DNA of 52,013 bases from Microbacteriaceae bacterium (GCA_025464815.1 JAODMW010000061.1:1-52013), one strand, 5' to 3'; positions 1 through 52,013 are shown, counted from the first letter of the stretch. Translations and numbers: made by a program. Notes: generated by a model not told the origin, from the sequence alone.

Positions 1-109
1 CACCTGCGGCCCGCACGATGTCGTTGACACTCGCGGCGTTGAAACCGCGTTCGAGGAACACCGGGGCGGAACCGGTGACCAGTTGTTCTTTCAAGCTTGC
101 GCGTGCCAT
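1..109 (-). CDS. TetR/AcrR family transcriptional regulator (5' part; runs off window edge)
   Basis: Manual translation MARASLKEQLVTGSAPVFLERGFNAASVNDIVRAAG is a typical TetR N-terminal HTH; not in ORF track because incomplete. Confidence 0.85.
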   Translation of the reverse strand, partial: MARASLKEQLVTGSAPVFLERGFNAASVNDIVRAAG

Positions 110-115
110 GCAGCC

Positions 116-134
116 AGCCTATATGACCAGTCAT
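116..134 (-). promoter_or_regulatory. -10 box (TAGGCT) 6 nt before the TetR ATG plus near-palindrome ATGACCAGTCAT (putative TetR operator)
   Basis: agccta at 116-121; ATGAC-CA-GTCAT at 123-134. Confidence 0.55.
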
Positions 135-385
135 CTTGAGCAGCAAGCTACAAGCTAAGTCCCCTTACCTGGTCTGTCCAGAGAACTCCCGCGAAACCGG
201 TGCGTTGGGATGCGGGATGTCGAAGCCGTGGAACGCCCCGTCTAACCTTGGCTCGCCCGATGTGGACCCGCTCCATGTACGTGATCCTGCAGAACATTGC
301 GATCACGGCCGCAGTCCCTTGGCAGGGCCTCTGTTCTCCAATCAGGGCCCCGTTTCCACTATGGAGATGCCGAGCCCACCCTTCG

Positions 386-1273
386 TTACACGTCCTCTGG
401 GGATAGCGCCGTAATAGCGTCGACCTCGCCCCCATCCAGTCGGATGTCTGCAGCTGCGATGTTTTCCTTGAGGTGCCCGAGGCTAGTTGTACCGGGGATC
501 GGCAACGCGTTCGGGGTGCGGTGCAACTGCCATGCGAGCGCGATCTGCTGCGGGGTCACCTGGTACTTCTCTGCGATCGGATCGATGACGGTGTGGAACG
601 GGACGCCCTCGTCACCCCCGGGGATGGCGCCGGGGTGCCATGGTGAAAACACGAGACCTTTTTCGTCGGCGACCTGCCGCACTGCGGCGCCGAGGCGAAC
701 ACCGACTGCGTAGTGGACGGTAACAGCGGCGATGTCAGTGATCGAAAGGGCGGTGTTGAGCTGTTCCGCGCTGACGTTGGAGAGACCGATGTGGCGAATC
801 AGTCCGTCCTGCTTCATTCCGGCGAGGGTTTCGATGATCTCTTCGAAAGGAGCGTCGGTCATGGTGGGGGTGTGCAGGTAATAGAGGTCGATGCGCCCCA
901 GGCTCAGCCGTCGAAGGCTCATGTATGCGGCCTGGCGGAGGTACGACCGGTTCCCGACGGCGCTCATGTCGCTGTACTGGGGGCCGCCTCGCACGAAACC
1001 GCCTTTCGTGGCGATCACGAGATTCTCCGGATAAGGGTATAGCGCCTCGCGGATCAGTTCTTCGTTGGAGTGCGGTCCGTAGACGTCGGCGGTATCGATG
1101 AAGTTCACACCGTCGTCAACGACCTGCCGGAGCAGGTCGACGCCTTTCGCATGGTCGGGGTATTCGCCCCAGACTTTGGGGCCCGTGAGTTGCATGGCGC
1201 CGTAGCCAATGTTTCCAACGTTCAGGTCGCCGCCGATCGTCACGGTGTTAGAGGGGTCAAACTGCGTGTTCAT
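386..1273 (-). CDS. Aldo/keto reductase
   Basis: GYGAMQL, DTADVYG, ATKGG, DLYYLH, IGLSN and PIPGT motifs; start set at MNTQFD after AAGGA RBS. Confidence 0.93.
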   Translation of the reverse strand: MNTQFDPSNTVTIGGDLNVGNIGYGAMQLTGPKVWGEYPDHAKGVDLLRQVVDDGVNFIDTADVYGPHSNEELIREALYPYPENLVIATKGGFVRGGPQYSDMSAVGNRSYLRQAAYMSLRRLSLGRIDLYYLHTPTMTDAPFEEIIETLAGMKQDGLIRHIGLSNVSAEQLNTALSITDIAAVTVHYAVGVRLGAAVRQVADEKGLVFSPWHPGAIPGGDEGVPFHTVIDPIAEKYQVTPQQIALAWQLHRTPNALPIPGTTSLGHLKENIAAADIRLDGGEVDAITALSPEDV

Positions 1274-1449
1274 GATTTCCTTCGAAGTTCTGGTGAGTGG
1301 ATCAGCGGGCGGTGTAGCCACCGTCGACGGGGAGAGCGATGCCGGTCACGTAGCTCGACTTGTCGGAGCAGAGCCACACAACCGCATCTGCAACCTCGAG
1401 TTCGTACTTCATGGAGAGGAACACTCCTCACACGTATGATGGCGCGTTG

Positions 1450-2238
1450 CTAGTTGGCCGGATGCACGACGGCGACGGCCACGCGACCCCCGTCGACATC
1501 GAGCACTGTCCCGTGTACGAAGGCGGCCTCATCGCTCGCGAGATACACCGCCGCGTGGGCGATAGCGTCGGGGGTACCACTCGCACCATGCGGAGTACCC
1601 CGCATCATGCGCTCCGCAACGCTCGACGGGTGGACAACGGATGTCGCGCCGTCGACGGTCTCGCGCACGACACCAGGAGAAATCGCGTTGACACGCACGC
1701 CCGCCGGACCGAACTCGGCCGCCCAGGAGCGAGTGAGGGTCTCGACGGCCCCCTTCGTCGAACTGTAGAGCGGGCTACTTCCGATCGCGAGCCGCGCAAT
1801 CCACGACCCGAGGTTGATGATCGCGCCGCCTCCGCGAGCGGCCATGATGGGGGCGATCGCGCCAGTGAGGTAAAAGGGAGCCTTCACGTTGACGGCATAG
1901 ACGCGGTCGAAGGTCTCCTCGTCGATGTCGACCGTCGCTCCGGAGGGAAAGATTCCCGCGTTGTTCACGAGGATGTCGATAGGGGCATCGAGGGCATCGA
2001 CTGCTTGGGCGGCCAGTGTACGGGAGGCGAAGGGCGATCCGTCGAGGTCTGCCACCACGAAATCGGCTCGCCCACCCGCCGCACGGATCCCAGCCACGAC
2101 GGCGTCGCCACGCTCACGACTGCGCCCCGAGACGATCACGTGCGCGCCCTCGACGGCGAACGCGACAGCGATCGCGCGACCGATGTTGCTCGTGGAGCCG
2201 GTGACGAGGGCGGTCTTGCCCTCGAGGCGTGTACCCAT
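1450..2238 (-). CDS. SDR family NAD(P)-dependent oxidoreductase
   Basis: TGSTSNIG, NNAG, YSSTK catalytic motif, VDGG. Confidence 0.93.
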   Translation of the reverse strand: MGTRLEGKTALVTGSTSNIGRAIAVAFAVEGAHVIVSGRSRERGDAVVAGIRAAGGRADFVVADLDGSPFASRTLAAQAVDALDAPIDILVNNAGIFPSGATVDIDEETFDRVYAVNVKAPFYLTGAIAPIMAARGGGAIINLGSWIARLAIGSSPLYSSTKGAVETLTRSWAAEFGPAGVRVNAISPGVVRETVDGATSVVHPSSVAERMMRGTPHGASGTPDAIAHAAVYLASDEAAFVHGTVLDVDGGRVAVAVVHPAN

Positions 2239-2300
2239 GCTGATTCCTCTTGCTTAGATGGTTTGCGGTCGAGCCGAGTTCGCGGACCTGCGGCATAAAC

Positions 2301-2348
2301 GGACTGCTCGTCCTCTTCGGTCCCTAACACCATATGGACGTCCCGTCC
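2301..2348. promoter_or_regulatory. Two GGAC-N5-GTCC palindromes, putative TetR operators in the divergent SDR/TetR promoter
   Basis: GGACtgctcGTCC 2301-2313 and GGACgtcccGTCC 2336-2348. Confidence 0.6.
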
Positions 2349-2371
2349 GCTTGTCAATTAGACTCGTGCAA

Positions 2372-2932
2372 ATGACCCCACCCCTGAGCGTCCCAACGCC
2401 ACAGCGCTCCGACGCTCGGCGCAACTACGACGCGCTGCTCGAGGCCGGCCGCATCACCTTCTCCAAAGGCCCCGAGGTGTCGTTCGAGGATGTGGCGCGC
2501 GCCGCGGGCGTCGGCAAAGGCACGCTCTACCGCCATTTCCCCACGCGAGACCACCTCGCGGCCGCCATCATGCAAGACGGCTTCGACCGCCTCGCGGCCA
2601 AGGCGGATGAATTGCTGAATGCGCAGGACCCATGGGCTGCAATGGAGTTCTGGTTGCGCGACTACGACCGCACGCCGATGCGCTATCCGGGCATCAGCGC
2701 ACGGCTGGGCGATGCGCTCGCCGACGACGCTTCCGCGGTGGCTACGGCCTGTCTGCCCATGAAGCTGAGCTTCGCCGAGCTGCTTCGCCGAGCCCAGGGG
2801 GCGGGGGTGGCGCGCGACGACCTCACGCCCACCGAGCTGCTTACCCTCATCAGCGCCCTGCCACAGAAACCCCGCAACTCCGACCGCTCGAGCCCATACC
2901 TCGACCTCATCCTCCGAGGCCTCCGCCCTTAG
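2372..2932 (+). CDS. TetR/AcrR family transcriptional regulator
   Basis: RSDARRNYDALLEA...EDVARAAGVGKGTLYRHFPTR; divergent from SDR; TAGACT -10 at 2359-2364 just upstream of ATG. Confidence 0.93.
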   Translation: MTPPLSVPTPQRSDARRNYDALLEAGRITFSKGPEVSFEDVARAAGVGKGTLYRHFPTRDHLAAAIMQDGFDRLAAKADELLNAQDPWAAMEFWLRDYDRTPMRYPGISARLGDALADDASAVATACLPMKLSFAELLRRAQGAGVARDDLTPTELLTLISALPQKPRNSDRSSPYLDLILRGLRP

Positions 2933-3215
2933 AAACGATCCGCGATCGAGAACAAGGCGCCGGACAGTCGAGAGCGTTCGAGTCGAAGGACCGAGATCGA
3001 ATGCCAGGGGACACACGAAGGGGGCCGCGCCGAGGGTTCGATTTGGCCTCGATTCCTCCTCCTAGAAGGGGTCGCGGGATTGGTCTCGCAGGCGACGTGA
3101 CGCGTAGTCCGTCATAGTGCGACCAACTCCGGCGGTGCCGCCAGCAACGATCGCGGCGACAATGCTCCCGTCGCGTGGAGTGAGACCGTCTCGTGGATAG
3201 AACTCCTCGGCGCGC

Positions 3216-3521
3216 TCAGGCTGACGCGACTTCCAGCGGGTGGACGCGGCCGAGGTCGAGGCGCTGACGAGCGACCCAGAGGTCGTGCGCGTCCTGCATC
3301 GTCAACCAACTCTCCGCGCTGCGCCCCAATGCCTTCGACAGCCTCAGAGCCATCTCTGGCGTCACCCGGCTCGCGCCACTGAGCACCCGGCTGAGCGTCG
3401 ACGCGGCGACGTCCAACTGCGCAGCCAGTTCACGGCCGCTTACCCCGAACGGCTCCAGATACACCTCGGAGATGAACTCACCCGGGTGCGGTGGGTTGTG
3501 CATCGGCTTCAACTCGTCCAT
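3216..3521 (-). CDS. higA: HigA family antitoxin (Xre HTH)
   Basis: MHNPPHPGEFI...LAAQLDVAASTLSRVL...TPEMALRLSKALG-SAESWL-MQ; downstream of toxin; alternative start at 3503. Confidence 0.93.
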   Translation of the reverse strand: MDELKPMHNPPHPGEFISEVYLEPFGVSGRELAAQLDVAASTLSRVLSGASRVTPEMALRLSKALGRSAESWLTMQDAHDLWVARQRLDLGRVHPLEVASA

Positions 3522-3799
3522 TAGTGATAATCCTCGTAATCCAGGACGTGCGCGTTCCCCTCACGGAACTCGAACGTCACTCTCCAGTTGCCATTCACGG
3601 TGATTGACCAACGGCCGGTCATCCCGCCCTTCAGCGGATGCAGCCGGAAGCCGGGAATATCCATGTCATCGATCGCTTGCGCCGAATCGAGCGCCGCGAG
3701 TTGCATACGCAGTCGCTTCGCATGATTCGGTTGCACACCCGCGGCGCTGCCCGCTTCGAATAGCGTGCGCAAGCCCTTGTGTCGGAAGGACTTGATCAC
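3521..3799 (-). CDS. higB: HigB (RelE/ParE superfamily) toxin
   Basis: MIKSFRHKGL...PGFRLHPLKG...WSITVNGNWRVTFEF...DYEDYH; toxin-first gene order. Confidence 0.95.
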   Translation of the reverse strand: MIKSFRHKGLRTLFEAGSAAGVQPNHAKRLRMQLAALDSAQAIDDMDIPGFRLHPLKGGMTGRWSITVNGNWRVTFEFREGNAHVLDYEDYH

Positions 3800-3805
3800 C
3801 GTCTC

Positions 3806-3831
3806 AGTGTAGCATGGTGCGCATCACGCAA
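3806..3831 (-). promoter_or_regulatory. higBA promoter: extended -10 TGcTACACT 6 nt before GTG, overlapped upstream by TGCG-N5-CGCA inverted repeat
   Basis: agtgta 3806-3811; tgcgcatcacgca 3818-3830. Confidence 0.6.
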
Positions 3832-3951
3832 CGTTACGGCTACGGCCGATCCGGTGATGTCGTCGTCGCGGTCCAAGGCAGTCCGCGTGGTCGGTGCGGT
3901 GAAGATCATGAGCGATTTAGACAGCAATTGCGGTACGGCGCGCTAACTCGC

Positions 3952-4009
3952 TTGACGGATGCGACGCGGCCGACATAGAGTCAGAAGAGTTTCGCCTTAA
4001 AACGATTCA
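3952..4009 (+). promoter_or_regulatory. Sigma-70 promoter (TTGACG-18-TAGAGT) with downstream LacI-type operator TAAAACGATTCA
   Basis: -35 at 3952-3957, -10 at 3976-3981, operator 3998-4009, then GAGGAGG RBS before ATG 4040. Confidence 0.7.
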
Positions 4010-4039
4010 ATCGACACTCAACGAGGAGGTTCCCCCGGT

Positions 4040-4847
4040 ATGTCGATGAGCCCCCCCACAACCGGGCAGGCCGTTCTCGAGCTTCGTAACGTCGCCAAGT
4101 CCTTCGGCTCTGCGGTTGCGCTGGCTTCTGCCGACCTGAGGGTGAAGACGGGGTCGATTCACGCCCTCGTGGGAGAGAACGACGCAGGCAAGTCGACCCT
4201 CGTGAAGATCGTCGCTGGACTCTACCAGCGCGACAGCGGCGAACCAGGCGACCGCGGAAGGCATTGCCAAAACGCAGGTCGACCTGATCACCAAGGAGAT
4301 CGGTGACACCGGCGACATCGCGATTCTCTCGGCTGCGGCAAACGCGACCAACCAGAACGCGTGGATCGAGCTTATGAAGAAAGACCTCACGGCCAATCAT
4401 CCGAACGTCAAGCTCATCGACACCGTGTATGGAAACGATGACGACCAGACGTCGTTTGACAAGACGTCGGCGCTTCTGGCCAAGTACCCCACCCTGAAGG
4501 GCATCGTGTCTCCCACCACGGTCGGAATTGCTGCGGCGGCACGCTACCTCTCCACCTCGGAGTTCAAGGGCAAGGTCGCACTGACCGGTCTCCGCACCCC
4601 GGACCAGATGCGCGACTACATCACCGACGGCACCGTCACCGCGTTCGCACTGTGGAATCCGGCCGACCTCGGCTACCTGGCCTCCTACACGGCCAAGGCC
4701 CTGATCGACGGCAAGATCACGGGCAAAGAGGGCGATTCATTCACCGCCGGAAAGCTTGGTGACTTCACGGTAGGCAAGGACGGCACCGTTGTGCTCGGCG
4801 ATCCGTTCACCTTCACGAAGGACAACATCGGCGCCTTCCACTTCTAG
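4040..4847 (+). pseudogene. Deletion-fused remnant of a rhamnose ABC operon: sugar ABC ATPase N-terminus joined out of frame to a RhaS-like binding protein C-terminus
   Basis: 4040-4243 gives [11 protein letters not shown]...[12 protein letters not shown] (Walker A with G>D); from 4242 another frame gives [10 protein letters not shown]...NATNQNAWI...SPTTVGIAAAARY...FALWNPADLGY, RhaS-like. Confidence 0.85.
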
Positions 4848-4879
4848 ATCGCCACGCGAGAGCTGAAAGGTCGACACAG

Positions 4880-7800
4880 GTGACAACCCACGAAGTACCC
4901 GCCCCTGCGCCAGTCAGGCTGCGAGCGGACGCACTCCCGCCATCCACCGCCGGGTCGCGGATGCTCAGCATCATTTCGGTCGATCGGCCGCGCCTGTCGT
5001 GGATGGTGCCTCTCACCCGGACGGGCCAGCAGCAATCCGGCTACCAGGTCGTGGCGTCGTCTCTCGATCACCCGGAAACGAACCCGAACTTCTGGGACAG
5101 CGGCATGGTCGACTCGGCCGAAAACTCCGGCATTGCCTGGGGTGGCAGTCCGATCCCGCCGCACTCCCGCATCTTTTGGACGGTGCGGATTCGGGATGAC
5201 CGCGGAACCGTCTCCGACTGGGCTCCGGTCGTTCCCCTCGACAGCGCGGCGTACACCGTGGCGGACTGGGACGCGGAGTGGATCGCTCCCCCGCCGACTC
5301 ATTCCGCCAGCATCGATGTGCCCGCCACGACCTCGGCAGTTACTTCGGGCCGCGTCTCGATCGCCGGCTGGGGACCGGCGCGGATCTCGGTGAACGGAAC
5401 CGTTGTTGGACCCGACGAACTCGACCCAACCGACTCGTCGCTGATGCGCGCCACCGCGCGAACCTACGACGTGACCGACCTGGTCGCCGCCGCGCGGGGT
5501 CCATTCGCCCTGTCGATCGTCGCCTCGCTCGGCCACTATCGTCTCGTGCTCGATCGCCCACGGGTGCTGGCCGAACTTCGGGTCTCGTGTGCGGACGGCA
5601 CGCAGCTCGTCGTCGGCACCTCCGGCGACTGGACAAGCACTCCGACCGGCCTGGTCGTCGATGAGCCGTTCTACCTCGAAGAGCACGACCCTGGTGCCGT
5701 GCACCCGAACGCCGCGCGTACTCCGCTCGAGGTGGTCGCACCTGACGCCTCACCGGCCTCCCCCTCGATCGTGGTTCCAAACGTCGGCCCGCCGGTGCGA
5801 GTCGTTCGAACGATCAACGGCTCGCTGATCGGGCGACCGGCTCATGGCATCCGCGTATTCGACCTGGGCGAAAACGTCGCCGCACGCGTGGCCCTCACGC
5901 TCGACGGCATGACCGCCGGGCAGCGGATCACCTCGGTTCAGGGCGAGAAGCTCACAGCCGACGGCCGGGTGGACACCACCAATATTCGCCTGCCAGACGA
6001 CAGACATCGCGAGCGGCAGGTCTTCGCCGTGGTGTGCGACTCGGAGCACGTCGAAGCAAGCCCCTGGTTCGCGGTGCACGGCTTCCGCTACGTCGAGGTC
6101 GCGGGACTCGACGACGACTCGATCGCCGGGGTGTCTGCCCGCGTTCTGCATTCCGATGTTGAACAGGTGGGCGAGCTGACGACGAGCGTCGCGGAGCTGG
6201 ATCGCCTGGTCGACTACGCCGTGCGCACCCAGCTCAACAACACGCACGGGCTCCCGGAGGACTGCCCGACCAGAGAACAGGGCGGGTGGACAGGGGACGC
6301 CTCGGTCTCCGCCGAGGCGGCGCTCTCCCACCTCGACCTGGCCGGCGTGTACCGTAACTGGCTCGCGGATGTCGCGCTGGACGCTGGGCCGGATGGCGGC
6401 ATCCTCGGCATCTCGCCACAACTGCAGGGGGCGCTCGGCGAGCAGCCAGCAGACCCCGTCTGGGGCTCGGCCATCACCGAGATCCCGTGGCAGCTCTGGC
6501 GAATCAGCGGAGACACCTGGCAGATCGAACCGCTTCTTCCCGCGATGCGGCGGTGGGCCGACTGGCAACTCGGAACGCTCGTCGACGGGGTGGTCAGGAA
6601 TGCCGCCATCAGTTTCGGCGCCGACTGGCTCGCCCTCGAACAGACGCCCCCCGTGCTCCTTCAGACGGCAGCCGTCGTGGTCTCGCTGCGCGCTCTGGCC
6701 GACCTCGAGGAGGCTGTCGGCGACGCGCAGGCTGCGGCATCGCGTCGGTCGCAGGCAGACGCCGTCGTCGCTTCGGCGAAAGAGCAATTGCGAGATCCCG
6801 TCGAAGGCACCTGGGGTAATGACTCCCAGGGGTCGAGCGCGGTGGCGTTGGTCGCGGGGCTCGCCGACCCGCTGGACATCCCTGGGCTGCAGGCTCGCCT
6901 CCGGGCGGCTGTGCATGTCAGGGGCGATCGGCTCGCGAGCGGATTTGCGGCGACGAAGGCGGTCGTTCGCGCACTCGCCGACGCAGATGGCGGCTCGAGC
7001 CTTCTCGCTGCGGTGCGGCAGCCAGAGCAGCCAGGAATCGGCGCAATGCTCATCGACGGACCAGGTACCTTCTGGGAGACCTGGTGGATCGACAACGAGA
7101 ACGTCGGCGTGGCCTCGCTCGATCACATTGGCCTCGCGGCGCCCTTTGCCGCATGGGTGTGGCGGGATGTCGCAGGCCTTCGCCTGCTCGAACCGGGCTT
7201 CCGACGGTTCACTCTCGACCCGCGGCTGCTCTCGGCCGTCACAAGCTCCAGGTTCAGCCGGGACACGGCACGCGGCACGATCATGGCGTCCTGGCAGCTG
7301 GCCGACGGTGTCTACCGAGCCGAACTCACCGTGCCGGTGGGCAGCATTGCCGAGGTGACGTGTCCTGGCGCAAACGAGGTCGTGCTTGACGGCCAACCCG
7401 CTGCGACGCAGACGGGTAACTCTGGCAGGAGAATCGTCATCGTAGGCTCCGGAGAGCATGCCGTGACTGTCGAATACCACGCGACCGCTGTGGCACCGGC
7501 TGCGGCACGACCGCTCAAGAGGCGTGCGGATGTCGGCGAGGTGTGGCTCTCCGATGGCAATCTCAGCCAGTGGACGCCGGTGGGCGGCGAGGCCACGGTG
7601 TCCGTTGCGAACACCGACGTCGTCTGCACGCCCGTCTTTCACGAGCCCATTGCCGCGCCGACGCTGGACGTCAGCATTCCCGACTTCGCGGCGGGTGAGA
7701 CAGAGTGGCTGGTGCTGGAACAGGACGCGCCCCTCGACCTCTCCGCGGCATCCTTCGCCTTCGCCAGCTTCGATGTGGATAATTCCGGAATCGTCGGGCG

Positions 7801-8071
7801 GGCGGTGCGCATCGTGATGCGACTCACGAGCGTGGACGGCGAGCATCGCGAGGCGGTGGCGAGGCCGCTTCCGATCGCCTGGAATCGCGTGGCCGTCGAG
7901 CTCGACGGCTGGGCCGGGCGATCGAGGGTGGCCGAGGTAATGGTCGGCATCCGCTGGACGGACGAGTTCGATACGGCGCTCGGGCCGCCCGTGCCGCTGC
8001 CGCCGACTCCGCGACAATTCTCCTTCCGTCTCGGTCGCATCGGATGGACCAGCGCGCCACGAACCTGGTGA
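4880..8071 (+). CDS. GH78 alpha-L-rhamnosidase family protein with C-terminal extension
   Basis: PRLSW, WDSG, FDLGEN, HGFRYVEV, EDCPTREQGGWTGDA, TFWETW motifs. Confidence 0.88.
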   Translation: MTTHEVPAPAPVRLRADALPPSTAGSRMLSIISVDRPRLSWMVPLTRTGQQQSGYQVVASSLDHPETNPNFWDSGMVDSAENSGIAWGGSPIPPHSRIFWTVRIRDDRGTVSDWAPVVPLDSAAYTVADWDAEWIAPPPTHSASIDVPATTSAVTSGRVSIAGWGPARISVNGTVVGPDELDPTDSSLMRATARTYDVTDLVAAARGPFALSIVASLGHYRLVLDRPRVLAELRVSCADGTQLVVGTSGDWTSTPTGLVVDEPFYLEEHDPGAVHPNAARTPLEVVAPDASPASPSIVVPNVGPPVRVVRTINGSLIGRPAHGIRVFDLGENVAARVALTLDGMTAGQRITSVQGEKLTADGRVDTTNIRLPDDRHRERQVFAVVCDSEHVEASPWFAVHGFRYVEVAGLDDDSIAGVSARVLHSDVEQVGELTTSVAELDRLVDYAVRTQLNNTHGLPEDCPTREQGGWTGDASVSAEAALSHLDLAGVYRNWLADVALDAGPDGGILGISPQLQGALGEQPADPVWGSAITEIPWQLWRISGDTWQIEPLLPAMRRWADWQLGTLVDGVVRNAAISFGADWLALEQTPPVLLQTAAVVVSLRALADLEEAVGDAQAAASRRSQADAVVASAKEQLRDPVEGTWGNDSQGSSAVALVAGLADPLDIPGLQARLRAAVHVRGDRLASGFAATKAVVRALADADGGSSLLAAVRQPEQPGIGAMLIDGPGTFWETWWIDNENVGVASLDHIGLAAPFAAWVWRDVAGLRLLEPGFRRFTLDPRLLSAVTSSRFSRDTARGTIMASWQLADGVYRAELTVPVGSIAEVTCPGANEVVLDGQPAATQTGNSGRRIVIVGSGEHAVTVEYHATAVAPAAARPLKRRADVGEVWLSDGNLSQWTPVGGEATVSVANTDVVCTPVFHEPIAAPTLDVSIPDFAAGETEWLVLEQDAPLDLSAASFAFASFDVDNSGIVGRAVRIVMRLTSVDGEHREAVARPLPIAWNRVAVELDGWAGRSRVAEVMVGIRWTDEFDTALGPPVPLPPTPRQFSFRLGRIGWTSAPRTW

Positions 8072-8122
8072 TCTCGGCCGCCCCCAGGCCACGATCCACA
8101 ACGTTTCAGAAAGAGGCTTCTC

Positions 8123-9190
8123 ATGAACAGCACCGACCCCGACCGCAGCGCGGAGTTTCTTCGGCTGGGGCTCGCCGCTCCCATGTTCGCCGCTCCCGGC
8201 GTCCCGGCCATGCGCACCCCCAGCCTCGAGAAGCTCGACTGGCCCCAGACGCTCGAAGCCATTCGCTCGGCCGAGGCGCTCGGCTACGACTCTGTCTGGT
8301 TTTCTGACCACCTTTTTCACGGACGCGATGGCGAGTTTCTCGAGAGCTGGACGACGCTCGCCGCGGCCGCAGCCGCGACGATGCGCATCCGACTTGTCAA
8401 CAATCATCTCGGAATCGGCTTTCGGTCGGCGCCGCTCATCGCGAAGATGGCAGCGACCGTCGATGTGATCTCGGATGGACGCTTCGAGCTCTTCGTCTCG
8501 CACGGGATGCGCGAGCGGGAGCACACGAGTTACGGGTTCGACTGGGACCCGGATGTCGACCGCCGGATCGCGAGGCTCGCGGAAGCCACCGACGTTATTC
8601 GCGCGTTGTGGACGGGACAGCCCGTCGATCACGATGGCGACTTCTACCAGCTGCAGGGAGCGCTGAGTACCCCTGTGCCCGCTCACGACGTGCCGATCTG
8701 GCTCGGCGGGCCCCTTAGCGATTCCGCCGTGCGGCTGATCGCAGCGAGTGCGGACGGCTGGAACGCACTGCCCGCCTCCCTCACCGAGTACGCGGCGCAG
8801 GCCGCCCGCATCGACGCGGCGTGCGAGGCGATCGGGCGGGATCCAGCGACGCTCCGGCGCAGCCTCGAGACCCAGGTGCTCGTGCTCGACGATGCGTCTG
8901 AGTGGGACCGGTGGATGACGCGGTGGGCCGAGCTGCGGGAGCGCGCGCCACTCGGGTTCGCGACCTCGGACATGTTCCCGAACGGAACCGCCATCGATGA
9001 TCCCGAGGCGTTCGGTGCGGCCTGCCGTGACAGTTTCATCATCGGCACTCGGGACGAGGTCGCGGCCAAGCTCGCAGCCTTCCGCGCACTCGGCGTCGAC
9101 GAGGTCGTCTGCTGGTTCATGGACTGGCCTCTGGGGGATTCGCTGCGAATCCTGGCCGAGGATGTTCGGCCGATGCTGTCTTGCCAATGA
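8123..9190 (+). CDS. LLM class (luciferase-like) flavin/F420-dependent oxidoreductase
   Basis: AEALGYDSVWFSDH, ESWTTLAA, LIAKMAATVDVISDGRFEL, PIWLGG, ADGWN. Confidence 0.9.
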   Translation: MNSTDPDRSAEFLRLGLAAPMFAAPGVPAMRTPSLEKLDWPQTLEAIRSAEALGYDSVWFSDHLFHGRDGEFLESWTTLAAAAAATMRIRLVNNHLGIGFRSAPLIAKMAATVDVISDGRFELFVSHGMREREHTSYGFDWDPDVDRRIARLAEATDVIRALWTGQPVDHDGDFYQLQGALSTPVPAHDVPIWLGGPLSDSAVRLIAASADGWNALPASLTEYAAQAARIDAACEAIGRDPATLRRSLETQVLVLDDASEWDRWMTRWAELRERAPLGFATSDMFPNGTAIDDPEAFGAACRDSFIIGTRDEVAAKLAAFRALGVDEVVCWFMDWPLGDSLRILAEDVRPMLSCQ

Positions 9191-9238
9191 CGTTCGGCCG
9201 ACAATGTCTGGCCGATAATCAATCTTCCGTAGCAAAAT

Positions 9239-9250
9239 CGAAACGTTTCA
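9239..9250. promoter_or_regulatory. LacI-type operator CGAAACGTTTCA
   Basis: Perfect GAAACGTTTC palindrome in the intergenic gap before the oxidoreductase operon. Confidence 0.7.
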
Positions 9251-9292
9251 GATACCATGACTGCATCATCGATATTCGCAAGGAGGCGTTCG

Positions 9293-10507
9293 GTGCGCAA
9301 GCTCGGCATTGCTCTCGTGGGAGCGGGCTTCATGGGCACTCGCCATGTGCACGGCTACGCGGCCCTTCACGCGGCCGGGGTGGCGAAGGCGAACGTCGTC
9401 GCGATACTGGATCTTGACCGGCAAGTGGCCGAGCGCGCGGCCGACGAGGCCGAGCGCCTGCTCGGGCGCCGACCGAGTGTCTACACCGAACTGGCCGCGC
9501 TCCTTAGCGACCCAGCGGTCGAGGCCATCGACATCGTCACCGACCCGCGAACTCACCACTCCATCGCGATTGCGGCGATGGAGGCTGGCCGTCACGTTCT
9601 GTGCGAAAAGCCGCTCGCGCTCACCGTCCGCACCGCCAGGGCGATGATCGATACCGCCGAGCGCACCGGCATGACCCTCGCGACCGGCGAGAACTATCGC
9701 CGCGGCGGCGCGAACCGTCTCGCCAGGTCCGTACTCGATGCCGGACTTCTTGGCACAGTTCACCTCATGCGCGAAGTGCGCATCGGAGGCGACAGCAACG
9801 TCATCATCAGCAGGTGGCGACACCTGAAGGCGAGCGGCGCTATCGGGCTCGACATGGCCATCCACTATGCCGACATCATCGAATACCTGCTCGGCCCGGT
9901 CGAGCGGGTGTGGGGCAGGGGCATCATCGCAGAGCCTCTGCGCTTTCCGGCCGACGGCAGCGATGCGATAGTCGCGGATGGCGAGGACTCGATTCTCGCC
10001 TCGATGCGCACGCGCTCGAACGTGGACGTGCAGCTCGCCTATCTGCCGTCTGGCCCAGGCATCCACTTCAGCGAACGCACGGTGCACGGCACGCGAGGCT
10101 CGATGTCGATTCCGCCCGACCGCACCGACGGTGACGTCGTCGTCACCCTGGGAGACCGCGTGCTCAGCGGCGCGGCGCTGGTCGACGCCGTCGGGGATCA
10201 ACTGCAGCTTTCGGAGGCGACCATCGCGGTACTCGGCCCGGACGGAACGGGCGGCAAAGGGGCGTCATGGTCGATCGTGGACTCCGGCTACCTCGCCGTC
10301 GAGATCGATGACTTTGCCGACGCGGTGCTGTCAGGGCGGGCGCCAGAGGTCGACGGGATGGGCGGCCTGCGTGCCCTCACTGTCGTCCTCGCGATCTTGG
10401 AATCCGGAGTGGCTGGCCGCGAGATCACGGTCGACGAGGTGCTCGATGGAACGGTGCACGCCTACCAGGACTCCATCGACCAGGCTCTGGCTGCGAGCGC
10501 GCGGTGA
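9293..10507 (+). CDS. Gfo/Idh/MocA family oxidoreductase
   Basis: VGAGFMG, HVLCEKPLA, DMAIHYAD; GTG start after AGGAGG (9281-9286). Confidence 0.9.
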   Translation: MRKLGIALVGAGFMGTRHVHGYAALHAAGVAKANVVAILDLDRQVAERAADEAERLLGRRPSVYTELAALLSDPAVEAIDIVTDPRTHHSIAIAAMEAGRHVLCEKPLALTVRTARAMIDTAERTGMTLATGENYRRGGANRLARSVLDAGLLGTVHLMREVRIGGDSNVIISRWRHLKASGAIGLDMAIHYADIIEYLLGPVERVWGRGIIAEPLRFPADGSDAIVADGEDSILASMRTRSNVDVQLAYLPSGPGIHFSERTVHGTRGSMSIPPDRTDGDVVVTLGDRVLSGAALVDAVGDQLQLSEATIAVLGPDGTGGKGASWSIVDSGYLAVEIDDFADAVLSGRAPEVDGMGGLRALTVVLAILESGVAGREITVDEVLDGTVHAYQDSIDQALAASAR

Positions 10508-10995
10508 CCGAACGATTGCGATTCCGCCAGACCGCGTTCGTTGTGCGTGATCTCGACGCTGCAGTGCGCCACTGGGCGGATGACCTGGGGATCGGGCCGT
10601 GGAGAGTGTGGACCATGAGGCCACCCCAGCTCATGGATGGGGTCTATCGCGGCACAGCTGTGCCCTTTGCTTTCAGGCACGCGCTGGCGATGTCGGGAGA
10701 GGTGCAGTTCGAACTCATCGAACCGATCGATGGCTCGAGTATCTTCGCCGATCAGCTCGACGAGATCGGGGAAGGCCCCAATCACATCGGAGCTGTCGTC
10801 GACGATCACCAGGCGGCCGTCGCCGACCTCATCGAACGAGGGTTCGTGCCCCTCCAGAGCGGCCGGTTCGGCGCGAGCGGAGACGGCCTGTTCGCCTACT
10901 TCCAGCGACCGGGAATCTCGACGATCGTCGAACTCATCCGTCCACCGAGCGAGCGATTCGCCCCCGACTACACCTACCCGGCGGAGCTACCGTGA
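10504..10995 (+). CDS. VOC/glyoxalase family protein (methylmalonyl-CoA epimerase-like)
   Basis: QTAFVVRDLDAA, QFELIEP, GPNHIG, IVELI; GTGA overlaps on both sides. Confidence 0.85.
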   Translation: MTERLRFRQTAFVVRDLDAAVRHWADDLGIGPWRVWTMRPPQLMDGVYRGTAVPFAFRHALAMSGEVQFELIEPIDGSSIFADQLDEIGEGPNHIGAVVDDHQAAVADLIERGFVPLQSGRFGASGDGLFAYFQRPGISTIVELIRPPSERFAPDYTYPAELP

Positions 10996-12128
10996 CCGAA
11001 TCCATGCGCATTGCCGAGGTCGAGACCTTCGTATCCAACACCTCGGTCTTCGTGCGTCTCACCACCGAATCCGGCCTGACCGGCATCGGCGAGTCGACGG
11101 CTTTCGCGTTCCCACTCGCCGTCGTCGAGGTCGTGAAAGCGCTCAGCGGTTACCTGGTGGGAGCCGACGGCATGGATGTCGAGGCCCACTGGCTGCGCAT
11201 GTACCGTGCGCTGGGCTGGCGCGGCATCACCCTCGGAGGGGCGATCAGCGCGATCGATCAGGCACTCTGGGACCTGCGCGGCAAGCGCTTCGAGGAACCG
11301 GTGTGGCAGCTGCTCGGTGGCCGTTCGCGCAGGGGTATTCGCGCCATGAAGGTGGTGCAGACCGGGACGACCGACGAGGTCGTTGCCGCATCGGTCGCAG
11401 CCCAGCAGGCCGGCTACACGGCGATCAAGGTGCTGCTCTTCCAACACGAGCACCACGGCATGCGGCATGCAGAGCGCACCGCCGACCTCGTGGAGCGCTT
11501 CGGCGCCATCCGTGACGCCGTCGGCGATCGAATGGATGTCGGCATCGAGCTGCACAGGAACATGCAGCCGGGCAACTCCATCGCTCTCATCACGGAACTC
11601 GCCAGGTTCCGACCGCTGTTCGTCGAGGATCCGATCCCGCCCGACAGCGCGATCGCTTTCGGCGAGGTATCGGCGAAGGTGACCGTGCCGATGGCTGCCG
11701 GGGAACGAAACACCACGATCTACGAATTCCGGGAGTACATCGAGCACGCCGGGATCTCCTACATTCGCCCCGACGTAGGCATCGCCGGCGGGTTCACCCA
11801 CGTGCGCAAGATCTGCGCGATGGCGGAGGCGCACCACCTCGGCGTCATCCCCCATTGCGTGCCATCCGGACCGGTCGCGACGATGGCGCATGTACACCTG
11901 GGGATCACGATTCCGAACTGGGAGGTGCAGGAGCATGTTGAACAGGATGTGGAGCCTGTCGTGTCGATGGTGAACAGGATCACCCCGCTGGTCGACGGCT
12001 ACCTCTACCCCTTCGATGCCCCTGGTCTCGGGATGGAGTTGAACGATGCGGCGCTCATCGGCGCTCCCGTCGGTGTCTTTGCGATCTTGCCCGCCCTGCG
12101 CGAGGACGGATCGGTGGCTTACCGATGA
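10992..12128 (+). CDS. Enolase superfamily sugar-acid dehydratase (galactonate dehydratase DgoD-like)
   Basis: AISAIDQALWDLRGK...PVWQLLGG, ELH/EDP/GER metal ligands, PGLG, EDGSV C-terminus. Confidence 0.85.
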   Translation: MTESMRIAEVETFVSNTSVFVRLTTESGLTGIGESTAFAFPLAVVEVVKALSGYLVGADGMDVEAHWLRMYRALGWRGITLGGAISAIDQALWDLRGKRFEEPVWQLLGGRSRRGIRAMKVVQTGTTDEVVAASVAAQQAGYTAIKVLLFQHEHHGMRHAERTADLVERFGAIRDAVGDRMDVGIELHRNMQPGNSIALITELARFRPLFVEDPIPPDSAIAFGEVSAKVTVPMAAGERNTTIYEFREYIEHAGISYIRPDVGIAGGFTHVRKICAMAEAHHLGVIPHCVPSGPVATMAHVHLGITIPNWEVQEHVEQDVEPVVSMVNRITPLVDGYLYPFDAPGLGMELNDAALIGAPVGVFAILPALREDGSVAYR

Positions 12129-13180
12129 CCACGAAGCTCCGGGTCGGAATCGCCTGTCACCCCGACCTCCGCGACCACTACATCAGCCAGGCCGACCTCA
12201 CCCGTCTCGGCACGATTGCCGAGATCAGCTTCGCCGACTTCGAGGCGCCAGGCGACCCATGGGGACAGGTCCCGGTCGTCCCAGAGCTCGACGATCGCCT
12301 CGCAGAATTCGCCTCAGATAAGGATGTCCTGCTCGTCTTCCACGGCGCTCCGCGAGTGACTTCACGCGTCTTTGCCGCCGCGCCGAACCTCAGGCTCGTC
12401 GGCGACATCGAGGGCGACCGGTTCGCCGGCCGCATCGACGTTGCCGCGGCACGCGCCGCCGGTGTGCTGGTCGTAGACACCACCCACGCGTCGTCGTGGC
12501 CGGTGGCCGAGTGGGCCCTCGCACTGATGCTGATGGGACTGCGCCAGAACGCGCACTTTCGCGAGATCATTGCCGGTCACGACATGAGCCAGAGCGAGTA
12601 CCGCACCAGGCCTCCCGGCCGCGAGCTCACGGGCAAGACGGTGGGCCTCATCGGGTTCGGGCACATCGGCTGGCGCCTGCGCGAGTTCCTTACCCCGTTC
12701 GAGTGCCCGATCATCGCGTATGACCCGTACGCCCCCCGCGAGCTCGCAGATGCGCAGCGCGTCGATTTCGCCTCGCTCGCGACGGTGATGGGGTGCGACG
12801 TCGTCGTTTGCCTCGCGCCCGCGACCCCGCACACCATAGGGATGATCGGCGAGGCCGAGTTGACCATGCTGCGCGAGGATGCGGTCTTCATCAATGTCTC
12901 GCGGGGCAGCGTCGTGGATGTCGGGGCTCTGATCGCACGAGCACAGCAGGGCGACGCCTGGTTCGGCCTTGACGCGCATGACCCGGAGCCCCTCGCCGTC
13001 GACTCTCCACTGCGGGGGATGTCGAACGTGATTCTGTCGGCACACATCGCCGGGGTGACGGTCGAGGCGCAGCCACGTTTCTTCGCTCTCATGGTCGACG
13101 AGCTGGAGCGCTTCTCGGCAGGCATCGAGCCGCGCGCGCAGATCACCGATCGAGTCGTCGCCGGCCGCGGAGTGAGCTGA
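12125..13180 (+). CDS. D-isomer specific 2-hydroxyacid dehydrogenase
   Basis: GLIGFGHIG, INVSRG, DAHDPEP, HIAG catalytic motifs. Confidence 0.9.
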   Translation: MTTKLRVGIACHPDLRDHYISQADLTRLGTIAEISFADFEAPGDPWGQVPVVPELDDRLAEFASDKDVLLVFHGAPRVTSRVFAAAPNLRLVGDIEGDRFAGRIDVAAARAAGVLVVDTTHASSWPVAEWALALMLMGLRQNAHFREIIAGHDMSQSEYRTRPPGRELTGKTVGLIGFGHIGWRLREFLTPFECPIIAYDPYAPRELADAQRVDFASLATVMGCDVVVCLAPATPHTIGMIGEAELTMLREDAVFINVSRGSVVDVGALIARAQQGDAWFGLDAHDPEPLAVDSPLRGMSNVILSAHIAGVTVEAQPRFFALMVDELERFSAGIEPRAQITDRVVAGRGVS

Positions 13181-13181
13181 G

Positions 13182-14102
13182 ATGCTCTTTGACGCACACT
13201 GCCACGCCTGGCGCCGCTGGCCGTACGACACCGCGGTGCCCGATCCAGACACACGCGGCAGCATCGAGGCGCTGCTGTACGAGATGGACACGCACGGCGT
13301 CGAACGCGCCGCGGTCGTGTGTGCCCGCATCGGTGGTGGGGCCGGGGGCGATGGCTTCGCCAACGACGACAACAACGACTACGTCACACGGCTTGCCGCT
13401 GCGCATCCCGACCGGATCACGCCGTGGGTGGATGTGGATTGCGTGTGGCGGGAGGAGCATCACAGCCCGGGTTCCGCCGAGCGCCTGCGCGCCGAGATCG
13501 AGCGCACCGGAGCCGGCGGCTTCACCCACTATGTGACGTCCGGTGCCAATGACGGCTGGCTCGCATCCGATGACGCCGGTGAGTTTTTCCGGTTCGCGGC
13601 TGACGCTGGACTCATCGCCTCCCTTGCGCTCTCGGCGGCCTGGTTCGAGGATCTCAGGCCCATCGCCGCCGCGAACCCCAGCCTGCCTGTGCTCATCCAT
13701 CACCTGTCGCATCCGTCGTCGGCAGCCGAGCTCGATTCCCTCGTGGCCCTCAGCGACCTGCCGAACATCGGTGTCAAGATCTCGGGCTTCAACTACAACT
13801 CGTCTGAATACTGGGACTATCCGTATCCGGGTGCCCAGGAGATTTTCCGCGCGATTGTGGGCGGCTTCGGTTCGGCGCGGCTCTATTGGGGCAGCGATTT
13901 CCCGGCCTCTCGCGACCAGCTCACCTACCGGCAGTCGATCGAAGTCGTGCGCTCGCACTCCGACTTCCTCGCGCCAGGCCAGCTCGCGGGCATCCTGGGC
14001 GACAACCTCGCGGCGCTCGTCGCGGAACCACGGCTCGCTGCCCCCATCGACAATTACCTCACTCAGCACGATCCCAATCAGCACGACCTAACGAGAAAGT
14101 GA
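13182..14102 (+). CDS. Amidohydrolase family protein (sugar lactonase-like)
   Basis: DAHCHAW, LIHHL, VKISG, RLYWGSDFP, ILGDN. Confidence 0.88.
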   Translation: MLFDAHCHAWRRWPYDTAVPDPDTRGSIEALLYEMDTHGVERAAVVCARIGGGAGGDGFANDDNNDYVTRLAAAHPDRITPWVDVDCVWREEHHSPGSAERLRAEIERTGAGGFTHYVTSGANDGWLASDDAGEFFRFAADAGLIASLALSAAWFEDLRPIAAANPSLPVLIHHLSHPSSAAELDSLVALSDLPNIGVKISGFNYNSSEYWDYPYPGAQEIFRAIVGGFGSARLYWGSDFPASRDQLTYRQSIEVVRSHSDFLAPGQLAGILGDNLAALVAEPRLAAPIDNYLTQHDPNQHDLTRK

Positions 14103-14109
14103 CTACACC

Positions 14110-14406
14110 ATGACCTCAGCCCTGATCGCCCGCTACTACGTCATACCGGGCAATGCCGCACGCGTCGAAGATACTCTCCGCAAGATGGCCGAGCGCGTGA
14201 AGGCGGATGAGCCAGCCTGCCTGCTGTATAACGCGAACGTCGACCCTGAGAACGAGAACCTGTACTGCCTGTATGAGGTGTACGAAAACGAGGATGCCGT
14301 CGCCGCGCACCGCGAAACCCCGCACTTTACGGAGTTCATCGAGGGCATCATCGTGCCGCTGCTCGAGAAGCGGGAGCGTGAACTGTACCGTCAGGTAATC
14401 GGATGA
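14110..14406 (+). CDS. ABM-domain putative quinol monooxygenase
   Basis: EPACLLY...LYEVYENEDAVAAHRETPHF. Confidence 0.88.
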   Translation: MTSALIARYYVIPGNAARVEDTLRKMAERVKADEPACLLYNANVDPENENLYCLYEVYENEDAVAAHRETPHFTEFIEGIIVPLLEKRERELYRQVIG

Positions 14407-15404
14407 AGCTCGTCTCATTCGAGACAACGGGCGACCAGGGCAGGGTCGCCCATCTCGGTGCGCTCGTGACCGGCGACGCCGACACTGGCGAGCTCGTCGA
14501 TCTGGCTTCCGCGACACGAGCGCTGCTCGCCGCAGAAGGCATCACGCACGAGGGTGCGCGGCGAATCACCGCCGCCCTCGTGCCCGGGTCCCTTCTCGGC
14601 TTTATCGAGGGTGGTGCCAGGTCCCGTGACCTGGCCGACGAGGCGCTTGCCGCCGCCCTCGAGCATGGCTGGGAGCGCGATCCAAGCGGTGCACGTATCC
14701 GCTACGACGCGAGCGAGATCACCCATCTCCCCGCGATCAGTGATCCACCTCTCCTGCGTGACTTCATGGCCTTCGAGAAGCATCTTCTCAACGTCTTTCC
14801 GAAGCTCGGACGCGAGATACCGGATGAGTGGTACCGCCGCCCTGTCTACTACAAGGGCAACCCCTCGGCCATCGGCGCCCACGAACAGGACGTGACCATT
14901 CCCGCGTATGCAGATCAGCTGGATCTCGAGTTCGAGTTCGCCGCGATCATCGGGCGCGCGGGAGTCGACATCGCCGAAGAGGATGCTCTCTCGCACATCT
15001 TCGGATACACCATCTATGACGACTTCTCGGCGCGAGACATCCAGGCGGCAGAGATGACGGTGGGCCTCGGCCCCGCGAAGGGCAAGGACTTTCTGGGAGC
15101 CCACGTGCTCGGACCTGTCGTTGTGACGGCGGATGAGCTTGGAGACCCGTACTCCCTCGGGATGTCCGCGCTCGTGAACGGTGTGGAATGGACCAACGGC
15201 TCAAGTGCCGACATGCATTGGAAGTTCGAGCAGATGATCGCATACGCCTCCCGCGATGAACTGGTGCGGGTGGGCGAAGTATTCGGCTCCGGCACGGTTG
15301 GCGACGGTTCGGGCGCCGAGCAGGGCAAGTGGCTGGAGCCCGGTGACGTTGTCGAACTAACAGTCGAAGGAATCGGAACGCTGCGCAACCGCGTCGTGGC
15401 ATGA
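14403..15404 (+). CDS. Fumarylacetoacetate hydrolase family protein
   Basis: LRDFMAFEKH, YYKGN, DLEFE, DFSARDIQ, KGKDF, GSGT, GIGTLRN. Confidence 0.9.
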   Translation: MKLVSFETTGDQGRVAHLGALVTGDADTGELVDLASATRALLAAEGITHEGARRITAALVPGSLLGFIEGGARSRDLADEALAAALEHGWERDPSGARIRYDASEITHLPAISDPPLLRDFMAFEKHLLNVFPKLGREIPDEWYRRPVYYKGNPSAIGAHEQDVTIPAYADQLDLEFEFAAIIGRAGVDIAEEDALSHIFGYTIYDDFSARDIQAAEMTVGLGPAKGKDFLGAHVLGPVVVTADELGDPYSLGMSALVNGVEWTNGSSADMHWKFEQMIAYASRDELVRVGEVFGSGTVGDGSGAEQGKWLEPGDVVELTVEGIGTLRNRVVA

Positions 15405-15422
15405 CCGGCGAATAGAGGAAAC

Positions 15423-16841
15423 ATGAGCATTGACACCGCATCGCACATCGGACACCGGGCCTCTGGCACACCGCACGCCGTTATCGATCCGAGCGACGGC
15501 TCGGTCATCGGGGAGATCCCGATCTCCAGCGAGGCCGACTGTCTCGATGCCGTCGAGACTGCGGCTGCAGCATCCGCCAGCTTCGCGGCACTGTCACCAC
15601 GGGTTCGAGGAGAAATGCTCCGCAGAGCCTATGAGCTGATGACCGCCGAGAGCGAGGAGCTCGCTCGGCTCGTTTCCCGTGAGAACGGCAAGATCCTGGC
15701 CGATGCACGCGCCGAGATAGCCTATGCGGCGGAGTTCTTCCGTTGGTTCTCTGAGGAGGCCGTGCGGATTTCCGGCGACTTTCGGCTGGCGCCGAACGGC
15801 GACAAGACCATCATCGTCACGCACGACCCCGTGGGCGTTTCGCTCCTGATAACGCCGTGGAACTTTCCGGCAGCCATGGCCACTCGCAAGATCGGTCCGG
15901 CGATCGCCGCGGGGTGCACCGTGATCCTGAAGCCCGCGATGGAGACGCCGCTGACCGCGCTGGCGATCGTGGACCTGCTCGCTCGCGCCGGGGTGCCTGA
16001 CGGCGTCGTCACCATCGTCACGCCGTCTCCTGCCGGGCTGGCCGTGTCACGAATGCTGCGAGACCCGCGAGTTCGAAACCTTTCATTTACGGGGTCGACA
16101 GAGGTGGGGAGACTGCTCCTCAAACAGGCGTCAGACAGGGTGATCCGCACCTCGATGGAGCTCGGGGGCAATGCTCCGTTCATCGTGCTCGACGACGCGG
16201 ATCTCGATACAGCTGTCGCCGGCGCGATGATCGCGAAGCTTCGAAATGGCGGCGCAGCGTGCACCGCCGCGAATCGTTTCTACGTGTCAAGGTCCATCGC
16301 CGAAGAGTTCGCCAGGCGACTCTCCGCGGCGATGGCGAGCATCCGGATGGCCCCGGGTTTGACCGACGGCGCTGGCCTCGGCGCCAGCGTCTCAATCGGC
16401 GAACGCGACAAGATCGCGAGCCTCGTGGATGCCTCTGTCGCCCACGGAGCCGTGGTTCTCACGGGCGGCGTAAAACCCGCCGGAGTGGGCGCTTTCTACC
16501 CTCCGACCGTGCTATCGCTTGACGCAGACAACCCGATTCTGGCGGAGGAGATCTTCGGCCCGGTGGCTCCCGTTGTCGCGGTCGACTCGGATGACGAGGC
16601 AATCGCCCTGGCGAACGCCTCAGAGTTCGGCCTCATCTCGTACGTCTTCTCTGGCGATCTGGCACGGTGCATGCGGGTCGCAAAATCGCTCGAGTCTGGC
16701 ATGGTCGCCGTGAACAAGGGCGTGATCTCCGACCCGGCCGCACCATTCGGTGGGTACAAGCAGAGTGGCCTGGGGCGTGAGGGCGGATTCGCGGGAATCC
16801 ACGAGTTCCTAGAAAGCAAATACATCGGCGTCGACATCTGA
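15423..16841 (+). CDS. NAD(P)-dependent aldehyde dehydrogenase (succinate-semialdehyde dehydrogenase GabD-like)
   Basis: ITPWNFP, FTGSTEVG, MELGGNAP, NGGAACTAANR, EEIFGP, PFGGYKQSGLGREG. Confidence 0.92.
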   Translation: MSIDTASHIGHRASGTPHAVIDPSDGSVIGEIPISSEADCLDAVETAAAASASFAALSPRVRGEMLRRAYELMTAESEELARLVSRENGKILADARAEIAYAAEFFRWFSEEAVRISGDFRLAPNGDKTIIVTHDPVGVSLLITPWNFPAAMATRKIGPAIAAGCTVILKPAMETPLTALAIVDLLARAGVPDGVVTIVTPSPAGLAVSRMLRDPRVRNLSFTGSTEVGRLLLKQASDRVIRTSMELGGNAPFIVLDDADLDTAVAGAMIAKLRNGGAACTAANRFYVSRSIAEEFARRLSAAMASIRMAPGLTDGAGLGASVSIGERDKIASLVDASVAHGAVVLTGGVKPAGVGAFYPPTVLSLDADNPILAEEIFGPVAPVVAVDSDDEAIALANASEFGLISYVFSGDLARCMRVAKSLESGMVAVNKGVISDPAAPFGGYKQSGLGREGGFAGIHEFLESKYIGVDI

Positions 16842-16888
16842 TCGGTCGCCGGAGGTCGGCAAATCGGGCAAACAGCCTCGAAATGCCA

Positions 16889-16939
16889 TTGACATCGGAA
16901 AGGAGCAGTGCGACACTCGGAGTGTTCTGAAACGTATCA
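16889..16939 (+). promoter_or_regulatory. Promoter TTGACA-17-(TGc)GACACT with LacI-type operator TGAAACGTATCA
   Basis: -35 16889-16894, -10 16912-16917, operator 16928-16939. Confidence 0.7.
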
Positions 16940-17033
16940 AATGCTCCACATATCCGAGTCCTATCACTCGGGAACGGGATCCATCCCGATCCCACTTCTG
17001 CAATCACAACGACGTAACAGAAGGGTTGACATA

Positions 17034-18338
17034 GTGGTCACCAAAAAACGCCTCTTCGGGCGGATCGCAGCACTATCCGTCGCGACAGTCCTCGCAGCGA
17101 GCCTCGCAGCTTGCAGCAGTGGCGGCGACACCAACACGGGCGGCACGACCGGCAAGAACATCCTCATCGGGATGAACTCTGGTTTGGTTCCGCAGTTCCA
17201 ACGGTACGCGAAGGAGTTCGAGAAAACCCACAAGGGTTTCACCGTCACCGTGAAGGCGGTGCCTGACGCTCAGCCGGATTACATCCAGCAGCTCGTCACC
17301 CAGGGGCTCAGCAAGTCCCTGCCCGACATCATCTTCAACTACGACACACTGAACCAGACGCTCAACTCGAACCACCTGCTCTACGACATCAAGCCATGGC
17401 TCGACTCGGGCCACGACGGGTTGAAGGGTTCGAGCTTCATTCCGGCCTTCCTCGATCAGTACAAGGTGGGCAAGACCATCACCGGCATCCCCGTGAGTGC
17501 CGACACCGGCATCATTTCGGTCCACACGGCCCTCTTCGAGAAGTACGGCGTGCCCGTGCCGACGGCCGACTGGACCTACGACGACATGTACGCCGCGGCC
17601 AAGGCGATCACCGAGAAGTCGGGCGGATCCGTATACGGCATCAAGACCCCGATCGGTGACGGCAGCGCGGTCTTCACGTTCTACCCGGTGCTGAAGGCCT
17701 TCGACAGCAACCTGTACGACCCGAAAACGAAGAAGTTCATCTTCGCGAACGACGGCGGCATCGAGGCCTGGACCAAGCTCCTCGCCCCGTACATCGACAA
17801 GTTCGGCACGCCGTACTCCCTCGCCACCAATAACACCCTGCTCGAGAGCGGGCAGGTTGCCATGGGAATCGGCTCGACGGCGGGTGTCGCCGGTCTTCGC
17901 GAGAAGATCAAAGATGACTGGGACATCCTCCCGATGCCGAAGCTCGATGGTAAGTCGACCACCGGCGGTGGCTCGTACTCTCTCTCGATCAGTGCAAAGT
18001 CGGACAACAAGGAGGGCGCATACCAGTTCATGGCATGGTTCTACTCGACCGCTGGCGGCATGAAGGCTGGGCAGCCCGACGGCATCATCCCCGCAACAAC
18101 GGATGGCATCGCGAAGGGCGCGTGGCTGACGGAGGCCGCCCCGGTTCCGCCGAGCTTCGTCGCGACGATCAAGGCGTCCGTTCCGAACGCCATTCTTCCG
18201 AACACGATCCCGGATGCCGTGCAGCCGAAGGTCGTACCCGCCCTGCAGACCGCTATGCAGCAGGTAGTACTGAAAGGCATGTCGATCAAGGAGGCGTACA
18301 CCGCGGCGCAGGACGAACTCAACGGACTGCTGAAGTAG
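17034..18338 (+). CDS. Carbohydrate ABC transporter substrate-binding lipoprotein (CUT1)
   Basis: Lipobox LAASLAAC, PDII, WTYDDM, GGGSYSLSIS; GTG start chosen from signal peptide. Confidence 0.9.
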   Translation: MVTKKRLFGRIAALSVATVLAASLAACSSGGDTNTGGTTGKNILIGMNSGLVPQFQRYAKEFEKTHKGFTVTVKAVPDAQPDYIQQLVTQGLSKSLPDIIFNYDTLNQTLNSNHLLYDIKPWLDSGHDGLKGSSFIPAFLDQYKVGKTITGIPVSADTGIISVHTALFEKYGVPVPTADWTYDDMYAAAKAITEKSGGSVYGIKTPIGDGSAVFTFYPVLKAFDSNLYDPKTKKFIFANDGGIEAWTKLLAPYIDKFGTPYSLATNNTLLESGQVAMGIGSTAGVAGLREKIKDDWDILPMPKLDGKSTTGGGSYSLSISAKSDNKEGAYQFMAWFYSTAGGMKAGQPDGIIPATTDGIAKGAWLTEAAPVPPSFVATIKASVPNAILPNTIPDAVQPKVVPALQTAMQQVVLKGMSIKEAYTAAQDELNGLLK

Positions 18339-18345
18339 TAGACCC

Positions 18346-19290
18346 TTGACCGTCCTAGAGACCAAGAGGGGTGCCGGCGCTGAGCGCCGGCACCCCCGGT
18401 CACCACTTCGTAAAAAGACCAAGTACCGCAAAGCGGATGCCGCATCGGCCTGGCTGCTGCTCGCCCCCGCGCTCGTCCTCTTCATCGTGTTCATCATCAT
18501 CCCCACCATCGTCAGCCTCGGGCTGAGCTTCTACCAGTGGGACTTCTTCGACACCCCCGCCTTCGTCGGCTTCGCGAACTTCGCGAAGCTCGCAACCGAT
18601 TCGGCGGCGTGGAACTCCCTGGGAGTCACCCTGCTCTTCGTGCTCCTGGGGGTCATTCCGACCATCGCCATCGGATTCATGCTGGCCGTTCTGATCAACG
18701 CCAACATGCCGGGCGTGGGTGTTCTGCGGGTGCTCTACTTCGTCCCGGTTGTGCTCTCGGTCGCGGTCTCCGCGGTGCTCTGGGCCTTTATCTACGACTC
18801 GCGGCAGGGGCCGATCGGCGCCCTACTGCGCGTGTTTGGGTTGCCGCCGGTCGACATCCTCAATACCGACACGCTGGCCTTGCCCGCGCTGGTGATCATG
18901 ATGATCTGGCTCGCCCTGCCCATCGTGATCATCCTGTATCTGGCAGGCTTGCAGCGCGTGCCCGAGGACATCTATGCGGCCGCTGCCCTTGACGGCGCAG
19001 GACCGTGGCGCACGCTGTGGTCGATCACCTGGCCGAACGTGGCATCCACAACCTTCGTGGTGGCGATTCTTCAAATCGTCAACTACGTGGCCAGCTCTCT
19101 CGATGTCTCACTGATCATGACCAACGGCGGACCACTCGGAGCGACGACCGCCCTCAGCCTCTATGCGTACCGGCAGGCCTTCTCCAACCAGGATGTCGGC
19201 TACGCGAGCGTGCTCTCCGTGGTCCAGATGGTCATCATCGTCGCCATTATCGGCCTTGGCCGCCTCATCACCAGGAGATTCTCACGATGA
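18346..19290 (+). CDS. Carbohydrate ABC transporter permease
   Basis: Multiple TM helices, EAA-like motif IYAAAALDGA, MTNGGP. Confidence 0.92.
   Translation: MTVLETKRGAGAERRHPRSPLRKKTKYRKADAASAWLLLAPALVLFIVFIIIPTIVSLGLSFYQWDFFDTPAFVGFANFAKLATDSAAWNSLGVTLLFVLLGVIPTIAIGFMLAVLINANMPGVGVLRVLYFVPVVLSVAVSAVLWAFIYDSRQGPIGALLRVFGLPPVDILNTDTLALPALVIMMIWLALPIVIILYLAGLQRVPEDIYAAAALDGAGPWRTLWSITWPNVASTTFVVAILQIVNYVASSLDVSLIMTNGGPLGATTALSLYAYRQAFSNQDVGYASVLSVVQMVIIVAIIGLGRLITRRFSR
18368..18396 (+). other. Perfect 13-bp stem-loop just after the binding-protein gene
   Basis: GGGGTGCCGGCGC-TGA-GCGCCGGCACCCC; no U tract. Confidence 0.6.
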
Positions 19291-20111
19291 GACCCGCACG
19301 TTTGCGCATTGGCCGCTACTCGACGATCATCCTGCTCGGGCTCATCATCGCCTTTCCCATGCTGTACCTGCTGTCGGGTTCCCTGATGTCGTTCAGCGAC
19401 ATCGCGCAGTACCCGCCGCGCCTGTTCCCGACCACGCCGATCTGGGAGAACTTCGCCCAGGCCTGGAGCTACCTCACCCCGCGCACAATCCTGAACACCT
19501 TTGCCTTCGTTGGCAGCGTTTTGCTCATCCAGCTGGCCATCTGCCTGCCGGCGGGATTCGCGCTGTCGAAGATCAAGTTCCGTGGCTCCAAGGTGGTGTT
19601 CGGACTGTTCCTGGTCCCCGTGCTGCTGCCGACCAACCTGCTCCTGATCCCGACCTTCGTTGTCACCCTGCAGCTGGGGCTCATCGGCAACTTTTTCGGG
19701 CTGGTCCTTCCGATCGCCGGGCAGGCATCGGTGGGAGTGCTGCTGTTCCGACAGTTCTTCTCCACGCTCCCTGACGGCCTGATCGATGCTGCTCGCATCG
19801 ACGGGGCCAACTGGTTCCGGACGTTCTACAGCATCGCACTGCCGCTGGCGCGACCGATCATCGCGGCGTACTCGGTTGTGACGTTCCTCACCGCGTGGAA
19901 TCTCTATATCTGGCCGCTGCTCGCTGCTCCTGGAGAGCAGACCAGGGTACTGACCCTCGCGCTCGCGCCGCTGGCGACGACCCAGTTCTCCAACATCTCG
20001 CCCTCCGTCGGATTTGCCGCGGCCGTCATCGCCATGGTGCCCGTGCTGGTTGTGTTCGTGGTGTTCCAGAAGTGGTTCACCCGCGGCATCGCCGGCACCG
20101 GCCTCGAGTAG
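19287..20111 (+). CDS. Carbohydrate ABC transporter permease
   Basis: LIDAARIDGA EAA motif, WNLYIWPL; ATGA overlap with upstream permease. Confidence 0.92.
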   Translation: MRPARLRIGRYSTIILLGLIIAFPMLYLLSGSLMSFSDIAQYPPRLFPTTPIWENFAQAWSYLTPRTILNTFAFVGSVLLIQLAICLPAGFALSKIKFRGSKVVFGLFLVPVLLPTNLLLIPTFVVTLQLGLIGNFFGLVLPIAGQASVGVLLFRQFFSTLPDGLIDAARIDGANWFRTFYSIALPLARPIIAAYSVVTFLTAWNLYIWPLLAAPGEQTRVLTLALAPLATTQFSNISPSVGFAAAVIAMVPVLVVFVVFQKWFTRGIAGTGLE

Positions 20112-20119
20112 GCAGCGCC

Positions 20120-22735
20120 ATGAACAAGGACTCCGCGCCGAGCGCGGTGCGCGTCGGCGTGCGCATCGATGAGCCGATCCGGTTCGAGCAGTCGAGCCCA
20201 TCGACGCCTGGGCGGGCGGGCGACGCACCGGTCACGTTCGTCGGCGTCTCCTCCCCGCGCCTCAGCTGGCGGGTCGGTACGGCTGTCTCCGGGTGGCGTC
20301 AAACCGGCATCGAAATCGAGGCGACGTATCCGGACGGCAGCACGCTGATCGCGCCTCTCGAAGGCGACGGCCAGATTCTTCTCGACTGGCCGTTCGCACC
20401 GCTTGAGTCACGAGACTGGGCCGAACTGCGGGTGCGCGTTGCCGGCCCTGGCGGCTGGAGTCCGTGGAGTCCACCAGCCGCTGTCGAGGCATCCCTTCTG
20501 CACGAATCCGACTGGGTTGCGAACTGGATCACGCCGGCAGCGGGCGCGGATCCAGGCGACCCTGCGCCCATAATCGGTACCGCGTTCGAGGTGGACTCCG
20601 GTCTCATCCGGGCGCGTCTGCACGTCACCGCGCTCGGCATTGTCACACCCCGCATCAACGGTGACCTCGTGTCGGGCGACCACTTCGCGCCAGGGTGGAC
20701 CACTTACGACCGCCTCATCCGCTTTCGAAGCTACGACGTGACCACCCTGCTGCGCGAGGGTGACAATCAGCTCAGCGCGCTGGTCGGCAACGGCTGGTAT
20801 CGCGGCCGGATTGCCTCGCTGCCCATCCACAGGGCGCGCGCCTACGGTGACCGGCTTGGCCTGCTCGCGCAGCTTGAACTCGAGTACGCAGACGGGCGCC
20901 GCGTCACGATCGGCACCGACGAGCAGTGGCGAACGGCGCCGTCGCGAATCCTCGCCAATGACTTCTACGACGGGCAGACGACAGACCTGCGGGCGCAGGC
21001 TACACCATCGCTTGCCGCGTCCGTCGAGCGGCTCGACGCCGAAATCGGACGGCTCGATCTCGCCGTCGCCCCACCCGTGCGCGAGCTGGAGGCGATCGCG
21101 ACGACCACGGTGCAGGCTCACGCCGACAGCGTCATCGCCGACTTCGGGCGCAATCTCGTCGGCTGGGTGCGGCTGCGCGTGACGGCGCCCGCCGGAACGA
21201 CGGTCGTCGTGCGGCACGCCGAAGTTCTGGATGACGGCGAGCTGTCGATCCGTCCATTGCGTTCTGCAGAAGCCACCGATCGGTACGTCCTTGCGGGCGG
21301 GACCGACGAGCTGCTCGAACCGGAGCTCACCTACCACGGCTTCCGTTACGCCGAAATCAACGGCCTGCCGCCCGGGGCGATCGTCTCGATCGAAGCCGTG
21401 TCAATTGGCAGCGACCTGACCCGAACTGCCTGGTTCGAGTGCTCCGATCCCGCGCTGTCGCAGCTGCATCAGAACGTCGTCAACAGCATGGTCGGTAACT
21501 TCCTCGACGTGCCGACGGACTGCCCCCAGCGCGACGAGCGCCTGGGTTGGAGCGGCGACATCCAGGTGTTCGCCCCCACGGCATCCACCCTCTTCGACGT
21601 CTCGGCATTTCTCGGCGGATGGCTGGATTCGCTCGCGCTCGACCAGCTGCCGGATGGCACGGTACCCGCCACCGTTCCGCGGGTGTTTCCCAAAGAATCC
21701 GCCCTCGCGGGATGGGGAGACGCCGCGGTGGTCGTCCCATGGGTGCTCTACCAGCGCGATGGCGACGTCGGTATTCTGCGGCGGCAGTACGCCAGCATGG
21801 TCGCCTGGGTCGAACGCGTGCACTCGCTCGCCGGCGATGAGCTGCTCTGGCGCGGCGGCGAACAGCTGGGCGATTGGCTCGACCCGCTCGCCCCACCGGA
21901 CAAACCAGCGGCAGCCCAGGCTGACCCCGATGTCGTTGCGACCGCCTACTTCTTCCACTCGGTCGACCTGCTCGCCCTCAGCGCCGATGCTCTCGGGATG
22001 ACCGGAGACGCAGAACGCTACGCGACGCTTGCGGCGCGCATCCGGTCCGCCTTCTCTGCCGCGTATGTGCATGACGATGGGCGTATCACGAGCGACTGCC
22101 AGACGGTCTACGCGCTTGCGCTCGCGTGGGAGATGATCGATGACGACGAGGTTCGATCCCGCGCCGGTGAGCGCCTTGCAGAGCTGGTCGAGTCACAGGG
22201 CTTCACGGTCGCGACCGGATTCCTCGGCACGCCCGTCGTACTGCATGCCCTCACCATCGCGGGGCGAACCGATCATGCTTACCGAATGCTGACCACGCGG
22301 GCATTCCCGAGCTGGCTCTACGCCGTCGACCTCGGCGCCACGACGATCTGGGAGCGCTGGGACAGCCTGCTGCCGGACGGCTCTGTGAACCCGGGAGAGA
22401 TGACCTCGTTCAACCACTACGCTTTCGGGGCCGTGGCGGATTGGATGCATCGCACGATCGGCGGTCTGACCAGCCTTGCACCCGGCTGTCGTACGGTACG
22501 CGTCGCCCCGGTTCCCGGGGCAGGGCTGACGAGCGGCGGGATCACCTACGACTCCCCCTACGGTCGAATTCGCTCCAGTTGGAAGTTGATCGAGAGCCGC
22601 TTCGAGCTAGAACTGACGGTGCCGGTCGGCGTGACAGCGGCCGTGGAGCTGCCGGATGGCACCCTCGTAACGAACGTCGAACACGGCCACCACAGCTTCG
22701 CCGTGGATGCGCCCGTCATGCTGGCGACGGCGTGA
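20120..22735 (+). CDS. GH78 alpha-L-rhamnosidase (canonical type)
   Basis: APGWTTY, DFGRNLVGW, YHGFRY, PTDCPQRDERLGWSGD, GATTIWERWD, MTSFNHYAFG. Confidence 0.95.
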   Translation: MNKDSAPSAVRVGVRIDEPIRFEQSSPSTPGRAGDAPVTFVGVSSPRLSWRVGTAVSGWRQTGIEIEATYPDGSTLIAPLEGDGQILLDWPFAPLESRDWAELRVRVAGPGGWSPWSPPAAVEASLLHESDWVANWITPAAGADPGDPAPIIGTAFEVDSGLIRARLHVTALGIVTPRINGDLVSGDHFAPGWTTYDRLIRFRSYDVTTLLREGDNQLSALVGNGWYRGRIASLPIHRARAYGDRLGLLAQLELEYADGRRVTIGTDEQWRTAPSRILANDFYDGQTTDLRAQATPSLAASVERLDAEIGRLDLAVAPPVRELEAIATTTVQAHADSVIADFGRNLVGWVRLRVTAPAGTTVVVRHAEVLDDGELSIRPLRSAEATDRYVLAGGTDELLEPELTYHGFRYAEINGLPPGAIVSIEAVSIGSDLTRTAWFECSDPALSQLHQNVVNSMVGNFLDVPTDCPQRDERLGWSGDIQVFAPTASTLFDVSAFLGGWLDSLALDQLPDGTVPATVPRVFPKESALAGWGDAAVVVPWVLYQRDGDVGILRRQYASMVAWVERVHSLAGDELLWRGGEQLGDWLDPLAPPDKPAAAQADPDVVATAYFFHSVDLLALSADALGMTGDAERYATLAARIRSAFSAAYVHDDGRITSDCQTVYALALAWEMIDDDEVRSRAGERLAELVESQGFTVATGFLGTPVVLHALTIAGRTDHAYRMLTTRAFPSWLYAVDLGATTIWERWDSLLPDGSVNPGEMTSFNHYAFGAVADWMHRTIGGLTSLAPGCRTVRVAPVPGAGLTSGGITYDSPYGRIRSSWKLIESRFELELTVPVGVTAAVELPDGTLVTNVEHGHHSFAVDAPVMLATA

Positions 22736-22820
22736 CGTCATGCGGGATTTTGCCGGGCTCCCTGGCACGCGCTCGCAGGTAAACTGCACCCTACCCAATG
22801 AATAATCTGACAGCCATCCC

Positions 22821-23831
22821 ATGAGGGCCAACGTAGGCATCCGCGACGTTGCCCAGGCTGCTGGCGTGTCGGTTGGTACGGTCTCAAACGCGCTGAACCA
22901 CCCCGATCAGGTGAGTTCGAAGACGCTCGCCCGGGTGCAGCAGACCATGCAGGCGCTCGGCTTCGTGCGCAACGACCTCGCTCGCCAGCTTCGCATGGGC
23001 AGGGGAACGGCGATCGGTTTCGTTGCCGTCAACATCGCCAACCCATTCTTCGCAGACCTCGCCCACGAACTCGAGGCCGCGGCGGAAGAAGTCGGCCACA
23101 CCATCGTGCTCGGCTCGAGCGATCAGAACGCCGCCCGAGAGCAGCGCTACATCGACCTGTTCGATGAGCAGCGTGTGCGTGGACTGCTCATCGTTCCGCA
23201 GCATGGTCTCACCCCGAGGCTGAGCCGACTGCGGGCGAGCGGAACCCCCGTAGTTCTCTTCGACGGCAACCTCGATTCGGATGAGGTGTGCTCGGTCGGA
23301 CTCGACGGTGCTGCCGGTGGATACATGGCGGTGCGCCATCTCGTCGAGACCGGTCGACGACGGCTGGTCGTCGCCGGTGGACCGCTCTCCCAGATCGGTG
23401 ACCGCGTGTCCGGGGCGGCGCGCGCAGCGCAGGAGACGGCGGGCGTCACGCTCTCCATCATCGAGACAGACGACCTCACGGTTGAGCAGGGCAGGCACGT
23501 CGCCGAGCGAATCCTGGCGCTCCGCGAAGAGGACAGGCCGGATGCCGTCTTCGCCGCGAACGACCTGCTCGCGATCGGCCTGATCCAAACCCTCATTCTC
23601 GATCGCACGCTCTCGGTGCCGCGGGACATCGCGATCGTCGGCTACGACGATATCGACTTCGCGTCATCCACGGTGGTGCCGCTCAGCACTATTCGTCAAC
23701 CCCGGGAGTCGTTGGCGCGCGCCGCGCTCGAACTGCTCGAACAGGAGGTGGCAGGAGACGAGAACCATAAGCACGGTCGGCACCTTCTTCAGCCAGAACT
23801 GATCGTGCGGGCAAGCAGCATGGTGCAGTGA
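22821..23831 (+). CDS. LacI family transcriptional regulator
   Basis: IRDVAQAAGVSVGTVSNALN HTH; FAANDLLA, VGYDDI, PLSTIRQP. Confidence 0.95.
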   Translation: MRANVGIRDVAQAAGVSVGTVSNALNHPDQVSSKTLARVQQTMQALGFVRNDLARQLRMGRGTAIGFVAVNIANPFFADLAHELEAAAEEVGHTIVLGSSDQNAAREQRYIDLFDEQRVRGLLIVPQHGLTPRLSRLRASGTPVVLFDGNLDSDEVCSVGLDGAAGGYMAVRHLVETGRRRLVVAGGPLSQIGDRVSGAARAAQETAGVTLSIIETDDLTVEQGRHVAERILALREEDRPDAVFAANDLLAIGLIQTLILDRTLSVPRDIAIVGYDDIDFASSTVVPLSTIRQPRESLARAALELLEQEVAGDENHKHGRHLLQPELIVRASSMVQ

Positions 23832-23862
23832 CGGCCACGCCCGTTAGCTCATCGGCCTACTG

Positions 23863-24618
23863 TCACATGCCGAGGCTCTCACCACCGTCCACGTAGAGGT
23901 CGTGCAGCGAGATGTGCGCCGCCTTGTCTGAGAGTAAAAACTCGATCGCGTTGGCGACATCTTCTGGCTGCGCAACGCGACCGTCCGGGATGCGTGGACG
24001 CCACGTCTCAAGCTCGCCCTCCCACAGCTGGATTCCGGTGTGGTCGGCAGCGAGCTCCGCCATCATCGGCGTCTGCGTTGGACCAGGCGCGACGAAGTTG
24101 ATGCGAACGCCATGCTCACGCACCTCGAGCCCGAGCACGCGCATGGCCTGCCGCATCCCGGCCTTCGACGCGCTGTACGCGGCCTGGCGCAGTCTCGGCA
24201 TACGGGCGGCGATCGAGCCGATGGCGACGATCGCGCCACCGCCGGACCCGATCATGGCGGCCGAATACTGACGTGCGACGTCGTAAGCGCCAACCAGGTT
24301 GATGCTGAGGATGCGCGTGAACTCAGCGGACTCGACCTCGAGTGACGGGCCAGCAGAGAATGCACCGGCGACGATGGCCAGGCGCTGTGTTCCCGGAGTT
24401 GCGGCCACGAGCGCCGCTACAGACTCCGGGTCGGTGATGTCGACACCGAGAGCGGTCGCTTCTGCTCCGCTCGCCGTGAGCTCCGCCGCCAGGTCGGCAG
24501 CGGCATCCTGTTTAATATCTGCGAGCACGACAGGGCCAGATCGCGCCAGGGTGCGCGCGACCTCCGCACCGATTCCTTGCGATGCTCCCACGACGACGGT
24601 GCGGGGGGACTGTTCCAC
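23863..24618 (-). CDS. SDR oxidoreductase, DhbA/EntA-like subfamily
   Basis: GASQGIG, ARMPRLRQAAYSASKA, HISLHDLYVDGGESLG resemble 2,3-dihydro-2,3-dihydroxybenzoate dehydrogenase. Confidence 0.8.
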   Translation of the reverse strand: MEQSPRTVVVGASQGIGAEVARTLARSGPVVLADIKQDAAADLAAELTASGAEATALGVDITDPESVAALVAATPGTQRLAIVAGAFSAGPSLEVESAEFTRILSINLVGAYDVARQYSAAMIGSGGGAIVAIGSIAARMPRLRQAAYSASKAGMRQAMRVLGLEVREHGVRINFVAPGPTQTPMMAELAADHTGIQLWEGELETWRPRIPDGRVAQPEDVANAIEFLLSDKAAHISLHDLYVDGGESLGM

Positions 24619-24627
24619 TGGCTGCTC

Positions 24628-25698
24628 CTAACTGTTGTTAATCGATCCGCGACGAACATCGACCGGTCGATGCTCTGTCGCCGAGATGTACGCGGCCTCA
24701 ATGAGGGAAACCGATGCCGCGGCAACATCTGCCGGCGCCGGGTTGGCAATCTCGCCGCGCACGAGTCGGGCAAACGTCGGCACCGGTTCGGACCGCGCAT
24801 AGGTGGGAAACTCGGCCGGATTCTCGATGTGACGGATGCCGCCACCTGCTTCGAACACCCACGCCTCGGCCTTGAGCAGGTCGTGTTCGAGAACGGCGCG
24901 GGTGCCGTGATAGCGAATCCGGTGGCGCACACGCGAACCCACGGGAGTCGTACCCGTCGAGCTTGCCGTGCCGATGGCTCCGCCGTCCAGTCGGAATGTC
25001 AGCGCATTGACGACGTCGACCGCGAGGCCACGATTGTGCATATAGGCGAAGACCTCTACGGCCTGCTTGCCGGTATTCCAGAGCAGGTTTCCCAGAAGAT
25101 GCGTCAGCTGGGTCTGCCCCTGGCCCCCGCCCGACAGCAGTGGATTCGAGTAGGTCGTTCCATGTGGCCGGCTCGGGTCCTCCAAGTGGGCGGCGAGCGG
25201 ATCCACCGTGCTGAACAGACCCTCTGTCTCGGATGAGAACTCCGCGTTAACGCACACGAGTTCACCGATGTCGTTTGCCACGGTCTCGCGCACCCGGGAG
25301 GCGGTTGCCGCGTACTGATAGGTGAACCCGACCGAGAGCGTGCGCCCCAGTTCGCGGGCGAGCTCAACGAGCGCCCAGGCGTCCTCGGCCGTCGTCGTCA
25401 GAGGCTTCTCGACCAGTACATCGACCCCCGCGCGGAGCAACGCTTCGACGATGGGACGATGCGTTGTGTGCGGAGTCGCCACAACGGCGCAGTCGATCTC
25501 GACCGCGTCAAGCATCGCTGCGACGTCGGTGAAAGCACCGTGCGCACCGAATTCGCGCGCCGCAGCGTTCGCGCGCTGAGCATCCGGGTCGCAGACGGCG
25601 ACGAACTCGATGCTCGGGACTGCAGCGAGCGCGGGAAGATGCGCCGCGTGTGCCCACCATCCCGCCCCGACCATGGCGAAGCGAAGCCGGTCTGTCAC
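24628..25698 (-). CDS. Gfo/Idh/MocA family oxidoreductase
   Basis: VGAGWWA, VATPH, VLVEKPLT; GTG overlaps rhmD stop. Confidence 0.9.
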   Translation of the reverse strand: MTDRLRFAMVGAGWWAHAAHLPALAAVPSIEFVAVCDPDAQRANAAAREFGAHGAFTDVAAMLDAVEIDCAVVATPHTTHRPIVEALLRAGVDVLVEKPLTTTAEDAWALVELARELGRTLSVGFTYQYAATASRVRETVANDIGELVCVNAEFSSETEGLFSTVDPLAAHLEDPSRPHGTTYSNPLLSGGGQGQTQLTHLLGNLLWNTGKQAVEVFAYMHNRGLAVDVVNALTFRLDGGAIGTASSTGTTPVGSRVRHRIRYHGTRAVLEHDLLKAEAWVFEAGGGIRHIENPAEFPTYARSEPVPTFARLVRGEIANPAPADVAAASVSLIEAAYISATEHRPVDVRRGSINNS

Positions 25699-26912
25699 GC
25701 GTACTCCTCGAGTGACTCGCGCGTCACGGGACGCACCAGGGTGAAGTCCGGGTTCAGGTCCAAGCCGAAGCCCGGTGCGGAGCCTGGTGCCACACGACCA
25801 TCGACCGGCAGTGGCTCGCCCAGAAGCAGCGGACCCTGGAACGGCACCACACTGTCGCCCATGCCGACCATGACCGGGAATTCGGCAAACGTCGCCTCTG
25901 GATACGCGCTCAGGAAGTGGTAGCTGTAGATGCCGCCCACATGGGGAATGATGCGCTTGCCGCACGCGGATGCAACCGCGGCGATGCGCTTCATCTCCGT
26001 TATGCCGCCGCACCACATGGGGTCAGGCTGGATGATGTCGACCCCGGCTTCACACAGCAGGCGGAAGCCAGCCGCCGTATATTCGTGCTCACCGGTGTTG
26101 AGGGTCATCGATGCTGGCATCCGGCGGCGCAACTCGGCGTGTCCCGCGTAGTCGTCCGGCCGAAGCGGTTCCTCGAGCCAACGGAATCCGAGAGGCTCGA
26201 CCGCCTGCGCGAGGCGAACCGCGTAGTCGACGTTCAGCGACATCCAGCAGTCGAAGTACAGCGGGAAGGCGTCGCCGACCGCCTCACGTGCCCGTGTTGC
26301 CCGCTCGACATTGCGGCGGAATCCCTCTTCCCCCTCGCTGGGGCCGTAGGTGAGGGGAAGCTTGGCTCCGTAGAAGCCGAGGGCCTCGATCGGGCCAGCG
26401 AGCGGGCCGGTTCCATACATCGGGATGTCCGCGGAGGTCGGTCCGCCCAGCAGTTCGAACACGGGCTGGCCCGCCAGGCGCCCATGCAGATCCCAGATTG
26501 CAAGGTCGACGGCCGATATCGCGTGGAGCACGATGCCCTTGCGGCCGTACATCAGGGTGCTCCCGAACATGCGATCCGAGATCGTCTCGTGCGCATATGC
26601 CGACTGACCCTCGACGATGTCCGCGAGGTGCAGCTCTACGATGGCGGCGGCAGCGACCCCGCCATTCGTTGTGCCGATGCCGATCTCGCCGGATGCGCTC
26701 TCGACCTGCACAATGACGGTGCGTCCGGAGTCGCGACCGGTCGCCGAGGGACGATGATTCCTGAACTCCGGGTACTTGGTCATCGGGTTCGCAACTTTGC
26801 CACGGCGCCAGTCGTGCACATCTTCCGGTGCATCCGGTATCGGTTCGGCGACACGCTTAGGCGACTTCACCACGAACGCTCTGACGGAGACGATGGTGTC
26901 TTTGTTTGGCAC
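25695..26912 (-). CDS. rhmD: L-rhamnonate dehydratase (enolase superfamily)
   Basis: ANPMTKYP, AISAVDLAIWDL, GAKLPL-YGP-EG, DCWMSL, EEPL, GEHE, QPD-WCGG, IPH, GEPLPVDG follow RhmD along the whole length. Confidence 0.85.
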   Translation of the reverse strand: MPNKDTIVSVRAFVVKSPKRVAEPIPDAPEDVHDWRRGKVANPMTKYPEFRNHRPSATGRDSGRTVIVQVESASGEIGIGTTNGGVAAAAIVELHLADIVEGQSAYAHETISDRMFGSTLMYGRKGIVLHAISAVDLAIWDLHGRLAGQPVFELLGGPTSADIPMYGTGPLAGPIEALGFYGAKLPLTYGPSEGEEGFRRNVERATRAREAVGDAFPLYFDCWMSLNVDYAVRLAQAVEPLGFRWLEEPLRPDDYAGHAELRRRMPASMTLNTGEHEYTAAGFRLLCEAGVDIIQPDPMWCGGITEMKRIAAVASACGKRIIPHVGGIYSYHFLSAYPEATFAEFPVMVGMGDSVVPFQGPLLLGEPLPVDGRVAPGSAPGFGLDLNPDFTLVRPVTRESLEEYA

Positions 26913-26917
26913 GGAGA

Positions 26918-27427
26918 TCAGGCCTTTCTGGTTGGAGTGGATTGTGCCGACGAAAAGTCGACGTTGAAGGACTTTGCGGAGTACTTGCCGAACCAGTCCG
27001 CGATATCGCGATTAGGCCATCCGCCCCGGTCTTCGAGCACCTGGGGCCGGTCCCAGTGATACAGGGTCACATTCGGTTGGATGCCGGCGGAAAGCAGGTC
27101 GTCGATGAGTCGATCGTAGAAGTCGATCCCCTTCTGGTTCACAACGCCAACGCCATCGGGCATAAGCCGCGACCAGCTCAGTGACAGCCGGTCCGTGTCG
27201 ATCCCCAGGTCTTTCACCAACGCGATGTCTTCGGGATAGCGGTGGTAATGATCGCAGGCGACGTTTCCTGGTACGTCGCCACGCACCTTTCCCGGGGTCT
27301 GGCTGGAGGTGTCCCAGATGGAGGGGCTCTTGCCGTCTTCATCCCAGGCTCCTTCAATCTGGAAGGCACTGGTTGCTACGCCGAATTCAAAGGTGGGCGG
27401 CAGTTGCAGAGTGATGATGGATCCCAT
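26918..27427 (-). pseudogene. Truncated GH1 beta-glucosidase
   Basis: [33 protein letters not shown] present; ORF stops at ~169 aa, before the NEP and ENG catalytic motifs. Confidence 0.85.
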
Positions 27428-27506
27428 TCGTTTGTCGAGGTTCGAGTACCCGGCGAGTGACAAAGAGACAGCGTGACGAACGACCGTCGCGCATATAGGC
27501 GTAGGA

Positions 27507-27518
27507 TGAATCGTTTCA
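27507..27518. promoter_or_regulatory. LacI-type operator TGAATCGTTTCA
   Basis: Upstream of the GH1-pseudogene/rhmD transcription unit. Confidence 0.65.
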
Positions 27519-27527
27519 TATTTCATG

Positions 27528-28739
27528 CTAAGGGCGGGGTTCAGTCTCATCCAGCCAGGCCAGAATGGATGCCTCGTGCTGGTTCAATGCGGGCGGCGAG
27601 CTGTGCTGTCGCAGGGTCGTCTCCACCTCGGCATCGCCGACGTTCTCGAAGAATCGGAGAGGCGGCCCCGGCAACGTGATCGGGCCGAGAATCGTGTGCT
27701 CGACGTCGACAAGCAGTCCCTGAGAGGCGACCTGATCCCACGCGTACACCTCGTCCAGGCTTCGCACGCGGCCTGCCGGGATTCCCGCTTCGTCGAGCAT
27801 GACGAGCAGCCGCTCGACAGTGTGCGTGGCGAATTCCCGCTCGATGACACGGATCACATCCGCGCGATGGGCGACCCGCTCGGCATTGCTCGCAAATCCG
27901 GGTGCGGCCGAATCGAGCCCGAAGGTGTCGCAGAAGCGGCGCCAGAGTGCCTCGCTGCCCACGCTGATCTGCACCGCGCCGTCCTCGCACGCAAAGAGAC
28001 CGTATGGCGCGATGGACGGATGATGGTTTCCCTGTGCGCGAGGCACTTCACCCGCTACGGTGGCGCGGGTGCCCTGGAATGCATGCACCCCGACGAGGGC
28101 GGCGAGCAAAGACGTGCGCACCACTTCTCCACGCCCGGTCTTCTGCTTGCGCTGCAGAGCCGCAAGCACGCCGTATGCACCATAGATCCCGGCGAGCAGG
28201 TCGCCGATCGGCACACCCACCCGTTGCGGATCGTTTGGCCCCGATCCAGTCATCGACATCAGGCCGGACTCACCCTGAGCGATCTGGTCGTAGCCCGCGC
28301 GGCCACCCTCCGGTCCGTCGTGGCCGAACCCGGTGATGGACAGGATGACGAGCCGCAGATTGAGTTCGTGCAACCGCCCGGTTGACAAGCCAAGCCGTGA
28401 CATCACACCCGACCTGAAGTTCTCGACGAGCACATCGGCACGGGCGATGAGGCGTTCGAGCGTGCGGAGGTCCTCGTCAGACTTCAGATCAAGAGTGATC
28501 GACTCCTTGTTGCGATTGCACGCCAGAAAGTACGTCGCCTGCGGGTCGTCGGCTGGGCCGACGAACGGCGGACCCCAGCCCCGCGAGTCATCGCCCGTTC
28601 CCTGCGCTTCGACCTTTATTACGCGTGCACCCTGGTCGCCGAGCATCATGGCCGCATGCGGTCCCGCGAGCGCCCTGCTGAGGTCCACCACGAGGAGACC
28701 GGCGAGGGGACCGGCTGCCGCATCATCTAACTCGGTCAT
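27528..28739 (-). CDS. CaiB/BaiF family III CoA-transferase
   Basis: [47 protein letters not shown]. Confidence 0.93.
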
Positions 28740-31528
28740 CGGGTTCTTCCCTCGGGGTTTCCATCGGACTCGACCAGAATCCTCACCGGCCCGATCAGCC
28801 CATGCGGCTGTGAGGAATCCGGGCCGATCAGGTCGGAGATTCCGCTGGCGATCACGGCGTTGCGAAGCGCTGTTCGAACTTCGATCTCGATCTCCTCTCC
28901 ATTCACGAGACCCTCACCGAGATCGATGACGGTGTCATCGACGTAGGCCGTGCCGAACACCCGGTCGCCTATCCGCACCACGGCAGACCCGGCGAGCCTG
29001 CCAAGGTTGATGACCGTGGGCAGCCCGACGAGTTCATCAGGGAGCACCACTCGGGCGGTGTAACGTCCGGTTCCCGAGACGTGCTGCAGCGCCTCCACGT
29101 CCCTCCAGTCCTTTGGGCCGACACCGTCGAGCGCGATGGTGCGGGGGCCAGCCGGTTCCTCGCTACTCACGTCGAGCCGCCACCCCTCAACGGCGAGCTC
29201 GACCTCCGTGGCGGTGTGCCCGTCGTCGATGGGCTCGGGTTCGGCGGACAGGTCGAGTTCGAATACCCGCACCCCAAGCGCAGGGATGCGCGTCGGAACG
29301 GTGGTGCGGTCGCCCTCCGCCCTGTGCGCCGTGGCGAGAACGCGCCCGGTGGCCAGGTCGAGCTCGCGCACGCGACCGACCCCCTCGAGCGATAGCTTCA
29401 CGGAAATCGGCTGTGAATGCGTGTTGTAGACCAGGATGTAGCGGGTCGATGCTGCTTCGCGCCATTGGGAGAGCAATGCCGCGCCACCGGCCACCACCCG
29501 TGGAACGAGTCCGAGACGAGCGAACGCGTCGGACGCCTCCGACATCACTTCGACGTGCGTCGCCGAGGGCGCGGCCAGCGTTCGAGCAATCGCGGCACGC
29601 ACCCGCTCATCGCCCGCGCTACCATGTGCGAATCCGGAATCGGCCGCGGGTAGCTCGCCGACGATAACGACGCGCACCCCGTGCTCGGCCGCCTCGGCCA
29701 TGGCCTCTGCCGCCTCGGGCGGAAGCATCCGCTCGTCGACGATGAGTCCGTGGTAGGCCGGCCCCTCGGGGAACAGCGTGCCGTCGTCGCCGACGGTGCC
29801 CGCTTCGGCGAGCCCGATGGGGTCGACGAACTGCACAGTGAAGCCCGCCGTTTCGAGAGACTCCGTGTCGGCAAGACGTGCAGGAGCGGTCGCGTCCAGG
29901 CTCGCGTCCCGCACACCGCGCGCGGCAGTCGTCAGAAAACCGTCGCGATAGATGGCGATGTCCGTGCGCGCAACCCCCGTCTCGAGTACAACGGTGCCTC
30001 GCGCCCAGTAGTCGGTGAGAGACGGCCAATTGGCCCACTCGGGAAAGTGGGTGTCATTCCAGCTGTCCGAGACGATGTGCTGCTCGAATCGGGTCTGTGT
30101 CGGCCACGCAGCTCCGGGCTCCTGCGTGGCCACCCCGTGCAGAAAGGGCTTGGTGATCCCCGCCGCCCACTCCTTCGCGAGCATCTGTTGCAGATCCCCG
30201 AGGGTGAAAGTGTAGGCAGCCCGAAACTGTGCGCCGAGTTCCGTGCTGATGCGCACCGCGCCCCCCTGGTGCGCCCCACCCACGATGGATCGTTGCGAGT
30301 CGAGGGCGAAGCGCCAGGTGGCGTTCGAGCGGTCGATCGGCGCGCGGTCCCCGGAGTTCAACGATTCGCCCTCGGCTCGCCCTCCGGCCCGCACAAACTC
30401 GCGATTGCTGCGAATCGCATCAAGGTTCTGGCCGTACGCCATCTGCGATTTGTGCCGCAATCCGTGACCCGCGGACCATTTCTGCAGCCGGAGCAGATGA
30501 TCGGAGATATAGAGGTCGGTCAGTAGGCGATAGTAGTCGCGGCGCACCCGCGCACCGACACCGGTATCCAGCTCGAAGTCGGACATCGGCTCCTCGTTCG
30601 GCACCCAGAAGCGGCACATCCCGTGCGCGAAGAGCAGGGGAAGGTAGGGCGTCACATCGTAGCCATGGCGTTCCGTGAAGCGTTCAAGCATCTCGGATGT
30701 CCAGAACAGCGAGTCAGCGTTGAGCTCCAGCGAATCCTCAAAGAGTTCGGTGCCGACCCTGCCGAGCAGCTCACGGTTGCCCGCACCGATCTGATGCTCG
30801 TCGAGGTATTCGGTGGCAGCCTGCGTGGCACGCCCATCCAGAAAATTCGTCACGCCCTGCTCGCAGTCACGCATCCAGAAAGCGAAGACCATCCAGTCGC
30901 CGTCGTGTGGCTCCCACGGAATCGTGGAATCGACGAGCTGCGATGTCAGGTCGATCAGTGATTCCGAGTCGAGCACGGTCGAAGCGAGGGGCGGATTGAT
31001 CACACGACGAGGGGGAATCCAAGGATCCTCCACCGTGACGACGGCGGGCGGTTCATTCCAGTGCACGACCCGGGCGGCGGTGACTCGCACGAGGGTCGAC
31101 GGGCGTTCGGCGTCGACATCGTCGAACGGAGCCGGAAGACGTACCGGTCCCGATTCTCCACCGGAGAGCCGCACCGATCCGTACTGCAGTTCCCGGGTGC
31201 TGCACCCCGTGCCCGTCGTCGTGTTCGGCGTCTTGAGGGGCCACGACGCCCCCAGCGTCATCGCCACCCCTACGCCGAGGCGCTCCGCCTCGCTCAGGAC
31301 CGCTCCCAGCGCATCACGCTGCTTCTCATCGCCCCAGAACCCCTGGCTGAAGGCGATCTCCACCTCGCGAAAACCCGCGTCTGCTATCGCCCGCAACTGG
31401 CGAGTGAGCTCCTCGACCGCGACCGCGCTTTGCCACCACCAACGCAGGCCGGGCCGGTCGTCGGCCTCAGGATTCGCGAATCGCTCCGGGTCGAGCGGTT
31501 CGGGACGGATATGCGGACGATCGAGCAT
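28736..31528 (-). CDS. Glycoside hydrolase, GH106-like (alpha-L-rhamnosidase family)
   Basis: RFANP..DDRPGLRWWW, FEDSLE, ISTELGA, C-terminal SGTGRY and HGLIGPV jelly-roll motifs. Confidence 0.75.
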   Translation of the reverse strand: MLDRPHIRPEPLDPERFANPEADDRPGLRWWWQSAVAVEELTRQLRAIADAGFREVEIAFSQGFWGDEKQRDALGAVLSEAERLGVGVAMTLGASWPLKTPNTTTGTGCSTRELQYGSVRLSGGESGPVRLPAPFDDVDAERPSTLVRVTAARVVHWNEPPAVVTVEDPWIPPRRVINPPLASTVLDSESLIDLTSQLVDSTIPWEPHDGDWMVFAFWMRDCEQGVTNFLDGRATQAATEYLDEHQIGAGNRELLGRVGTELFEDSLELNADSLFWTSEMLERFTERHGYDVTPYLPLLFAHGMCRFWVPNEEPMSDFELDTGVGARVRRDYYRLLTDLYISDHLLRLQKWSAGHGLRHKSQMAYGQNLDAIRSNREFVRAGGRAEGESLNSGDRAPIDRSNATWRFALDSQRSIVGGAHQGGAVRISTELGAQFRAAYTFTLGDLQQMLAKEWAAGITKPFLHGVATQEPGAAWPTQTRFEQHIVSDSWNDTHFPEWANWPSLTDYWARGTVVLETGVARTDIAIYRDGFLTTAARGVRDASLDATAPARLADTESLETAGFTVQFVDPIGLAEAGTVGDDGTLFPEGPAYHGLIVDERMLPPEAAEAMAEAAEHGVRVVIVGELPAADSGFAHGSAGDERVRAAIARTLAAPSATHVEVMSEASDAFARLGLVPRVVAGGAALLSQWREAASTRYILVYNTHSQPISVKLSLEGVGRVRELDLATGRVLATAHRAEGDRTTVPTRIPALGVRVFELDLSAEPEPIDDGHTATEVELAVEGWRLDVSSEEPAGPRTIALDGVGPKDWRDVEALQHVSGTGRYTARVVLPDELVGLPTVINLGRLAGSAVVRIGDRVFGTAYVDDTVIDLGEGLVNGEEIEIEVRTALRNAVIASGISDLIGPDSSQPHGLIGPVRILVESDGNPEGRTR

Positions 31529-31538
31529 GGCGAATCCC

Positions 31539-32474
31539 TTAGGCGACGTCGGTCGAAAAGCCGTCCAACCAGTGGATGATACGAGCGATGCTCCGCTGCG
31601 CCTCGGCAGTGTGTGGACGATCGAGATGACCGTGTGTGCTGCCCGGTTCGAAAATGACACCTATCGGCACACCGGCATCCATCGCCTGCCGCGCGAACTC
31701 CTCCCCGGAATAGCGATGCTCGTCACTCTCCGAATTCAGGATGAGCATCGGAGGCATGCCCCTGAGATCCGCGTGCCCCGCGTAGGCGTACGGGTCGTCG
31801 GGATCCTGCTCGGAACCCAGATAGTTCGTGGCTATCGCGGTCACCATGCTCTGCGGAAAGCGCTGACTCGGCGACAGAGTCTCTGCCGCGACGCGCGCGG
31901 CGGCCGATGGCTCGGGAAGCACAGTGTGAACCTGCGGATACACGAGCACGAGCGAGGCAGGCAGCTGCCCCTGTCCGTCGCGCAGACGCACACCAACACC
32001 GGCGGCAAGATTGCCGCCGGCGCTGGCGCCACCCAGGTGCATGGCATCCGCACTCACGCCGAGTTCACCGACGGCCCAGTTCCATGCATCGAGCAGGTCG
32101 AGAGACGGCACCGGAAAGTGCACCCCGAATAGTGCCTTGGTGTACTCGACAGAAACCACAGCGAAACCACGGGCCGCCACAGCAAGGGAGACCCAATTGG
32201 CTTCGGGCATGTCGAGGTTGCCGCCAATGAAGCTGCCGCCGTGGGCCCAGACGAGACCGCCTCGCGGTGGCCCCTCTGGTAGATAGAGCCGGGCGGCGAT
32301 GTCACCGTGACGTGCCGGGATCCGGACGTCGCGCAGGCTCACCGTGCCGAGCTCCGGATAGCACTCCACGAGCGATGCCGTGTCGACATCCGTTCTCGGA
32401 TCAGGGCCGAACGTGCCTTCCTCAAGACTGCGGATGACGTCTGCGAACGACGACGTAGCGTCAGCGGTATTCAT
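31539..32474 (-). CDS. Alpha/beta hydrolase (HSL-family esterase)
   Basis: HGGSF oxyanion motif, GASAGG nucleophile, THGH. Confidence 0.9.
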   Translation of the reverse strand: MNTADATSSFADVIRSLEEGTFGPDPRTDVDTASLVECYPELGTVSLRDVRIPARHGDIAARLYLPEGPPRGGLVWAHGGSFIGGNLDMPEANWVSLAVAARGFAVVSVEYTKALFGVHFPVPSLDLLDAWNWAVGELGVSADAMHLGGASAGGNLAAGVGVRLRDGQGQLPASLVLVYPQVHTVLPEPSAAARVAAETLSPSQRFPQSMVTAIATNYLGSEQDPDDPYAYAGHADLRGMPPMLILNSESDEHRYSGEEFARQAMDAGVPIGVIFEPGSTHGHLDRPHTAEAQRSIARIIHWLDGFSTDVA

Positions 32475-32539
32475 GGCTCACCTTCATGTTTTTCAGGGTC
32501 GATTTTTCAGGGTCGAGGACTGTCTCGCCAGGCAGGCAT

Positions 32540-35080
32540 TCACCAGTTCGGACCGGCAGCCGCGAACGTGTACCGGCCGGCTTCGGGGAGTACGGCGTTC
32601 TCGATGCCCGGAAACGACGGCCCAGATCGATCGACATCGTGTACAAGCACTCCGTGGAACTCAGCCGGAAAACTGAGGGTCGCGACGCAGCCGACGGGAA
32701 TCTCGACCGAGAGCCTCGGGCCACTCGGATCGAAGTAGACCGAGACCGCTCCGTTTGGAGTGATAGTTGTGCCCTGCACGAAGGGAAGACCGGCCGAAGC
32801 CGGCTTGATGGAGATCGCTCCGCTGCCCTTTCCGGTGAACGTGACGCCGAGCAGGTTTTCGTGCAGCCAGAGGAGGGGTACGGAGCCCCAGCCGTGCGAA
32901 CCGGTCGCGTCGACGGGCTGTGCCGTATTGATCTCGCCTGGAGCGAGCCCACGGTCTGCCCTGGACACCCAGTATTCGGGCAGAGGGCCACCGTATGGCC
33001 CCTGGAGCGACAGCGGAAGGAGATTGCGCGGATGCCCCGGCAGGTATGGCGCGTACCGTTCGATCAGGTGCGCGATGGCCCGACGCTCGTATCCGTGCGC
33101 GCTCAGCGCGCTCAGAACGCGATACACGGTGCTGGGGTTGTTCCAGCGTGCAATGCCGCGCGGCGGCGAGCCCACCGGCTCGGGAAAGACGAAGTCGATG
33201 AGCTCTCTCGCCTCCTGGCCATCGATCGAACCATCGAGAAGCGGTGCGAGCTGCCCGGTCTGCCCGTATCCGTCATGCCCACCGCTTGCAGGGTCGTAGA
33301 CATCGGCAACGATGGCGCTCACCCCTTCGTGGGAGCGAACCACGTGAGATCGCCGAAAGCTCTCAGACATGCGCTGGGCCGTGGCCCTCCAGAGCTCGGC
33401 ATGCGCGGCATCCTGAAGAGCATCGGCCATTACCGCACTCCATCGGAGTCTTTCGATGATCCACGGCGTGATGAGGCCGCTCGATGCGCCAACGGGCGGC
33501 CGGGGAGAGTTGCGAACATCGCCGAGCACCCAACTCGCTCGCCAGATGCCGTCGTCGCCGACATCATCGAGGAGCCTGTCCCACAGCCGAAGAGCCGTTG
33601 GCCAATGACGCCTCAGAAAGTCGAGATCGTTATGCCAGACGAAGTCGTCGTAGAGCATCGCGACCCACTGCACCGACCAGTCCCACGGTGCAGGGTAGGC
33701 GGGAAAATTGCTGGGGAAGAAGGGATGCAGCTGACCATCGCTTCCCTGACCCTCGGCGAGCGTCCTGATCGCCAGCCGCCTCAGACGCGTGTCACCGAAC
33801 CAGCGTTCGGCGATCTGGGCGCGCGGCCTCGCATCCTCGATCCACTGGCCGTCCTCTCGGCCCGGAGTGTCGACAAAAGCGTCGGACATCGTGACTTCAG
33901 CGTGAATTTCGCACAGCCTGACGATCTGGTCAAGTCGCTCGTCTCCTGATCGGAACGACCCGCGCGGCTCGATCGCATACTGCGACTTCACGAAGCCCAG
34001 GTCGTGGATGACGACACTGCCCGTGGCCGGAAAAGTGATGTGCACGGTCATCCATCGCGCGGTTCGCTCGTCGGGAAGCTCATACCGTCTCCGCTCGGTC
34101 GTGGCGAGCACGTGGTCGGCGTAGCCTCGCCCGACGACGCCGTCGACATCGATCCGGCCGTCTTCGCTGACGAGCGTGTGGCCGTCGTAGGGCGAGACCG
34201 CAAGCTCGCCGTATCCGACGTCGATGTCGACATTGACATCCGCCGACGATTCAAGGAAGGGATAGCCGTGCACCGGCCGGCCGAAGTCAATCGTGAGGTA
34301 CCGGGTTTCGCCGGCCTGTCCGTCGATTGTGACGGCCTGACCGTCGACCAAACTGCCCAGACGGTGCAGCATCGTGCGGTCGGGCGAGAGGCGAGAGGCG
34401 GCGAGCACCGACGGTGACGATTCTCCTTCGTCGACCGTTAGTGTCGAGCGTCCGGCGGCAAGGATGGAAAGGGGGCGCTGGTCACTCTCGCGCTGTGCCG
34501 GTGTCTCCACGACCGCGGGCTTATGAGGCCAGGGGCCGTTGTCGACTATCGCAACAGGGCCCCAGCCTTCTTCGCGGTCAGTCGAGAGGCCGACATCGCC
34601 GCGCAGATCACGGGCTGCCCTTGCGTTCCAGTAGACAGGAAAGCGCACGCGCGGGGCGTCATCCGCCAGCCCGAGAAACTGGTTGTCGTGGCTCTCGAAT
34701 TCGTCGGCGGCCTTCCACTCCCAGCTCTCGTCACTCACCATCCAGGAGCTTTCGAGGTACAGCCCGGCGTGGGCGTTCTGTGTTCTCTGGAAGGTCGTGA
34801 TTCCACCCCAGTTGTGATGAAGTACGGTCACAACGTTCGCACCGTTCCGCAGCAGCCTGGCTGCGTCGACCTGCTCCGCACGCACCTCCGGCTCGTGGAA
34901 TCGAGTGACCTTGCGGCGGAGCGGATGTCCGTTGAGCCAGAGTTGAGCGGTGCTGTCCGCGGCGAAACGAAGTGAGGCATCCACCGGCGGTTCGTCGAGA
35001 GTGATGACCGTTCGAAACCAGGTGAAGGCGTTGCGCGGCGACGGATGTCCGTCTCTTCTCCAGATCCACTGCGCTGTCAT
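32540..35080 (-). CDS. Divergent GH78-like glycoside hydrolase
   Basis: AQWIW, FAADS..LWLNG, IDFGR, DAFVDTPGREDGQWIED, PEYW, SHGWGSVP. Confidence 0.75.
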   Translation of the reverse strand: MTAQWIWRRDGHPSPRNAFTWFRTVITLDEPPVDASLRFAADSTAQLWLNGHPLRRKVTRFHEPEVRAEQVDAARLLRNGANVVTVLHHNWGGITTFQRTQNAHAGLYLESSWMVSDESWEWKAADEFESHDNQFLGLADDAPRVRFPVYWNARAARDLRGDVGLSTDREEGWGPVAIVDNGPWPHKPAVVETPAQRESDQRPLSILAAGRSTLTVDEGESSPSVLAASRLSPDRTMLHRLGSLVDGQAVTIDGQAGETRYLTIDFGRPVHGYPFLESSADVNVDIDVGYGELAVSPYDGHTLVSEDGRIDVDGVVGRGYADHVLATTERRRYELPDERTARWMTVHITFPATGSVVIHDLGFVKSQYAIEPRGSFRSGDERLDQIVRLCEIHAEVTMSDAFVDTPGREDGQWIEDARPRAQIAERWFGDTRLRRLAIRTLAEGQGSDGQLHPFFPSNFPAYPAPWDWSVQWVAMLYDDFVWHNDLDFLRRHWPTALRLWDRLLDDVGDDGIWRASWVLGDVRNSPRPPVGASSGLITPWIIERLRWSAVMADALQDAAHAELWRATAQRMSESFRRSHVVRSHEGVSAIVADVYDPASGGHDGYGQTGQLAPLLDGSIDGQEARELIDFVFPEPVGSPPRGIARWNNPSTVYRVLSALSAHGYERRAIAHLIERYAPYLPGHPRNLLPLSLQGPYGGPLPEYWVSRADRGLAPGEINTAQPVDATGSHGWGSVPLLWLHENLLGVTFTGKGSGAISIKPASAGLPFVQGTTITPNGAVSVYFDPSGPRLSVEIPVGCVATLSFPAEFHGVLVHDVDRSGPSFPGIENAVLPEAGRYTFAAAGPNW

Positions 35081-35150
35081 CGATGGCGCCCTTCGCTGTG
35101 CCTCACGATACAGAGAGACCGAAGGACGAGAGAGCTCCGCCCTTCGCCGC

Positions 35151-37865
35151 TCATTGGATCGTGACCTTGTCCAGGAACGCTGTGTTGTCTCCGACGTTCG
35201 TGCCCGTGAACTGAATCGTGTGCGCTCCGGCCGTCGTCGTGAAGCTCGGTGAGGTGAAGCTCTGGAACGCGCCGCCAGAGGGCGGAGTGAACACCGAGGT
35301 GTTGATTTTGGTGCCGTCGACGTAGAAGTCGAGCGCCTGGGCACCACCATTGTTCGTGCGCTGAGCGACGGAGAATGTCACTGTGTGTGCTCCGGCCGAG
35401 AGATTCAGTGTTTGCTTCGCCGAATCCGTTCCCTGGATGAATGCGGTCTGCTGGCCTTCGGCCGCTCCCTGCGTCCCGCTGAAGGCACTGTGGCTGCGCT
35501 GCACCCCGGCATTCCCGAGGAATTGCCAGACACCGGCCGGCTGGTAGGTGTAGAAATTCGCGGATGGGTCTTCGAACCCGCTGTCGAGTAAACGATTCGC
35601 ATAGAGTGCACCACTGCCGGAGACGACGACACTGTCGATGTTCGTGGCGCCGGCCGTGTCGATCGGATCAACCCGCAACCACATCACCTCACCGGTCCAC
35701 AGAGGGTTGGACGCCATGTTGACGGTGTACGTCGTATATCCGCTGTTCGGCACCACAGTGAAAGGCACCGCTTTCGATTCGCTCGTCCCCGTCGACGATG
35801 CGGTGGTGAAGTAGATCCTTCCCGTGGTGCTGCTCGTGGCATTGCTCATCCGGATGGTCACCGTCGAGGCGGATGCGGCATCGATGTGCAGTTGATTCGA
35901 TGACTCGATGCGGGGGTCGGTCCCGGTTGATGTGAGGTTGAGCGCGCTGAGATCCGTCCCCGGCGCAGTGCTCGATGTCGCGCCGTAGACATTCCAGCCT
36001 GCTTCGTGGCCGCCGTTGAAGCCCCAGTTGTAGGCCTGGCTCGGCCGGGAGGTGTACGCCACACTCGGCGTCCAACTCGCCTTGTCGTACGACGAATCGC
36101 CGTTCGCACTCGTCTCGAAACGGATGACGTCGCCGGCGTTGACCGCCACGTTGTCGAGCACGGAACCGACCCCCGTGTACTCGTCCCCGGCAGCGATTGT
36201 CTGCGTGCCGCTGGCCGGCCAGATCTGGCTGCCGTTCTTGGTGATACGGGCGAGGATGCCATTGCCTAGCGCGGCGTTGTCCGATTTGAGGATGCGTCCC
36301 CGCAGGCTCACCGTGCCGGTGCTCGGTGCCGTCCATGCCCTGGCGACCCAGTTCGCCGCCGAGGTTCCCGGATGCTGATCGAACTGGGTGATCTCGGGAG
36401 TCCCCTGCCCGGATGGGGTCCACTTCTCGGACGCCGCGTTATAGACCAGGTTGGAATAGTTGACTCCGTCGAAGGATTGGTACGACCACCCGTTCAGTCC
36501 CTGGGTGCCGCTGAAATCCGCGGCGGAGAAATACACGTTTCCAGATCCGTTGGACAGCGTCTGGTTGTTCGTCGTCGAAAAGCCGCCGAAGCCACCGCTC
36601 TGATCGAAGAGAAAGTTCGTGTTGACGTTGATGTTGTCCTTGATCGTTCCCGTGATGGGAGACGCGACGTCGGCCAGGTTGAGCACCAGAATCGGGCCGA
36701 ATCCCTGGGGGATACCGTTGTTGATCATCACATTGGAGGACGACTCGTTGTTCGTCGAATAGTCGCCTGGGCGGTTCCCGAGACGCAGGAACGACATCGC
36801 CGAACCGGCAGTGTTCTCGAAAAGAGAATTCTGGGCTCTCACGTTGTTGTTGAAGATCTCGAAGTCGATCGCGTCTTCGTCGTTCGAGCCGGTGTGAGCG
36901 ACGTTGGTGAACATCGAGTTCACGATCGACACGTCTTCCAGGTGACCCAGAATCACGGCCGTCGTGCCGCCGACATTCCAACACGGCGCCTCATTGTTCA
37001 GCGCCGAATTCATAACGACCGCGTGTTTGACGGTGAAGAGGCGAAGTGCCTCGTCGCACTGCCAGTTGTCGTCGTGACTGGCAAGATGATTGATCACGAC
37101 GTTCTGCACCATGTTGGCCCCGGCTCCGCCGCTGCTTCCGACGTTGGAGGTGACCTGCTCGCCCGGTCCGAGCATGTCGATGCCGACGGTGTTCAGATTG
37201 TGGTCGCCACTGATGTCGTCCATCCGAACACCTTTGATGAAGTAGTCGGTGGAGGAGAATGTGGTGTGTTTGCCGGTGATCTGGATGCCGGAGGAGTTGC
37301 GCACGTTGTCTGCTATGGCACTCGGGACCTGCGCGCCGGCGCCGTCCTGCTGGAAGTAGATCAGGCCCTTGATGTCGTGCACATAGATGTCCGTGAAGCT
37401 CAGTCCGTTGTGACCCTTCGTGTCATAGAAGGCCAGGATGCCTGAGGCCGCGTTGGCGACCTCGAGGTGGCTGAAGCTCCAGTAGTCCCCGTCGACTAGC
37501 TTGATGCCCCGATCGTCCACCGATCCGTTTCGGCTGATCTTCGGGTTGGCGCCGCTTCCGTACGCGCTGACCGATATTCCGCTGGTGGACGTGCCGGAAC
37601 CCGAAAGGTTCATCTGCTGGTTCCAGGTGGCGCCCTTCGCGAGAAGGATCTGGTCTCCTGGTTCGAATGCGCCATGCGAGTTGATCGGGGTGAACGTGCA
37701 CCAGGGCTGTGCAAGCGATGCCGGCCCCGTGTCGCTGCAGTTGGATCCGGTCTGATTGTTGACGTAGAAGGTCGTGTTTGTCGCCCACGCCGGTTGGCTG
37801 ATTCCGGTCAGGGCCAGCGCGGCCAGTGCGCCCGCGGCCAGTGCGGCGATCATTCTTCTCTTCAT
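35151..37865 (-). CDS. Secreted right-handed beta-helix protein with C-terminal CBM-like beta-sandwich domains
   Basis: Signal peptide MKRRMIAALAAGALAALAL...AWA; FYV..PW.T..FEPGDQILLAKGATW...AYGSGANPKI; Asn/Thr-rich repeats; three C-terminal modules. Confidence 0.75.
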   Translation of the reverse strand: MKRRMIAALAAGALAALALTGISQPAWATNTTFYVNNQTGSNCSDTGPASLAQPWCTFTPINSHGAFEPGDQILLAKGATWNQQMNLSGSGTSTSGISVSAYGSGANPKISRNGSVDDRGIKLVDGDYWSFSHLEVANAASGILAFYDTKGHNGLSFTDIYVHDIKGLIYFQQDGAGAQVPSAIADNVRNSSGIQITGKHTTFSSTDYFIKGVRMDDISGDHNLNTVGIDMLGPGEQVTSNVGSSGGAGANMVQNVVINHLASHDDNWQCDEALRLFTVKHAVVMNSALNNEAPCWNVGGTTAVILGHLEDVSIVNSMFTNVAHTGSNDEDAIDFEIFNNNVRAQNSLFENTAGSAMSFLRLGNRPGDYSTNNESSSNVMINNGIPQGFGPILVLNLADVASPITGTIKDNINVNTNFLFDQSGGFGGFSTTNNQTLSNGSGNVYFSAADFSGTQGLNGWSYQSFDGVNYSNLVYNAASEKWTPSGQGTPEITQFDQHPGTSAANWVARAWTAPSTGTVSLRGRILKSDNAALGNGILARITKNGSQIWPASGTQTIAAGDEYTGVGSVLDNVAVNAGDVIRFETSANGDSSYDKASWTPSVAYTSRPSQAYNWGFNGGHEAGWNVYGATSSTAPGTDLSALNLTSTGTDPRIESSNQLHIDAASASTVTIRMSNATSSTTGRIYFTTASSTGTSESKAVPFTVVPNSGYTTYTVNMASNPLWTGEVMWLRVDPIDTAGATNIDSVVVSGSGALYANRLLDSGFEDPSANFYTYQPAGVWQFLGNAGVQRSHSAFSGTQGAAEGQQTAFIQGTDSAKQTLNLSAGAHTVTFSVAQRTNNGGAQALDFYVDGTKINTSVFTPPSGGAFQSFTSPSFTTTAGAHTIQFTGTNVGDNTAFLDKVTIQ

Positions 37866-37900
37866 GACATCCTCGTCTTCGTTGAAGGGGTCTTGCATGA

Positions 37901-37932
37901 GGGGCGGGTCATCGTTGCCGACGGCCCGCCCC
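37901..37932 (-). terminator. GC-rich stem-loop after the binding-protein gene (attenuator or mRNA stabiliser)
   Basis: GGGGCGGG...CCCGCCCC inverted repeat; no U tract. Confidence 0.5.
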
Positions 37933-37941
37933 TGGTGACGC

Positions 37942-39396
37942 CTACTTCGTGGCCCAGTCCTCGGTCCACTTGCCTTGCACAGCCTGCTCCTTGGCCCAGG
38001 CGATCCCGTCGGAGTTCAGCTTCGTCAGCGCCTCTTTCAGCGACGTGCTGCCGAGGAGATAGCCCTCGTACTTATTGTTCGCGGCGATCGCTGCTGGCAC
38101 CTGGAAGAGCGCAGCCTGGCCGAGAGGAGGAACGGTTGCCCAGGCTCCCGTGTTCATCGCTTCAAGTCCGGGAGGGGCCGTCAAGCCAGCCACAGCGGGG
38201 ATGCCGCCGGTTTTGTCGAGCCACGTTTGAACTTTGGGACTCGAGACGTACTGCAGGAACTTGATGGCCGCAGCCCGCTCCGCACCCTTGATATACGCCG
38301 GGATCATGTAAGAGGTTCCGCCAGCGGTGACACCGAACTGGGCCGGCTTACCCGACGCGAGGCTCGAGTCGCTGGTGGAGAGCGTGGGGAAGGGCAGCGT
38401 GCCGTACTTGAAGCTCGCGTCGGCGAGCCCTGTGGTGGCGAAGTTCGTTCCCCAGGCCATCGCAGCCTTGCCGCCGGGAAAGTCCGTTCCGCCGGTGAAG
38501 GCACCCTGCGACTTGATTCCCGACCAGTTCGGGGTTGCGCAGGCATCGTAGAACTTCTTGAGCAACTTCAGCACCTCTGCTGATCCCGGATCGGTTGTGA
38601 CGTCGAGCTCACCAGTGAGGTAGGCGTGCGCAATGCTCTTCTTTGTCACAATATCTGCCGTGCCGGCGGTGCCGTCCACAGCGAACTGGTTGATCTTCTC
38701 TGCTTCGGAGTTCAGCAGCATCGAGTTCAGCGCGACGACAGCCCAGCCGACGGGTAGGTTGCCGCTGTCTGTTGCAAGCGGCGCATAGCCAGCACCCTTG
38801 ATCGCGGTGCATGCGCTGATGAATCCGTCGAAGCTCTTGAGATCGGAGGCTTTCACCCCGGCCTTGCTGAGGATGCCCTTGTTGTAGTAAATGCCGACCG
38901 CGACCAGGTTAAACGGGATCGCCTCGTAGTGGCCAGCTGAGTTCACCAGCTGGTTGGAGTCCTTAAAATATTGCTGAATGAAGTCGTCGCTCCAGGATTT
39001 TCCAGTGGAGGAGAACGGGTTCTTCTTCTTCAGCGCGCTATCGAGGGATAGAACCTGATCCGGCGTATGCGTTGTCTGCTGGAAGATCAGCTCAGGAGCC
39101 GTGCCTGCCGTCAACTGTGCGGCGGAGGTCTGCGCCCACGAGGTGAGCGGCAGCACGTTCGTCTTCAACGTGATGTCGGGATTGTCTTTTTCGAAATTGG
39201 CGACCAGCTTTTCCCACGCCGGACCGAACGTGTTCGCGTCGCTGGTGAACTGGTTGGGTCCGGAGAGGGTGATGGTCACCTTCCCCGATGCGGACGGAGA
39301 CGAGCACCCCACCAGGGTTACTGCGCCCAGCGCGGCAACCGTCGCGAGCGCGAACAGACGCGCTCGTTTCGTTCGCAACTTCGTTGTTACTAACAT
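37942..39396 (-). CDS. Carbohydrate ABC transporter substrate-binding lipoprotein
   Basis: Lipobox VTLVGC, IYYNK, FPGGKAAM, AAIKFLQY; start after GAGG RBS. Confidence 0.9.
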   Translation of the reverse strand: MLVTTKLRTKRARLFALATVAALGAVTLVGCSSPSASGKVTITLSGPNQFTSDANTFGPAWEKLVANFEKDNPDITLKTNVLPLTSWAQTSAAQLTAGTAPELIFQQTTHTPDQVLSLDSALKKKNPFSSTGKSWSDDFIQQYFKDSNQLVNSAGHYEAIPFNLVAVGIYYNKGILSKAGVKASDLKSFDGFISACTAIKGAGYAPLATDSGNLPVGWAVVALNSMLLNSEAEKINQFAVDGTAGTADIVTKKSIAHAYLTGELDVTTDPGSAEVLKLLKKFYDACATPNWSGIKSQGAFTGGTDFPGGKAAMAWGTNFATTGLADASFKYGTLPFPTLSTSDSSLASGKPAQFGVTAGGTSYMIPAYIKGAERAAAIKFLQYVSSPKVQTWLDKTGGIPAVAGLTAPPGLEAMNTGAWATVPPLGQAALFQVPAAIAANNKYEGYLLGSTSLKEALTKLNSDGIAWAKEQAVQGKWTEDWATK

Positions 39397-39430
39397 GCTT
39401 CCTCTTTTCTTGGTGATGTGTGAGCTGTGG

Positions 39431-39442
39431 TATAACGTTTCA
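39431..39442. promoter_or_regulatory. LacI-type operator-like site TATAACGTTTCA
   Basis: Intergenic, upstream of the binding-protein gene. Confidence 0.5.
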
Positions 39443-39486
39443 TTCACGAACCCGAAAGAACGGAGCATCCCGTCGATCGAGCACGG

Positions 39487-40320
39487 CTAGTGGGCGCCGG
39501 GCACACCCCCCTGAACGCCGGCGAGAAAGTACTTCGACAGGAAAGTGAAGAGCAGCACGAGGGGCAGGCTCGCAATCAGATACCCCGCCATGAGTGGCCC
39601 GTAGTCGGTCACATTCTGCCCCTGAAAGAACTGCAAACCCACCGATACGGTACGCAGGCTGTTGTCGGAGATGACGAGCAATGGCCAGAAGAAGTCGTTC
39701 CACACCTCACTGACCGTCAACAGCGCAATCGTTCCCAGCACCGGCAGCGACAACGGAAGCATGATCGAGCGATAGAGTCGCGCTCCACCCGCCCCGTCGA
39801 TGCGCGCCGCATCGAAGATCGCCTGCGGGATGCCCTCCACAAAATTGCGGATCAGGATCGTGCCGAGCACCACACCACCCGCGGTATACGGAACGACGAG
39901 AACGATGTAGGTGTTGAGCAGACCCAGGTTCTTCATGAGGATGAAGAGCGGGATGAGATTGGCCAGCCCTGGGACCATCATGAGCACGAGCACAGCGCCA
40001 AAGATGACACGCTTGCCGCCGAACCGATACCGCGCAAGCACGAAGCCGGAGATCGACGCGATCACCAGGATGAGGACAATCGATATCCCGGCGACGATGG
40101 CGGTGTTGAACAGATAGGGCGCGACCTGGTTCCAAGCGACCGAATAATTTTCGAAGTGCGGGGGAAACGAGATCTGCCAGAAACTGTCGGCGAACTGCTG
40201 GTTCGTTTTCAGCGAGGTGACGACCATGAAGAGATACGGCGCCAGGGAAACGACAGCCAGAACGATCAGGATCGTTTTCAAGCCGATCTGCCGTGATCGT
40301 CGGGACTGGATCGTCGTCAC
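39487..40320 (-). CDS. Carbohydrate ABC transporter permease
   Basis: FDAARIDGA, WNDFFWPL. Confidence 0.93.
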   Translation of the reverse strand: MTTIQSRRSRQIGLKTILIVLAVVSLAPYLFMVVTSLKTNQQFADSFWQISFPPHFENYSVAWNQVAPYLFNTAIVAGISIVLILVIASISGFVLARYRFGGKRVIFGAVLVLMMVPGLANLIPLFILMKNLGLLNTYIVLVVPYTAGGVVLGTILIRNFVEGIPQAIFDAARIDGAGGARLYRSIMLPLSLPVLGTIALLTVSEVWNDFFWPLLVISDNSLRTVSVGLQFFQGQNVTDYGPLMAGYLIASLPLVLLFTFLSKYFLAGVQGGVPGAH

Positions 40321-41285
40321 ATCGCACCTCCGTCGGTCGTTTCTGCGCCGCGCTTGCGTGCAACAATCACGACCGCACTGATAGCCATCGTGATAATGAA
40401 TAGCGTTGTAGACAGGGCAGCGGAGTAGCCCCAGTCGCCGCCTTGGAACGCCACATTGATCATCCTCAGAATAGGAACCATCGTTGCGTTGTCCGGCCCG
40501 CCTCCCGTCAGCACGTACGCGACGAAACCGTATTGGAGCGTGCCGACAACCGCGAGGAACAGGAGGATGCGAACCTGGCTGGCCATCAGTGGAAGGTCGA
40601 TCCGCCAGAACCGGGCGAATCTTCCCACACCGTCGAGCTGGGCCGCCTCGAGCACCTCGGTCGGGATGTTCTGCAGGCTCGAGTAGAAGATCAGGAAGGG
40701 AAGGCCTGCGATAAAGGGAAAGCCGACAAAGAGGAGCGAGAGCAACGCGGTGCTGCCCTGTCCGGTCCAGTTCTGCGCCAGCGCGCCAAGCCCGATCGCC
40801 TTAAGCGCTTGATTGATCACTCCATCGTTGGGGCTGTAGAAGAAACCCCACACCAGGGCTGTGACGACCCCGGGGAAGGCCATCGGGATGATGAGGAGGG
40901 TGCGCATGGCGAACTGCCACCGTGCACTTTTGAGCGAGATCAGAAGCTCTGCAGCAAGAAGCGGGAGGATCCATGCGACCACCGTGAACGCGAAGATGAG
41001 ACCGAGGTTTCTGAACGACGACCACCAGATCTGGTCACTGAACATCGTGGCGTAGTTACCGAAGCCGATGAACGTCGATACTCCTGCAGGCTGCCAGTGG
41101 AAGAACGACCAGAAAATAGCAGAGAGGGCGGGGTAATACGCAAACCATCCGATGACGAGCGCCAAGGGCAGGAGGGCCAGATATAACCACCAGCGGAACA
41201 CGCGCTTACGCGGAGTCCGCTGTCGTTTCTCCGGTCTCGCCTGAGATGCTGCAGTTCGGAGTGTAGCGTCGAGCGTCACCACCAC
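40317..41285 (-). CDS. Carbohydrate ABC transporter permease
   Basis: LEAAQLDG, LTGGGP; start uncertain among three consecutive GTGs (41285/41282/41279). Confidence 0.9.
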   Translation of the reverse strand: MVVTLDATLRTAASQARPEKRQRTPRKRVFRWWLYLALLPLALVIGWFAYYPALSAIFWSFFHWQPAGVSTFIGFGNYATMFSDQIWWSSFRNLGLIFAFTVVAWILPLLAAELLISLKSARWQFAMRTLLIIPMAFPGVVTALVWGFFYSPNDGVINQALKAIGLGALAQNWTGQGSTALLSLLFVGFPFIAGLPFLIFYSSLQNIPTEVLEAAQLDGVGRFARFWRIDLPLMASQVRILLFLAVVGTLQYGFVAYVLTGGGPDNATMVPILRMINVAFQGGDWGYSAALSTTLFIITMAISAVVIVARKRGAETTDGGAM

Positions 41286-41318
41286 AATCCCCACCTCACC
41301 ATCGAGCTTGAACCACAA

Positions 41319-41388
41319 TAAAACGTTTCACCATAGTGCCCTACATTCTCCGATTGTGTCAACCGGCTTCTCGGAATAAATCGATTCA
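41319..41388 (-). promoter_or_regulatory. Promoter TTGACA-18-CACTAT flanked by two LacI-type operators
   Basis: TAAAACGTTTCA 41319-41330, TAAATCGATTCA 41377-41388, -35 at 41357-41362, -10 at 41333-41338. Confidence 0.7.
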
Positions 41389-41399
41389 TTTAGACCCTC

Positions 41400-44300
41400 T
41401 CACCAGGTCCGCGATTTCGTGCTGAACCCTACTTCGCCGAGGTGGAATCCGGCGCGAATTCCGTCCTCACGGGGATAGACGGCCAGAGCGTTTGTCGCGG
41501 AATCGTCGCCATACTCCAGGCCGACTTCGATTGCCACGATTTCGACTCCCTCGCCCAACCCCATGGTGTCGGCCACGACGCGATTCCATCCCGCGGGCCA
41601 GCCGGTCGACGAGCCTCCTCGCGTTCCTCCATCGCTGAGGTGGAGAAGCAGGAAGGGCGTCGCTACCCGTTCCGGCCCCTCCAGGCACTGATCGATCAGC
41701 GCGTAGAAGAAACTGATTCCGGCAACAGGGAGGGGAGCGGGCAGGTTGATCATCACAGTCGGGGCGACATCGTTCCGGCCATGAGAGGTGCCGATGACCT
41801 TCAACACAGGATGGTCAGGCTGCTCATGCGGAACCGGCATGCACTTGAGCATCGGAAGCATCTCGAGGGTGGGATCGCCTCGGTGGGGCACGACCTCTGA
41901 CTCGCTGAGGAGCATGCGCGAACCGACCACGTCTGCAGACACCAGAGCGATGGAGGACCGAGAGGGCGTCGCGGGATCCGACCCTGGTACCCAAGGATGG
42001 AACTGCAGCGCTTCGACGTCGATCGAATGCGTGCCCGCCGTCAGGACCTGGTCCGCCCGGCCTGCGATCTCCAATGTTCCCTCGCTGCCGGGGGGCACGG
42101 TGATCTCCACACGTGCCTTCGACGCGGCCCGCGAATAGCTGATCGCGATCTCGCCGCGAACGGTTTCGGTCCGCAGCTCGAGCCGTGTGACGCCGTCGAT
42201 GAACTGCGGCGCGATCCGGAACCTTGTATATCCGGGCGCGGTCGGACGGAGACCGGCGAGGCCCTCCCACGCCCACGAGGCGAAAGGTCCGCCGAGCCCC
42301 ACGTGATTGAGCGAACCTGTGCCGGTGTTCGTCGGATCGATCCACCAGCATTCCCAGAACGTGCCAGGACCCGAATTCAGCATCGCGCCGACGCCGGGCT
42401 CCATTGGCTGCAGGAGAATGTCGTAGACCACCTGGGATCTACCCAGCCTCGTGAGCGCCCTGACCACGCTGCGGGTGGTGGCAAAGCCGCTCGACACCCG
42501 GTTGCCCCGTTCCCGGATGAGGCCAACGAGGCGCTCACCGGCCTCATCAGCTTCCCGGCCGGTCAGGATTCCTGCCTCAATCGCGGTGGCGTACGACCCC
42601 TGCGAGCCATTCCCAAAAGTTCCCGTCACCGGATCGAAGAACATACGGCGGGCGGAGGCACGTAGGGCACCGGCTACCGAGCGCCGTTGTGCCGCGGCAT
42701 CCGGATCACCGATTGCCACTTCGAGATCTGCGAGCGCCACAACGCAATCGATTACTGCTGCAGTGTGATGGATGGGCGGAGGCGTCTGCTCGAGCGCCAG
42801 CCAGTCGTGACCGTAGCTGATTGGTGAGCGAGAGATGATGCCGTCGTCATCAGCGCAGCCCAGTTGAAAATCTGCCCACCTGCGCAGCGTCGGAAGTGCT
42901 CGCCGTATCAGCCGAATGTCACCGTAATGGAGCAGGTGCCCGAGCAATATCCGGTGCAGCGCTGAACCCCACACGGGATCGGAGGGCATGCGTGTCGCGT
43001 GCAGGTCGGGGGCAATCGCCGGCAGGTGCCCGTCAGCCTGCTGACTCGTCTCGAGATCCGCGATCCACTTGTCGAGAAAGGTCGCGCTGTCGAAGGCCGC
43101 GAGTTCGTATTCCACGACAGATGCAGTGTCTCCGGTCCAGGCTGCCTGTTCGCGGGTGGGACAGTCTTCCGGCACACCGTGAACATTGTTGAGAAGTGTC
43201 CTTCTCGCGGTGGCGAGCAAGCGATCGATCGTGGGGCTGTCCGTTGAAATGGATCCCGACGAGGCGAGGTCCGTGTGCATCGAATAGGCGGTTACAGTGA
43301 CGAGCGCGTCATCGGGAAGCCCCCGAATTTCCAGATAGCGAAAGCCAAAGTATGCGAACCACGGTTCGTGTTTCTCGCCCGCAATACCCCCTGCCACATA
43401 CTCGACCAGCTGGCGCTCACGTCCGTGGTCGTAGGGCATCGTGAGGTTCGTCGTGTCGATGTGCCCGTCATCACCGATGTGCTCACCGTGCAGCACACGG
43501 ATAACGGTCCCTTCTGGCACCCCTTCTCGCAGGGTGAGCGCCGATCGCCCGGCGATATTCACACCGACGTCGAATAGCCGAGAGCCCTGGGAGCGGGCGA
43601 TCTCCGTCGGAACGAATGTCTGTGTCGCGCGAAGAGGTGGGGTGGGATCTGAAGCGACATCCATGGGCGGAGCCGCGGCAGACGTCGGTAACGTCGCCGG
43701 CTCGAGAACAACGGGGGCAGGGAACGTCGCCGGCCCTGTCGCGGGTGCGCTTCCGTCGTGGCGTTCGAGGTAGAACGGCTCATCGACCGTGACCTCGGAC
43801 ATATTCACCTCGGAGTCCACGCCGGGCGCGACACGGCTCATCGAACCGTCTGCGTGCCAGATCACCAGCTCGGCGAGCAACCGCGGGGTTTCGCCAGTGC
43901 GAGCCCACTCCCCCACACCGACAACGAACGTGAGCGCGTTCTCGCCGGTAGTGAGCGATTCTGTGACGTCATATGTTCTGAAGAGAGCCCGCACGAAGTC
44001 GGTTCTCGTGGGATCCATCCTGTCGGGATTGATCACGGCTCCGTTGACCCAGGCACGCACAACTCCCTGGCCCGTGAGGTAGAGCCGCGCCTTAGCGACG
44101 GGGTCTGACAGGCGAAACCGCGTCACGATCCGCGCGCGATGGGCGACCGACAACCATCGCGCCTGCCAATCCGAATAATCGAACGGGCCGGTCTCCAGGG
44201 TGGAGTTGGCCCAGGGCGACCACTGCCCGTCGTGGTCTGCCACCCGCACGCGCCAGTTGTAGGCCGCATGCCCAGACAATTCGCGACCGACGATCACCTC

Positions 44301-44582
44301 GGTGGCGCTTGAGGCGACAGTCCCCGAGTGCCACACCGGTTGGTTCGAGGAATCAGACACCTCGACCTCGAATCCCATCATGCCCCGAAGGCCGAACTCC
44401 AACGCAACTTTCCACCCGAGCATCGGCGTCTTCGAGGCCACAGTCGAGACGCCCATGTCACCGGCCGATCGCGCTGCGGGTTGGCCATCCGCCACAAGTC
44501 CGTAAGGAGGGCTGACGCGCTGACTGCCGTAGACGCTCGAGACCGCGCTGTCGAGTGAGCCGCGGACGCTCGGTTGGATCAT
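41400..44582 (-). CDS. GH78 family protein with C-terminal extension (paralog of 4880..8071)
   Basis: YFGFRY, EDCPTREQAAWTGD, DWLALEQTPP, TFWECWW, ends SRTW like the paralog. Confidence 0.88.
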   Translation of the reverse strand: MIQPSVRGSLDSAVSSVYGSQRVSPPYGLVADGQPAARSAGDMGVSTVASKTPMLGWKVALEFGLRGMMGFEVEVSDSSNQPVWHSGTVASSATEVIVGRELSGHAAYNWRVRVADHDGQWSPWANSTLETGPFDYSDWQARWLSVAHRARIVTRFRLSDPVAKARLYLTGQGVVRAWVNGAVINPDRMDPTRTDFVRALFRTYDVTESLTTGENALTFVVGVGEWARTGETPRLLAELVIWHADGSMSRVAPGVDSEVNMSEVTVDEPFYLERHDGSAPATGPATFPAPVVLEPATLPTSAAAPPMDVASDPTPPLRATQTFVPTEIARSQGSRLFDVGVNIAGRSALTLREGVPEGTVIRVLHGEHIGDDGHIDTTNLTMPYDHGRERQLVEYVAGGIAGEKHEPWFAYFGFRYLEIRGLPDDALVTVTAYSMHTDLASSGSISTDSPTIDRLLATARRTLLNNVHGVPEDCPTREQAAWTGDTASVVEYELAAFDSATFLDKWIADLETSQQADGHLPAIAPDLHATRMPSDPVWGSALHRILLGHLLHYGDIRLIRRALPTLRRWADFQLGCADDDGIISRSPISYGHDWLALEQTPPPIHHTAAVIDCVVALADLEVAIGDPDAAAQRRSVAGALRASARRMFFDPVTGTFGNGSQGSYATAIEAGILTGREADEAGERLVGLIRERGNRVSSGFATTRSVVRALTRLGRSQVVYDILLQPMEPGVGAMLNSGPGTFWECWWIDPTNTGTGSLNHVGLGGPFASWAWEGLAGLRPTAPGYTRFRIAPQFIDGVTRLELRTETVRGEIAISYSRAASKARVEITVPPGSEGTLEIAGRADQVLTAGTHSIDVEALQFHPWVPGSDPATPSRSSIALVSADVVGSRMLLSESEVVPHRGDPTLEMLPMLKCMPVPHEQPDHPVLKVIGTSHGRNDVAPTVMINLPAPLPVAGISFFYALIDQCLEGPERVATPFLLLHLSDGGTRGGSSTGWPAGWNRVVADTMGLGEGVEIVAIEVGLEYGDDSATNALAVYPREDGIRAGFHLGEVGFSTKSRTW

Positions 44583-44635
44583 TTTGAGTGCTCTCCTCGT
44601 TGAGCCACGCTTTGGTCAGCCCGCGGTTTCTGCGG

Positions 44636-44647
44636 TGAAACGTATCA
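44636..44647. promoter_or_regulatory. LacI-type operator TGAAACGTATCA
   Basis: In the divergent GH78/LacI promoter; identical to 16928-16939. Confidence 0.72.
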
Positions 44648-44778
44648 TAGGTTTTACCTGTTTTGGAGGTTCAGTTGACTGTACTGGCAGTGGTGAATGT
44701 CCGAGTAATCGATATGATCATGTAACGACGACAGCCCTTCAGGCCGAGAAAAGTCGCGCGATCAGCGGGAGCGAAACA

Positions 44779-45786
44779 GTGGTCAGCATTCGAGATGTGG
44801 CGCTGCGGGCGGATGTGTCCATCGGCACAGTCTCCAAGTACCTGAATACCCCGCAACGGGTCGCGCCTGACACCAAGAGACGCATCGGCAAGGCGATCAA
44901 AGATCTCGGCTACATCCGCAATGAGGCCGCCAGACAGCTCCGCGCGGGCGAGAGCAGAACTCTGGCATTCGTCGCTCTCGAACTCAATAACCCGTTCTTT
45001 GGGGACGTCGCGGACGCCGTAGAACGTCGAGCCGCCCAGAGTGGACTCTTTCTCTTCATCGTGAGCAGCAATGGCAATCCCGAGCGTGAGGGCCAGTACA
45101 TCGAAATGTTCGCCCAGCAGCGCGTCTACGGCGTGATCCTCGCTTCGGGGACGACCAGGGAGCGGGAGCTCGACCTGCTGCTAGAGCGTCGAATACCGAC
45201 AGTCCTGGTCGATGCGTACGGCAAGTCCGATCGATTCTCGTCGACCTCGGTGGATGACTTCCTCGGAGCGGAGCGAGCAGTCACCCACCTGATCGAACAA
45301 GGCTGTCGCTCGATTGCATTCATCGGCGGCGAAATTCAGATCCACCAGATCGCCGAGCGTCTACGCGGCGCTCGCGCCGCCGTCGACGCTCATCCCGAGG
45401 TGCGACTCGAGGTCATTCCTACCGTGGAGCGGTCCGTTCGCGCGGGGCTCGGCGCCGGAGAGCAGTTGCTCGGCCGTCCGAGAAAGAACTGGCCAGACGG
45501 CATCTTCGCCGCGAACGATTCGCTCGCCATGGGAATCATGCAAGCGATTTCGGTCGGCTCCGACGCTCGCATTCCCGAAGACATTGCCATCGTCGGCTAT
45601 GACGACATCGACTACGCCTCGTCGGCCGGGGTGCCGCTGTCGACAGTGCGCAGGCCACGAGAGGTCTTCGGGCGCAGCGCCGTCGACCTGGTGAGGGACC
45701 AGGCTGAGTCGGCGGAGGCCCTGCCGGTGCGCAGCATCGTCATCCAGCCAGAGCTGATCGTTCGTCAGAGTTCACGGCGGATCTAG
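44779..45786 (+). CDS. LacI family transcriptional regulator
   Basis: IRDVALRADVSIGTVSKYLN HTH; FAANDSLA, VGYDDI; GTG start. Confidence 0.95.
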   Translation: MVSIRDVALRADVSIGTVSKYLNTPQRVAPDTKRRIGKAIKDLGYIRNEAARQLRAGESRTLAFVALELNNPFFGDVADAVERRAAQSGLFLFIVSSNGNPEREGQYIEMFAQQRVYGVILASGTTRERELDLLLERRIPTVLVDAYGKSDRFSSTSVDDFLGAERAVTHLIEQGCRSIAFIGGEIQIHQIAERLRGARAAVDAHPEVRLEVIPTVERSVRAGLGAGEQLLGRPRKNWPDGIFAANDSLAMGIMQAISVGSDARIPEDIAIVGYDDIDYASSAGVPLSTVRRPREVFGRSAVDLVRDQAESAEALPVRSIVIQPELIVRQSSRRI

Positions 45787-46261
45787 CGGGGCTATGTGGC
45801 AGCACGAGTCTCGCGTCGGCCACCCACTGCAATGGTGAATGCAGTCAGCCCTGCCGCAAGAACCGCGATGGCGACGACGACCGCTGGTAGTCCCACGGTC
45901 GGCGCAGCTAGCGGCAGGAGGAGCACGGCCACGGCAACCACGACAGCCGCAGCCGGAGGGATGGGACTATATGCACTTCGCATATCCCTTTGACGATGTT
46001 GCCGTGGGCTCACACAAGGAAGCCCCGCGGCTCCTAAGTGACGCTCGTGACAGAGGTAGCCGGGTCTCCTGTTGCAATAACTACATCACCAAGATCCCTC
46101 TCGAGTCGAAGGCATTCTGACCCCCGTCAGTACCCTTCCGACCGCCCGTTGCCGGGTTTTGCGGGTTTCCGATCGGAGTATCGACTCCTCCTGGCCTCGG
46201 AGGTACTCTCCGGAAGCCAATTACTCGGGAACGCCCATTTTCCGGGGAAAGGAGGGCATCC

Positions 46262-47071
46262 ATGAGCAACCAACCCATACAACACCCCGTCACCGTGAAG
46301 GTGGTGCCGCCGGTCGAGCCGACGCTTCTGAAGCGTGCGGTCGTTTACCTCCGTGTGTCGACATCCCATCAAGCGATCCGCGAAGTCGGCGAGCTCACCC
46401 GCAGCGAACTCGACGCCCGGCAGGAACACGACCAGGCCGTGCTCGCCAACCAGCGGCAACGGCTTATCAAGCTGGAACGCCAGAAGCAGAAGCTCATCGA
46501 TGCCCACCTCGACGAAGCCATCCCCGCTGAAGACCTGAAACCTCGCCAAGCCGCCCTGATGGCCGAGATGAACGATGCCCGCCGTCTGATCGCTGCCTGC
46601 CAGGACGACATGGTCCTGGTGCGCAAGCACGTCGAGCTCGTGCTCACCTTGCTCGGCAACGCCGGAAGACTCTACCGACCCGCCACCCTCGAACAACGCA
46701 AATGGCTCAACCTCGCAGTGTTCACCAGCATCGCCATCGACCTCACCGGTGACGACGACCCGCACCCCACCCATGAGACCATGACCGTGAAAATGACCGG
46801 TGGACTGGCCCAACCAGTGGCCGCCATCGCCGGACTCGCTCAACTGGGCACGAACGGCCGGAAAACCCGCGATACGGGCCCACACAGCGCCACAGGGGCC
46901 GAACTCCGCGGCTCGGCCAGCGCCCTGACGGGGCAAAGGAAAACCCCCAGCGAGCTTGCGCCTGCCGGGGTTTCAACGTGGACAACTTGGCGGAGACGGA
47001 GGGATTTGAACCCTCGGACCCCTTACGGGATCTCCACCTTAGCAGGGTGGTGCAAGGTGCATCAGGCCTGA
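46262..47071 (+). pseudogene. Internally deleted large serine recombinase (integrase)
   Basis: AAAGGAGG RBS; RAVVYLRVSTSHQ catalytic-Ser motif joined directly to a coiled-coil C-terminal region (RLIKLERQKQKLIDAHLDEAI); ORF runs into the tRNA fragment. Confidence 0.72.
46988..47054 (-). pseudogene. 3' fragment of tRNA-Ser(GCT) with CCA; attachment site 1
   Basis: Minus strand TGCA-CCACC-CTGCTAA-GGTGG-A-GATCCCGTAAGGGGTC-C-GAGGG-TTCAAAT-CCCTC-CGTCTCC-GCCA; 5' acceptor strand absent. Confidence 0.88.
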
Positions 47072-47088
47072 CATTCCGGGCCTTTGGG

Positions 47089-47145
47089 CACCCCAAACAC
47101 CCCGAACACCCCGAACGCCCCGAACACCCCGAACACCCCGAACAC
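47089..47145 (+). repeat. 9-bp tandem repeat (CACCCCGAA)x6
   Basis: Six units (two with one mismatch) plus a partial unit. Confidence 0.9.
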
Positions 47146-47216
47146 AGCATCAGCTGGATGACGGGGACACTGGTGGTACACGGCTCGGGCGACTCAACGA
47201 ATGGTCCGCCAGGGAG

Positions 47217-48353
47217 TTAGCCCGCGGCGGGCTCGGCAGTGATCGACTCCACGTTTAGCACCTCAGCATGCTCGCCCTCTATCCTCACGTGGAACTCGAT
47301 GGTCGCTTCGAGTTCGTCCGCGACGGCGGCCATATGATCGTTGTGGTCAAAGTCGACGACGTCGACTCCCTCGTAGACAGCGAGGTCCGACTTGAACATG
47401 TAGGCCCCGATCCCGACGTGCGCTCGAACAGTGAGTCGCCCGAGTACGCCGGCACCGGCATCCAGCTCGTCGTAGGGGTCCCAGTTCGCAGATTTCTCGT
47501 CGAGGTCAATACTTTCGAACTCGGGGTTCTCGAAGTAGGGCGGCGCGTCGTAGCCCTGGATCTCGAACTCGTTCCACCCGTATCCAGACGTGATCTCGTG
47601 ATACAACATCTGTCCGGAGACGTACGTCCACGCCGCGTCGACGGCGAGCTCGGTCTCGCCCTGTGTAACCTCCAGAGAGCGCCCGGCCACGAGCGTGGTA
47701 GGTCGGGCGACGGGAGTCTCGAGCGCCGTGACGTACTCGCGCGGATCCTTGTGCCAGGCCACCCGCGAAGCTTCAAGACCTCGCACGAGGTCGGGGTGCA
47801 GCGCGCCATCGTGTGTGAAGTCGTTCGTGTTCGACGAGATCAGGACGACGCGATCCGCCGGATCGACCGAGTGAAGGAGTTCGACGAAGGACCGCCAAAT
47901 CAGGTAGTCAGCGGTCCCTTCGCCGTTGGCATTGAACGGCTTCCGCGGGATGAAGTAAGCGTCGGCCAGGTGCTCCCCATCGACCGCCGGATAGGGGAGC
48001 AGCGTTACGTTCGACTCGTCAAGCCGCGCGCGAAACTCCGCCTCGAATTCCCGCGTCTCGGCGATTTCGTCGCGCTGATGACGCAGGCTGCCGACATCGA
48101 GCGGCGGCAGGGTTAGACCCAGATCGCTTAGTGACGTGTGCGCCTCACGATAGCCAGCAATGGCCGAGTTGATGGCCTGATGCCTCGGCTGCTCCTCGTG
48201 ACGCATGTGCTCGCGCAGCGCGACGAGGGGAAGATAGAGCTTGGCTCTCCCGTCCCTCTGTAGCGTCACGAGATTATTCCAGGCCGCGGACTCGAGCACC
48301 GGATCGCGGTAGAGGTAATTGGTATCGATGACGAGGTGATCCATACCAACCAC
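47217..48353 (-). CDS. PIN-domain protein (DUF4935/PIN_12-like) with acidic C-terminal domain
   Basis: LVIDTN, LREH, RKPF...ADYLIW, LISSNTNDF...LHPDL; AAGGAGG RBS before GTG 48353 (alternative ATG 48344). Confidence 0.82.
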   Translation of the reverse strand: MVGMDHLVIDTNYLYRDPVLESAAWNNLVTLQRDGRAKLYLPLVALREHMRHEEQPRHQAINSAIAGYREAHTSLSDLGLTLPPLDVGSLRHQRDEIAETREFEAEFRARLDESNVTLLPYPAVDGEHLADAYFIPRKPFNANGEGTADYLIWRSFVELLHSVDPADRVVLISSNTNDFTHDGALHPDLVRGLEASRVAWHKDPREYVTALETPVARPTTLVAGRSLEVTQGETELAVDAAWTYVSGQMLYHEITSGYGWNEFEIQGYDAPPYFENPEFESIDLDEKSANWDPYDELDAGAGVLGRLTVRAHVGIGAYMFKSDLAVYEGVDVVDFDHNDHMAAVADELEATIEFHVRIEGEHAEVLNVESITAEPAAG

Positions 48354-48583
48354 GAGGAGCCTCCTTCGTCGCATCGATCCTAGCCTCCGGCATCATGCCC
48401 GGACTGCCCGGCATTTACCTCGGGCAATGGGCCCGACGTCCGCGAGCGAGTGTCGCTCGCGTCTACTTCGCGCGATCGGAAACCTCGGCGACGGCAACCA
48501 TGCCGACCGGACGCCTGCGAGGACGCGCGCGACCGAGCCACGGCGGGGGCGTTCGGGCGGGAAAGTCCGCCGGATGTATCGAA

Positions 48584-48633
48584 ATGTCTTGATGTCGGAC
48601 TTACCGACATTGGATGTCGCGATACGATACAAT
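48584..48633 (+). promoter_or_regulatory. ATGTC operator-like array and -10 box TACAAT
   Basis: ATGTCGG-N5-CCGACAT 48592-48610, CGACAT-TGG-ATGTCG 48605-48619, extra ATGTC at 48584; TACAAT 48628-48633, 6 nt before ATG. Confidence 0.55.
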
Positions 48634-48639
48634 GGAGAA

Positions 48640-49491
48640 ATGAACGAAAACGCAACCAGTATCAGCATCACCGGCAAGCTGTCGTACTCCGACGAGATCA
48701 CGATTAGCCAGGCCGCCCAGATCATCGCCTACCTCAACTCGAACGAGTCCGAGGGTGCGGAACTGGGCGAGTCGCTGCTCGACAGCAGCACCACGAAGAA
48801 GAAGTCCAAGACCAAGAAGGTCGACAACCCTCGCGATGCGATCGAGCTGTCGGGTGCGACCAAGAACCCGGAGAAGATCGTCGCCCTCGGTGCGTATGTC
48901 CTCCAGGACGGGGGCGAGACGTTCAAGACCGAGGACGTCAAGACGCAGTTCCGCCGCGCACGCGAGACGCCGCCTGCCAACTTCACGCGCGACCTCAGCG
49001 TGGCGATCGCGTCCGGATGGGTCGTGGAGGACGGCCCCGGCGAGTACTACCTGAACAACAAGTTCGAGGGCATCTTCGATGAGGGCTTCAAGTTCCCGAA
49101 GGCGAGCGGGTCCGCGCGCGTCCGTACAGTGAAGAAGCCCGGCTCGAAGGCAAAGTCAGGCAAGCCGGAATCGCTGGCTGACGTGGACGAGTTCAGCCCG
49201 ACCATGACAGGCTTCCAGCCGTACTCGAAGATGAAGACCAACAAGGATCGCCTGCTGTGGGCACTGATCCTGATGCGTGATGAGCACGGCCGCAAGAGCC
49301 TGACCAACAAGGAGATCGAGTACGTCACCGACGTTGTCGGTCAGGGGATTCCGAACGCGCAGATCACGGCGGCCTTCGTTTCGGCTCAGAGTGCTGGCTA
49401 CGCCATCCGCTCGACGCAGGACAAGACCATCCGCGTTACCGACGAGGGAGCCACTTATCTCACAGAACTGAAGACTGAGACGGTGTCGTGA
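48640..49491 (+). CDS. Hypothetical protein with two winged-helix-like domains and Lys-rich linkers
   Basis: Domains NPEKIVALGAYV...PPANFTRDL...GWV...YYL and NKDRLLWAL...GYA...IRVTDEGATYL; GTGA overlap with next gene. Confidence 0.7.
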   Translation: MNENATSISITGKLSYSDEITISQAAQIIAYLNSNESEGAELGESLLDSSTTKKKSKTKKVDNPRDAIELSGATKNPEKIVALGAYVLQDGGETFKTEDVKTQFRRARETPPANFTRDLSVAIASGWVVEDGPGEYYLNNKFEGIFDEGFKFPKASGSARVRTVKKPGSKAKSGKPESLADVDEFSPTMTGFQPYSKMKTNKDRLLWALILMRDEHGRKSLTNKEIEYVTDVVGQGIPNAQITAAFVSAQSAGYAIRSTQDKTIRVTDEGATYLTELKTETVS

Positions 49492-50345
49492 CAGGGCATG
49501 ATCCCATCGCGCTGCGCCTGCAGCGCCTGGACCAGCAGATCCAGACACTCGTGCTGGCGTCGCTGGCGGCCGATCGTGACGACAAGAAGATCGTCACGCC
49601 GGCGGCGGTGTCTCAGCTACTCATCGATTTCGCCATCCCGGCGCCGGCCAAGATCGCCAACACGTTCGCCTCGCTGAAGAACAAGAAGCTGGTCATGTCC
49701 GTGCCCGGCAAAGGTGCCTACAAGGTGACCCCGGCCGGTCGCGAGGCGGTCGCGGAGAAGATGTCGGGACTCGATCTGGTAGCCCTGATCGCCGAGGGCG
49801 CAACGAGCAACGCTCCCGTGCTCGGTCAGACCACTACCGCTCTGGTGCCTTTCACGCTTGCCCCGCCTCAGCTTGTCCAGCCGCTTCGCGACTTCCTTGC
49901 CGACCACCCGTTCGACACCAACGTATTCGGCATGACTCGCTTTCCTGACACCAAGGCCGGAACCGCAGATCCGGTCGGCCGTGCGCTTGCGGTGGCTCGC
50001 GAGGCGTGTGAGGAGCACGGCCTCGAGTTCCACCTGGCCTCGGACCGCCAGATCGTGGACGATGTTTGGCCCAACGTGATGGCTCACATGTGGGGCTCCC
50101 GCTACGGAATCGGGTTCTTCGAGGACAGCGTTAACCGCGGGCTGAATTACAATCTCACGTCTGAGGTCGGCGCCATGTCCATGACCGGCCGTCGCGTGGC
50201 GATGCTCAAAGACGGCTCGATCGAGAAGATGCCGACGGACTTCACCGGCATGATCTACAAGTCGGTCGACCTTAAGGACGAGAAGACCGTCCGCGAGGCA
50301 GTCGGGACTTGGATCAAGGACGACCTTCGTATCGGGAACGCGTAG
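49488..50345 (+). CDS. Winged-helix-like N-terminus fused to TIR / nucleoside 2-deoxyribosyltransferase-like domain
   Basis: PAKIANTFASLK...YKVTPAGREAV; C-terminal NVFGMTRF...NYNLTSEVGAM..GRRVAMLKD...MPTDFTGMIY. Confidence 0.7.
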   Translation: MTGHDPIALRLQRLDQQIQTLVLASLAADRDDKKIVTPAAVSQLLIDFAIPAPAKIANTFASLKNKKLVMSVPGKGAYKVTPAGREAVAEKMSGLDLVALIAEGATSNAPVLGQTTTALVPFTLAPPQLVQPLRDFLADHPFDTNVFGMTRFPDTKAGTADPVGRALAVAREACEEHGLEFHLASDRQIVDDVWPNVMAHMWGSRYGIGFFEDSVNRGLNYNLTSEVGAMSMTGRRVAMLKDGSIEKMPTDFTGMIYKSVDLKDEKTVREAVGTWIKDDLRIGNA

Positions 50346-50354
50346 CGCCGGGCA

Positions 50355-50924
50355 CTACTTCTTGTCGGGAAGCGGCAGGTCGTTCTTGACCCGACCGAGG
50401 CCGCGCGGTGCGACCTTGATGTCGTCCATGTCCGCCGTGTCGATCACGCCCTCGAGGGACGCCGTCTTCTGCAGTGAGTTTCTCGGGTTGGCCGGAGGCT
50501 TCCAGTTAGCGTCAATGTAAAGGGTCAACACCTGGCTCGCATTCACCTTTTCATGACCGGCGATCTCCCTGAGCCAGTAGACCGCGACGACGTTCCTGTC
50601 GTCCTGATTGATCGGGTTCTTCTCCTTGGCAAATTCCCGCCAGGACTGGACGCCTTCGGGGTCGGTGACGAGGGTCTTGTCCTGGGACACCGAGGACTTC
50701 GAGCCCTTCTTTGCCCCGTTCGTGCGTTGCTTCGGCAGCTTTGGCGATTGATCCTCCTGAGCTGGCTCGGCAACCCTCGAGGGCTTCGGAGCAGCGACGG
50801 CAACTTGCGCACCGAGCATGTAGTCGAAAGCGCGGATCTGAAGTTCCTTGTTGCCGTCTATGGTCCTGATCACATTGAGTGCGCGCTCGACCTCCGCCGC
50901 GCGCTCGTCGAAGGTGCTGGTCAT
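50355..50924 (-). CDS. Hypothetical protein: N-terminal helical hairpin, linker, C-terminal winged-helix-like domain
   Basis: AAAGGAGG RBS; EFAKEKNP.NQDDRNVVAVYWL...PPANPRNSL...IKVAPRG. Confidence 0.72.
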   Translation of the reverse strand: MTSTFDERAAEVERALNVIRTIDGNKELQIRAFDYMLGAQVAVAAPKPSRVAEPAQEDQSPKLPKQRTNGAKKGSKSSVSQDKTLVTDPEGVQSWREFAKEKNPINQDDRNVVAVYWLREIAGHEKVNASQVLTLYIDANWKPPANPRNSLQKTASLEGVIDTADMDDIKVAPRGLGRVKNDLPLPDKK

Positions 50925-51140
50925 TGCACCCTCCTTTCGAGTTGTTACATGTTAGTGGGAACCGAGCACTTCTCGACAGGCTCCGCACTATGACGCATCA
51001 ACACGGCTTCCACCGGCTCCAGGCCGTCGGCAAAGTTTCGACCCCTGAGCGAACCGACATTCAACTCTGGATGCGGCCCTCAAGTTATACGCACACATCA
51101 GAGACGCAAGGACTTCACTCTTCCAAGGTGGAGCACTTCG

Positions 51141-51161
51141 GGGGACACTCTGGGGACACTC
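51141..51161 (+). repeat. Tandem GGGGACACTC repeats, putative integrase arm-type sites
   Basis: 51141-51150 and 51152-51161; same motif at 47163-47172, 51383-51392 and 51394-51403. Confidence 0.7.
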
Positions 51162-51245
51162 AAGAGATGTTGGTACGGGCGGATTTCACTCGCAACGCCT
51201 CAGACCGCCACGTACGAACGGGCCTCTGACCAGGGGTTTCAAGAG

Positions 51246-51303
51246 CGGAGACGGAGGGATTTGAACCCTCGGAACCCTTGCGGGTTCTCCACCTTAGCAG
51301 GGT
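51246..51303 (-). pseudogene. 3' fragment of tRNA-Ser(GCT) without CCA; attachment site 2
   Basis: Minus strand ACC-CTGCTAA-GGTGG-A-GAACCCGCAAGGGTTC-C-GAGGGTTCAAATCCCTC-CGTCTCCG; homology ends inside the anticodon stem. Confidence 0.88.
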
Positions 51304-51382
51304 CTCGGTTTGCCCATCACAGCCGACTTTTCCCGCTTTCTGACTCGTCCAAACACACCTCGCACACCATCATCGCGTTGAG

Positions 51383-51403
51383 GGGGACACTCGGGGGACA
51401 CTG
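51383..51403 (+). repeat. Tandem GGGGACACT repeats, left arm of the next tandem element
   Basis: GGGGACACTC-G-GGGGACACTG about 80 bp right of att 2. Confidence 0.7.
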
Positions 51404-51515
51404 GGAGAGAGCGGCGGCGCGAGCGCTGCACGTTGCGTCGATTTAGCCTATCCCCTCCGACGGAGAGCTCCGCTACGCAAGCGATTCCGTTTCGGCCACG
51501 CAGTAGAGTCTGCGA

Positions 51516-52013
51516 ATGGACCCATTTTGGGCGGCAGTCTCCCCTGTTCTGTTTGCGCTCATCGCGCCGGTTGCGGCCCTGGCCGGAGCACTCGGTGCGG
51601 TCGCCCTCACCAATCGGAACGCTCGAACGCGAGATGACGTCCAACGCAAGGAAGATCGAAAGTCTGCAGTTAGGGACATAACCCTCGAGCTCGTCTACGC
51701 CGCTCTCGATTGGAACAGTTCAGCGTTGAGCTACGCGACAGTCGTGATGGTAGCGGCAAACCGTAGTGGAACTTCGATGACCGATCAGCCGGTGATGGAT
51801 TCCGGGCGCGAACTCGTCGTAAACCGGACGCGGCTACTCCGCGCATTCTCGACCTACCACCTCACCGTATCTGACCCCGAATTGGTCGCGGCAGGAAACG
51901 CGCTGAGGGCCGTTTTTGACGACACCACCAAGATCACCTCGCCTCTACTGGGCCCCGCACTACGCGGCGAAAGAGTCACGGACAGCGCCGGGTTCAATGC
52001 GTTGTTCGCTCAC
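51516..52013 (+). CDS. Hypothetical protein with N-terminal transmembrane helix (incomplete at window edge)
   Basis: Open frame MDPFWAAVSPVLFALIAPVAALAGALGAVALTNRNARTRDDVQRKEDRK... to the end; TAGAGT -10 at 51504-51509. Confidence 0.7.
   Translation, partial: MDPFWAAVSPVLFALIAPVAALAGALGAVALTNRNARTRDDVQRKEDRKSAVRDITLELVYAALDWNSSALSYATVVMVAANRSGTSMTDQPVMDSGRELVVNRTRLLRAFSTYHLTVSDPELVAAGNALRAVFDDTTKITSPLLGPALRGERVTDSAGFNALFAH

Follow-up and report, generated by a model that had tools for sequence, protein, structure and literature searches.

A Paired wHTH Partner Gene and wHTH-TIR/NDT Effector Gene in a Microbacteriaceae Bacterium: A Probable TIR-Type Member of the Poly-wHTH Family

Genes and Borders of the Locus

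The window analyzed here is a 52,013-nucleotide stretch of DNA from a Microbacteriaceae bacterium (GCA_025464815.1, JAODMW010000061.1:1-52013). Within it, a 4.2-kb segment is bordered on each side by a copy of the tRNA-Ser(GCT) 3' end and holds genes A, B and C together with a PIN_12 gene. The features, in window coordinates, are as follows.

46990..47054, minus strand: left border, copy of the tRNA-Ser(GCT) 3' end, attachment-site-like
47217..48374, minus strand: PIN_12 gene (PF16289, E 1e-14), divergent from gene A
48592..48610, no strand assigned: inverted repeat with 7-bp arms, candidate operator, overlapping the promoter-like site
48604..48633, plus strand: promoter-like site upstream of gene A, 9/12 consensus matches
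48640..49491, plus strand: gene A, 283 aa, partner gene; residues ~6-33 beta-hairpin and helix, linker, wHTH-1 ~62-148, Lys-rich linker, wHTH-2 ~194-280
49488..50345, plus strand: gene B, 285 aa, GTG start, effector gene; N-terminal wHTH 5-92, TIR/NDT-fold domain ~140-282
50163..50165, plus strand: codon of Glu226, likely catalytic, invariant in aligned homologues
50355..50924, minus strand: gene C, 189 aa, convergent with gene B; helical-hairpin N-domain, Lys-rich linker, wHTH residues 90-183
51245..51303, minus strand: right border, copy of the tRNA-Ser(GCT) 3' end, matching the intact gene on contig C60 exactly

The GTG start of gene B overlaps the stop of gene A by 4 bases, and 9 bases separate the stop of gene B from the convergent gene C. 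The preliminary description of this DNA had proposed a three-gene defense module sharing four winged-helix units; the three reading frames are present with the wing/helix motifs quoted for them (PPANF, PAPAKI and PPANP; IRVTDEG, YKVTPAG and IKVAPRG).

Both copies of the tRNA-Ser(GCT) 3' end are attachment-site-like, and no integrase was found inside the 4.2-kb segment between them. ARAGORN calls a tRNA-Ser at 51245-51333, which was rejected as an intact tRNA gene: its 5' half carries stem mismatches, and its match to the genuine tRNA-Ser(GCT) gene, which lies on contig C60 of the genome, is confined to the last 59 bases at the 3' end. The PIN_12 gene is separate cargo of the segment that carries genes A, B and C. 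A DNA search with gene B in the same genus gave a partial match in 1 of 18 genomes, a patchy spread; the setting is also mobile and defense-like.

Four Winged-Helix Units of One Family

The wHTH units of gene A (A-wH1 and A-wH2), gene B (B-wH) and gene C (C-wH) form one family and are related beyond chance. In HH-suite comparisons, B-wH is linked to A-wH1 (95%, E 2e-8), to A-wH2 (93%, E 3e-7) and to C-wH (50%), and A-wH1 to C-wH (27%), whereas controls of these units against other domains all remained below 0.5%. A direct comparison of the two units of gene A gave just 0.8%, which is not significant; A-wH2 against C-wH gave 1.8%. A profile seeded with A-wH1 and C-wH alone recruited B-wH on iteration, and its matches in the window's own genome (27,761 reading-frame segments, genome plus loci) were A, B and C only. 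A broader wHTH profile scores all four units, A-wH2 being the weakest (E 1.4e-4), and the two wHTH alignments examined contain no invariant column.

In Pfam, PADLOC and NCBIfam, no model scores above its cut-off for A, B or C. Weaker matches from these scans, to PDC-S35 (E 0.007, 30 residues) and YjhX, were rejected. PDB sequence searches returned weak wHTH rows only (DtxR, ArsR), and Foldseek searches with the models of A and B gave no match at E<=0.001. In the AlphaFold model of A (pLDDT 84.9), the Lys-rich linkers have low confidence; residues 193-283, the second unit, match MarR/PadR-type wHTH proteins with Z of about 9, and A-wH1 appears in a single row of the structure matches. In the model of B (pLDDT 87.6), residues 13-99 likewise match wHTH proteins, among them HrcA (1stz; Z 10.7, rmsd 2.8, 81 aligned).

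The Enzyme Domain of Gene B

Residues 143-282 of B tie between folds, with MilB at Z 11.9, the SfSTING TIR at 11.9 and NDTs at 11.8 and 11.4; ThsB (6lhy) scores 9.2. The TIR/NDT fold read earlier from the sequence is borne out by this model, and Glu226 is kept in all 104 aligned rows. Five relatives that score above the cut-off of PF10137 (CAP12/Pycsar TIR) have their Glu at the position of Glu226, the likely catalytic residue. These five come from a set of 51 distant relatives of B, none of which scores above the cut-off of PF05014, though weak matches are common. The motifs N-x-x-x-E-x-G and P-x-D-x-x-G are shared by B and the five relatives. B itself matches neither PF10137 nor PF05014, and the TIR and NDT/MilB folds score alike (Z within 1). 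We read the enzyme domain as a CAP12-like TIR and infer NAD+ cleavage from the family. The ESM Atlas returned unnamed clusters only, the nearest named families for B being PF10137 (0.80) and PF05014 (0.78), which serve as leads only.

One search gave 597 homologues of B and a second gave 1,414 representatives; homologues of A number 192 at E<=0.001. No relative of B was found in the viral and phage collections searched. A plasmid search with B gave only matches to the TIR domain, as a lone gene on 10 small enterobacterial plasmids; C and three further partners had no match on plasmids. Several MAG copies of B are frameshifted, which may reflect assembly errors. In all 83 rows compared, B has changed faster in its wHTH (38% identity) than in its TIR domain (60%).

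Partner and Effector Form the Conserved Unit

Forty-nine genome loci of B were compared, two of which have no upstream DNA, leaving 47 testable for a partner. With rows from the same locus and rows more than 35% identical dropped from the profile, the reading frame directly upstream of B matches the wHTH profile in 35/47 loci at E<0.05 and in 38/47 at E<1, counts that are descriptive only, since kin are among these loci and the profile was built from them. Several of the upstream frames that the profile missed look like diverged partners (37-41%), and at one missed locus the partner lies 270 bases away. A further partner subgroup (L015, L024, L025 and L035) scores 6.9%, within the control range, and is placed outside the 35. 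B stands without a partner in 4/47 loci (L046, L049, L051 and L053), two of which are truncated. A homologue of C, by comparison, is found near B in only 3 of the 49 loci. The conserved unit is therefore the pair of partner and effector, and the triplet conservation expected of a three-gene module was not borne out.

The partner proteins share a layout of small N-terminal domain, Lys-rich linker and wHTH, with very different sequences. Partners are also exchanged: L038 and L039 have B proteins that are 80% identical and partners that are 6% identical, and one partner type needs 3 changes on a tree of B (36 rows). Over the whole of this tree, partner type changes 11 times, where 10 is the fewest possible. 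Partner type thus mostly follows the B tree, a pattern that also fits co-evolving toxin-antitoxin pairs.

Mobile-element genes lie near 15/49 B loci, tRNA or tmRNA genes lie near 15/49, and defense or toxin-antitoxin genes near 10/49, as raw counts. Most B loci have ordinary neighbors.

The Wider Family and Its Effectors

The wHTH profile matched, seeds included, 8/401 genomes in a sample of the window's phylum and 11/301, 8/301 and 21/251 genomes in samples of three phyla that contain other family loci. Matches in all four samples indicate that this wHTH class occurs widely without annotation; none of 30 related partner and effector proteins received a PADLOC or NCBIfam assignment.

Reading 43 family loci from these four samples by eye, with the seed loci and two unpublished genomes left out, we found 18 HEPN-type effectors, 3 of TIR type and 1 ParA+RelA context, with 17 loci in which no effector was seen and 4 that were unclear. 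The HEPN label relies mostly on RxxxxH-like motifs, Pfam backing DUF4145 in 2 loci and PF18165 in 1. The exchange of effectors that the preliminary description had proposed as a check is thus present, with HEPN, TIR and ParA+RelA occupying the same slot. No cNMP-cyclase or HKD effector was recognized in these 43 loci, a small sample with short flanks. The wHTH also occurs within the effectors themselves: it lies at the N-terminus of TIR and of HEPN proteins (HEPN: E 1e-8 to 2e-5), and at the C-terminus of HEPN proteins, where it scores 65.6% compared with at most 7.6% in 58 unrelated controls. Effectors have thus repeatedly acquired the domain of their partner.

Arrays of wHTH genes are found in L016, L035, L044, L050, L106, L107 and L110, with two to four genes per array (L106, L107 and L110), and an A-type partner gene stands alone in L067. 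The N-terminal extensions fall by eye into two classes, the beta-hairpin and helix of A and the helical hairpin of C, plus subtypes; A and C extensions compared with each other gave 0.85% in HH-suite. At one locus (L138, genome G1082), a wHTH gene is followed by an AAA_31 gene (E 1.5e-27) and a RelA_SpoT gene (E 2e-16), all overlapping and on one strand. On a profile that predates the retrieval of L138, the wHTH of this locus has E 1e-6; it also reaches 74% against B-wH and 59% against A-wH1.

Relation to the Poly-wHTH Systems and Other Known Systems

Poly-wHTH (PRA-wHTH) systems were predicted computationally by Li, Burroughs and Aravind (bioRxiv 10.64898/2026.10.19.760177, 22 Oct 2026). According to the available text of this preprint, a fast-evolving wHTH was first seen upstream of ParA and Tox-RelA; its effectors are most often HEPN, with cNMP cyclase, HKD and TIR as well; its copies are multiple or in tandem, sometimes effectorless, and carry at least four N-terminal extensions; and the wHTH proteins are proposed to coat the nucleic acid of the invader, with the effector as a backup (10.64898/2026.10.19.760177). 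The family described here agrees with that text in its rapidly diverging wHTH genes, which precede an exchangeable effector, HEPN being commonest and TIR included, and in its tandem copies within one protein, wHTH genes in a row and effectorless copies. Its N-terminal extensions vary too, with two classes clear by eye against at least four in the preprint. The ParA+RelA context, which defines the poly-wHTH class, is also present with the wHTH family of A, B and C (at L138). A and B very probably belong to the poly-wHTH (PRA-wHTH) family, as a new member of TIR type. The preliminary description had put the module forward as undescribed, which must be withdrawn: the architecture, the TIR option, the tandem copies and the DNA coating all stand in the preprint (bioRxiv 10.64898/2026.10.19.760177). 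As far as its text shows, the effector's own wHTH, the description of the TIR type, partner swapping, the operator-like candidate site and gene C as the orphan of an HEPN-type pair are additions made here. The role of the effector also differs, being a backup to coating in the preprint text and directly activated by clustering in the mechanism that we favor below.

The class occupies one paragraph in a computational preprint, and the versions of Pfam, PADLOC and NCBIfam searched here contain no model of it. No experimental test of it was found in the literature searched, subscription papers being outside coverage. At 1.7 kb, the intact genes A and B are a compact test case that comes with E226, a candidate operator and, in C, a natural orphan. 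They pose the question of whether DNA-binding domains alone can sense an invader and activate a TIR, without a cyclic nucleotide or an RNA guide.

Several other systems share single features with A and B. Retron-Eco1 (Ec86) is described as having an NDT-like enzyme in a DNA-containing filament, and the title of a work cited in that source terms these filaments NAD+-hydrolyzing (PMC12746101); the source also implies that the Ec86 effector carries a wHTH. The enzyme fold is alike; no reverse transcriptase was found in the segment or the scanned neighbors and there is no retron RNA, and the domain order and the partner differ from those described for Ec86. The fold of B also resembles the CAP12/Pycsar TIR of PF10137 (SfSTING TIR, 7un8; Z 11.9, rmsd 2.9, 122 aligned), but B has no cyclase, STING or cNMP-binding sensor, and a wHTH takes the sensor position. 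Unlike CBASS and Pycsar operons, this one contains no cyclase gene, and no nucleotide cyclase was found among the four genes of the segment or 204 neighboring reading frames scanned with Pfam (202 of 222 at the B loci, plus 2 added). The E. coli systems TIR-I to TIR-IX consist of one or two genes, depend on the TIR active site and arrest growth (PMC11350192). They are likened to A and B by description, as small TIR gene sets; the available text of PMC11350192 names no wHTH partner. Thoeris shares the TIR fold (ThsB), but A and B are without a ThsA-type effector, none being found beside B in the segment or the scanned neighbors, and the slot of B holds toxin-type genes in related loci. Menshen was rejected as a relative, its wHTHs being described as sensors on a ParB-type protein (available text of PMC12065111). 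A term search of the accessible text of a survey of TIR signaling (10.64898/2025.12.03.692087) found no mention of wHTH.

Proposed Mechanism and Alternatives

A role of A and B in defense is probable. How they would act is a more tentative matter: the reading that we prefer, to which we give somewhat less than even confidence, is that they gather on DNA and thereby switch on an NAD+-destroying TIR. A would oligomerize through its small N-terminal domain and bind DNA with both wHTH domains, probably including the site over its own promoter, and B would join through its own wHTH, by binding either that DNA or A itself. The assembly would grow on incoming phage or plasmid DNA, so that the TIR domains of B come together and use E226 to cleave NAD+ or a related nucleotide; loss of NAD+ would then stop growth, as abortive infection. 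TIR NADases are reported to require oligomerization (PMC10899771). The main support for this DNA-clustering mechanism is that the same wHTH recurs as a fusion with TIR and, at one end or the other, with HEPN; pair conservation, effector exchange, partner swapping, patchy spread and the mobile, tRNA and defense neighbors also count in its favor. Counted against it are the 17/43 effectorless loci, the 4/47 B loci without a partner, the lack of phage or viral relatives of B in the collections searched, the ordinary neighbors of most B loci, and the tie between the TIR and NDT/MilB folds.

The main rival is a toxin-antitoxin-like guard, in which B would be kept silent by bound A, which would also repress the promoter that they share, and B would deplete NAD+ once a phage removes or displaces A or the element is lost. 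We consider this possible but unlikely. It would account for the partner-first gene order with its 4-base overlap, for the low-confidence Lys-rich linkers of A, for the tracking of the B tree by partner type, and for the control region. There, a GTC-N9-GAC-like element occupies the same place upstream of 9 aligned A-type loci, as an inverted element over the promoter, and WGTC/GACW is counted 28 times in these loci compared with 14.8 +/- 3.1 in shuffles (0/500 as high), although the pattern was picked after inspection of the alignment and the nine loci are kin. The search for promoter-like sites found 1 where 0.6 is expected by chance; a -10-like TACAAT/TACACT is kept across the aligned A-type loci. 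Near-identical effectors with unrelated partners (L038 and L039), however, do not suit a guard, nor do the wHTH gene arrays, the lone partners and the few loci that have B without any partner.

A more general form of the DNA-clustering mechanism can be imagined: exchangeable wHTH partners would set which foreign DNA is targeted, and effectors bearing a wHTH, whether TIR or HEPN and at either end, would be switched on by co-assembly, as a modular DNA-sensing platform. In this generality the claim is speculative and rather doubtful.

The effectorless loci bear on a further alternative. Many of these 17 loci recur in housekeeping settings in Acidobacteriota and Verrucomicrobiota, and the wHTH domain is therefore not always defensive. 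The partners might then be nucleoid-type DNA-bridging silencers or regulators, with B as a ligand-sensing co-regulator or a non-defensive enzyme. Rok and Lsr2 combine an oligomerization domain, a basic linker and a DNA-binding domain, a layout that the partners may resemble, and the structural neighbors of the wHTH units are regulators of the MarR, PadR and HrcA types. This alternative is nonetheless improbable, as HEPN-type and RelA-type genes fill the slot of B elsewhere, E226 is invariant, and the spread is patchy and mobile.

Lower still in probability is a Thoeris-like signaling TIR, whereby B would sense phage DNA and make an ADPR-type messenger for an effector encoded elsewhere, such as the PIN protein. 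The likeness of B to ThsB (6lhy, Z 9.2) and the PIN gene in the same segment would suit it. However, none of the 49 B loci has a PIN_12 homologue, for which reason PIN_12 was rejected as a member of the system; clustering of the neighbors at B loci gave no recurrent third gene, and no SIR2 or Macro match was found among the 204 neighboring frames scanned.

Gene C as an Orphan Partner

Gene C is intact and has a strong ribosome-binding site upstream. Two of its three homologues near B head a pair of their own with a HEPN-motif protein that ends in a related wHTH, and the third is followed by another partner gene. In the metagenome loci of C, a wHTH-HEPN gene comes next in 5/5, one being cut by the end of its contig before the motif. 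As no wHTH-HEPN gene is present at the locus analyzed here, C is read as the orphan partner of an HEPN-type pair. It may add to the coating of DNA but is not a core part, and if partners do set the target within a modular platform, an orphan of this kind could give B a broader set of targets.

That A, B and C form an obligate three-gene machine is, by contrast, hardly tenable: the intact state of C, its ribosome-binding site and its occurrence near a TIR pair in 3/49 B loci and 1/5 metagenome C loci would be in keeping with it, but C is convergent, it is absent from 46/49 B loci, and its homologues mostly head an HEPN-type gene of their own (5/5 metagenome loci, 2/3 near B). One of these 46 loci, L007, has A and B adjoining tRNA-Ser(GCT), without C.

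Insertion history at tRNA-Ser(GCT)

At the right boundary of the segment carrying the three wHTH genes A, B and C, the tRNA-Ser(GCT) called by ARAGORN at window 51245-51333 (- strand) is a chimera, in that its 5' half is foreign and its 3' 59 bases are identical to the intact gene on another contig:

contig C60 16388-16477: intact tRNA-Ser(GCT), 380 bases from the contig end

Because this window copy is chimeric and contig C119 carries a third, more diverged 3' copy, the sequences point to stacked insertions at tRNA-Ser(GCT). Two further genes lie at or near the left boundary:

46262-47071, + strand: recombinase-like ORF, with a serine-recombinase-like start and then a jump to a coiled-coil C-terminal part
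47217-48374, - strand: PIN_12 protein gene, with an acidic C-terminal domain

The ORF starts with a VYLRVS motif, which we take to be serine recombinase-like, and has no match in Pfam. Its region shows a 77% DNA match in genome G1259, where it adjoins an intact tRNA-Ser; the ORF is probably the remnant of a deleted integrase from an older island. A 9-base repeat occurs in six to eight copies at 47082-47152, immediately inside the left boundary, a 21-base repeat at 51140 and 51382 flanks the right boundary on either side, and 47129-47181 and 51349-51401 are 74% alike. These repeats could be integrase arm sites.

The PIN_12 gene, whose acidic C-terminal domain belongs to no known family, is cargo separate from the wHTH genes and possibly a stand-alone defence gene.

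Effector and partner in other settings

The TIR-like domain of the effector B has no profile model of its own. It also occurs in fusions with CHAT+STALD, STALD and HEAT-repeat domains (P0192, P0256 and P0241), which makes it a mobile effector domain, positioned between PF10137 and PF05014. A stand-alone relative is found on small enterobacterial plasmids (3.6-13.6 kb; L055 and 9 further), with no wHTH partner among their annotated genes:

L055 128-1066, + strand: TIR-like gene, 312 aa, ~30% identity to the domain in B

The wHTH partner is also coupled, in L068, L069, L087 and L091, to a PF18165 (pPIWI-associating nuclease)-type gene without a wHTH of its own, and two of these loci adjoin type I restriction-modification genes. 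Lone copies of the partner occur in Acidobacteriota (L118, L119, L124, L126-L134) and Verrucomicrobiota (L096, L098, L099). Some bear long Lys/Ala/Pro-rich tails, and they recur in settings of housekeeping type, either with acyl-CoA dehydrogenase and bioY-like genes or with sufS/sufU; they may be domesticated nucleoid-type proteins.

In L075, a TIR pair (1373-2865, - strand) and a C-type HEPN pair (4001-5349, + strand) lie back to back, a second case in which these two pair types cluster.
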